Below are positions 1 to 64,000 of a stretch of 64,000 nucleotides of DNA, in pieces (position 1 is the first letter of the stretch; each line of letters starts with the position of its first letter). The DNA is from Octopus sinensis (taxonomy: Eukaryota): positions 32,550,001 to 32,614,000 of the forward strand of contig NC_043002.1 in assembly GCF_006345805.1 (NCBI RefSeq), read 5' to 3'. The translations under genes and the position numbers were made by a program. Under the pieces are notes generated by a model, which worked only from the letters and a program-made list of their open reading frames with translations, made no database searches and had not been told where the DNA came from.

Positions 1-530
1 TATATATTACAAAGTTCGTCGAGTGGCACAATAATTCCAAAATCAAATTGGTATAAATGAATCTCCAATCAACATATATGTGGGGTAGTGATTGAAATAT
101 ATCAATGAAACCAGAGAAACAAAATTCAAAAGAGCATTATAATGTTATTCCCTTCGACATGACTCTCATGACACACACTATGCAGTTATAACCTTTGAAA
201 ACTGATATAGTTACACAGTGAAAATACGTATCGCTTTTTTATTGGATAACTCATATTAATACTGAATTAATGAAAACAGTAATTGCCAGAATCAAAAGAG
301 TGCTATACAGGGCCATTTGTATTACATACGATGTTCAAAATGTGCCAGTGTTGAATATTCCAAATTCACAAATTATCATTTTGAGATGTACTGCGATCGA
401 TATAACTGAATATTGTATTAGAGGGAATTTCAATCACAGTAAAAAAGAATTGTAGTATCTGTAAATATTTTATCCATTGAACGGAGAATAAGCAATGAAA
501 GAACTTCAGAGGTTTGATATATACATATAC

Positions 531-576
<46 letters not shown>

Positions 577-759
577 CGTAAAAAAGAGTAAAAAAAACTA
601 CAGAAGACATGTGTTATATGGTTCAAGAATATATTTAAGTTGTTATGTTAGAAAAATGTGACATTTTGTGTATAGTAACATAGTTTTGGGAGAAATAGCC
701 GGTTTCGTATTTTCTTTTCAAATTTCTCAAATTTCTTTACCTACATCGTGTCATATATA

Positions 760-817
<58 letters not shown>

Positions 818-1033
818 TATATATACATACATACATACATACATACATACATACATGCATACATAGAGTAAGTTTACAAAAGACAAAAGACGAAGACGGG
901 TGTGTAAATAATAAACAGATGTATTACTTTAACACTCGTGAAGTGAGAAAGTCTTTACGTTTCCAGCCTACGCTCTTCGACAGAAAGGGAAACAAAAATA
1001 AACAGGGAGAGAAATATATACGTATATACATAC

Positions 1034-1099
<66 letters not shown>

Positions 1100-1199
1100 G
1101 TGAATGCGTGTATGTGTACATGTATATAATAAGAACAGAATAATAATAAGAATTTTGATGGTAAGACAAGTGAGGTTAATTCCTCTCTCTAGCATGTAT

Positions 1200-1231
<32 letters not shown>

Positions 1232-1320
1232 CGCGTGTGTGCGCGTATCTGTGTGTATGTGTTGTATGTGTGTGTGTCTGCGTGTGTGTAACACAAGCCA
1301 TATAAAGAGATAGGACTTAC

Positions 1321-1440
1321 CTATGCATGTATTGTTTGTTGCTGGATCAAGTTCATAAAACCTCTTGCACTGACAGGATGCTGTTCCATTATTTACGTTA
1401 CAAGTGTCGGGGCAATTCAGACTCTGGCATTTCTCGATAA
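1321..1440 (-). CDS. Mucin exon, EGF-like (VIEKCQSLNCPDTCNVNNGTASCQCKRFYELDPATNNTCI)
   Basis: 120 nt, phase 1-1, open frame, six Cys. Confidence 0.88.
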
Positions 1441-1508
1441 CTATGACAGCAAAGTATTAACATATTACAATAAGCAGTATACTTCACATGTGAATGTTTA
1501 TAAGTATG

Positions 1509-1540
<32 letters not shown>

Positions 1541-1629
1541 CGCGTGTGTGCGCGTATCTGTGTGTATGTGTTGTATGTGTGTGTGTCTGCGTGTGTGTAA
1601 CACAAGCCATATAAAGAGATAGGACTTAC

Positions 1630-1748
1630 CTATGCATGTATTGTTTGTTGCTGGATCAAGTTCATAAAACCTCTTGCACTGACAGGATGCTGTTCCATTA
1701 TTTACGTTACAAGTTCGGGGCAATTCAGACTCTGGCATTTCTCGATAA
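1630..1748 (-). pseudogene. Frameshifted duplicate (119 nt) of the EGF exon at 1321-1440
   Basis: Identical except for a 1-nt deletion (caagttcgggg vs caagtgtcgggg), which gives an in-frame TAA. Confidence 0.75.
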
Positions 1749-1816
1749 CTATGACAGCAAAGTATTAACATATTACAATAAGCAGTATACTTCACATGTG
1801 AATGTTTATAAGTATG

Positions 1817-1858
<42 letters not shown>

Positions 1859-3538
1859 ACTATATATATTTTTTTTTCACACCGAGAGAGGCTCAGTAAT
1901 ATTTGCATGAAACGGGTCTTCTACGTATGAGCCCTGCTATCAAACCCGCGGAAAGGTCTTACTCAGTAATTCGAGGAACGAAAACAAAGTACTATTACAA
2001 ATCATACATTTGACCAGTCACCTGCATATTTCACTATGTTGGAAGAAAATCTAGAATATAATGATAGAATTGAAAATCCTTCCAGTATTTGTCCTCTTTT
2101 CTATTTAGTTACAGTTAGAGAGCATAGGGATTCTACCTATATGTCTTTGTTATAGTGTATGAAATATTATAACACATTATATCCTAAATCAGTGACTGTG
2201 TTGCACGAAAGGTCATTGTTCATTGCTTCATATACAACAATCACTTCGGTCAATTTCTTATTGGACACATTAATTAAACAAATTTATTAAGTGTGAGTTT
2301 ACTAATGTCTGATATCACCTTATTTTGGAGTACTCCACTCAACAAAATTAATTGTAATATCACTTACGAGCGAACTAGTATCGTAAGTGTGCATACATGA
2401 CATCATCTAAGCATGGTCTAGTAGATTACTCTTGTATCAATTAACTTCGTATTTTACTTTTTTCCTGGAAGACATTAGCGTTTAATATAGGGCTTAATAC
2501 TAACTTCAGAGAAAATGTATGATATGATATAATGATTATTTAACATGTAAAACATATCAAAGCTTAGCCGTCATTCGCTTTCAAGAATAACCTTGCAGAT
2601 TGTACCAAACATCGCTGAACTGTTAAGGTGATCGTCTCACGATTATAATAACGTGAGTTAGATTTCTAGACTGTGTGGCGTGTTGCGTCCTTGAGCAATG
2701 CACTTCATTTCTCATTGCTTCATTAAACTCAGCTATAAACAATGTCTGTCGGCTACTATGCAGCTCTTTCTTCCTTCAGTTATATCACATCATTGGTATT
2801 CTGCAGAGTGGGGATTGAGAAGGTATGCACTTTTGCCCGAAACTATATAAACACCTAAAGCATGTAGGAGATATATATATATATATATATTATCAATAAT
2901 AGCAAAGGGTAAAATTAATTAATTAACTAGTAATCAATAATTTCACCAAGTAGAATTCAACATGAAAAGGGACCATTTCTCGGTAAATTTAAGTAGTATT
3001 TTGTAATTAGGGCTCAGCAAAAATTTGCTTTACCAAATACCGAAGTTTAGAAATAGCAGCCAGATAACCTTAGCTATTTCCTCTACTTTAAAAAGAGATT
3101 CCCTAACAAAAAAACAAATTACTCGAAAACTAGTCGTTATTGTCTTACACTCATGATCACTAAATCATGGTTTCAATACCCGTACTGAGTGGTGCATTCT
3201 ATTCTTCAGTAAAACACTTCATTACACGTTGCTCAGTAACATCTTCGACACTTGTATGTATGTATGTATGTATGTATGTATGTATGTATGTATGTATGTA
3301 TGTATGCAGGTATGTATGTATGTATGCATGTATGCATGTATGTGTGTATGTATGGAGGAATAGAGATTCTTTTACTCTTTTAGTGTTTTCCGTCGTAGGA
3401 CCAACTCCATGCTGGAGGTCTGCATTAACGACAATCTATTCATCATTTAGTTGTGAAAGCTTCGTTAATAATTCATATTATTAACTAAAGTTTTATTTAT
3501 ATTTAATCAATTTCAAGTATTTAAATAAATTCCAGTAC

Positions 3539-3670
3539 CTTTCACTTTGGTGCAATTCTTGCGGTCTATATCCAGCTTGTAACCAGAGTAGCATTCGCAA
3601 TAAAATGATCCGTCCGTGTTTTTACATGTATGTACGCAGCCATCAACCTTGTTTGCACATTCGTCTATAT
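3539..3670 (-). CDS. Mucin exon, Ca-binding EGF (DIDECANKVDGCVHTCKNTDGSFYCECYSGY)
   Basis: 132 nt, canonical sites. Confidence 0.92.
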
Positions 3671-3800
3671 CTGAATAAATATTTAAACATGTTACAGAGA
3701 TAAATAATGAAATGTCCAATGGCAACAAATGTTAAATATATTTTCAAATACGGACTCATTTTTAAATTTATATAGTAGTCTATATAATAGTCTGTCTTAC

Positions 3801-3920
3801 CTTTACAAATATTTCCAGTCTCTTTATAGCCACTTCGGCATTTACACACAAAGCCACCCGCATGATTTTCGCAGTCTTGTGGGCACGAATTATTATATGT
3901 CACCTGGCATTCATCAATAT
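3801..3920 (-). CDS. Mucin exon, Ca-binding EGF (DIDECQVTYNNSCPQDCENHAGGFVCKC)
   Basis: 120 nt, canonical sites. Confidence 0.92.
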
Positions 3921-4137
3921 CTGTAACAAATTTTTTCAATAAGTAAACTTAAAATAGCAAAAAGGCAGTATGCCAAAACATATAAATTATTGAATGTTTT
4001 TGTAGCGTACGTAATATTTCAGTCTTTCGGGTGAAACTTTCATTAGCTGAAATTAAAAACAATTTTAAAAAGCCTTTATAATATTTTCACTTTTTACAAA
4101 ATGAAAGTTGTGGACACATGATTTCCTCCAATATTTG

Positions 4138-4535
4138 CGGCGAGCTGGCAGAAACGTTAGCACGCCGGGCGAAATGCGTAGCCGTATTTCGTCTGCCGTT
4201 ACGTTGTGAGTTCAAATTCCGCCGAGGTTGACTTTGCCTTTCATCCTTTCGAGGTCGATAAATTAAGTACCAGTTACGCACTATATTAATACCTATATCT
4301 GTCCTTGTTTGTCTCCTCTGTGTTTAGCCCCTTGTGGGTAATAAAGAAATAGGTATTTCGTCTGCCATTACGTTCTGAGTTCAAATTCCGCTGAGGTCGA
4401 CTTTGCCTTTCATCCTTTCCGGTTCGATAAAATAAGTACCGGTTACGCACTGGGGTCGATATAATTGACTTGATCCCTTTGTTCTTGTTGTTTGTCCTTG
4501 TTTGACCCCTCTATGTTTAGTCAATAAAGAAATAA
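4138..4535 (+). mobile_element. tRNA-derived SINE with Nin/Deu-like central domain, internally duplicated
   Basis: A-box-like tggcagaaacgttagc, B-box-like gttcaaattcc, core gcctttcatcctttcg.ggtcgataaa..aagtaccag. Confidence 0.75.
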
Positions 4536-5204
4536 AGAAATAAATATTTGCCTTCTTCACACGGGACGAACGTATCTGTTACCATTAATCTTGCGAAAAT
4601 ATCAGGAATATGTATTTCTATATTAAACGTTTCTGTTCTGCATCACCAGATAAATTTCATTTGAATACAATACTGACAACATTATCATTTTGAGTTATAC
4701 TAACTAAAGAAAATCCAACAACTTAAAAGTTTTCTGTTTTTAATGTTACGTCTGAAATTAGATTAAAGAGATCATTCAAAAATGGAAAAGTTTTTTATAT
4801 GGAATGGTTTGGGAAGAATTTTGGAGCGGGATATTTTTTTTCTCTTGCAATACGAAACGTTTTATAAAACGAAACACAACAATCGAAATTTTTTTAATGA
4901 CGTTTTACATAACACGTGGGAGAATTTTTATTTTAATGTCTAGTTTGAAGTATATTTATAATCTAATAGATAGCTTAAACGTGGTAAGAAACCTTCGATT
5001 ATTTCGGACATTGCAATGAAAAATAGACACAGATTATATGTTGACCAGTTTTTGACATTCCACTGATAGTATATATCAATGAAAGAAACAAAAATATGAT
5101 AAATACAAGATAATAATAATGATAATTATAATAATAATAAAAATAATAATAATGATGATGATGATGATGATGATGATCATAATAATAATAATAATAATAA
5201 TAAC

Positions 5205-5932
5205 AACATGTCCAGCCGACAAGGTATGCGATAAGGAAGAAAAGTCAGGTGATATGCCAGGTCAGCTTGGGAAGTTAAGCAGTTGTGGTCGACGAAAAAG
5301 GTAGCAGTAGTACCAATAATTGTCGGAGCCCTGGGAACAGTGAGCAAAAGTCTCGAGAAGTACGTGGAACAAATAGGAGCTGCAATAAGGGTGGAGCACT
5401 TGCAGAAAACAGCACTGCTTAGGACCGCTCGAATACTCCGGAAGGTGCTCGAAAAATAAGAGGTGTAACCTTAGTTCACTGGTAGTGAACAGCTGACACT
5501 GTAGTACATCTCCAGCATTAGAAGCTTTGCAAAGGCAACAACATCAACAACAACAATAATAATAATAAAAACAACAACAGGTTCCCTATGTATGTTAAGA
5601 AAATGATTTCAGAAACACCTAGATAGCATCCCAAGAGAACCATGTCTCAGAGAAATCCAAAGGTTACGCTGACAAGTACTACCCACATCCTTAGAAAGGC
5701 CCTATCAATTTGAATACTTGTCTTGAATTACATGAAGATATTTCGCTACTGCCCTGGCCAAGATTTCACTCATACTGTAAAATGACTTATCATTCACTCT
5801 CCCTAAAACACTGAGTGTGTCTCTGCAAGTGATTGTAACAAACATGCAGATTAAAAGTAAATAATAATAATAACAATAGTAATAATAATAATAACAACAA
5901 AAACAACAACAACAACAACAATAATAATAATA

Positions 5933-5965
<33 letters not shown>

Positions 5966-6712
5966 GTCGTTGTTGCTGTTATTATTATCATTTAGTTTGC
6001 TAGTAGCTGCATAAGATCAAGCATTAAGGACTAATTGGATAAAAGCCAAACTAAACAAAAACCAAGAAAAATCGTTACTCATATAGTGAATAAATGTAGC
6101 ATGCTGGCACAGAAAGAATACAAGAAAAGAAAGACTTGACAATTTAGGGAGAGCTATTCCCTGGGAGCTTTGTAGAAAGCAAAGACTTGAACGTACTGGT
6201 AAATGGTATGCACATGAACCTAGTAAAGTACTAGAAAGTAGGAAATACAGGATGATATGGCACTTTAAGTTTCAGATTGACAGAGTAATGGGCCTGATTT
6301 GGTAGTAGCAGATAAATGGAATGGAAAGTGCTAGATAATTGACTTTAAAGTCCCAAATGATGAAAAAATTTATATGAGAAGTACAGAAGAAATAGCAAAG
6401 TACCAGGACATAGCTATTGAATTACAGAGACTATGGAATGTGCGGGTAAAATGTATCCCAGTAATTATAGGTGCATTGAGAATTATCCCATCCCTAAAAA
6501 TCTGAACAAATGGTTAGAGGAAATAGGCATAAAATCCAGTCTAGTACAGCTGCTGAAAACAGTGTTATTAGGGACAGCTAGGATAGTTAGAAGGGTTCTT
6601 GGTATTTAATGTTACTTGCTTTTACCCAATAGGGGGTTTCTTCACTTCTAACGCTACATGTTGTAGCCCGATGTTAGGATTTTTTCCAACAGTCTAATCT
6701 GTTGACTGAAGA
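5205..6712 (+). mobile_element. Cluster of three diverged R4/Dong-like 3' fragments (about 5205-5535, 5580-5860, 5990-6712) between TAA/CAA arrays
   Basis: Remnant translations PIIVGALGTV...LQKTALL and IPVIIGAL...KTVLLGTARIVRRVL resemble the C-terminus of the 21.8-25.8 kb element. Confidence 0.75.
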
Positions 6713-6824
6713 AGAAGAAGAAGAAGAAGAAGAAGAAGAAGAAGAAGAAGAAGAAGAAGAAGAAGAAGAAGAAGAAGAAGAACAACAACAACAACAACAA
6801 CAGCAACAACAACAACAATCCTGT

Positions 6825-7030
6825 CTTTTATAGGTACAAAACCTGAAATTGTGGGCTAGAGGGCTAGTCGATTACATCGACCCAGTATATAACTAGTATT
6901 TATTTCATCGACTCCGAAATGATGAAAGGCAAAGTCGACCTCGGCGGAATTTGAGATGTGAGCGTAAAGACAGGCGAAATGCCGCTAAACATATGTCCGG
7001 CGTATTAATGATTCTGCCAGCTCGCCGCCC
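6825..7030 (-). mobile_element. Same Nin-type SINE family
   Basis: gatgaaaggcaaagtcgacctcggcggaatttg...ctgccagctcgccgcc. Confidence 0.75.
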
Positions 7031-7117
7031 TTATGACAGTTTCAATATAAATATCTTTGCACCATAATGAGCAAATGAACATACAAATTTCAATAAGTTT
7101 TCAAACTTCATACCAAC

Positions 7118-7372
7118 CTACGCACTTATTTTCTTCCTTTTTGTACCCTGATTGGCATTTGCATTCGTAAGTTCCATTTTGGTTTTTACAATCTTCATTG
7201 GCAGAGCAGACACTTGCGTTTAGACATTCATTAATATCTGCTTCGCATGTGCTACCTTTCCAACCTTCATTGCAGATACATCCACTTACTTTATCACATC
7301 TTTCAGTTGATTTCTCGTTACATATGTTACAATCTCCTTCGCATTTGTCACCAAAATGATTTTCATCACATT
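7118..7372 (-). CDS. Mucin exon, laminin/EGF-like plus cbEGF (ECDENHFGDKC...DINECLNASVC)
   Basis: Within ORF 7101-7421; 255 nt. Confidence 0.92.
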
Positions 7373-7775
7373 CTACCGACAAAAGTATAAAAAATATATA
7401 TGAAGTATATAAATGTATCAAACTATATATGAAATGCTTCTCTAATTAATTGATAATTAATTAGAGTAATAACTCTAGACTACTAAATGAAGTTAAATTT
7501 TAAACAAAAATAAAAAGTTTTCTTCTAGCAAAAATAATCTCAAGAAATATGCATACACACCCACAATGTTAAATTGCATGAGGAGCAGTAATGATAAAAA
7601 CATGGAATACGTAGCAGAAATATTATAGAGCGAATATAAGGAAAGACTGGAACATATTAGCAAATAAATAATGAAACAACTAAAATAATAACAGCACAAC
7701 TTAATAAAAATATTCTATACTGTGGTATAGTCGATCTATTCCATAAAGTAATCATTTTTGCAGAAATACACTTAC

Positions 7776-7889
7776 CAACACATTTAGTTGATTGGAACAC
7801 CTTTTTCCCGGGAGGACAGCTACATTCAAATGTGCCATTAAGGTTAGTACATGTACCTTCACAGGGTGTCTGCTTACATTCATCGATAT
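7776..7889 (-). CDS. Mucin exon, Ca-binding EGF (DIDECKQTPCEGTCTNLNGTFECSCPPG)
   Basis: Within ORF 7657-7950; 114 nt. Confidence 0.92.
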
Positions 7890-7957
7890 CTAAATTGTAG
7901 AGTGAATAGAGCATTTTATTTAACGGGTATTTGTAAAAAATAATACTCAATACATAT

Positions 7958-8214
7958 CTCTTTTACTCTTTTACTTGTTTCAGTCATATGACTGTAGCCA
8001 TGCTGGAGCACCGCTTTTAGTCGAGCAAATCGACCGCAGGACTTATTCTTTGTAAGCCTAGTACTTTGCCGAAACGCTAAGTTACAGGGACGTAACACAG
8101 CAGAATCGGTTGTCAAGCGATGTTGGGGGGACAAATACAAACTCACAAATGTATACACGCACACATACATACATACATACATACATACATACATACATAC
8201 ATACATACATACAT

Positions 8215-8283
<69 letters not shown>

Positions 8284-8445
8284 CGACGGGCTTCTTTCAG
8301 TTTCCGTCTACCAAATCCACTCACAAGGCTTTGGTCGACCCGAGGCTATAGTAGTAAACACTTGCCCAAGGTGCCACGCAGCAGGACTGACCCGGAACCA
8401 TGTGGCTGGTAAGCAAGCTACTCACCACACAGCTACTCCTACGCC
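7958..8445 (-). mobile_element. tRNA-derived CORE-like SINE with internal (CATA)/(CA)/(TA) microsatellite and aagagtaa tail
   Basis: Head ggcgtaggagtagctgtgtgg...ggcaccttgggcaagtg; tail gaaacaagtaaaagagtaaaagag. Confidence 0.75.
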
Positions 8446-8504
<59 letters not shown>

Positions 8505-8686
8505 TCCTGATCCCCAAATATAGCGAAATATTAATGGTCGCAATTATTGATACCTTCGTGGAATGCTGCAGTAATTAATGATAGCATATTTATATTTTGA
8601 AATTATACTCATAAATGTGATTTGGACAGCAAACAGTAGAATATAACATATACAATGCAGTATCTTTTATAGTAATTATTACTTAC

Positions 8687-8803
8687 CAACACAAGCGGAA
8701 TTATCTTTTAAAATGTAACCGCTATTACAAAAACACACAGGTTGTCCGTTCACCACTCGACACCCAGCAGTTCCATTGCATTTGTTAAAACAAACAGAGA
8801 TAC
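8687..8803 (-). CDS. Mucin exon, EGF-like (VCFNKCNGTAGCRVVNGQPVCFCNSGY...CV)
   Basis: 117 nt, canonical sites, six Cys. Confidence 0.88.
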
Positions 8804-9366
8804 CTGCGATAGAAAGTAAACCATAAAAATCTTGTATTTACATTTATAGTCTATGTAAAGGCACATACATGCATACACGCATGCTCTCGTTTGAAGACCA
8901 AAGTAACCGCTACACCAAACTCCCCACTGTTTAATTAATCATAGGTGATTCAGATCATTAACTACACCGAGAATCAGTCAATGCTATTTGTCCAATTTAA
9001 CTCATTTTATCTATGACCGATATCACATCTTACACTATTTATGTCGATTTGATCAATGGTTGATGCTTCATTTTGTAGTGTTGTGGATCTAAAGAATTTA
9101 TCTCGCTTATATATAGAATGCGTCCAACAGAGGCCTTCAGACAGCTTATTTAAAATCTGTTTATGATATCTCTACAGTGTAAGCACTCTTTCTGCTCTCT
9201 TCTAATTGGAAATGTTTCATTTTGTGTTGTATTTCTAGGAACCTCCTTTTAATGACTTTCAGTTTAACGACTTTCTAATAACATTCGGTTTAAATGAATT
9301 GATATAATCATTCTATTACCCACGAAAAAATAAAACATTTCCTTTCATGTATATATATAGCTTACG

Positions 9367-9752
9367 TGGAGTCGCAATGGCCCAGTGGTTAGGGCAGCGG
9401 ACTCGCGGTCATAGGATCGCGGTTTCGATTCCCAGACCGGGCGTTGTGAGTGTTTATTGAGCGAAAACACCTACAAGCTCCACGAGGCTCCGGCAGGGGA
9501 TGGTGGTGATCCCTGCTGTACTCTTTCACCACAACTTTCTCTCTCTTACTTCCTGTTTCTGCTGTACCTGTATTTCAAGGGGCCGGCCTTGTCACTCTCT
9601 GTGTCTCGCTGAATATCCCCGAGAACTACGTTAAGGGTGCACGTGTCTGTGGAGTGCTCAGCCACTTACACGTTAATTTCACGAGCAAGCTGCTCCGTTG
9701 ATTCGGATCAACCGGAACCCTCATCGTCGTAACCGACGGAGTGCTTCCATTC
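9367..9752 (+). mobile_element. tRNA-derived SINE, third family; decayed copy at about 11865-12135
   Basis: tRNA-like head tggcccagtggttagggcagcggactcgcggtc...ggtttcgattccc. Confidence 0.72.
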
Positions 9753-10588
9753 CATATAGCTTGCATTATTGAAAATGTGGGTCCAGATTCTATATTTTTC
9801 TTGAAAAGAGAAAATCGTTTTGAATAGATTGTTTCGTAAAAGTCTGGATGGAACACGATTTATTGTGTAGTTTTACGGTTTTTCTGGACATATAGTTCAA
9901 CTAGGTTTCCGTCGAAGAAATTCGTCAGCATTATTGTCAAAGTACAGAAGGTTAATAACTATTTTATTTTTGTGTGATGGTAACATCTAAATTATATCTG
10001 CCCTTGGATGAGTGCAGTATGATTTGCTCCATGAACAGTTTTATGAAAATCCAAATAGATATTCTGTCTATTCAGTAACATTCCATTGGATAGTTTGATA
10101 TCGAGGAAATGAAAATGACCTAAGGAAGATTCATAGATATGTTGCTGTCGTGTTAATATTTTTTTCAAGTTTTGTTCAAATCATGTTTAAAAAAACTGCT
10201 ATGATCTGCATTGAACCATATGCCACGATGCTGTACATATAACTATATTAAATAAGCTTACATGTACTGTTAGTGACTCGCAAAATGAGTTTGAGTGACA
10301 CATGATACATATATATATATATATACAACAGGCTTCTTTCACTTTCCGTCTATTAAATCCACTCACAAGGCTTTGGTCTGCCTGAAGCTATAGCAGAAGG
10401 CACCTGCACAAGGTGCCCCGCAGTGGGACTGAACCCAGAGCCATGTCGTTGAGAAGGAGACTTCTAACCACACAGCCATGCCTGCACCTATAGAGATCGA
10501 TAGACAGAGAGATAGATAGATACATGCATACATACATACATATACGACACGCACACACACATACACAAACACACACACGCACACACAC

Positions 10589-10667
<79 letters not shown>

Positions 10668-11009
10668 ATATGTATGTATGTATGTATACATATATACATA
10701 CATAACTGCACACATGCACAAGAGCCTGAGTCAGACAGCACTGTAATTTCCATTTGAATTCTGATTTTTCACATGGATGAGTTTGAGCAAAAAAGTATTG
10801 CAGCATAAATCGCCCTTCTGTCTGTCCCTTGTGTGTGCACGTGTGTGTGTGTCTGTGCGTGTGTGTGTGTGTGTATGTGTGTGTGCGCACGCGACTGCGT
10901 GTGTACGGGTGCTTGTGCACACGGTTGCGCGCGTGTGTTCGTGTTCACACGGTTATGTATGCATGTATCATTGCAAATTGTTTCTGTCATATTATCTGCA
11001 TCTGTTGAT

Positions 11010-11405
11010 AACAACATCCTTTTCTACTCAAGGCTCAAAATTTTGGGGGAGGGGCCAGTCGATTAGATCAACCCCAGTATGCAACTCGTACTTAATTTAT
11101 TGACCCCGAAAGGATGAAAGGCAAAGTCGACCTCGGCGGAATTTGAACTAAGAACGTAATGGCAGACGAAATACTAATTTCTTTACTACCTACAAGGGAC
11201 TGAACACAGAGAGAACAAACAAGAACAGACAAAGGTACTAAGTCGATTACATCGACTCCAGTGCGTAACTGGTACTTAATTTCTCGGCCCCGGAAGGATG
11301 AAATGCAAAGTCGACTTCGGCGGAATTTGAACTCACAATGTAACGGTAGACGAAATACCGCTTAGCATTTCGCCCGGCGTGCTAACGTTTCTGCCAGCTC
11401 GCCAC
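11010..11405 (-). mobile_element. Nin-type SINE, two tandem core units
   Basis: Repeated gaaaggatgaaaggcaaagtcgacctcggcggaatttgaact. Confidence 0.75.
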
Positions 11406-11476
11406 ATTTCGTTGATAACAGCATCACTAAATTGAAATGTAAGGAAAAAATTGCATACAGCAGTAATATATCTTAC

Positions 11477-11611
11477 TTGAAATACTTTTCTGTGTACAGC
11501 TGCCATTGCTTTGTATTGAATATCCCTCGTAACAATCACAGGTGTAACTACCTTCGGTATCATTACATAATTGTTTGCAATTATGAATGTTGAGACTGCA
11601 TTCATTGATAT
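11477..11611 (-). CDS. Mucin exon, Ca-binding EGF (INECSLNIHNCKQLCNDTEGSYTCDCYEGY)
   Basis: cbEGF consensus; 135 nt. Confidence 0.9.
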
Positions 11612-13575
11612 CTGAAATTTAGGTAAAACTCGAAATAAAACTCATTCGCTTTAAATTTTCGTTATTTGTCGTTTCAAATTATTTGTAATTAACTATTTAA
11701 TTGATGCCAGAGAGAAGAAAGGATATTTTCATCAATCGTAGCTCAGGTATTAGATCAAAGATTGTTGCAATCATATTTTATAAATTATTGCAGCGCTGTA
11801 TTTCATTGCGCATTATGAAATGTTAGTATTCTTTATTACAATATTGTTAACTCATTGGAAAAGCTCGAGGTTCAGTGGTTAGATTATTTGGTTCACAATC
11901 ACGAACTTGTCAGTTCGATTACCGATGTATCATTGTGTCCATGATTGAAACAATTTATTTCATCAGGCAAGGCCGCTCTTCTCTCATTGTGTCACGCTGA
12001 ATCTGACTGAGATTTACACTAAGTGTACGCGTGTCCGTGTTGTGCTTTGCCACTAGCACGTTAATTTCACAAGCAGAATATTCTGTCGATCGGATCAGCT
12101 CGAATACTTTTATTCGTAACAGGCGGAATATGAGTTAATTTTTTATTCATTACTACTTACTATATTTTCATTTAGAATGAATTAATCAAAACATTAATTA
12201 ATGCTTTTCTGGAAAATCTCTAAGAAAACACATAGAGCTGTAAATAACAATATATAAATATTAGGTTGAAAAAATCTCATTTGAAAAGAAAAAGACGAAA
12301 GCTGCTTGTGGGGCACGAAAACACATCTATTATGTATGATAGGTGTTTGACTGTTTTAATCTAAAAGGTATTTTAGAACTAATATTTAAATGCTAGTATT
12401 GATAGTGTTATGTGTGTGATTCGGGATATTCTATAAAAATTATTATTTCACATTGTCTCAAAATTTCTAAAATTTTTCTTTCAATACATGTATGTACTGC
12501 TGATTTATTAATAATGGTTAAATTGTTTCAACAGATGTTTGAGCCATTCATAAGCATATTTAAACGTTTAAGGATCACTTAATATCATATATTGACAGCT
12601 TACTTTCTCTGTGATACTGAATTACCGATGCACTTTTGTCGACAAAGCTTCATTAAATAAATACAATAGAGTAAAAGAACTATTTTGATATTTACTTTTT
12701 TCAAATCATCGCTGTAGGGAATAGTCTGCATAAAATAATTGTTGCGTTATGCATACAATTTCAGTTCTTCATATATTAAAATAGTTCGTAAAGTAATAGC
12801 AGACTCCATTGTAGATCAGTTTTCAATATTTTTAATAGTTTTTTCAATATCTCAGTAATAATATTTCAATAAATAAATAATATCCCGGTTTTCCTGATAT
12901 TAGATTAATATCTTAAAATACGCTGATTCAACTGCAAATTATTATTCTTGAAAACATTTGTTTAAAAAGAAAGTTTAATAAAATATGAATAAATAAATAT
13001 TTTATCACAATTTGATGGTTTGGGAACCTTGCATTCATTTTTAACGTTTAACGTATTTTCTCTTTTTCTTTGCGTTCTGTGTTTTTGACTACTCGGTATT
13101 TTTAATACGTCGAAATGGTGTCTGTCCTTTTTAGTAGCAACAAATTAATTCCGATAAAGAAAGAAGAGTAGGCCTTGGAAATAAAGCTAGGCAGGAAACT
13201 ATTTTCTGAGGAACAGAAATCATCGTAGAAGTCATAGTAGAAATAGACCAGAAACAATGAGCCATTTACAATATAGAAACACTAATGTTTCTCACTTTCT
13301 ATCTCTATCTCTCTCTCCATATATATATATAGATATAGATAGATAGATAGAAACATGCATACATACATATGTACGTTAATGTATAAAATTACAATAGACG
13401 CAAACACACACACACTCACACACGCACACTTGTATATATGTTCGTGTGCGTGTGAGTGAATATGCATATTTACATTAAAATTATTTACATTAAAATATAT
13501 GAAAACTATATATAGGAACAAGTTTACAAAACAAAATGCACTCGCAATAAGACTAAGTACGGGAGTGATACCTAC

Positions 13576-13692
13576 TTTCACATCGTGTATCATCAACAAG
13601 TCGATAACCAGACCGGCACGAACATTCGAAACTGCCCTTGGTATTTGTACAATTGTGTTCACAGGTTGTATTCGTTAGACATTCATTTATAT
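13576..13692 (-). CDS. Mucin exon, Ca-binding EGF ([30 protein letters not shown])
   Basis: cbEGF consensus; 117 nt, phase 1-1. Confidence 0.9.
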
Positions 13693-16344
13693 CTGACCGA
13701 ATGAAAAAATAAAACTATCATTGAATATAAATGTTCGTCCAAAGACTCATGGGTGGTAAATAGTGTTAAGTGTTAATTCAAATTCTAATGAAGTCAGTCA
13801 CGCTCGCTCTCACACATAGATAGACACTCAAAGTCACATAAACTTAACAAGCATGAAGACACACATGCATATACGAGGCGAGTCAAAGTGATGCGAATAC
13901 TTTCTGATTCCCTTTAGTATGCGCGTGTGTGTGCATATATATATGAATATATATATATATTTAATTCCAAGGCGCAATACATATCATAAATATACGTGTA
14001 TATATATATATATACATTTATATATATATACATTTGGCATTTAGTTGTGACAATGCTGTTTTCTACATAAATTCCTTATATGGAGCTCTGACATCCCCTT
14101 TACCCCATTTCTATAATTAGAAAATCTTTATTGTCTCCTTGCATTTGTTCTTCCCTCTCAGAACCTTACAGTAGTCTGAAACCACTGAATCTTAGTCAGT
14201 CAGTTGATGGGCTCCACTACCTAAAATGTTCTTAAAATTTAAATCCACATCTTTGTCTATATATCTACTTTCTCTATAATATTGCCACTTGATATGAACA
14301 TTTTTATATTAATGGAAAACCTCTATAATTGACTGATGAGTGCTCAGCATTTTAAAACTGTTGTAATACTTACAACATTTAATAAAATTATTAATTAGCA
14401 TAATAGCATAATCTGGAAAAAAACATGGATTACATGGTGAAATGCGAGCAAGAGAAATAATATTCTTAAGTTATAAACCTGGAAAATTAAAGGACAAGTT
14501 ATTACACTTGGAAAAGTTCGTGACAATTTATTACATGGTAAAGCACAAAACAAGAAAGTTTAAACTTAAAATATTGCAGCTAAGGATAAAATTTGAATAT
14601 TAAAATTATTTTATTTTAATTTACAGAGTAGCATCATCATTAAAAAATGTACCATCATTTTGTTAAACTATTAACACGCTAGAATACTTTAAAAATGATA
14701 ATCAGAAGTACCAATACAGCTAAAGTTTTATGCAAAGTACAATAGTATATATGGTAGACAAATTCATTATGTAAAAAATAAGCATTAGTCAATACTAAAA
14801 ATGCGAAGATGTGGCAACAACTTAGGCAATAGCTCAAGCAAATTTTACTCAGAATATCATAACAATATATTTGAGTATTTCTCAACATATGACACAACTT
14901 GTAGCGCTTAAATACATGTATCATGCCCTGTAATTAAATAAAATTTATCTCTCACCAGATGGAGTACTTTCTTCTTGAAGTACCTCTAAGAAACTGTAAT
15001 ATCATGTACGGATCAAAAGTAATAACTAATAACTTTTAAAACTTAAATTATACCTCTTCATTTAAAATTAGTATATAATTAGCATGTTCTTTTAAATAAC
15101 AATATTCTTTTAACCAATACCGGTTGTCAGTCTTGATTGTAATAAGCTAAATAAGTTAATAAACAATTTTTAGTTCACAATACTTAAATTATTATAAATT
15201 TTATATAAATCTTCTCTATTAGAGTTCATTAGGTATATATACTTTGTAACGGTTTTAGTGATTAGGCTATCGTTATTCCTTTTCTATGGTGCACTACCCT
15301 ACCTGATCATTTTATTATTTTATGATAGTCTTTAATAAATCTAATCTTTGTACCCCTATTAATTCATACTTAGCTTATATAAAACAATACCGGTATCTCC
15401 ACAACTTAAAATAATTCAATTCAATTACATTACTATATAGTTAACATGTTCTTTAGCCTCAGTGCTCCTTTATTAAATGCCAGTTAAATTCCAATTGATC
15501 AATCTCCACAGATACCATCAAATAAGTTAATATTTAGATAAATGTTAAGTATAATTATTAAACTATTTCTATGTAATTTACTTTTTTTCCCTTTATTGTG
15601 GTAAAATTTGGTATATAATCAAAAGTATTCATAGAAATTTTATCCTTTTGTTATAATATCATTCTTAATAATATTCTTGACTACCCTAAATTTTAACTTT
15701 ATACAATACGGCAATATTGTTTGAAATGATCTTTAGAAGTTACTTGATATAGCAGTATTGCTTGAAATATTTAACTATAGAACTACATAAGATTTCTCCT
15801 GTTTCATTATCAATGGTCTGCTAGTGGCCAGCCCTCTTAATTGTCAGCTAACATATCGATTTCAGTTTTACCTTACCAAGTCTTGATTTTTATGACTATA
15901 CCCACTATGATTTCTGCCGACTCCCTCAGCGCTACCCCTAACAGACAATACCCCCTGTTCTCTCAACCTTAGATATACAAGGATGTGATCAAACTAGTCT
16001 ATAAGTTAAATCTGACCCATAAAACAGTGACAAGCAAAATCTGTAACAAGTCTTTCTTCCTGATACCTTAGTAGCTTTAAGTGGAAGTGAAGGTAGCATG
16101 TTCTTTGTCTATCTCCTTAACTTCTTGGAGATTTTAGATAAAATTATACAAATGTGACTGAGTTTTAATTTAATTAAATTTGTGCAGCTTTGTGTAGCTG
16201 AGGATTGCTCTGCATTTAAATTGATATAATGGTTGCATTGTTCAATTAAATGGAGTTGCGTGAAAAGATCGTACTGCATTACCTCTGGTTATCCTTGTTG
16301 CTTATTTTGATATCTATATATATATACACACACACGCACACACA

Positions 16345-16402
<58 letters not shown>

Positions 16403-16432
16403 ATATACATATATGTGTATACACACACATAC

Positions 16433-16498
<66 letters not shown>

Positions 16499-16506
16499 TA
16501 TATATG

Positions 16507-16752
16507 CGTGGCGCGTGGCTTAGTGGTTAGGGTGTCATCACCATGATCGTAAGAATGTGGTTTCGATTCCTGGACTGGGCGACACGTTGTGTTCTTGAGC
16601 AAAACACTTCATTTCACGTTGCTCCAGTCCACTCAGCTGGCAAAAATGAGTAACGCTGCGATGGGCTGGGGTCCCATCCAGCTGGGGAACATATACGCCA
16701 TAGAAACCGGGAGACCGGACCCATGAGCGTGACTAGGCTTTAAAAGGGCGCA
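16507..16752 (+). mobile_element. tRNA-derived CORE-like SINE
   Basis: tggcttagtggttagg...ggtttcgattcc...gtgttcttgagcaaaacacttcatttcacgttgctccagtccactcagctg. Confidence 0.7.
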
Positions 16753-16789
16753 TATATTTATTTTATTTTACATATATATACACATACAT

Positions 16790-16880
<91 letters not shown>

Positions 16881-16908
16881 TATATATATATATATGTATG
16901 TATGTAAG

Positions 16909-16965
<57 letters not shown>

Positions 16966-18076
16966 TTTTACTTTTAACGTTTAACGTATTTTCTCTTTTT
17001 CTTTGCTGATGCACCACCTTTAGGCGTACAATTCGATCCCAGAACTTAACTCTTTGTAAGCCTCGTACTTATTCTATCAGTATCTTTTACCGAACCGCTA
17101 AATCACGGGGACGTAATCAAACCAACAAATATGACAATATCTACACTCATTATCTATCCATGATGTCCGGAGGAAAATAAGAAACTACCCTTTGCTTGGA
17201 GATCTAGCTGAAATACTTGTACCAAACTGTAAAAGTTACATGGGTCAGTGAATCTTTATCATGTTTTTATATTTTAAATCTGTCAAGTGGGAAAAGCATT
17301 ATTTATAACTCTTTCGTAACCTCCGAAAATAGTGTTAAATCAAGGAGAAAGGAGCTATTGTCAAGCCGGAGGCATAGTTAAAGGCTTTTGATGCGGAGAA
17401 AAGGTCCGTAGCAATGAATGAATATCATTACACGAAAACAGAAAACTTTGTTTTCACAATGTTTTCTTATGAATACTCACTCAGATTTGGCTGATTCGAG
17501 GCTGTTGTAAAGGATACTTCCCTCAATACAGTATAGCTAGATTGGATTGGAAGTACATACATGTGGTTAATTTTTTAACCGCACAATCCCATCTCAGCTT
17601 GTTATATTCGATAGCGTTATTAGAGTCACCGTATAAAAATATACAAACTCTGTATATTATTATATAGTGTTTCTATATGATTATATGACAATTTCGACCC
17701 AGCATATCTCCATAATGTTGAAAATAATATTTGAGCTTAATTCTATTCAAACTTGTAAATGTAAGAGCAAGAAAAAAACAGAAATGCTAAAAATAATTTT
17801 CCTACTGTATCAATATTTCTACTTTACTGCATTATAAATGTATAGGTATTGTAACTGAGTTAATACAACAAATTTGTCAGTAATCATAAAGGTTGTTTAT
17901 TGATTATTAATTGCAGTTTATGCTTAGTTTATTAATTACTGTTTAAGCACTTGTAGGTACTGTTCTTTGAATCAGAAAGAAATTTTTTTTACAATAAATA
18001 AAAAACGTATTGAGATGAAGTGAATTGAATTTTGTTTGGTGTTAGGATTAGAATACTGTGAGTAGACAAGTGTTAC

Positions 18077-18241
18077 CTAGACAACGAGATGTTGCGTTGC
18101 TTAAAACGTAACCCCGTGGACAATTACACCGGAAAGATGTATTTTGGGCTTTGTGTTCTTCTGGTTTTAAGTCTTCACATTTTCCTACTCCAGGGCAAGG
18201 ATCACCGCTACATCCATCAAAGTCTTTTTCACAGTTATCAC
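18077..18241 (-). CDS. Mucin exon, EGF-like (DNCEKDFDGCSGDPCPGVGKCEDL...FRCNCPRGY...CL)
   Basis: Translated by hand from the minus strand; 165 nt, canonical sites. Confidence 0.88.
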
Positions 18242-18661
18242 CTGTTGATTAAAACGTAACATTATTATTAGAACGACAATGTTTAGAGAATTTATAATAA
18301 TTTCGGACTGGTTTTCTATCCAATGCTTTACTGAAATTCATTTATTCAAGCAAAGATGTAATCATACTTTGATATAGTGTTCATAATGAAATAATGTATA
18401 ATATTATCATATTTTTAAACTACAACAATTCAAGTTATAAAGCATTAATAATTTAGGTCGGTATTTAGTTCTATTATCTGGTATTTAAACTATTCCAAAG
18501 TTGGGAACTCTTCATAAAAATCTAGATAGCAAAGATATTGATCGCTGTCACCTCTTAAATATTGAAATGCCAGATATGAATACTAACCATCGACTTTCAT
18601 TTAAATTTTTCATAACTTGTTTTGTGCTTAAAAAACATTTAAAACATTAATATACATAGAT

Positions 18662-18724
<63 letters not shown>

Positions 18725-19834
18725 TGTGTGTGTATCAGGCATGCTTCATGAAAATAATACTATTCAACTATAATATTATTTATGTAATAATGCATTAGTG
18801 GGGATCAATAAGGAGTTTCTTGATCTTTCGTTCATGAGAGGTATTCAACAACAGGTGATGAGCCATGTTCCTTATGTTCAGAGAATAATAGTTATTTTAT
18901 CAACAATTTTTCACTTTTTCTGCTCTTGGTCTTTGCAGGCCTCCTAAAATCTTTGAAATTGATATCATTTATTGCTCCTCTGGAAACTTTGAAAAAGACA
19001 TTTTAAAAGGTTGGGAAGAGCTGGGAGTAATGATCAGTGCATGTGCTGGATTGTGAAAACAACAAAAGTGATGATAAAATAAGTGAAACGCTAGATAGGA
19101 ATATCTAAGGGAACAAGGCATAAACCCAGCTATCTTCAAAAAGTAGGAACTATTTCAGTAACTTTTGTAAGAATAGAAAGAAAAGATAATGGAGTATCTG
19201 TGGGCTAGAATTTGGAGCGTGTTTGGGGGCCAGAATTTGGAGCGTCTTTATGTCAATCAGTCTGGTAGCTCTTTTCTGGATGCAGAGTAGTAACCACGTG
19301 CACACGTACATATAATTATACTGCAGTGAAACTTGATTTACTTGGTTACTTAACCTGCTAAAAGCAGCAGCCAAATACCCATCAAATTATTCCAAAGCAT
19401 ATTAAAAGGAAAACTACGTTTTTGAAAATGTAGTCCTGTGTATCCTTAAAGAGAGGGGAAAATCATGGACGAAATCCCTTTGATGATATGCCTACACGAT
19501 CAAAGACAATCTAAAGCAACGCAGCAACAGCAAGTCTAACTACAATGAATTCACACAAAATAGCATTGTTTTTATGAAAGTGTAAGTCATAAAACCTAAT
19601 TCAGAGACCTTTTGAGTGAGATGAGCTGCTCAACCTGAAGAAATTCTAACTGGGTCCCACTTGAAAGGTCATGCGCTCTTTATCGTAATATCAGATCACC
19701 ATGTCGTGCACATATGGTTGTGATGTAAGTGCCTGATGTACCATTATGAGATGGGCAGACATGATAGTTATGCTGGGCTACGTATATTTTACCCCAGTGT
19801 CACTTTGATGCATGCACTGCACTCTGATTCAATG

Positions 19835-19888
<54 letters not shown>

Positions 19889-20374
19889 GATGGGCTACAG
19901 CAAATATTCTGCTCAATACCACAGATTTGCTTGTCAGTTGTTTGACCTTAACCAGTTGAGCATGTCCCTTAGTGGCTGACGATATGTGCATCTCTGATCA
20001 CGAGCAGAAGTAGTGGGGGAGCATCATAGCCATGTGTTGAGAAGGATTCTTTGGGGTTTGAATAATTCACCTCTGGAAACATGGGTGTTTCGTTCAACGT
20101 CCTTAAACAACCCTTATTCAGGGATCTTTGAGCGGGTGGGTTACTCGATCTGAAAAATTCTAACTGGGCTCCACCTGCAAGGTATGTGTGTTTATCTTGA
20201 TATGAGATCACCATGTCGCGCACATATGGTTGTGATGCATGTGCCTGGTGTACCCTTATCAGACGGGTAGTCATGATGGGTATACTGGGCTTCGTATATT
20301 TTACCCCAGTGTCACTTTGATGGCATGCTCTGCTCGCTCACTCAATAATAATAATAATAATAATAATAGTAATA

Positions 20375-20605
20375 ATCTGCTCATATCCTACGCAAAATAC
20401 TCTCTATGTAATCCCAAGGTTTAAAACAAACTTTTTGTTTTTAATTTATGTATTAGACATTCACTAGTACAATACCCAAAAAAAACAAAACAAATATATG
20501 GCACACTAGGAATAACAGCAACTTCTAAACTTCCAACCTGTTGTCTCTTAGGTCTCTGGGTGAGACTTGGAGCCAACTTGTACAGACATAAAGCAAAAAT
20601 CAAAC

Positions 20606-20651
<46 letters not shown>

Positions 20652-20683
20652 TAATAATAATAATATTAATAATAATAATAATC

Positions 20684-20725
<42 letters not shown>

Positions 20726-21012
20726 TAATAATAATAATAATAATAATAATGTTAATAAGGGATTTCGTCCGTGATTATTCTCTCTCTTTAACGATACACA
20801 GGACTACATTGTCAAACATGTAATCTCAACTTTTAAAACAAACATAATTTTCTTATGGTTTCTGAAACATTCTCTAGAACAACACTAAATACAGAACCAA
20901 TTATATGGTGCCCTAGGCATAACTCCAACAGGAACTTCTAACTTGTTGTCTCTTGAGGTCTCTGGGTGAGACTTGGAGACAACTTGTACAAATGTAAAGC
21001 AGAAGTCAAACA
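20375..21012 (+). mobile_element. Two 5'-truncated 3'-end copies of the R4/Dong-like element (about 20375-20610 and 20820-21012), separated by (TAA)n
   Basis: Match 25560-25812 (ctgctcatatcctacgcaaaatactctctatgtaa...gtcaaacata). Confidence 0.85.
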
Positions 21013-21021
21013 TAAAATAAC

Positions 21022-21056
<35 letters not shown>

Positions 21057-21156
21057 TAATAATGATGATCATAATAATAATAATATAATAATAATAATAA
21101 TAATATAATAATAATAATAATAAAATAATAAATAATAAAATAATAATAATAATATA

Positions 21157-21213
<57 letters not shown>

Positions 21214-21228
21214 TAATAATAATAATAA

Positions 21229-21779
21229 ATGCCCTGATGCAGTACCAGGCAGTGGCTCTCATGGCTTCTGATCTTAACTGATTGGAAGTGTTATCATGTA
21301 CATTGTTTTGTCTTGGTATAAAAGATGGGCTACAGCAAATATTCTGCTCAATACCACAGATTTGCTTGTCAGTTGTTGACCTTAACCAGTTGAGCATGTC
21401 CCTTAGTGGCTGACGATATGTGCATCTCTGATCACGAGCAGAAGTTTGGGGGAGCATCATAGCCATGTGTTGAGAAGGATTCTTGGGGTTTGAATAATTC
21501 CCTCTGGAAACATGGGTGTTTCGTTCAACATCCTTAACAACCCTTATTCAGGGACCGTTTGAGCGGGATGGGCTACTCAACCTGAAGAAAATTCTAACTG
21601 GGCCCCACCTGCAAGGTCATGTGCTGTTTATCTTGATATGAGATCACCATGTCGCGCACATATGGTTGTGATGCATGTGCCTGGTGTACCTTTATCAGAC
21701 GGGTAGTCATGATGGGTATATTGGGCTTCGTATATTTTACCCCAGTGTCACTTTGATGGCATGAACTGCTCTCTCACTC

Positions 21780-21782
<3 letters not shown>
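21229..21782 (+). mobile_element. About 550-bp non-coding (TAA)n-tailed retroposon; 5'-truncated copies at about 19610-19832 and 19884-20345
   Basis: Three copies share the 3' end (ccccagtgtcactttgatg...ctcaataataat) and differ in 5' extent. Confidence 0.75.
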
Positions 21783-21825
<43 letters not shown>

Positions 21826-24800
21826 TACAGACGAATATAGATCTGCTAGTCTTAAGAAGCGGCGCTATGAGCAATGCTTACATGTAGTGAACCCTAAACT
21901 GACAGAGCCATCTCCTAATATAAGAATGGATGCTCGTCATGCTTCAAGGTCAACAAATCAAACAATAAACCGCATTGGTCATTGCGCGGATTACAAAAGA
22001 CCACGTACCCGAAAATTGAACCAAATCCTGATTGAAAAATCAGTTACTGGATCAAATCTTCCCAACACACAGGAGCTGGACGAACCCCACAACCGGAATA
22101 TTCAACAGATGGCATCCATGCTTATCCCAAATAATCAAAAGAAAAAGAAGGAAAAATGGTCTAGGGAAGATAATAAAGAAGTTCTTGAGGCTTCTACCAT
22201 GCCATATATTTCCCCACAGATAAGTCTAGCACTGTACAAGCATACTTAAACTGGAGACAGAAACACCCTGAAGTAAGACCCTACATAGACAGTAACAAGC
22301 TTGCCAATGTTAGAAGAAACATTATAAAAAGAAATTACTGACTGAAGTAGAGATTGATCAGGTTAGACAAGCAATATCGGATAAAATGAACGAAGCTGCA
22401 GCTAGAGAAGATAATACAGAGGAAATGATTATAGACCAGCCCAGGGCGGATAAAAACGAAGAGAGGATTGAAAGAGTTAGTATAAGTGATAGGCAAAGTG
22501 AAATACGCCTGAACCAATCATAAACACTAAGACAGATGAGCATCAAATAGATAAAGAAAGTCACACAAATATTGACCCAACAGAACTACATGAGCTAAAA
22601 AATCAAATCATGATTGAATGGCTGAAAATTAAAGAAACCAGCATGGATGAGCGTGATACACTTCCTAAAATCCGCAACTCTAACCAAAACATGAAAATAA
22701 TTGGTAAAATCCGGCTTGCACTTAAGGATATAATTTCAGTTAATGATGTTGATATCACAAACCTCAACCACCTATACTATGCATCCGCGAAAATCTCAAC
22801 GATCCTATGTGGTGTAAAGATTAGAAAACGGCAACAGTCCCACAAAAAGCCTTCTTGGCAAGAGCGTCTGCAACAACAAATTAAAGTATTTAGATCTGAC
22901 ATTGAATATTTGAAAAACCTTAAGGCTCACAAGACTACCAAACCTACAAAAACCCAAAAATTACTGAAAAAATACAATATGAAAACTATACTTGATATTG
23001 ATGCCACCATAGAAACCATCAAACAAAAGGTATCTGCCAAAGCTGCCCGCATAGCGAGGTATGAAAAGCGTGTTAGATTTTTCAAGGACAACAACATGTT
23101 CAAAAATAACACCAAACATTTTTACAGGAAGATAGGAAAAACAGCGTTTACTGCAGGGTCTGTACCATCAAAAGAAGAAGTGCAGAGATTTTGGAATAAA
23201 ATCTGGGCAGAAGAAAAAACACACAACGAAAAGGCCCCCTGGATTGACAGAATATCTACAGAACTGGACCCCTTAGAAGAGCAAAAGTGGGGGGGTCAAG
23301 GTAGAAGATATAAGATCTGCTCTCAGGAGGTCAAGCAAATGGAAGTCTCCAGGAAAGGATAAAATTCCTAACTTCTGGCTGAATGCCTTCCCAGAGAGCC
23401 ATGAACTGCTAACAGAACTGTACAATGATGTTTTGCAACACCCTAGTAGGATGCCTCCTTGGCTAGTTAATGGGTTAACATTCCTGCTTCCAAAAAGTGA
23501 AGAAACAAATGAACCAAAAAACTATAGACCCATAACCTGCTTAACAACTATGTACAAAACACTAACATCTGTCCTGACGGAATATACCTTAGTTTTTTAA
23601 CAGACAGCAGCATATTCCCTAATGAACAGAAAGGATGTAAACGTGGATCCTACGGCTGTAAAGACCAACTACTCATCAATAAGATGATCTTAGAAGATTG
23701 TCACAAAGGACACAAAAACTTATCAATAGCCTGGATAGACTATAAAAAAGCTTTTGATAGCCTACACATAGCTGGATTAGGAAATGCCTTGAAATGTATA
23801 AGATAGCACCAACTCTGCGAAACTTCTTGACTGTAAGTATGAGATCATGGAGAACCACACTAACTCTGAACAGTGACAGTGAATCCCTAAATGCTGGTGA
23901 TGTAAAAATTTCGTGTGGCATTTTCCAGGGTGACTCACTGTCACCACTCCTCTTTTGTTTATCCTTAATACCTCTCTCAAAGCTGCTCAATGACGCGCAG
24001 TACGGGTATAAAATGTTTGATAAAAATATAAATCATCTCGTTTACATGGATGATTTAAAGCTTTTTGCAAAAAATGATCAACAACTCAAGGGCTTACTAG
24101 CGATAGTCAAACAATTCAGTGACGACATCAGAATGCAATTCGGCCTCGATAAATGTGCAAAGGCTACCTTTATCAAAGGAAAAATGACAGAAACATAACG
24201 TTAACCTTGACCAACAGAATGTCATAAAAGAACTAGACCAGCGGAGACTACAAGTACCTAGGGGTAATTGAAGGGAACGGAATAAGGCATTCAGAGATGA
24301 AGGAAAGGATCAGAGAGAATGCTATCGAAGAGTGAGAGCATACTCAAGACAGAGCTGAATGCAAGAAACAGGATCGAAGCAATCAATGCATTAGCTATAC
24401 CAGTCGTGACTTACAGTTTCAATATTGTTAACTGGTCAATTACTGAAATATGTCAGCTCGACAGAAAAATAAGGAAACTGTTGACAATGCATAGAATGCA
24501 CCACCCTAAGGCAGATACAGAACGACTCTATCTGCCAAGAAAAGAGGGAGGCCGTGGTCTTTTGCAACTGGCAATAACAATGAAGATTGCTACAATTGGC
24601 CTAGACACCTACCTGAAAAACTCTGAGGACTGGATGTTAAAACTTGTCTCAAAACATGAAAACAAGAAAGCATCATACTCAGTCACAAAACAGGCAAAGG
24701 AATATGTAAGTGAATTCCGAATACAACCAATTTCGGAATTAGAGATAGACATACAAGAAACAAGCACAGAAAAAGCTAGGCGCATGAAAACCCGTGCCAA

Positions 24801-25815
24801 AACTGCGGCCTTAGATATTCTGAAAAATAAATGGCAAGAAAAACCTCTCTATGGCAAATACCCAAAGAGAGCGAATAATGCAGATATCGACAAAGCCCTG
24901 ACCCATCAATGGCTAATGGCCTCTGGCTTAAAATCTGAAACAGAGGGGTTTATCATAGCAGCTCAAGATCAATGCCTACCAACAAGAAACTACCAGGCCA
25001 ACATATTAAAGATCAGAAGCAGTCAACGTGTCGTGTATGCAAGCAACAAAATGAAACCATTGACCATGTGGTCTCCAAGTGCAGTCTTCTAGCGCCTACA
25101 GAGTATCTCAACAGGCACGATAGAGCTGCACAATATATTCACTGGGTAATCTGTAAAAACCTGGATTTGCCCCATGAAAAAAACTGGTGGGAACACAAAC
25201 CACCCCCAGTGCTTGAAAATGACCACATCTCACTCCTCTGGAACTTCACCATTCAAACTGACAGGAAGATAGATGCAAATAGGCCAGACATCATATTGAA
25301 AGACTTCAAACAAAGAACATGCCTCCTCATTGATATGACTGTCCCAATCGATATAAACGTATCTGTCAGGACCTACCAAAAACTGAGCAAAATAAAGATC
25401 TTGAAATAGAAATCAGCAAAATGTGGAAGCTGAAGACTAAAACAATACCTGTTGTCATAGGTGCCCTGGGAATGATAGCAAAAGGGGCTGATAGCTACCT
25501 AACTCAGATACCAGGAAACCCAAAAATGGCAGAAGTTCAAAAGATAGTGCTCATGGGAACTGCTCATATCCTACGCAAAATACTCTCTATGTAACCTCAA
25601 GTTTTAAAACAACCATAATTTTCGGTTTAAAAAAAAAAAAAAAAAAAAAAAAACTTTTTTTTTTAGACATTCATTAGTACAACATCCCCACCCCCCAAAT
25701 ATATGGCACACTAGGCATAACAACAACATGAACTTCCAACCCTGTTGTCTCTTGAGGTCTCTGGGTGAGACTTGGAGCCAACTTGTACAAATATAAAGCA
25801 AAAGTCAAACATAGA
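21826..25815 (+). mobile_element. Near full-length RLE non-LTR retrotransposon, R4/Dong-like, inserted in (TAA)n
   Basis: RT motifs (GIFQGDSLSP, YMDD, FGLDKC), CCHC knuckle (CRVC..ETIDHVVSKC), RHD and RPD..D endonuclease. The ORF is broken by several frameshifts and is flanked on both sides by (AAT)n. Dong elements are known to target TAA repeats. Confidence 0.88.
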
Positions 25816-26210
25816 ATAATAATAATAATAATAATAATAAATGGCAAAAAATGCATATATAATATATTGAAGTTGAACCATTTACTCAGGTTATTACATA
25901 CTGCATCAGAATAGGCGCCTGCAGCGTACACTGCAACAGTTTCTTGCCACAGAAAGCTACTAATCTAAGAGAAGATTGCAGTATTCCGTTCAAACATGAA
26001 CAATATGCATCAGAGGTTCACGTACTACATACCACCAACATCTTTGCTTCTTTAAATTGCCACTACATTTCATATGTATAATTTCTCATATAGATTGTGT
26101 TTCGCTAGGCACATATTTTTTTTGTCAGCTGCCGTTTTATCACAATATACATTACGGTATTATAAATAAAATCTTCATATGAATTTATTCAAAGAGTTTA
26201 TAATTCTCAC

Positions 26211-26374
26211 CCGCATATTCATCTTCGCAGTCACATGATTGCAGAACAAAGTTTTCTGTTCTGATTACAGGGTTATCTTCTCTGCAGTTTCCGTGATTAG
26301 AACATCCACTGCACAGTACAATAGTCATCATGAATTCGACAGAGGAAGCATTTTTGCCATCTGTAGCGACAATG
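26211..26374 (-). CDS. Mucin exon, spacer end plus EGF-like (IVATDG...CSGCSNHGNC...CDCEDEYAG)
   Basis: Phase 2-to-1; EGF-like Cys spacing. Confidence 0.88.
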
Positions 26375-27059
26375 CTGAAAAAGAAGTATACCATTATCAA
26401 TAGGTATATTGATAAAACATACATCAAGGGTTTCCATTATTCTATTTCAACACTTATCTTGAAAACTTGTCGTTGTTGTTGGTGACGATGATGATGATGA
26501 GGAGGAGGAGGAAGAGGAGAGAAGGGGAGGAGGGGGAGGGTTATGACGATGATTCTGTTGTCTATGGTGTGTCTGCTATTTCTTAGCAGGTCTACAATGA
26601 TTGCACAAACCAGTGATTTTACCCGTTTTAACCGTATCATTTCGTTTCCAGAAAAAGTATATTCAGGAAAACATTTGAGAGTTTTGTGCTTACAGAGAAG
26701 AGTGAACATTAGTGAAACAGTGTCCTAATAGCAATAAAATAGGTAGAAAGAGGAAACAGTACGCCGGTGACCAAAAGTTTTCAAGTGTTAGTAAGAACTT
26801 AAACATTTGTGATCTTTAAGATAGATGCTGTGTTTTATTGGTTTATTATGTGGAAGTTGCTGGAATCACAAACAGAGATTGTGATTCTAAGCATTAAAGT
26901 GATATTCAATTACCATCATGAAACTTAGAATAATTACCAACGCAATCAGTTTATGAATAAGGATGGGGTCTTCAGATCGGTGACATACATAAGATATCAG
27001 AAATATTTTATATATCCAAATCCCTGATCATGATGAAAATATAAATATAACACACAACT

Positions 27060-27760
27060 ACTTGAGGATTTCTGCCTTGTAAGCAACTTGCACATACAAG
27101 TGCTACCAGTCAAGAACTCCGTATACCGGAAGCCAGCAGAAAATGTGCGCCGTTTCGGGACCTACCACTCAACGGCATCAATGCACATCGCGCTCCCTCT
27201 TACTGATATGAGGCCCCGCTTGCTAGATCAACTGGTTATCAAATAAAGCTTAATATTCTTCTAGCCATCGCTCATAGTCTCTTTTTAAACAAATCCAGTG
27301 GCTAGTCTTCTCCACTTTAGTTTGGATATCGGTCATGGTGGTATTGACTTTACGATGAGTTAGGCCTGACGGTAACAACAGTCGTCTCAGACTGTGTCTA
27401 ACAAACCCTCTACATCCAACTTCGATTGGAAAATGCTCCGCTTTCCAGCCTGCGTCTTCACATTCCTTGAGAAGGTTCATATAACGGTCAATCTTTCGAG
27501 TCCGAGAGGCGTCCATGTTATCTTCATGAGGAACCGTAAACTCGACTACATTTAGAACTCTCCTTCTTTCACACCACATCAAAATGTCTGTTCTTTTCGT
27601 AACTGGGATGGGAAAGAATCCTTGGCACCCAGGTAAATCTGCAGTCACCTCCCAATAGCCGTTCCACTTTTCAACTCTCACAGGAAGTTTCTTGTTCTTC
27701 TTCGTGAAACGGATCCGCTCACCTGAGCGCACGAAGGTAACGAAATCTTTAGTTGGTAGA
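27060..27760 (-). mobile_element. 3' fragment of an RLE non-LTR retrotransposon (HERO/NeSL-like endonuclease domain)
   Basis: ORF 27250-27732: RTDIL...VVEFTVPHE...KIDRY..L...GW...PIEVGCRGF...WICLKR. Confidence 0.75.
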
Positions 27761-27889
27761 ACTCAGTAGAAAAGAAGTTTTACAAAAGCTACTATCTGCA
27801 AAGTTGGCAAATAATTTCACGCTGTTTTTCGTTAAAGTAGTATTATAAATAAACAAGTGTATTCTACCAAAATCAGAAACAGATTCTGA

Positions 27890-28640
27890 CAATATAAGTC
27901 ACAACCACCACCGCAGAGACAAGCCGCTGCTTTGACAACAACTACAGCATCAAAAACAGTGCCGACTACTACTCCGATGGCACCATCACTAGCATAAACC
28001 ACAGTGACGTCGCCTCCAACACCTGCCTTACCAACAGATTCCCCAATAGCAGACATGATAACGCACCCACTGAGAGTCCTCGCACCCCTGATTATAGTAC
28101 CAGAAACAGACCCAGTTTCGACACCAACAGCAGCAGCACAATGACACTAGCGGAGGTACCGGAATAGACGCGAATAATGGTATCCTTTACCAACGGTAAT
28201 GGCAGTATCATCACCGGGGAAGATAGCAACACCTTTGGCTTCAGTGTTAGCAACTACAGAGCCACCTCCATAACCGGTAATAACATAACCAACGCCACAG
28301 CACCGCCACCACCTCACCTTCACCAACACCAGCACCAACGGCCCCGACTCCAGCAACAACATCACCGACGACAGCTCCAGCAACAACAGCAGCAGCAGCA
28401 GCAGAAGTATCGTCGACGACAGCAAGAGCAACAACAACAACAGCAACAGCAACGACAGTAGCAACAATAGCAACAACATCGACATCATAAGTAACATTAA
28501 CAGGTGCATCACCGGCGACACACGCGGGAGCAGTAACGCTACTGACGCACGCAACGACTCCAGTGGCAGCATCACCACCAACTGCCCCGGCTTCAGCACC
28601 ATACGCATCAACACTATCAGCAGCATCAACAGCTGTGTTC
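27890..28640. repeat. CAG/CAA/CAC-rich low-complexity tract
   Basis: Degenerate trinucleotide repeats giving poly-Q/poly-L pseudo-ORFs. Confidence 0.7.
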
Positions 28641-28724
28641 TTCTCTTCTATTTATTCTGTATCGTTTCAAAATTCTCCCAGGCGTTACCCATTACAATTC
28701 GTCTTGGTTTAACGGCCCTTAATA

Positions 28725-29141
28725 CTCTTTACTCTCTTTTACTCTTTTACTTGTTTCAGCCATTTGACTGCGGCCAAACTGGAGCACCGCCTTTAATCGA
28801 GCAACTTGACCCCGGGACTTATTCTTTTGTAAGCCCAGTACTTATTCTATCGGTCTCTTGTGCCGAACCGCTAAGTAACGGGGATATAAACACACCCGTA
28901 TAGGTTGTCAAGCGATGCTAGGCAGACAAACACAGACACACAAACACACACACGCATATACATATATATACATATATACGACGGGCTTCTCTCAGTTTCC
29001 GTCTACCAAATCCACTCACAAGGCTTTGGTCGGCCCGAGGCTATGGTAGAAGACACTTGCCAAAGGTGCTACGCAATGGGACTGAACCCGGAACCATGTG
29101 GTTGGTAAACAAATTACTTACCACACAGCCACTCCTGCGCC
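28725..29141 (-). mobile_element. Same CORE-like SINE family, full copy
   Basis: Shared blocks tacgacgggcttct.tcagtttccgtctaccaaatccactcacaaggctttggtc. Confidence 0.78.
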
Positions 29142-29803
29142 TGTTTGTATTCATCGATTATTTACTCTGCATATCTACTCTGGTGTCGTTTCTTCGTTCG
29201 AGGCTCTAACTCTCTACAAATTTTATATACATTTTTAATTTCTGGATGCTACTGTCTTAAGAAGCTTTCCTGTCTTGTCGTTGAAAGCATATAACAAGTT
29301 GTAATAAACAGTCGACAACTGAGCAGGAGTTAGACATCCTTTGGTATTTTCTCTCGTAGTTATCTTTGTGTACTTTTCACTCGTTGGTAATGTTCTGTAC
29401 TTGAAGTGTATTTTTGGGGTATTTTGTCATGTACGTATCTCTTGTGCGTTTATGTATTTTTCATGCGTTGGTGGTGTCCTTTACTTAATGTGGATCAAAT
29501 GTATATATATATATATATATAAACTTAGATAAACTTAGATATGTTTCGACCAAAGATTAGTCCAGGCCATGTCTAACTTAGTAGCACCACCTGATAGGAT
29601 TATTCGAATCCTGTTTAAGTCAAGTTTTGTTTATGGTCCATTCAAGTAGTGAGTTCTTGTTGGGTGAGTTGTATCCAATTATGGGTGCCTTATCTGGTAT
29701 TCTTTGAAAGAATCTATCGCAGACTCCGTTTAAAGTAGATGGGATCCTTTTCCTCTTTGATCTCTTTCTATGTATGTATATATATATATACATATATATA
29801 TAC

Positions 29804-29887
<84 letters not shown>

Positions 29888-29932
29888 TATGCATATATAC
29901 ATATATATACATATATTATTATACATATATAT

Positions 29933-30001
<69 letters not shown>

Positions 30002-30542
30002 TTTTGAATAGAAACTGGTACTTTAAACTCTTCGGTTGCATACTTGTGTGAATAAAATCGTTTTTCTTTTGAATAGAAAAAAGTCTATCTTTATTTATTC
30101 TTTTGTTGGTGGCTCAAATTTAGGTTAAATCAGTGTTTCTCAAAGAGGAGGCCTATGGGACGGTCGGACAAGTTGTTTTGAGAAAATTTGGTTTAAATGT
30201 TTGACAACTCAGCACCGTCCATTGGACGGGAGGCGTTTTGCTCGTATATATATATGACGCTATCGTACGTCAAATTCAACTTGCGTTGAAAATCAACAAA
30301 GTTTGCTTTACAAGCGTTGATATATATTGAAAGCTGCAGATAAGGAAATACTTTATTCCCAAAGGCAGAAGAGTGCTACAATAATAGCATGAACAGGATA
30401 AACTATCCATATTTTTCAGAAAAATCTGTCAGTGGCCATCCATGAGGATCGAGCTCACGGTTCAAGTCTCATGGCTATTATGTTAGCATTGCTCTGCGTT
30501 TGAGAATAAAGTATTTCCTTATACATATATATATATATATAT

Positions 30543-31560
30543 ATACTAGCATTATGACCCGGCGTTGCCGGGTCATAGTGCTAGTGCATGTATATATGTG
30601 TATATATATGTGTACATCTATATATATATATACATCTACACATAAAGTACAAAATACAAAGTTATATCTTGATATCGCTAGTGATAACAATACTCAAAAT
30701 ATATAACAGGCTGGAATTGTAAGCCCGTCTCTTGAAATTTCGATCAATTGTATCTTGTTCTCCCTCTTGTATAGAAGTGTGGCTACAATCCAGCCTACCT
30801 CTACTTCTGGGGGGACATTTTGAATTTTTATCCGGTAGGTCCCACGTCCCAGATATAAAGGTAAAAATAAAATATTTCCACTTTGCAAGGTTCGAGTCGA
30901 GTACTCCCTTGCACGCTCCGTTGACTCGAACCTTGCTTCTATTGTGGCGAATTTACCGCCTCTGGTTAGATACTTGATATCTTTCATAGTCGCACCAAGA
31001 CACTTTTCGATGGTGCTTTCCTTCAGGTGTTCAAATCTTTTTTTTCTGTACATTGTATACTTTATAAACAATAGTCTTTTCTTTAATTTAATGGACTATT
31101 CCATTTCAGCACATTCATTTTATTTTTAATTTATTCCCATTCATGTGAAACCACTTATTCAAGTTCAAGTCATTGATGCAATTTTATACCATTTGCTATT
31201 TTTACTTTTGTTATGTTATGATTATATTATACTTTAGTTTGATTTTAATTATTACTTACTACATATAATTCAATTGTTATTATTATCTCTAATTTTTATT
31301 GTTAAAGTGAAAGTATCTGACATAAAATAGAGAAATGATTTTGTTTCAATTTTAACACGTAATACTGAAATAGTGGAGAAGATAAGATATTGCTATGGGC
31401 TCGCCCTAGGCAAGAAATTGAACATTTTTTTGCCCATGAAACTACATGGACCCTAAGTAAGGCATGTGTAAAATTTGAATGAAATTGGTTGTGTAGTTCT
31501 CAAGTTTTAGGGAAACACACAGACATACAGACACACATTCTCAGTTTTATATATATATAT
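30543..31560 (+). mobile_element. Putative non-autonomous Helitron/Helentron-like element carrying a gag/ORF1-like fragment (30694-31071, -)
   Basis: 5' TACTAG followed by palindrome gacccggcgttgccgggtc; 3' end aaatttgaatgaaattgg...acagacatacagac...tttatatata. A second similar 3' end lies at about 31750-31850. Confidence 0.45.
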
Positions 31561-31837
31561 ATATATATATTCCAAAGAAAAACGATTTTATTCACACAAA
31601 TATGCAACCGAAGAGTTTTAAGTGCATCGCCACAGTTTATGTACTTGCGCGTACAAATGCACGTTCCCACGGCTTTATCGATCGCCTTCTCACCTGGAAT
31701 CGATTTTTGTAATTTTTATCCAACACTTATACATGCCCTGATGCCGTCGGCATCTACATATCAAATTTGAGCGCAGTCAGATGGAGGATGCCCGAGATCC
31801 TAGAAGACATACACACAAACAGACAGAACGGATTTTA

Positions 31838-31869
<32 letters not shown>

Positions 31870-32576
31870 GTGTATGTATGTATGTATGTATGTATGTATG
31901 TATGTATGTATGTATGTATGTATGTATGTATGTATGTACTTGCATATGGATGTAAGTATTTCTGGATCATTTAAAATTTGTCGCTGATTAAAATTTCAAA
32001 TACATCATTCGTTAAAATTAAACAATTAATATTACCACTGATTAAACTTAAGTTATCTATTTTTTATCACTTAAATTATTAACTTTAGCATTCATTAAAT
32101 TCAATTGATTTGATCTGGTTAATCAAACAATATAATTTAATCATTGCATAAAATTAAATAATTTAATGATAGCAATGGTTAGGCTAAACTGATTTTATTT
32201 TACTGCTTCAACTATATTAAGCGCTTCTGTTTTAGCATTGGTTAAACTTTTATGGTTTGAAAGTTTTCAGTCTCACGAATATTTCAATTGCAATAAAAGT
32301 TACTGTTGACACTGGTTAACTGGCAAAACCTAGAGTTGGGTTTTCGATGAAGAAACTTATTCTACATAGAATGTAAATTGCTCTATCAGACATACACAAC
32401 GAAAAGTTACAGGGTTAAGTTCTCCAGAAGTTTCAAAGCCCAAGTTAATTCGATATGCCACTGCAAATCGAACAAGAACAATAGTATTCTCACAATTTAA
32501 GAGCTCTGCAAAGTTTCATTAATTTGTGTCAATGGTAAAATGAAATAACATGGATAGAAATTCCTCTTTAACTCAC

Positions 32577-32784
32577 CTGATATTAACTGCATTTGAATGC
32601 ATCAAATATATTGATAACGTAATATCGGATCCACTTTTGCTGACATTAAAATACTCGCCACCTTGTTGCTTTGTGATTGTGATATCATCATTTTCAGCAT
32701 CTGTGACATTTAGAATTGCAGTGGCTGTTGCATTTATAATTATTTTAACAGTTTCTTCACCAGAAATTTCAGGAGCAGTGTTTC
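32577..32784 (-). CDS. Mucin exon, Ig/cadherin-like spacer (NTAPEISG...LNVTDAENDDITIT)
   Basis: Acceptor tattacag, donor gtgagt; phase 1-to-2 matches the next exon. Confidence 0.82.
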
Positions 32785-34023
32785 CTGTAATAAAGCAGAA
32801 TTGTCATCAATACTCTTGGTGTCAAAAAATTAATTTAAAAGCCGAGGATGAACAACTTTTCTCGAAACATTTGAAATTTTATCTTCCCTGTATATACTAC
32901 ATTACCGAAATTTATGGGGAGATTACTGAAATTATCATTCGACATGTAATATAATATTGGTTATCTTAATAAAGATATCAATGGAACGGTGAAGGTTAAG
33001 ATATCTCCACGTTAGCTCACATAACTTGCGAAAGCTAAATGCGCTACCATCTTAATTTATATCCTCTGAAATAGTATAATCCCTACAACAGCCAATCGTG
33101 TTCATGAGCTACACCCTGTGCAATGCACTCGCTGGAGTATTAGCCTTTGTTACCATCAGTCACGGTAGTGAATGATGCCTGTTCGGCTGCGCTCATTTGC
33201 TTAGTACAGGTGCTTCAGCCATTCTAGAATTGCACTGAAATCATATTTCAAACGGTATTATCTTTATTCTATAGAATAAAAATAATGAGAAATAATGAGC
33301 GCATATGCACATCACATATTACCGAAGGTCAGTCGCGTAGTGTGGTTGTTGTAAGTTATTTACAGCCTGATCTATGATAATCATAGAATATATATGCGTG
33401 TTCGTTTCATTTCATTGCAAGGAGACCTACAATGGTCGGAGTCATAAAAGTATGACTATAAGTTATACCGCTCTTACTTCATAGCGTATTATTTTATGGA
33501 ATTGTTGAGCTGGCAGGATAGTTAGCGCGTCAGACAGAATGTTTAAGGGGTCATTACGTTTTGCGTTCAAATCCTTTCAATGGCAATTTTGCCTTCATCC
33601 ATTCAGGGTCGCCAAAATAAAGCATCAGTAAAGTACTCGAGTCAAGAGAGTTGACTTATTCCCTTCTCTTAGATCTCCTAACTTGTGTCAAAATTTGAAA
33701 CCATCATCATCATCATCATCATCATCACCATCATCATCAGCAGCAGCATCTTCATCATCATGATTATCGTCATCATCTTCATAAAAACAGACCACAAGAT
33801 TCCACAATATAACTGTGAATATGTACTATAACAAGAATGGAAGAGTTGTCTTGTCTGTGGTACTTTGATACTGTTAAACAATAATTCACCCCCCCCCCCA
33901 CTAACTAACTTCGGCTATTAGGGTGGATCTTAAGAGATCGATCAGTCAAAACACATTTTCCTAGTTGTGTGTTACAAGGCAGAAAACGAATATAATATTG
34001 AAAAAGAATATAATATTGCTTAC

Positions 34024-34263
34024 TTGCTGCTTCGAAATCGTCTTTAGCTTCTTTATCAAGGGATTCAGTTGCTTTAGCAATACTTTCATCACCAGTTGCT
34101 ATATAGTCATAAATACAAGCGTTGTCATCTGCATTACATATCTTTAAAGATTTGTTGTAAATCTCCGAGTTTTTATCAATAAAAAGGGGAACGAAAGAAG
34201 TGTCGGTAAAGTCAGCATTTGAAAGATCCTTCGGATATTTAAACAGAGAAGATTTTATAGCCC
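34024..34263 (-). CDS. Mucin exon, post-VWD Cys region
   Basis: SLFKYP...FVPLF...ICNADDNACIYDYIATGD, typical of MUC4/SUSD2-like proteins; 240 nt. Confidence 0.9.
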
Positions 34264-34479
34264 CTGGGAAGAAAAGACGAAACAATGTTGGTATTAGTTT
34301 AATATGCAAAACAGATAAAGAGGTGAAATAAAACAAATTGCATTATAGCAAAAGAAAATAACAATAATGTCCTTGACTTTGTTTTATAAACTAAACAGAT
34401 ATAGTGAAACTATATAGCCCATAGTTAACACGCATACACACACATACATACATACACACACACATACACACACACACAT

Positions 34480-34573
<94 letters not shown>

Positions 34574-35261
34574 CAGGATGTACTTTCACAGTTATTATGT
34601 ACTAAATTCGCTTACTAGTCATTGGTCTATAGAAGACACACAGGCTGGTACTTACAGAGTAAGCTTCTGAACCACACAGACATGGTTCGTTTTGAACTGA
34701 GATCGAGACTCCTAAATTTAGATGCTTTGATTCTCTGTATTCGGATCAAAATCCGTCAGGATCAACTTAGTCTTTTCCTCTACGGTGTTGGCGGAATTGT
34801 ATGAATATCGGATTGTAGTACGGTATTTGCTCCTAGTCCTTGCGTTTTTGAGTGGTGCCTTTAGAAGAGTCAAGTATCTTTTAATCATCCGAGACAGCTC
34901 AACGCTTCAGTGATACTTTCTTCCTTTCGTTCGTCTCACACGTTTTGTAGTGACTGTAAAAGGACACAACCTTCCCTCCTAACTAAAAATTAAAATGATA
35001 TAACTTACCATTGTGTTCTGAATATTACAGCGATAAAATTCAGTTATTTAATTCCCATTGCACTTGTACCTTTAACTTGCTGACCAATTTTCAATGCAAT
35101 ATGTGCAATGCCAAAAAGTATAACAAAATATCTGTGACAATAGAGTAACATCTGATTCTATAGTTGATCAGTTTTTTCTTTGTTCTAACATCTGGCTCTA
35201 CAGTTAATCAATCGCCTAGTGGCAAACATAGTGAAAAATATAATACAATCATTTTACTTAC

Positions 35262-35465
35262 AGCGTTGACCAAACTTATAAAAGATATCCCTTTCACTAG
35301 AAGTATCAGGCAATACAGTCCCATTTGGTGTTGTGAGATCATCCGTCTTGTTATCATTATACACTCCCATGAGACCGCTAGTTAGCGTAGTATTTTTATA
35401 GCCTTCCGGTAAACTCACGGTTACAGCAAGCATGCGAATACCAACCGTCACTGATACATCAACAC
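35262..35465 (-). CDS. Mucin exon, VWD C-terminal part
   Basis: VWD-type motif TSGLMGVYNDNKTDDLTTPNG...IFYKFGQRW; 204 nt. Confidence 0.92.
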
Positions 35466-37071
35466 CTAGAAAGACAAGAATAATTATAACCTCTTTACAC
35501 TTACTTCGAAATATAATGTTGAAAAAAATTAACAGCGAAAAGTATCATAGCCATGTCAAGCAAATCTTGAAAGAACTGGTTTTCTTTCTAACCGATTGTT
35601 TTAGAATTATTTTTCAAGCAATTGATTAGATTTCTGTTTCTGTTTTATGGTTGTCATGTCGTTTCCTTTGATTGCATTACAAAGTAATTAGAAGATAGAT
35701 GTAATAAAAGAGTTTTAATTATTATAGCCACATGAAAGTATTTGTTATTTTTGTCCAGGGCAAGACTAGACTTTTCCAGTAGCCTCGGCCCTTCATCACA
35801 ATTTATTTTAGCGTAACCCTACATATCCCATTAATTCTGTATTTGTGTTTTACTCTCAAAGTAGTAAATTTGTTCTCAAACAATTTGTGCAATGAACAAT
35901 GTATCGACATTTAATACTTGGTTAGAAATATTACTTCAAGTTAAGATTCTACTTTTACCTTTTTTGCAGTGTTAAGAGAAGAGAAAACCTGAGTATGGTT
36001 GATGGCCCCCACTGGACAAAAATAGAAGTTTCGGACAAAATTTCCGTTTGAATAACTAATGTGTAAACAGGTAGGTATTGATATTGAATACTTGATTTAG
36101 AAGTGCACATCAAATTTTATTCATCTTATCTTCCTCGTTTTATATTCTGAGCGTTTTTGTACTCCCAGAAGATTAAGGAGTTTTCTAAGCACCACCACTA
36201 TACAGAATGATCCTTTAGATCATCTTAACTTGAATTCTATTGAATGGTCGTACGTAAATGTAGTTCTATGTGACAATGTTGTCAAGGTTGTCTGCATATT
36301 TGGCTGAATAATATGAAATAGCTTCTATTATAACTTATTGCTATAAGTTGCTGGGGTTATAGTAATGTGTTAGTATAAAAGAAATCAAATATTTTAATTT
36401 CGTGACCAAAATATTTTGCAATATTGTCATACTGTATCAGCATAATGGGCTTAGTTTCAGTTCAGTGTTCTATATATCCCACCCTTGGGTAGAATACAAC
36501 AAATTACAAAATGCAGCATATGAATTTCCCGGACAAATAAAAAACAGTACATGAAAAGACATTCACTAACGCAGCGCTCTATGAGAGCTCTCTATGACTA
36601 GAACCATACTGATTGGAAAAAGTCTGTTTTTGCTCTAAGATCCCATTTCCATACTATGAAGTGTTTATCAAAGAGTTTGTGAAAGGAATACATTTGCTAC
36701 TCACAGGCAGAGAGAGTTAAGCGAAGTAAGCTCATGAAAATAAACTCTAGTTATCTATTTTGTCACCGTACAAATTATATGTACATTTTTGCCGTTGATT
36801 TCGCCACGTGGAAATAGGTTTTAGTACTACTTATTTGTTTAAGATCTACTGCAGTGCCGCTGATCTAACAGATTCCAAATAGCATGTGATCCTAGGTCGC
36901 AAGGTCGTTGCAATATATGAAAAATAACAGATATTATATCGACAGGTGACTATCGTCATGGAGCAGGCGATGGAAGATATCAAAATACAAAATATTTCTA
37001 TCATTTATTCAAAACAAGTTTCTATTGTGTTTAAAACAGTGTTATTTAAGATTTACATTAAATGAGCTTAC

Positions 37072-37215
37072 CAGATGTGAATGTTAGAGACACCGACTGG
37101 TTAGTTTGGTTGTTACTATTTCTGCTAATAAACAGGTCGGGGTCAGTCAGACTATAGTTAGGGTCTTTTTGGAAATCCAATGTTTTATCAATACCATTGT
37201 GGTAGATGACCAAAG
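37072..37215 (-). CDS. Mucin exon, VWD middle (LVIYHNGIDKTLDF...SLTFTS)
   Basis: Acceptor tctattttag, donor gtaagc, 144-nt open frame; not in the ORF track. Confidence 0.85.
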
Positions 37216-37661
37216 CTAAAATAGAAAAGAATAGAAAATTTACTTCAGAGTAATGCCACTTTAAAACAATTTGGAAATAAAATAAACAACTCTACAGATA
37301 TTATTTTTAATTTTGGCACAAGGCCAGCAAGTTCGAAGGTGGGGATAAGCCGATTACATTGAACCCATGCTCAACAGATACTGATTTTATCAGTCCCGAA
37401 ATTATGAAAAGCAAAGTCGGTCTTGAAAGACTTGGAACTCAGAACGTAAAGACGAATGCAATGCCGATAAACTTTTTGCCCAGAGTTCTAATGGTCCTGC
37501 CAGATCACCGCCTTAAAATCTGTATTAGGTATTGAAGAATAGTACACAACATGAAATGTTAATTCCTGCATGAAACAAAAGCGTCAGGTTTTATTCACTA
37601 GAACACTTCATCATTATAAGAAGCAAAATGAAATCAAATTTGATATAGTAATAAAACTTAC

Positions 37662-37916
37662 TCTTTTCATCAGCAGCTAGTTCAACCTGTGCAGCGGCAT
37701 TGGTAATGAAGTCTTTCATTGCAAAAGCCGAAAATATTGTGGCGTTAATCAGAGTACCATTTGAATGTTTCGCTTGAGCGGTCCTTGCTTGAATTTCTAG
37801 CATATTTATGCCTGTGGTTTTACTATGTACTCTTATTAAGGTATATTCACCCAAACCATTAAAGGAGTATTTCAGACCATCGAGGGTTTGAATATGAGGA
37901 TCTCCAAACATCCAAG
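37662..37916 (-). CDS. Mucin exon, VWD start with GDPH motif
   Basis: AWMFGDPHIQTLDGLKYSFNGLGEYTLI; 255 nt, phase 1-1. Confidence 0.95.
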
Positions 37917-38119
37917 CTGTAAATATATTGAAATCAATGACAATTAAATTACTCACAAAAATTTATTTACTTAAAAATGTTTCATATATAAACACTGAAA
38001 GCAGATGAAAGATTTAAACAGTTAGTCGATATTAGTGTACAATATTGCAATATTGAGCAAATATATATGTATATATATATATATATATATATGATTGACT
38101 CTTAGCTCCAAAAGCTTTT

Positions 38120-38275
38120 TATATTCTCTCTGTTTATTTTCTCGTGTTCCTTTCTGCTGAAGAGCTTAGGCTCGAAACGTAAAAGACTTTCTCACCTCCC
38201 CGAGTGTTAAACTAATACACCTGTTTTTTGTTTATACACCTGTCTTCGTCTTTTGTTTTTCTGTAAGTTCCAACT
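38120..38275 (+). repeat. Short solo copy of the same hammerhead-like family (motif 38150-38185); another copy at about 868-1015 (-)
   Basis: CTTT-CTGCTGA-A-GAGC-TTAG-GCTC-GAAAC-GTA-AAAG followed by ...taatac...cacctgtcttcgtcttttg. Confidence 0.7.
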
Positions 38276-38516
38276 ATATGTATATGTATGTATATATATA
38301 TAAATATATATATATATAAATATAAAAATATGGTAAAGTAAAAAAATTCACTTTACCACACACCGAACTTTTCAGAAATAGCAGCCAAAAATTTGGCTAT
38401 TTCTTCAACTGCAAATAAAAGTCTCCAGACAATGCATACTCGGAAAATAACTCACATAGGTATAAGGGAAAAACAATGGAAGATCACATCCATATAAGAT
38501 ACCCGAGGACATCTCT

Positions 38517-38572
38517 GAGCTGATGAAGGAAAAGTGGCGTTTAACCCACAAATCCAGAAACAGGCTGTCCTC
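38517..38572 (+). ncRNA. Minimal type-I hammerhead ribozyme-like motif, copy 1
   Basis: GAG-CTGATGA-A-GGA..GTGG..CCAC..TCC-A-GAAAC-AGGCT-GTC-CTC; near-palindromic stem III ACAGGCTGT; stem I GAG/CTC. Confidence 0.6.
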
Positions 38573-39053
38573 GGGTATCTTATATGGATGTGATCTTTCA
38601 TTGTTTTTCCCTTATACCTATGTGAGTTATTTTCCGAGTATGCATTGTCTGGAGACTTTTATTTGCAGTTGAAGAAATAGCCAAATTTTTGGCTGCTATT
38701 TCTGAAAAGTTCGGTGTGTGGTAAAGTGAATTTTTTTACTTTACCATATTTTTTATAAATTAATACTTCAAATATACCGTAAATGGTCCTTTTACATACC
38801 GAATTAATTAATTCTACCCCTTTTTTACTGACAATATAATGCTTTCTCTCCAAGAATTTGAACTACAGTTTTTGCCTCTGTAGGAATGTACTACTCTATG
38901 ACTCACGTGGGTGGACAGGGAGAATAATAGATCTCATTTGTATTTTTGGATTCGCTAGTACTGGGTGTCTGGCATGGTTTGTCCGTTGTTACAAATATCG
39001 GACGGGTATGTTTGATTCTTAGTATTTTCAAATCTAAATCAGAAGAAATCTCT

Positions 39054-39109
39054 GAGCTGATGAAGGAAAAGTGGCGTTTAACCCACAAATCCAGAAACAG
39101 GCTGTCCTC
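39054..39109 (+). ncRNA. Minimal type-I hammerhead ribozyme-like motif, copy 2 (identical to copy 1)
   Basis: Same sequence 537 nt downstream. Confidence 0.6.
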
Positions 39110-39688
39110 GGGTATCTTATATGGATGTGATCTTTCATTGTTTTTCCCTTATACCTATGTGTATGCATTGTCTGGAGACTTTTATTTGCAGTTGAAGAAA
39201 TAGCCAAATTTTTGGCTGCTATTTCTGAAAAGTTCGGTGTGTGGTAAAGTGAATTTTTTTACTTTACCATATTTTTATAAATTAATACTTCAAATATACC
39301 GTAAATGGTCCTTTTACATACCGAATACTGCTTGGTCGAATTGATTAACAATTAATTAATTCTACCCCTTTTTTACTGACAATATATATAAATATATATA
39401 TATGTGTGTGTGTCTGTGCGTGTGTGTGTGTGTGTGTGTGTGTACAATGTGTCTATATAAAGAGTATTAGGTGTGGTGTACGGATATTGAATATTGAGAA
39501 AAAGGTCACCAGAGTTTTGGGGAAAAATAGAATTTTGTGAATGTAGAAACTTGTTCATTTATATAAAGCAGATGTATTTTTTTGAGTTTTGTTTAGAAGC
39601 AAACATTGTTTTTGTTTATTTTTCGTAACGTTCCAGGACAATAGAGATATATAGATAGAAAGAAAGACAGGTATGTATATAGTAGGTT

Positions 39689-39723
<35 letters not shown>

Positions 39724-40102
39724 GGATAGACAGTCAGACAGATAGCTAGAGAGAGGGCAGGAGGGAGGGGAGAAGGGTGATCTCCACTTCCTCTTCACTA
39801 TTCATTTATTTATTTAGTAATTTTCTATCGTATTTCAATGGGTTTAAGAATTGTGACCTCTTCAAGAAAGAGAAAAAAAAACAGATGTGCTGCGATCATC
39901 ACTAAAAGTCTTTTTGCCTTTGTCTCTTTTTTCCTTCTTCGTTTCTTTTTTCTTTTTTTTTTCCTTCCTTAAGGTGCTAGAAGGAAGATACTATGAAAAT
40001 TTAAATATATATGTATGTATATGTATATGTGTGTGTGTATGTGTTTGTGAGCCTGTGAGTACATACGTTTGAGAATGTCTATGTTTATACATTATTTACA
40101 CT

Positions 40103-40204
40103 ATTTACATTATTTATATTTGACGGATATTTGTCCTCATCTTGATTGTTGTTAACAACAAACAAGATGAGTACAAATATCCGTCAAGTATAAATAATGT
40201 AAAT
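40103..40204. repeat. About 100-bp imperfect palindrome
   Basis: tttacattattt...gacggatatttgt.ctcatcttg / caagatgag.acaaatatccgtc...aaataatgtaaa. Confidence 0.8.
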
Positions 40205-40414
40205 AATATACGTAATTCCTCATGTCTTAAATATAGAATTGTATTGTCTATGTTTATGTTTATAGTGTGTAATTTCGATGTTTTGCATTGAAAAATAAAA
40301 TCACGTTACCTTTTCTTTCAAGTTTTTGCATGAAAAAAAAACAGTTCGATATTTACAAATTAAAAAGATATAAACGTAAATTTAGAATATGCCAATACTA
40401 TATATATATTAATA

Positions 40415-40454
<40 letters not shown>

Positions 40455-40456
<2 letters not shown>

Positions 40457-40928
40457 CGTAAAGACAGACGAAATACCGCTAAGCAGTTCGTCCGGCCTGC
40501 TAACAATTTTTATTTCTTTATTGCCCACAAGGGGCTAAACATAGAGGGAACAAACAAGGACAGACAAAGGGATTAAGTTGATTACATCGACCCCAGTGCG
40601 TAACTGGTACATAATTTAATCGACTCCGACAGGATGAAAGGCAAAGTCAACCTCGGTGGAATTTGAACTCAGAACGTAACGGCAGACGAAATACCTATTT
40701 CTTTACTACCCACAAGGGGCTAAATACAGAAAGGACAAACAAGGACAGACAAAAGGATTAAGTCGATTATATCGACCCCAGTGCGTAACTGGTACTTGTT
40801 TAATCGACCCCGAAAGGATGAAAGGCAAAGTCGACCTCAGCGGAATATGAACTCAGAAAGCAGTGATGGACGAAATACCACAAGGCATTTCGCCCGGCGT
40901 GCTAACGTTTCTGTCAGCTCGCCGCCTT
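40455..40928 (-). mobile_element. Nin-type SINE, tandem core units
   Basis: Same motifs; further decayed copies at about 33500-33700 (+), 37310-37515 (-) and 55145-55335 (-). Confidence 0.75.
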
Positions 40929-41084
40929 GCTGAAAAAGTAATAACACAAATTTCAAAGTTGGACTGTAGTGAATTCCTATAGTATTCCAAGATAATTAAT
41001 TGTAAGCAAATTAATTTCGGTGTATAAAAATGAAGAATGTTGATAATATTATCTTTTATGAGCACAGAATACAGAATGTCTCAC

Positions 41085-41277
41085 CTCTGAAGGGAGTCCT
41101 GTAACCCCAACAGTAGTTTCTAGGCCTTCTCCATCTGTAAAGGTAACACATATTGTTTTGCATACAACAGTCATTAAATGGTTTTTCGTCGTACTGAAGC
41201 CAGTTTTTATTATCGAATAAGTTGTTGTATCTCTGATGTACACCATTTGAAAGCAACCACCACGAATAACAACATTT
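41085..41277 (-). CDS. Mucin exon, AMOP domain C-terminal part
   Basis: KCCYSWW...PFNDCC...CYLYRWRRPRNYCWGYRTP; phase 0-to-1. Confidence 0.88.
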
Positions 41278-42039
41278 CTGAGAAGTAAAAAGAAGATAGT
41301 CGTTATTTCTTTCTTAAATGAGAATAAGATCCATTTTTTCACATTAACAATAATCACCAATCTATATATAATAGAATGCAAGAAAAACACTATATAAAAT
41401 ATAAACAATAAAATTTTATTTCATTCCATTTAACAGGTTTTTATGCGAATAGATCCATAATAAATTACAATAATTGATACATGATACAAAGATATAAAGA
41501 CAACATCCATCTTTACATTCATACATATATGCATACATGTTTGTGTGAGAGAGAGAGGGGGAGGGATAACTTCTGCCTTTTTATTTGCTTCTGCTATCTG
41601 ACAGCGGCCCTGCTGGAGCACCGCCTTTAAGGGTTTAGTAGAACAAATGTTCCCATTCCTTGTCTTTCTAAGCCGCGTACTTATTCGTTTTTTTTAATCC
41701 TTTCGCCCAACGGCTAAGTTACGGGGACGTAATCAAACATAAACCTGTTGTCAAGCGTTTGTGGGAGATGAACAAATGGACAAAAAACATACAAACACAC
41801 ACACACATATTCATTCATTTTTTATTATTTACTTGTTTCAGTCATCCGACTGGCGCCAAGCTGGAGCACCGCCTTAATGGGTTTTAGTGGAGGAAATCTA
41901 TAAGTTTCTTTTGCCGAATCTGCTAAGATACAGGGATGTAAACGTACCAATATCAGTTGAAAAGAGATGGTGAGAGGGGAAACAGACACAAAGGAACGCA
42001 CACATAAATACACACACGTACACACAAAGACACACAGTT

Positions 42040-43340
42040 CACAAATGAGTACAACTAAAAGGAGCTTCCATTCTTAGATATACTGATTAAAAAAATTAAC
42101 CTAAAAATAGAAACAGACATATTTTACAAAACCACAGACGCCAAACAATACCTACGTTTTGATTCATGCCACCCAAGACACACTAAAACAAACATCCCTT
42201 TCAACGTTGCAAGGATATGCACAATAGTGTCAGAACAAAATACCAGAAACTTTAGACTACAAGAACTCAGAAGCACCTTAATTGACAGACACTACCCAGT
42301 TCAACTCATAGAGGATGGAATCAGACGTGCAACAGAGATCGACATAGAAACTTTAAGAAAAGTTCAACACACCAGTACACCTTCCCCGAAAATACTGCCT
42401 TACATATCCACATACAACCCCAGAAACAAAGAAGCCTTCGCCATCATCACCCAGAATTTACCAATGCTTCATAAGGACCCCAAATTAAAGGAAATTCTTA
42501 ACATACATAAAATCATTAAAAGCTACAAACAACCTAAATCACTAAAAAAGATTCTCGCAAAGGCAAAATTGTATTCTGAAATTACGGATGCAAAAGTAAA
42601 AATATGTGGTAGACCAAACTGCGCAACATGCCCAAACCTTCTAGAAGGATCAGTATTCCTCTTCAAAGAGGGACAAAAATTCAAGATCAAATCTAATTTT
42701 ACTTGTGCTTCAGAAAACCTAATTAATGTCATAAGATGCTTGGGCTGCCACCAACACTACATAGGGTCCACGGGATTATCGCGCAGACGCAGATGCACTC
42801 TGCATAGAAAACAGATTGCATTCCCAGAATACAGAATGATACACTTTAGTGGACATATTGAGAAATGCGCAAAGCAACTTCTACCACAATTTTTAATCTT
42901 TCCATTCTATCAATGTGCTATTGGAATACCAACACAAATTAGATTAAAAAAGGAAACATTCTTCATTGAAAAATATAAACTAAAACTTAATCTTTCTAAG
43001 ATTTATATACAAGGAAACTCATCCCATTGAAAAAAATAAAAAAATATAAAGCGATTATCTCCCTTGTACCGGAAGAAATCCCTGATTACCTTCTCCTGCC
43101 TGGAACTCTTCACTTCATGCGAAGATATGCATATATACATACATATACGTACATACTTACATCTATACGTATATTCATATGCATATGTGAGCACAGGACG
43201 AAACAAAACATAAACAACGAAAATATGAAGTACGGGGACATGGAATATGAACTTTTTTGCGAACAACGAAAGAAACAAATGGTAAACAAGACAAACAACA
43301 CAAAGAATGACCCTTCATCAGTTGTTTCGAAATAAGGATT
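42040..43340 (+). mobile_element. Penelope-like element, 5'-truncated (RT C-terminus, Zn-linker, GIY-YIG endonuclease)
   Basis: LPFLDILI...DIFYKTTD..QYL.FDSCHP upstream of ORF 42227-43030, which carries CGRPNCATC and NVIRCLGCHQHYIGSTG..RRRCTLH. Confidence 0.85.
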
Positions 43341-43404
43341 AGAAAGTATATAAGTATGTACGCATACGTATGTACATATGCATATATATATGTATATATA
43401 TATA

Positions 43405-43444
<40 letters not shown>

Positions 43445-44115
43445 TATATATATGTGTGTGTGTGTTGTGTGTGTGTGTATGTGTGTGTGTGTGTATATAT
43501 ACATATATATATATGTATATATATATGACGTGACTTCCGCTTACCCGTCGTTCACCCGCGACGTCACTTCCCCTGCTGTCTCTCTCGCCTGACTCTTTCA
43601 AGGTAATGGACGACACTCTATTTCCTCTGCTCGTCGTCCATAAAAAATTCTGCGTTTGCAATACTTTTTTCGTTCGGCGTCAACAGCCCTTCTTATCTTG
43701 TTTTCCTTGTCCTGTCTTATACTGTTTACAATTTGCACTGTCGTTACTGTCCTGTTGTTACTATTTTTTACCCCTCGGCGAAAAGATCTCAGAACTTTAA
43801 TTGATTTGCTTTTCGCAGGAAGGAAAGTTTTCTTGTCGAAGATATGTTTCGCTTTTATCCCTCGAAACGTAGAGTAGATGAAAGCTTTAGCGACTGAAGA
43901 AGGGGTTTTTCCTTTTGTTAATTGTCCTGTATTCTATTTTTTTGCTGTTTTTAATAAATGTCCAGTTCCTTTGGTTTGTGTCTATGTTTTCATTTCTCAT
44001 AGTGTTCGGCGTCCTTTTTGGTGTCCTGTACTCATATATGCGTGTATATGTACATGTAGAGGTAGGTACGTACATATATGTTTATATATATGCATATCTT
44101 TTATTTTATTTATTA

Positions 44116-44147
<32 letters not shown>

Positions 44148-44149
44148 CA

Positions 44150-44548
44150 CTTTACTCTTTTACTTGTTTCAATCATTTGACTGCGGCCATGCTGGAGTAC
44201 CACCTTTTATCGAGCAAATCGACCCCGGGATTTATTCTTTTGTAAGCCCAATACTTATTCTATCGGTCTTTTTTGCCGAAACGCTAGGTAACAGTGCCAT
44301 AAACACACCAGCATCGGTTGTCAAGCAATGCTGGGAGGACAAACACAGACACACAAACACACGCATATATACATATACATATATACGACGGGCTTCTTTC
44401 AGTTTCCGTCTACCAAATCCACTCACAAGGCTTTGGTCATCCCGAGGCTATAGTAGGAGACACTTGCCCAAAGTGCCACGCAGTGGGACTGAACCCGGAA
44501 CCATGTGGTTGGTAAACAAGCTACTTACCACACAGCCACTCCTGTGCC
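44150..44548 (-). mobile_element. Same CORE-like SINE family, full copy; partial copies at about 10325-10490, 16965-17130, 41560-41990 and 50415-50540
   Basis: Shared sequence blocks. Confidence 0.78.
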
Positions 44549-44619
44549 TATATATATATAAACAATTGTAGCGAGGAAGGTGTTTATAAGCCATTTAAGA
44601 AACAACCAAAAACCATTAG

Positions 44620-44789
44620 TTCACTTCAACATGTAAATATAATTTGTCAAAATATTTTCGTCGCTTTGAGACCGCCACCTTTTGAGTGACAAAATTCCGT
44701 GTTGCATCACGTAATTTTGTCAGTGAACAGGTCGCGGTCACAAAGCGACGAAAATATTCTGACAAATTAAATTTAAATGTTGAAGTGAA
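44620..44789. repeat. About 170-bp imperfect palindrome; each arm has a decayed hammerhead-like motif
   Basis: Arms acttcaacat...tttgtca / tgacaaa...atgttgaagt. Confidence 0.8.
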
Positions 44790-45313
44790 TCTAAATTTAA
44801 ATGTTGAAGAGAATTACTAGAATACACTACGTTCGGAGACACGCATTGTTTTGGAGCTGATTGTTTAAAAAGTCACCTGCGATGCAAAACAATAAATGGT
44901 AGAGTATCTCAGCTGTGAGCTGCCGGTGCAGGTTGAGTTGAAAGAACTGTAGTGGACTTGAATAAAAAATCTCGTAAATTTCCTATTCTGCGTTGATCAC
45001 TGTCTGTCTATCGGTCTGTCTGTCCCTCTCTCTACCAGTATATGCGTGTGTGTGTGTGCGTATGTGGAGGGAGAGTGTGTGTTTGTGTTAGTGTGTGTAT
45101 GTGTGTGGAGGGAGAGTGTGTGTGTGAGTGTGTACGAGTGTGCGTGTGTGTGAGTTTGTGTACACACAAATACAACGAACAACTGATCGGTATTAACTAG
45201 GGAGTAGCTAGGAATGGTAAACTGAAATTATAATTAAAATGAAACAATAAAATAAAGTAAACATTATTTGTATTCTGCTTGCTTTGTTTAAAAATTTCGA
45301 AGGAATAAATTAC

Positions 45314-45516
45314 CATTGGTTGAGATGTTATAGAATAGAAGCAACCGCTCCACCATTCATAGGAAAATCGAAAATCTGTCCAAGCTTGCAAGAACGAACA
45401 TGGACAAGTATTATCGCTCCAGACACCATTATCTTTGGCATACCATTTGAGACAACTTAATTTGGAAGTTCTTTGATATCCATCACTCAAACGAAATACC
45501 CATACGCCAGTGAAAC
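45314..45516 (-). CDS. Mucin exon, NIDO end and AMOP start
   Basis: GVWVFRL...CLKWY...CPCSFLQAWTDFRF; phase 1-to-0. Confidence 0.9.
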
Positions 45517-46214
45517 CTGAGAAAATATAAAAGTATATCACATTGCATGTTACGTTTCTGAAACTAAAAATTTTATCTACGTTACTTTGGAGAGAACTAT
45601 GAATTTTCAATAATGGCTGATCAAAACCTATAAAAAACCTATAAAAAAACCTATAAAATCATTATAGAAAACATGTGAGATATCGCTATACACATGTATG
45701 CATGCATGTAAGTGTGTGCATGTATGTATGTGTGTGTGTGCGTATGTATATATGTACGTTTGCATGCATGAATTCTACATATTCATGTGTTTGTGTGTTC
45801 GTGTTTGTGTGTTTGCTTGCATGTGTGTGTGTCTCTTTGTGTGAACATGCCTGAGTGTGTCTGAGTACTCAGACATGCATACACAAGGGGTCACATGTGC
45901 ACACACACACACACACAGAAACCACAAAAACATATGAATATGCAGAATACATGCATACATACGTACTCACATCCATACATATATACATACGCACACACAC
46001 ATACATACATGCATAAACACATACATACAAACATACATATATATACATACATACATACATACATACAAGTGTACACAACTTGAACCACACACAGGCGCAC
46101 AAACAAGCAAAAAGAGCTGTTGAAAACGTTGTAAGACGCAATGAAAGTTTTAGAAAAATAAGTGAGTGAAAGTTTTGTATATAAGAGTAACTGTTAATAA
46201 CAGTCTCATTTAGA

Positions 46215-46306
<92 letters not shown>

Positions 46307-46315
46307 TATATATAT

Positions 46316-46396
<81 letters not shown>

Positions 46397-46403
<7 letters not shown>

Positions 46404-46689
46404 GTAGTATCTCATGGAGACAAACTGATGCGGTCACAGGAGTGTGACGAAAGAACTCTGGCCGAAATAAGATTAAGATTAATGTAAAAAATAAATAACA
46501 CTGAAGCAAAGTAACACCAAATATATAGTGCGTGTGTTTTTATTGGCTAAACTGGCAAAATGACCATTCCGAAATATAACAATATCTGTTTCAACACACG
46601 ACTTCTCATAAAAAATCTGGCACAACAAATATATAAACGATGTATATAAATATATATGTAAATGTGTGTGTGTCTGTATATATATATAT

Positions 46690-46733
<44 letters not shown>

Positions 46734-46812
46734 ATATATATATATATACATATATACATATGTATATATACATATAAATATATGTACATTTATAGACATA
46801 TACATAGATACA

Positions 46813-46855
<43 letters not shown>

Positions 46856-47099
46856 TTGTATATATACATATATACTTGTATATAGTTATATATATATATA
46901 TATATATACACACACAAACACACACACATATATATATATCTATATGTATGTATACAGACTTACATATATGCTATATACACACACACACACACACACACAT
47001 ATTTATATATATATATATATATTTATATCTGTATATATATATCTTTCGTCACACTCCTGTGACCGCATCAGTTTGTCTCCATGAGATACTACCATCGAT
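46397..47099. repeat. 58-bp perfect inverted repeats (46397-46454 and 47042-47099) enclosing TA microsatellite-rich DNA
   Basis: atcgatggtagtatctcatggagacaaactgatgcggtcacaggagtgtgacgaaaga and its reverse complement. Confidence 0.85.
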
Positions 47100-47109
47100 G
47101 ATGATGCCA

Positions 47110-47573
47110 CAGTTGAGTATCTAGTTGAATTTCTCAACTCTCTCCAACCTACAGGACTGCCACCGCTTTAGTTGTTCCTAAAGAAAGGCGCACCTATCAT
47201 GCTCTTGAGGAATTTCGACCCACCACGACTATGCAATGGTACAAGATTGACTGTAACTACAATAGAAAGTCATGTCCTTCAAGCAACCATTATTGCTTGC
47301 CGTCATCGAGGAGAGATCGCATACATTATTCCCTCAAATCTGCCATTTCAATTCACGCGCCTCCAGTTCCCAGTGCGATTGTGCTTCGCTATGACAATCA
47401 ACAAAGCCCAGACTTTAAAAATTGTGGATCTCAATTTACAAATAACCTGCTTTTCTCATGGACAATTATATGTCGCACGCTCTCGAGTTAGCAGTACAGA
47501 TGACATGTATATTTATTCTGTCAATACTTGGCTCACGCAAAACATAGTTTACCCAGAAGCATTGTCAGTTTAA
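47110..47573 (+). mobile_element. Helitron PIF1-like helicase C-terminal fragment
   Basis: LKKGAPIMLLRNFDPPRLCNGTRL, QFPVRLCFAMTINKAQ, CFSHGQLYVARSRV. Confidence 0.88.
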
Positions 47574-47679
47574 CTTTACACATACTAAAGTGTGCAGTCT
47601 GCCCAAACATTAGCAATGAAGCAGCTTCTTTATCCATGTAACATACTTTCTGCATCTACCCACTTGATCAAAGAGATTT

Positions 47680-48180
47680 GATCAAGTAGGTAGATTTAAG
47701 TACCTGGAGTTTACTTTGACCAAGAACAGCACATCTCAAAAAAGCAACTTCAACTCTTCTGTATAAGTATAAAAGCTAGAATCTTTCAGTTGGCATGGAA
47801 GACGAATCCAGGCATATTTGCACAAATGCTTTGGATGGCTGTTATATATCCCGTATACAGAGCACAAAACACGCAGCTTTAGTCAACAAATCCGCTGGTA
47901 CACAGAAACCATTCCACTCGGAGATAAGAAGACGAAAGCTTGCTTCGTACGATCAGGAATCTCGCCTCAGTTTGTTGTCCAAAACTATACTTCAGGGCGC
48001 AGTTGAGGAAGAGTAAAAGAGGGAGGCATACATGTGAAATCTTGGTGTCACAACATCAAGGATTGGAGAGGCCACGACATAGCGACCCTGTTCTGCATAA
48101 CAGAGTAGAGACCAGTAGCGATGTATGACTGAAAAGCACCTAGATTTGCATCCCAACGACTGGCTGCATCAGTTAAGGTT
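47680..48180 (+). mobile_element. RTE-like LINE 3' remnant
   Basis: FKYLG-like motif and IRRRKL...LSKTILQGAVE..KRGR C-terminal signature, degenerate. Confidence 0.6.
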
Positions 48181-48669
48181 ATACAAAGTTTGTCATTGTT
48201 GAGTAAAACTTACGGGCTCGTAGTTCTTCACATTTATGATTAGTTTATTGAAACAATTTTAATTACCCGTAAATTTGAATTAGCGTCAAGTGATTTTGTG
48301 TTGGTTAAATTTTTAACTGTAATTAGGTTGAAGTGTGGCTAAGTAAACAAGTTTGTGATTTAAGCCAAACAACCATGAGTGAAATAAAAAAAAGTGACAG
48401 TAAAACTCGTATAATAAAACTGAAGGAATATAATGGAATCAAGAAATTTTGAAAACAACTTTTGTTTAAATTAGACTATGAATATTTCACATTATTGTTT
48501 CGAAAATTCCGTTTATATATATTCTCAACAAGATTTACTGAGTAATTGACACTTTTGTTTATGACATATTTATTTCAAGACTTTTGACTCGGTATCAATT
48601 ATTTAGTAACATTTAAACAAAACTTATTCGATTCTTTTTAAATATTAAGAGGAGTATTCGAAATCTCAC

Positions 48670-48883
48670 CTGTATTTCCTTCCTTTATATCTATATTTAC
48701 CAAACTATTCGTCTTCAGTGAGTCTTTATGCATGAAACGCTTGTTACCGCCCAAGTTGAAGCCCATCAAGGCCTTCACATCAATTTTCATATCCATTTCA
48801 CATGGTTTGTAGAAATAAAGCAAATATGTTGAGGAGCCGTCTGTGACCAGTAACATTTGGAATGTAATACCTGGATATTCTTC
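48670..48883 (-). CDS. Mucin exon, NIDO domain C-terminal part
   Basis: NIDO-type motif TFQMLLVTDGSSTYLLYFY...ALMGFN...GNTG; phase 0-to-1. Confidence 0.9.
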
Positions 48884-49503
48884 CTAAGGTGCAAAAATAA
48901 GGTTATGATTAAAATTTTTGTGAAAACTACGCTCGTACAATTTTTGACATTCCTTTCCTAAAAGGGAAAACTTCTTATTACAACAAAATAGTATTGTTAT
49001 CGCAATCATCGATCGCAGATGAATCTTATCAAGAAGATATGTCACAGATTGTGATCGCTCCACTTTTCCTAGAACCACTATTTTACATTAAGTTTAGCTC
49101 TCTTTTTAATAACTTTAAATTACATAATATAATTCAAAAATATTACCAAACTTTCTGCTATTAATTTTATAAGATGGATCCTTAATTTGATTTTATATTT
49201 ATATTGACTTCCCTTTATAATTTTTCGGCCAGCCGATAATATCTTAACAATTTATACCCCACAAATGAACATACGTTTTCGGCAGTGTAACCACATTTCA
49301 TTTCAACCGATTTATTACAAAAAGAAACAGTGAATCAATTCTAAGCAGTAAAATATTTTGAAATAAACTAAAAATTTACGTTGATGGAAACTATAAATTC
49401 AGTAGGAATGAATCGGCATTGCTAAATAGATTTTCTTTTTTTAATTTGGTAAACTTAAAATAATTATATTCATGAGATTAAATATAATGTGTAATTAACT
49501 TAC

Positions 49504-49821
49504 CCTTGATGTTCCTATTAGAGAAAAATGACGTATATTTTCCCATGTCACCAAAAGTGCCCAAACAGATTGGAATTTTCTAATATTTGCATACATTTCA
49601 ATTTTTGCATCAATTTCACTCAGTTTACTCAATACATTGTTATTTATTCCACTTTCTGTGTATTTCTCATAAATGCTGTATTTAACTTGCTTAAAATCAT
49701 TCCAAAGGTCTGCCCAGTATGGAGCAATAACATAGTCTGTATCGTCAGATAAACTATGCGGCTCGTAGCTGAGCCTAGTATCTCTTCTGATATTCTCTGA
49801 TAAATATCCACCAGCGTAGAT
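49504..49821 (-). CDS. Mucin exon, NIDO domain N-terminal part
   Basis: NIDO-type motifs VIAPYWADL and WALLVTWENI; 318 nt, phase 0-0, canonical splice sites. Confidence 0.9.
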
Positions 49822-50730
49822 CTGACAAAACAAAATTACATAACATAGTTGAGAACAATTAGGTCATTAAAAGGTGTTTATATTGACACTGGAATCAAAT
49901 ATTTCAAGAAAAGAATTTTGAATTAACAGATTTTAATTGTAGTTAGATACGAATTTTTAAAGCTAACAGTTCAATGCAGTTTTCAGTTACAATAGGATAT
50001 TAGAATTTAATCACACACAAAACAAAAAAATCAAAAATCAAAATGTAACTAAAGAATGCCTTAGACCTTAATGAAAAAGTTTGTTAATCGATATTATAAA
50101 AGTAGTTGGTTTGTTCATTCATAACTAATATATTAAAATTAGCATTACGTCGTTCCTTAAAGTAAGACGATAAATATGAGAATCAAAAAACAAAAGTACA
50201 TTTACTGGTCATTTGCAATTGCCTTTCTTCAGTCACATCTGATGAAATCAGTTGATTCATATGATTATTAAATAGAAGCTTTCCTATAATATTACTAATA
50301 CATGGTATGGAAATCTTTTCTCCGTAACCATTTCAACAAAACGAACAGACTGATAAAAATACATATTTGGGCTTGAATGTGTGTGTGTGTGTGTGCGCGC
50401 GCGCGCGTGTGTGTACGACAGGCTTCCGCGCTCCTTCCGCCAACCAAGTCCACTCAAGGCAATATTCGGTCCGGAGCAATAGTAAAAGACATCTGCCGCG
50501 CAGTGGGACTGAATTCGAACCAAATGGCTAAAAAAGTTTAATTTTTAGCACCATAGATATGATATTTTTTATTTGCTTTTATTTCCTTTTCTCTTATAAC
50601 TTATGTTTTTAATAAAATATAAATAAACAATTGTAGATAATGATATTAGTCAGTATGTATGTATGTATGTATGTATGTATGTATGTATGTATGTATGTAT
50701 GTATGTATTATGTATGTATGTATATATACA

Positions 50731-51776
50731 TCAACAGAGGAGTCTAGTGCAATCCATAGGCAGGAAAGGTACAACTGAAGTGTAGAAAGTCCAGTAAAGA
50801 ATCTGTAGATGTTCATGGGTGATGAGAGGAGACAGGATCAACTGGTGTGACCATGTGAGCGTGTAATATATAATGAGACTTCACAAAAAAACAAAAGACG
50901 AAGACAGGTGGTGTAGACAACAAACAGATGTATTAGTATAACACTCGGGAAGTGAAAAAAGTCTTTAACGTTTCGAGCCTACGCTCTTCCACAGAAAGAA
51001 AGAACAGCCAGAGTAGGAAGAAATGACAATAGGAAAAAGCAGAAAGTACAAAAAAAGTTTAGAAAGTATAAAAAAGTTACGAAAAGTTCAAAAGGTTCAA
51101 AAGCTTCAGAGGTCGTGGTGTATTGGAGCGATTTTTCGTCAACAGAGGAGTCCAGTGTATTCCATAGGCAGGAGAGGTGCAGCTGAAGTGTAGAAAGTCC
51201 AGTAGGGAATCCGTAGAAGTTCGTGGGTGATGAGAGGAGACAGGATCGACTGTGTTCTTCCTTTCTGTGGAAGAGCGTAGGCTCGAAACGCTAAAGACGT
51301 TTTCACTTCCCGATCGTTATACTAATACATTTGTTTGTCGTCTACACCACCTGCCTTCTTTTTTTTTGTTAATTCTCCCCATATATTACACGCTCACGTG
51401 GTTGGACTAGTTGATCCTGTCTCCTCTCATCACCCACGAACTTCTATGGATTCCCTACTGGACTTTCTACACTTCAGCTGCACCTCTCCTGCCCATGGAC
51501 TACACTGGACTCCTCTATTGATGAAAAATCGCTCCAATACACCACGACGTCTGAAGCTTTTGAATCTTTCGTAACTTTTTGATACTTCCTAAACATTTTT
51601 GTACTTTCTGCTTTTTTCTTATTGTCGTTTCTTCCTAATCTAGTTGTTCTTTCTTTCTGTGAAAGAGCGTAGGCTCGAAACGTTAAAGACTTTTTCACTT
51701 CCCAAGCGTTATATTAATACATCTATTTGCTGCCTACACCACCTGTCTTCGTCTTTTGTGTTTTGTGAATTCTCCT
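50731..51776. mobile_element. Head-to-head array of a roughly 392-408-bp unit (about 1.3 units on -, about 1.3 on +), with hammerhead-like motifs; retrozyme/PLE-like
   Basis: 50731-50850 is repeated at about 51139-51252 and the orientation flips at about 51253. Motifs lie at 50963-50998 (-), 51261-51296 (+) and 51653-51688 (+). Confidence 0.7.
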
Positions 51777-51781
51777 GATAT

Positions 51782-51823
<42 letters not shown>

Positions 51824-52345
51824 ATATATATATATTCAATTCTATGCTGTTGCCGCATTATGTCGCACGCGAATGAGAGGATTTGCATCCCCAACCAAGA
51901 ATTTTTGATGTAACACATGTCCTTGTGGAAGCTGTTGTGCGCGGCTGAAGAAGGCCACAGACATACATTATGCATTGTTATAAATCTGTCTAATAAAGGC
52001 CCGAAACATATGTACCGCTGAATCCTTGGCATCATGTTTTTATTTTGATCAATATATATATATATATATATTTCACAACCGTTATCTAAGGTACAATACC
52101 TACAGTATAGAAAAGTGGATTTGCCTAAATATTATAGCAAGTATATCAGAACCACAAAAAAGCACCATTTTGCAGATGATAAGTGACGAGACGAAAAGCA
52201 TTAAAAAGTTTTAGATCTGAAGATTTATCTGAGATTCTCCAGTTATAGATATAACTTTGACTACTGAAGTAGAAATGCACAGTAGGAATATACAGCAGTA
52301 ATGTAGTGGTAGAATGTAATTATTATAACATAAACTAGTACATAC

Positions 52346-52452
52346 AACAAAGCAGCTCAGTGTTCTTCGTCCTATGTTGATATCAATTGATGGGCAAATG
52401 TATGGTGACCAGAAACCAAAAAAGTGTCGTGCGTCAGTGTGTTGGAGTAATC
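52346..52452 (-). CDS. Mucin exon preceding NIDO (GLLQHTDARHFFGFWSPYICPSIDINIGRRTLSCFV)
   Basis: Acceptor ttttacag, donor gtatgt; phase 1-to-0 links the neighbouring exons. Confidence 0.7.
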
Positions 52453-52666
52453 CTGTAAAATGGAAAAGAGATACAAAAATTGAAACGATTAATATTTCAA
52501 TCATAAAAGCTAATATATAAAATTTCATATTAAAACTGAAAATAATGAGGAACTGTGTCCATATCTATTTCGGATCCATTCATGTAACTTGGAGTGAAGC
52601 TATGATTCCAATTCAACCATGTCATTTTAATATGTAAAACATATCCAACTCTATATAGGAGAGGAC

Positions 52667-52700
<34 letters not shown>

Positions 52701-52704
52701 TGAC

Positions 52705-52741
<37 letters not shown>

Positions 52742-53589
52742 AAGAGCGAGTGAGATGGAGGAAGGGAGGGAGAGAGAGCATTATCTTATGACTGGTATAC
52801 TGTGAAGCTTTTTAATAAAATGAACGAGGATTATTATGTAACCTGTAAATGCGATAGCCACGATTGTTTGTGAAAATTGTTGGAATCCAGTTTGCTTTCA
52901 GGTACAAACTTTGTTTAAAAGCACTACGTAGAATATATATCCAAGGGAAAATATTAAGAGGGAATAGAGAAAGATGGTTAGGGTGTTGAGAAAATGGTAA
53001 GGATGTTGGTCCCTCAATTATAAAGTCCTGGTTTCGATCTGCTGGTGCGTTATGTTCTTAAGCAAGATACTCCATTTCACATTACTTGAGCATCTGATAA
53101 GAGTACTGATGCTGCATCCCTCTCTCCATCCAGTTGTCCTATGCTGGATGTTCCACTAGGTCAAGAGTGAGGAGCCCAGAGCGTATTTATGCCTACTCGA
53201 GACTACATAGTTACGGAAAAAAATTAACGAAACCATGGTGCAATTTATCAAATCATATTCGATTCTAAGTAACGGCTATGTTTTTCTTTATTTACAGCTG
53301 TGGTAACTAAATATAGTGCAGACGTATCGCACCTAACACCGTTATTAAGCCTAAATCTTCAGTCAATTACATCAATACTTTTTGTACGAAACTAGCACTA
53401 CTCTATTATTCAAGAAAATAGTTAACTCTGAAGACTTCTGTGGGATCAATATTTTGGGACTTTTTTTTAATTCTTTACCGTTATAATATTTCTTCGCTTC
53501 CAAAAGACATGCTTTTCCGGGTTCAGCCGCGTGGCGCATTGGGTAAATGGTTTCTTGGCACAGATTGACTTTGAAATCTTCCGTGTATG

Positions 53590-54270
53590 CGCACAAAGAT
53601 TTACTATCCCAGCACACCTCCGCTGTTTACAGCAGTGCGTGGAAGGAACGTGTGTAGCGTGTGATCATCGCATTGACTATGACAAAGTTGAGCAGTAAAT
53701 CTGCATCAAATTTTGCCAAAATTTTGGCGATACATGCTGAGAGGCCTATGCAAAGTTTTCAAGAAGTTTTCATCGTTCTCGACACAATCAAGGAGTTCTT
53801 GTGCAACCGGTTGCTTTTTGGTCAGCTGAAAGCAGTTTGGGCACAAACTTGACAGACACGCGTCTCATACCCAAATATTCAGTGATAATGGACAGAACTG
53901 AATCGTAACTAATCTGCACATTCTCTGATAACTCACGGATGGTGATTCAATAATTTTCCCACACAGCTGCTAGCACATCTGTGATGTTTTTCTCAGTTCT
54001 ACTGGTTGCCGGTCTCCGAGAAATTTCGTCAATATCGATATTTTTTCAGCCATCATGGAAACGTCTGCACCACTCGTACACTTGAGTGTGGCTCGTACAC
54101 TCCTCTCCATACACGTTCTGCAACTTTGCTTTGGCCTCTGAGTAGGTGTCACTATTACAACTTTCTCTACCTAGGTGGATGCGACGAACACATGCTACAC
54201 ACATCATTCCAAGCAGTACTGTAAACAGCGGCAGTGAGCTAGAATGTTAAAACTTAGCGCTCATGCACAC
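53590..54270 (-). mobile_element. Mariner (Tc1/mariner) transposase remnant
   Basis: Minus strand reads LQNVYGEECTSHTQVYEWCRRFHDG...RRPATSRT...ITIRELSE...LGMRRVSVKFVPKLL with stops. A mariner-like N-terminus (ICIKFC) lies on + at about 53680-53760. Confidence 0.72.
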
Positions 54271-54289
54271 CATCACACTGATATATATA

Positions 54290-55130
54290 TACTATAAACA
54301 CAAAGACACGCATCAATACCTGAACTGTAAATCGTACCTTCCAACACATACAAAATGCAATATCCCATACTACTTGACCAGAAATATTTATACCATTGTA
54401 TAAGATATGAATATCAGAGACAAACGCCTAACAGAACCCAAAGAATTTCTTCGCAAACAAAAATACCCATCTCCACTTAAAGAAAATGGTATACAACGTG
54501 CTATAGAAATATCCATAGAACAACATAGAGCAGCCCAAAACAAGAACAAGTCATACTCAATCCGTGTCACTAAAATATCTTTAGCATTACCAAAGCAAAC
54601 TTGCCGTTCTTTGCTCAAAGTAATCAATTAAAGGACATAACCACGGATCATGGTATGGTTCTAAGGAAAATGCAGCCGAAGAACTTGAAACAGTCATTAA
54701 CAACGATGAATTTTGACCTCGGCAACAATGACGAATCATTCATTGTATCTAAATGCAATGATAGCTGATGTGGTACATGATAGCTGATGTGGTACGTGTT
54801 CAATATATGAACACAAAAAGTCCGAAGGAATACTTACAAATTCAAATATGAACTGAAGGTGCTGAAATTTAATTTATTGCACCAAACGTGAAGAAATATA
54901 AATTGGTCAGACAGGGAATGTATTATCAGAACGTTCACGTGTACACCGACAGCAAATTAGGCCCATTGATGTCCGTCAGATCCGTTTAAGCAACCATCTG
55001 GCAACATGTGGTCACAGAAAAATTTATAATATTCCCATTCTACAAATTACACAACTCAAGGGAAATCGAGAGAAAAGTCAGAGAAAACAATTCTATTGAT
55101 AAATTCAAACCCTTTTTAATGGACAATAAT
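54290..55130 (+). mobile_element. Degenerate Penelope-like remnant
   Basis: Frameshifted homology to the 42 kb element (KYP..L.ENGIQRAIEI; IGQTG..LSERSRVHRQQI; FIIFPFYK...ENNSIDKFKP). Confidence 0.7.
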
Positions 55131-55415
55131 AAACCTTTCAACGGAAAGCACAAGGCCTCATATTCAGGGGAAAGGATTACGTCGATTACATTGACCCCAG
55201 TGCGTAACTGGTACTTATTTAATCGACCCCGAAAGGATGAAATGCAAAGTCGATAGTGGCGGAATTTGAACTCAGAACGGAAAGTCAGACGAAGTACTGC
55301 TAAGCGTGGCAACGCTTCTGCCAGCTCTCCACCTTTAAATGGACAATAATAATAATAATAAGAGTTATAGTGAGGGTAATAATTACAATGATGCTAATAT
55401 TAATAATGATAAGTG

Positions 55416-55458
<43 letters not shown>

Positions 55459-55996
55459 CGCCACCACTAACAACAATAATAAAGCGATGGTGAGGTTGGT
55501 AGTAGTGTTAACAGAACTCAATGAAAACAAGTATGCTGTTTATAAAACAGGTATGTTGTTTGTAACATTCCAAAATATAGCCAAGTAATTCTTTTAGATA
55601 CAGTCAAAGTAAAGTATTCTTGATGTAATACCAAGCCGTGACATCGAGGCCGCACACTAATTGCTAAAAATATCTAGTTGAAAAAAAGCGGGATAAATGC
55701 TAACCAAACTGGTGGATTCAACGTGACATCTAAGCCCCACATACTAATAGGTCAAAATACAGTTCATAAGATTCAGCCCGCTGGAGCCCATCGGAAGGAA
55801 CTTAACGGAAAAATCTAACCATTTCACAACAGATGGGGACACGACTGTCACTACATAAACCGATGATTGTGTGACGCATAAAAGTACTGGTTTATTTCAA
55901 TATTATAAACTTGTAGAAATTGTAAATAATAAAACTAAGAAGGAATTTCATTGATTAATATATACTTCTATACACAATCACATAACCTTGGATATC

Positions 55997-55999
55997 CAT

Positions 56000-56085
<86 letters not shown>

Positions 56086-56100
56086 GTCTGTCTGTCTGTA

Positions 56101-56134
<34 letters not shown>

Positions 56135-56197
56135 TCTATCTAACGATCGATCGATCTATCTATCAATCAATCTATCTATCTATCTATCAATATATAA

Positions 56198-56285
<88 letters not shown>

Positions 56286-56320
56286 GTCTATGTAACTATC
56301 TATCTAACTATCTATATATC
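55997..56320. repeat. (TATC)n/(TGTC)n microsatellite, representative of many TA, CA, CATA, TAA and GAA arrays across the window
   Basis: Direct inspection. Confidence 0.95.
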
Positions 56321-56538
56321 CACACACACGTGTGTGTGTATGTGATAAAATCAGAATGGTGAGCAAAGTGAATTTGCAGAAGCTAGAAATTTAAGAGTTA
56401 TTAAGAAAATGTTGACATTTTTCAGTAACTTTCAATGTCTTTTTATTTGAAAAATAACACTTCCTTATTCAATAATAAATGGATTAATCATTTTAATTAA
56501 TAAACTGACTTGTTTTATAGGCAAACTACCATACTTAC

Positions 56539-56685
56539 CTGATGAGGGACAATGTGTTAGTGCTGTTTTTTTAGATATCTGCGTAGTGTATTGTGTTGTA
56601 GGTTTTAAAGTCGACAAAGTAGAGGTTTCGTGATGTGTGGTTTCAGTAAGAGAAGTAGAAAATGCTGTTGAAGCTGCATTGGTTC
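56539..56685 (-). CDS. Mucin exon, S/T-rich linker (GTNAASTAFSTSLTETTHHETSTL...HCPSS)
   Basis: Acceptor tttgtcatag, donor gtaagt, 147 nt, phase 1-1, open frame. Confidence 0.85.
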
Positions 56686-57371
56686 CTATGACAAATAAAA
56701 AACATGTTATATAAAATCGTCCTAACGTATGACAGGTTCATTTCGAAATTTCTAAGGATTTCTGTCCTTTTTTTTTTTCTTCCCCAAATCTACGTTCAAG
56801 GAAATATAGATAAGGAAGAAGCTGTTGGGAACTGCGAGGTACGCAATATAGTTAAGATAACTCTAGTATATATGTTAAGAGGTGCTAGAATAGAGTCTTT
56901 GAAGGTGACTAAATGCTATGAATTTTACTAGCAAACGATAGGCGTAGAGTGAAAGACAGTAGTTGATGTATGATATGAGGGCGCTACAATATATAGAACA
57001 AAATGTTAACTATATTTTAAGGAACCCCTACTATATTTAGACATATAAATATAACGAAAATGTGTATAAAAACAAGCAGCTTCATAGAGAAACATTAAGA
57101 AAAAACAAAGTATAAAATTATAATTATATAGCAGTAATATTGCATCTCAAATTGTGGGTACGACCTATAACGGTGACGCAAAATACAGGTATCGACAAAG
57201 GATATTCTCTTGAATAAAATTAATTATATATATAAAGGAAGACAATATATGCAAGGAGGGCAAACATGAGAATCAAATTTGGCAACATAGGCCATAATTC
57301 TGCGTTCAACTAATTTCGAGCGACAGTATTTAATTTAAGTCAAGTTCGATAGGTGGTTATTATATACATAC

Positions 57372-60300
57372 CATTATTCAGTGATGTTGCAAAACTTGCT
57401 GTCGTGGTATGTAACAACTTCTTTGTTGATAGAGCGTCAGTTGTTACATCGCTATACATGGAGGAGCTTGAATATTGCGATGAGGGAAGCATACTATTCT
57501 CTGTCGAAGGGGTGATTCTTGTTACGTTTGATGAAATAGAGAATGTTGAATATGGTGTTGAGGGTGGTGTGACCTTGTCAGATGATGGGACCAATGTTGT
57601 TACATCTGATGACATGGAATCACTTGAAATTTGTGTTGAGGGAGGTGTAGTCATGTATGTTGATGGAGCTTTAGTTGTTACGTGTGAAGATATGGAATCA
57701 CTTGAAATTTGTGTTGAGGGAGGCGTCGACATATCTGTTGATGGGGCATCGGTTGTTACATCTGATGACATGGAATCATTTGAATATCGTGTTGAGGGAG
57801 GTGTAGTCATGTCGGTTGGTGGTGCATCGGTCGTTACATTTGATGACAAGGAATCATTTGAATATTGTGTTGAGGGAGGCGTCGTCATGTCTGTAGATGG
57901 AGCATCGGCTGTCACATCTGATGACATGGATTCACTTGAAATGTGTGTTGATGGAGGCGTCATCATGTCTGTAGATGGAGCAGCGGTCGTCACATTTGAC
58001 GACATGGAATCACTTGAATTGTGTGTTGAGGGAGGCGTCGTCATGTCTGTAGATGGAGCAGCGGTCGTCACATTTGACGACATGGAATCACTTGAATTGT
58101 GTGTTGAGGGAGGCGTCGTCATGTCTGTAGATGGAGCAGCGGTTGTCACATTTGACGACATGGAATCACTTGAATTGTGTGTTGAGGGAGGCGTCGTCAT
58201 GTCTGTAGATGGAGCAGCGGTTGTCATATTTGACGACATGGAATCACTTGAATTGTGTGTTGAGGGAGGCGTCGTCATGTCTGTAGATGGAGCAGCGGTT
58301 GTTACATCTGATGACATGGAATCATTCGAATATCGTGTTGAGGGAGGTGTAGTCATGTCGGTTGGTGGTGCATCGGTCGTTACATTTGATGACAAGGAAT
58401 CATTTGAATATTGTGTTGAGGGAGGCGTCGTCATGTCTGTAGATGGAGCATCGGCTGTCACATCTGATGACATGGATTCACTTGAAATGTGTGTTGATGG
58501 AGGCGTCATCATGTCTGTAGATGGAGCAGCGGTCGTCACATTTGACGACATGGAATCACTTGAATTGTGTGTTGAGGGAGGCGTCGTCATGTCTGTAGAT
58601 GGAGCAGCGGTCGTCACATTTGACGACATGGAATCACTTGAATTGTGTGTTGAGGGAGGCGTCGTCATGTCTGTAGATGGAGCAGCGGTTGTCACATTTG
58701 ACGACATGGAATCACTTGAATTGTGTGTTGAGGGAGGCGTCGTCATGTCTGTAGATGGAGCAGCGGTTGTCACATTTGACGACATGGAATCACTTGAATT
58801 GTGTGTTGAAGGAGGCGTCGTCATGTCTGTAGATGGAGCAGCGGTTGTCACATTTGACGACATGGAATCACTTGAATTGTGTGTTGAGGGAGGCGTCGTC
58901 ATGTCTGTAGATGGAGCAGCGGTTGTCACATTTGACGACATGGAATCACTTGAATTGTGTGTTGAGGGAGGCGTCGTCATGTCTGTAGAAGGAGCAGCGG
59001 TTGTCACATTTGACGACATGGAATCACTTGAATTGTGTGTTGAGGGAGGCGTCGTCATGTCTGTAGATGGAGCAGCGGTTGTCATATTTGACGACATGGA
59101 ATCACTTGAATTGTGTGTTGAGGGAGGCGTCGTCATGTCTGTAGATGAAGCAGCGGTTGTCACATTTGACGACATGGAATCACTTGAATTGTGTGTTGAG
59201 GGAGGCGTCTTCATGTCTGTAGATGGAGCAGCGGTCGTCACATTTGACGACATGGAATCACTTGAATTGTGTGTTGAGGGAGGCGTCGTCATGTCTGTAG
59301 ATGGAGCAGCGGTCGTCACATTTGACGACATGGAATCACTTGAATTGTGTGTTGAGGGAGGCGTCGTCATGTCTGTAGATGGAGCAGCGGTTGTCACATT
59401 TGACGACATGGAATCACTTGATTTGTGTGTTGAGGGAGGCGTCGTCATGTCTGTAGATGGAGCAGCGGGTGTCATATTTGACGACATGGAATCACTTGAA
59501 TTGTGTGTTGAGGGAGGCGTCGTCATGTCTGTAGATGGAGCAGCGGTTGTCACATTTGACGACATGGAATCACTTGAATTGTGTGTTGAGGGAGGCGTCG
59601 TCATGTCTGTAGATGGAGCAGCGGTTGTCACATTTGACGACATGGAATCACTTGAATTGTGTGTTGAGGGAGGCGTCGTCATGTCTGTAGATGGAGCAGC
59701 GGTTGTCACATTTGACGACATGGAATCACTTGAATTGTGTGTTGAGGGAGGCGTCGTCATGTCTGTAGATGGAGCAGCGGTTGTCACATTTGACGACATG
59801 GAATCACTTGAATTGTGTGTTGAGGGAGGCGTCGTCATGTCTGTAGATGGAGCAGCGGTTGTCACATTTGACGATATGGAATCACTTGAATTGTGTGTTG
59901 AGGGAGGCGTCGTCATGTCTGTAGATGGAGCAGCGGTTGTCACATTTGACGACATGGAATCACTTGAATTGTGTGTTGAGGGAGGCGTCGTCATGTCTGT
60001 AGATGGAGCAGCGGTTGTCATATTTGACGACATGGAATCACTTGAATTGTGTGTTGAGGGAGGCGTCGTCATGTCTGTAGATGGAGCAGCGGTTGTAACG
60101 TTTGATGACATGGAATCATTTGAATATTTTGTTGAGGGAGAAATAAACTTGTCTGTTGATGGAACATCGGTTGTTACACCTGATGACATGGAATCATTTG
60201 AATTGTGTGTTGAGGGAGGTGTGGGCTTGTTTGTTGATGGAGCAGCGGTTGTTACATTTAATGTCATGAAATTATTTGAATATTGTGTTGAGGGAGGTGT

Positions 60301-63002
60301 GGAGTTGTTTGTTGATGGAGCAGCGGTTATATCATTTGATGTCATGGAATTATTTGAATATTGTGTTGAGGGAGGTGTGGAGTTGTTTGTTGATGGAGCA
60401 GCGGTTGTCATATTTGATGTCATGGAATTATTTGAATGTTGTGTTGAGGGATGTGTGGAGTTGTTTGTTGATGGAGCAGCGGTTGCTACATTTGATGTCA
60501 TGGAATTGTTTGAATATTGTGTTGAGGGATGTGTGGAGTTGTTTGTTGATGGAGCAGCAGTTGTTACATTTGATGTCATGGAATTATTTGAATATTGTGT
60601 TGAGGGAGGTGTGGAGTTGTTTGTTGATTGAGCAGTGGTTCTTACATTTGATGTCATGGAATTATTTGAATATTGTGTTGAGGGAGGTGTGGAGTTGTAT
60701 GTTGATGGAGCAACGGTTGTCACATTTGATGTCATGGAATTATTTGAATATTGTGTTGAGGGATGTGTGGAGTTGTTTGTTGATGGAGCGGCGGTTGTCA
60801 TATTTGATGTCATGGAATTATTTGAATGTTGTGTTGAGGGATGTGTGGAGTTGTTTGTTGATGGAGCAGTGGATGTTACATTTGATGTCATGGAATTATT
60901 TGAATATTGTGTTGAGGGATGTGTGGAGTTGTTTGTTGATGGAGCAGCGGTTGTCACATTTGATGTCATGGAATTGTTTGAATGTTGTGTTGAGGGATGT
61001 GTGGAGTTGTTTGTTGATGGAGCGGCGGTTGTTACATTTGATGTAATGGAATTATTTGAATGTTGTGTTGAGGGATGTGTGGAGTTGTTTGTTGATGGAG
61101 CGGCGGTTGTCATATTTGATATCATGGAATTATTTGAATGTTGTGTTGAGAGAGGTGTGGAGTTGTTTGTTGATGGAGCAGCGGTTGTCATATTTGATGT
61201 CATGGAATTGTTTGAATGTTGTGTTGAGGGATGTATGGAGTTGTTTGTTGATGGAGCGGCGGTCGTTACATTTGATGTCATGGAATTATTTGAATGTTGT
61301 GTTGAGGGATGTGTGGAGTTGTTTGTTGATGGAGCGGCGGCTGTCATATTTGATGTCATGGAATTGTTTGAATGTTGTGTTGAGGGATGTGTGGAGTTGT
61401 TTGTTGATGGAGCAGCGGTTGTCACATTTGATGTCATGGAATTGTTTGAATGTTGTGTTGGGGGATGTGTGGAGTTGTTTGTTGATGGAGGGGCGGTTGT
61501 CATACTTGATGTCATGGAATTGTTTGAATGTTGTGTTGAGGGATGCGTGGAGTTGTTTGTTGATGGACCAGTGGTTGTTACATTTGATATCATGGAATTA
61601 TTTGAATGTTGTGTTGAGGGAGGTGTGGAGTTGTTTGTTGATGGAGCAGCGGTTGTTACATTTGATGTCATGGAATTATTTGAATATTGTGCTGAGGGAT
61701 GTGTGGAGTTGTTTGTTGATGGAGCAGCGGTTGTCACATTTGATGTCATGGAATTGTTTGAATGTTGTGTTGAGGGATGTGTGGAGTTGTTTGTTGATGG
61801 AGCGGCGGTTGTCATATTTGATGTCATGGAATTATTTGAATGTTGTGTTGAGGGAGGTGTGGAGTTGTTTGTTGATGGAGCAGCAGTTGTTACATTTGAT
61901 GTCATGGAATTATTTGAATGTTGTGTTGAGGGATGTATGGAGTTGTTTGTTGATGGAGCAGCGGTTGTTACATTTGATGTCATAGAATTATTTGAATGTT
62001 GTGTTGAGGGATGTGTGGAGTTTGTTGTTGGAGCAGTGGTTGTTACATTTGATGTCATGGAATTATTTGAATGTTGTGCTGAGGGATGTGTGGAGTTGTT
62101 TGTTGATGGAGCAGCGAATGTCACATTTAATGTCATGGAATTGTTTGAATATTGTGTTGAGGAATGTGTGGAGTTGTATGTTGATGGAGCGGCGGTTGTC
62201 ATATTTGATGTCATGGAATTATTTGAATGTTGTGCTGAGGGATGTGTGGAGTTGTTTGTTGATGGAGCGGCGGTTGTTACATTTGATGTCATGGAATTAT
62301 TTGAATGTTGTGTTGAGGGATGTGTGGAGTTGTTTGTTGATGGAGCGGCGGTTGTCATATTTGATGTCATGGAATTATTTGAATGTTGTGTTGAGAGAGG
62401 TGTGGAGTTGTTTGTTGATGGAGCAGCGGTCGTTACATTTGATGTCATGGAATTATTTGAATGTTGTGTTGAGGGATGTGTGGCGTTGTTTGTTGATGGA
62501 GCGGCGGTTGTCATATTTGATGTCATGGAATTATTTGAATGTTGTGTTGAGAGAGGTGTGGAGTTGTTTGTTGATGGAGCAGCGGTCGTTACATTTGATG
62601 TCATGGAATTATTTGAATGTTGTGTTGAGGGATGTGTGGCGTTGTTTGTTGATGGAGCGGTGGTTGTTACATTTGATGTCATGGAATTATTTGAATGTTG
62701 TGTTGAGGGATGTGTGGAGTTGTTTGTTGATGGAGCAGCGGTTGTCACATTTGATGTCATGGAATTATTTGAATGTTGTGTTGAGGGATGTGTGGAGTTG
62801 TTTGTTGATGGAGCGGCGGTTGTCATACTTGATGTCATGGAATTATTTGAATATTCTGTTGAAAGAAGTGTTATTTCTTCTGTTGATGGCGTGTCTGCTC
62901 TTACATCTGATGTCAGTGTTACACCTGATGAGAGACCTGAGCTTTCGTCTGTTGATTGATCGTTTGCCATCTGATTTGCCATAAAGGAGGTTGAACTTTC
63001 TG
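57372..63002 (-). CDS. Giant PTS mucin exon (5631 nt, phase 1-1), Ser/Thr/Pro/Asn-rich 26-aa tandem repeats
   Basis: Within ORF 57340-63066. Proposed acceptor ttattctacag|CA at 63002 and donor AATG|gtatgt at 57372. Length is divisible by 3. Confidence 0.88.
57450..62900 (-). repeat. Coding 78-bp (26-aa) VNTR, about 70 units in two subtypes: A AAPSTNNSTHPSTQHSNNSMTSNVTT (about 60240-62860) and B AAPSTDMTTPPSTHNSSDSMSSNVTT (about 57600-60230)
   Basis: The 78-nt periodicity is directly visible (e.g. 58561 vs 58639) and in the translation. Confidence 0.95.
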
Positions 63003-63123
63003 CTGTAGAATAAGAATAGACACCTTCTGTTACTCCATTAACACACTCCATATGAAGAATAAACATTACAAAATTAGTATGAATATTTCATCTACCGTTG
63101 CCAGAGACATTTCTGATAATCAG

Positions 63124-63449
63124 ACCTAATAAATCAGAAATATTAAATTTCTAAATGTCTCATAGAGATATGTACGGTGGTGGGCCGATAGAATGGTTGT
63201 ATACTGTCAATTTATCGTGATAGTAGGGGATTACACCACCGCTGTTTAGCCCTAGGAAGCATCGACGCTTCCTGATGGCTTCGACACATTTTTTCCTGTC
63301 TCCCCTTCATAAATATATAAGGACACAGGAAGAAAATGTGTCGAAGCCATCAGGAAGCGTCGATGCTTCCTAGGGCTAAACAGCGTTGGTGTAATCCACT
63401 ACTCTCACGTTAAATTGACAGTATACAACCATTCAAACCTAATAAATCA
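63124..63449. mobile_element. About 300-bp foldback insertion (arms about 63191-63299 and 63325-63434) with 13-bp flanking direct repeat acctaataaatca
   Basis: Inverted arms are visible; direct repeat at 63124-63136 and 63437-63449. Confidence 0.65.
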
Positions 63450-63599
63450 AACTGATAATCCTAACTGTATTTGTTGATCGTAGCAATCTCATGCTTTATT
63501 TTACTTACTTTGCTTATACACTGCAGTAAACGCAGAAATTGTAACTTTCATTCCTAACTCCTAAAACTGAGATGTAACACATACGCGCGCGCAGATGAG

Positions 63600-64000
63600 G
63601 AGTGCATCAGAGTGACGACATCAAGAGTGATTTTGGATCAGTTTACAGTGGGTGAGTCTGAATTTATTGCTCTTTTAGTCACCATGAATGAAACCGAGCA
63701 GCAATCAATGGAGTGGGACCACTGCGGTTCACCGCGTCCCAAGTTGTTTCGGATCCAGAAAATAACTGAAAAGATTCGGGTTTCAGTGTTCCAAAACAAA
63801 AACAGAGTATTCCTCATACAAAGCTATCAAGCGTTCACACTCTTAGCGTAGAATACTACATGTCTCTATTGGACGTACTGTGTGAAACATTGAAGCAGAA
63901 ACGCCAAGAAAAGCTGAGATGTGGTGTCCTGTTTTGCAGCATAATATCCCAGGACACACAGTACATACACTACTTAATGCACGCCACTTTTGCTTCCAAT
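63600..64000 (+). mobile_element. Mariner transposase remnant (catalytic region), truncated by the window end
   Basis: ETEQQSMEWDHCGSPRPK resembles mariner PETKxQSxEW...SPRPKK. Confidence 0.6.

Follow-up and report, generated by a model that had tools for sequence, protein, structure and literature searches.

The numbering of hammerhead positions and the NUH rule are established knowledge. The closest described relatives of the motif reported here are the minimal hammerheads (min-HHRs) of Penelope-like elements (PLEs; Cervera and De la Pena 2014, PMC4209133), which share with it the type I topology with a short helix I, one additional nucleotide placed between 9 and 10.1, the G10.1-C11.1 pair, the palindromic 15.2-16.2, U-rich upstream and AU-rich downstream flanks, a seat in both pseudo-LTRs (pLTRs), and thousands of solo truncated copies. 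Compared with the consensus in the supplement of that paper, our motif agrees at every position but A6. Here U6 runs throughout a whole amplified clade, whereas the core change noted in the text consulted from that paper is U3-A8 only. The min-HHRs are described as cleaving weakly and as dimers (PMC4209133).

Three other systems are relevant. EN+ PLEs of the Neptune/Nematis type (Craig et al. 2021, PMC8557442) have the same frame of reverse transcriptase (RT) plus C-terminal GIY-YIG endonuclease, pLTRs, a CX2-5CxxC linker, a pair of cysteines within the GIY-YIG domain, tandem and inverted 5'-truncated insertions and (TA)n targets, all of which recur in the element described below; the non-canonical hammerhead core sets it apart from them. 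Animal non-LTR retrozymes (Cervera and de la Pena 2020, PMC7229834) consist of tandem 300-500-nt units with a type I motif, as is also seen here, and are reported to be pLTR-derived (bioRxiv 10.64898/2026.07.22.740005). They carry the canonical motif, however, whereas here the motif is of the minimal PLE type, with no fixed unit, shared junction or compact fold. Phage Bcep176 has a natural A6C hammerhead (Perreault et al. 2011, PMC3088659), likewise substituted at position 6, but it is a single phage motif with C and a measured low activity, whereas here, from sequence only, U6 is fixed across over 14,000 copies that span several lineages.

Minimal hammerheads of PLEs and the variability of these motifs are already known, as are mini-insertions of fold-back form and tandems derived from pLTRs; the new part is a fixed A6U core in an amplifying PLE family, which we did not find in the literature searched, and an earlier mention may exist in Lunse et al. 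or in supplements. Searches for a hammerhead with A6U brought up only a twister paper, and searches for hammerheads together with octopus Penelope-like elements brought up one paper, with no such motif in the part available. The main text of an octopus repeat annotation (PMC13282606) contains neither 'hammerhead' nor 'ribozyme'.

We analysed a 64,000-nucleotide stretch of Octopus sinensis DNA, here called the window. The features considered are as follows.

873..1012, minus strand: solo 5'-truncated PLE end between microsatellites, with a decayed U6 motif at 953-987
38100..38270, plus strand: solo PLE end truncated at the 5' side, whose motif at 38150-38185 is a C6 point mutant
50731..51251, minus strand: inverted arm, in the order 5' UTR piece, junction, motif, tail, 5' UTR again
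50963..50998, minus strand: U6 motif, intact apart from U6
51261..51296, plus strand: minimal type-I hammerhead-like motif with U6, of the N7=G subfamily and also with U16.1>C; published PLE min-HHR consensus except A6
51297..51381, plus strand: PLE 3' tail downstream of the motif, the usual element end lying about 100 nt past the predicted cut site
51382..51646, plus strand: first ~260 nt of the PLE 5' UTR, body sequence that normally follows the upstream pLTR
51640..51660, plus strand: locus-specific deletion junction joining 5' UTR to motif
51653..51688, plus strand: second U6 motif, with G8>A, a broken catalytic position
51689..51776, plus strand: PLE 3' tail running to a (TA)n microsatellite

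An earlier note on this DNA had described five hammerhead-like motifs in which position 6 is never A, and all five are present at these coordinates and strands, with U in four and C in one. Of these, only 50963-50998 is intact apart from U6; the other four carry further changes, which in the 953 motif are C11.1>G and one absent A and in the 38150 motif a loop change in addition to C6. An alternative register for the 38150 copy with a CTGAAGA core was dropped, as the flanks align this copy to the family. A fuzzy motif search found five motifs in the window and none in each of 20 mononucleotide shuffles, and the five are far beyond chance. No hammerhead appeared among the 150 listed of 187 Rfam matches to the window, or in three local matches; a CUGANGA descriptor misses the U6 core by definition, as the note had anticipated.

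To the note's question of whether A6 is substituted throughout the family, the genome gives a clear answer. A motif pattern with positions 6 and 7 left free had 14,782 exact genome matches, and its reversed control had none. U6 was present in 99 and C6 in one of the 100 listed of these matches. The CUGANGA core with A6 that belongs to the PLE minimal hammerhead was found in only 157 genome matches as against 14,782 (1.1%), and 15 of these loci, representing 14 places, had flanks of ordinary subfamilies when fetched. The A6 matches are scattered over the subfamilies, as scattered point changes would be. Copies not selected on the core gave the same result: among 97 (99 segments, less two sister-family members), U6 was present in 91, C6 in two and A6 in one, and three had a one-base deletion. 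U6 was also present in all 20 copies anchored on the tail and in 18 of 19 anchored on the UTR. Contigs of runs X17 and X18, from two coded organisms (D and E), cover position 6 of the young element and show no difference there, so U6 is not an assembly artefact. Neither a circular joint nor a pile-up of ends appeared when contigs were aligned to the young element, although contigs can reveal neither of the two; the accompanying variant table omits even the known N7 variants, and its lack of an entry for position 6 was given no weight. The genome-wide counts and the unselected copies show that A6 was replaced family-wide while the stems and the remaining core were kept, a fixed state and not decay. 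The note had also allowed for a fixed A6C core, which these data do not bear out: C6 is a copy-specific point change, seen in two of the 97 unselected copies.

The autonomous PLE sharing this pLTR, for which the note had called, was found with RT and GIY-YIG frames and the motif in both pLTRs. Upstream of the motif, two loci continue into a GIY-YIG frame, and one continues into an RT. In a genome search with this endonuclease, 150 scored out of 15,792 candidates were 96-100% identical, with open frames of up to 1009 aa, and the top 30 loci had a median DNA identity of 99.5%, a value biased toward young copies as these are the best matches. The motif lay downstream on the sense strand in 30 of 30 endonuclease loci, with a one-base deletion in two, and in each of the 12 longer stretches examined. 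With a related endonuclease as the query, the motif lay downstream at 16 of 30 loci, always with U6. Both direct repeats (pLTRs) of L080, L081 and L086 contain the motif, and the repeats are 96.0, 96.1 and 99.0% identical, respectively; together with the fold-back in the window, these supply the pseudo-LTRs and the tandem and inverted truncated insertions typical of EN+ PLEs. The copies terminate at microsatellites, and in 50 of 57 the end lies 92-109 nt beyond the predicted cut site.

The 1009-aa open frame of L080 has the single-ORF arrangement of RT plus C-terminal GIY-YIG. It matches RVT_1 with an E of 1e-7 and GIY-YIG with an E of 4e-4, the latter sub-threshold at 21.1 bits against a cut-off of 22.6, and it contains DKG and YIDD motifs and, before the endonuclease, a CxxxxCxxC linker of the Neptune/Nematis CX2-5CxxC form. 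Its homologues carry PF00078/PF01541, and its best database relatives are about 55% identical. Placement as Neptune/Nematis-type rests on the linker and domain features, our tree containing no named references of either clade. By its frames and copies, the element is a very abundant, recently copied EN+ PLE, and the window repeats are its ends.

More distant PLE families, 25-45% identical, also appeared in a Pfam GIY-YIG search of the genome. One distant PLE family (L231, L230, L233, L220 and L223) has several 781-aa open frames and, 3' of the endonuclease, tandem repeats of about 70 nt with CCAAT-like and TGACGTC motifs; a relaxed scan recognised no hammerhead in its 3' region. The window itself holds a 3' fragment of a distant PLE at 42035-43130 on the plus strand (over 279 aa it shares 28% identity with the L080 protein), with a degenerate hammerhead-like stretch downstream near 43070. 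Other elements in the window are a broken LINE RT fragment at 22502-25409 (minus strand), a Pif1-helicase (helitron-like) fragment at 47172-47573 (plus strand) and a hairpin element of about 165 nt at 44623-44786.

The locus at 50731-51776 had been proposed in the note as a member of a retrozyme family with a unit of roughly 392 nt. Its geometry is as described: the two plus-strand motifs are 392 nt apart, and the minus arm (50731-51251) adjoins, in inverted orientation, the plus arm (51253-51776), which holds both of them, at 51252/51253, with about 90% identity between the arms. The unit, however, is composed of about 125 nt of PLE 3' end and a 5' UTR piece of about 260 nt, which is linked to a 3' end once more. 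The 51382..51646 segment can be aligned with what comes after the upstream pLTR in L080 and, at 81%, with L124, and copies homologous to it continue into the N-terminus of the PLE ORF in L122 and L123. The locus lies between minus-strand exons encoding mucin-like repeats and NIDO, VWD and EGF domains, and is therefore probably intronic. The host gene includes a 1915-aa open frame with Ser/Thr-rich mucin repeats and NIDO, VWD and EGF domains (window 57340-63087, minus strand) and further exons at 49495, 37591 and 7101.

A non-autonomous retrozyme family, in which the 392-nt unit would be cut into monomers and circularised, has some features in its favour. The junction at 51640..51660 is also present on the minus arm at 50983-51011, and this sharing implies that a tandem mini-template was copied, at least once. 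The layout of end plus UTR recurs in 15 of 21 distinct close motif pairs among the sampled loci, and the reported pLTR origin of animal retrozymes is in keeping with it. Against this, the junction has two exact genome matches, both inside the window, and a third match with two mismatches is, by eye, an ordinary upstream flank. Spacings of close motif pairs range from 377 to 685 nt with differing junctions, and 392 occurs at the window locus only. Both tandem motifs of the plus arm are broken at essential positions, so that a shared monomer with a complete motif per unit is lacking, and the motif is of the minimal PLE type. A compact circular fold was also rejected: the circular monomer folds at -48.6 kcal/mol, no better than 40 shuffles (-54.4 +/- 4.5; z +1.3). 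The copied tandem mini-template, which belongs to an older N7=G subfamily, founded no family, and for a family we consider the retrozyme reading highly improbable and already largely refuted. Two other loci, L267 and L130, carry three-unit tandem arrays of PLE end plus 5' UTR with units of 447-465 nt, which are the nearest to retrozyme-like arrays among the loci examined.

Comparison of four subfamilies indicated constraint on the motif. Only 2 of 36 motif columns differ between them, compared with 53 of the 128 columns in the flanks (Fisher p 1.8e-5), a contrast to be read with the flank count inflated by definition of the subfamilies on proximal tail motifs, one subfamily with three members, 15 of 140 copies outside the four, and (indel) columns that are not independent. 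Fifteen fixed differences fall in the distal tail, a region unused for subfamily definition. The two motif columns that differ are N7 (U, G, A, C) and H17 (U, U, A, A), with no case in which G is fixed at H17. The rest of the minimal-hammerhead scaffold is present: helices I and II, the extra nucleotide after A9, G10.1-C11.1, the palindromic helix III and NUH. Stem II is invariant and so gives no covariation signal, and stem I shows one compensatory change with respect to sister families, in that 64 of 78 U6 copies have C-G as the outer pair, with G-C as the pair in the A6 sisters (14 of 20 and 3 of 3 copies).

These data bear on the possibility that A6U killed the ribozyme in an ancestor and that the motif has since been carried passively as a functionless relic. 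The known sensitivity of this position would fit such a history, as every single substitution in the CUGA turn of a type III hammerhead left low activity (PMC9901934) and a natural A6C hammerhead has a kobs of less than 0.1/min (PMC3088659); Naiad PLEs, moreover, proliferate without canonical hammerheads (PMC8557442). A relic would not be expected to remain fixed, as this motif has, while the endonucleases of most older copies diverged to 76-90% identity and the flanks changed, and in four runs reads are deepest over the motif, compared with the flanking sequence. Conservation between lineages disfavours the relic reading, to which we give very little credence.

Sister families share the scaffold and differ in the core. 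Most of the 13,446 matches to an A6 sister-family pattern share stem II, GAGC/GCUC, with the U6 family, and among the first 30 matches position 4 was C in 16 and U in 14. About half of the copies of the sister PLE ends (L164-L193) have a CCGACGA (U4C) core, which is too common for CpG decay, judged by the other CpG sites there. A PLE frame with an RT 63% identical precedes one C4 copy by 2.8 kb, with low-complexity DNA between, and this copy likely belongs to that frame. A further group among L164-L193 has a CUGAAGA core and a different loop. We built an endonuclease tree with 28 rows, in which all 14 rows with U6 group as one clade (support 96/96), and the two A6 rows, one of which covers 32% of the columns, adjoin it with 99/99 together. 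This position of a single U6 clade beside A6 sisters indicates that U6 was derived once.

Traces of cleavage in the genomic copies were sought at both ends. Boundaries at the 5' end fell at the predicted cut site in 31 of 47 matches compared with 37 of 78 in a control window (5-position windows, by eye), which is no excess, and a scripted recount of the first 30 of each set gave 20 and 16, respectively. In the tail- and UTR-anchored listings the 5' boundaries were scattered, with a few near the cut site. None of 57 copies had its 3' end there. At L301-L303, a 56-nt tandem repeat has a unit that begins one base before the predicted cut site; as a single locus, this phase is probably chance.

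The missing footprint is what would be expected if cleavage had been abandoned and the hammerhead, catalytically dead, were kept as a structure or sequence recognised by the PLE protein, or as a promoter or target element at the DNA level, with U6 favouring an extended hairpin. Folding of the youngest subfamily is consistent with this, since a non-hammerhead hairpin is predicted in which U6 and U7 pair with A15.1 and A14 at a probability of about 0.9, the full alternative pairing being U4-G16.2, G5-C15.2, U6-A15.1 and U7-A14. The loop GUAG is invariant across subfamilies as well, the sister family tolerates U4C, and in an anole PLE, whose hammerhead needs the element's protein in order to cleave, catalysis was dispensable for insertion in vitro, hammerhead mutants still being inserted (PMC11167929). 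The alternative pairing is weak, however, where N7 is A, C or G (probability 0.14-0.33), and the variable positions are only the two left free by cleavage chemistry. We regard a dead fold as a serious but less probable alternative.

The reading that we favour on balance, from comparison of the copies, is that the motif is the pLTR minimal hammerhead of an EN+ PLE lineage, with U6 nearly throughout, and that it forms a weakened, probably protein-assisted self-cleaving fold under selection. It is preferred to a non-catalytic fold because no positions vary other than the two that the chemistry leaves free. Against it stand the low activity of hammerheads changed at position 6, the missing cleavage footprint and the competing hairpin predicted for the youngest subfamily. 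The lineage would keep the hammerhead fold under selection, an argument that concerns the motif and not U6 itself. Tandem transcripts may pair two motifs through the ACGU palindrome, the element's own protein may assist folding, in line with the protein-dependent cleavage in the anole PLE, and cleavage after GUU or GUA would be slow. Most cDNA would be copied from uncleaved RNA, which would relax the demand on the U-turn. The 50731-51776 locus is read as a single old insertion, of fold-back form, whose tandem template had lost an internal part, and it is likely dead now.

PLE hammerheads are poor cleavers and were dispensable in an in vitro transposition system (PMC11167929). Here a recently amplifying lineage has changed and fixed a nearly invariant core base while keeping all other hammerhead constraints, and searches based on CUGANGA under-count such motifs. 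A6, U6 and C4 on one scaffold constitute a natural allelic series with near-intact autonomous elements, which makes the choice between a catalyst and a protein-binding fold directly testable. We advance only tentatively the stronger proposal that the CUGU-turn hammerhead works as a ribozyme under selection and is rescued by forming dimers and by the protein of the retroelement itself. If this is true, then together with the U4C sister family it would mean that U-turn variants regarded as nearly inactive are being explored by PLE hammerheads, and that whole families have escaped searches based on descriptors.
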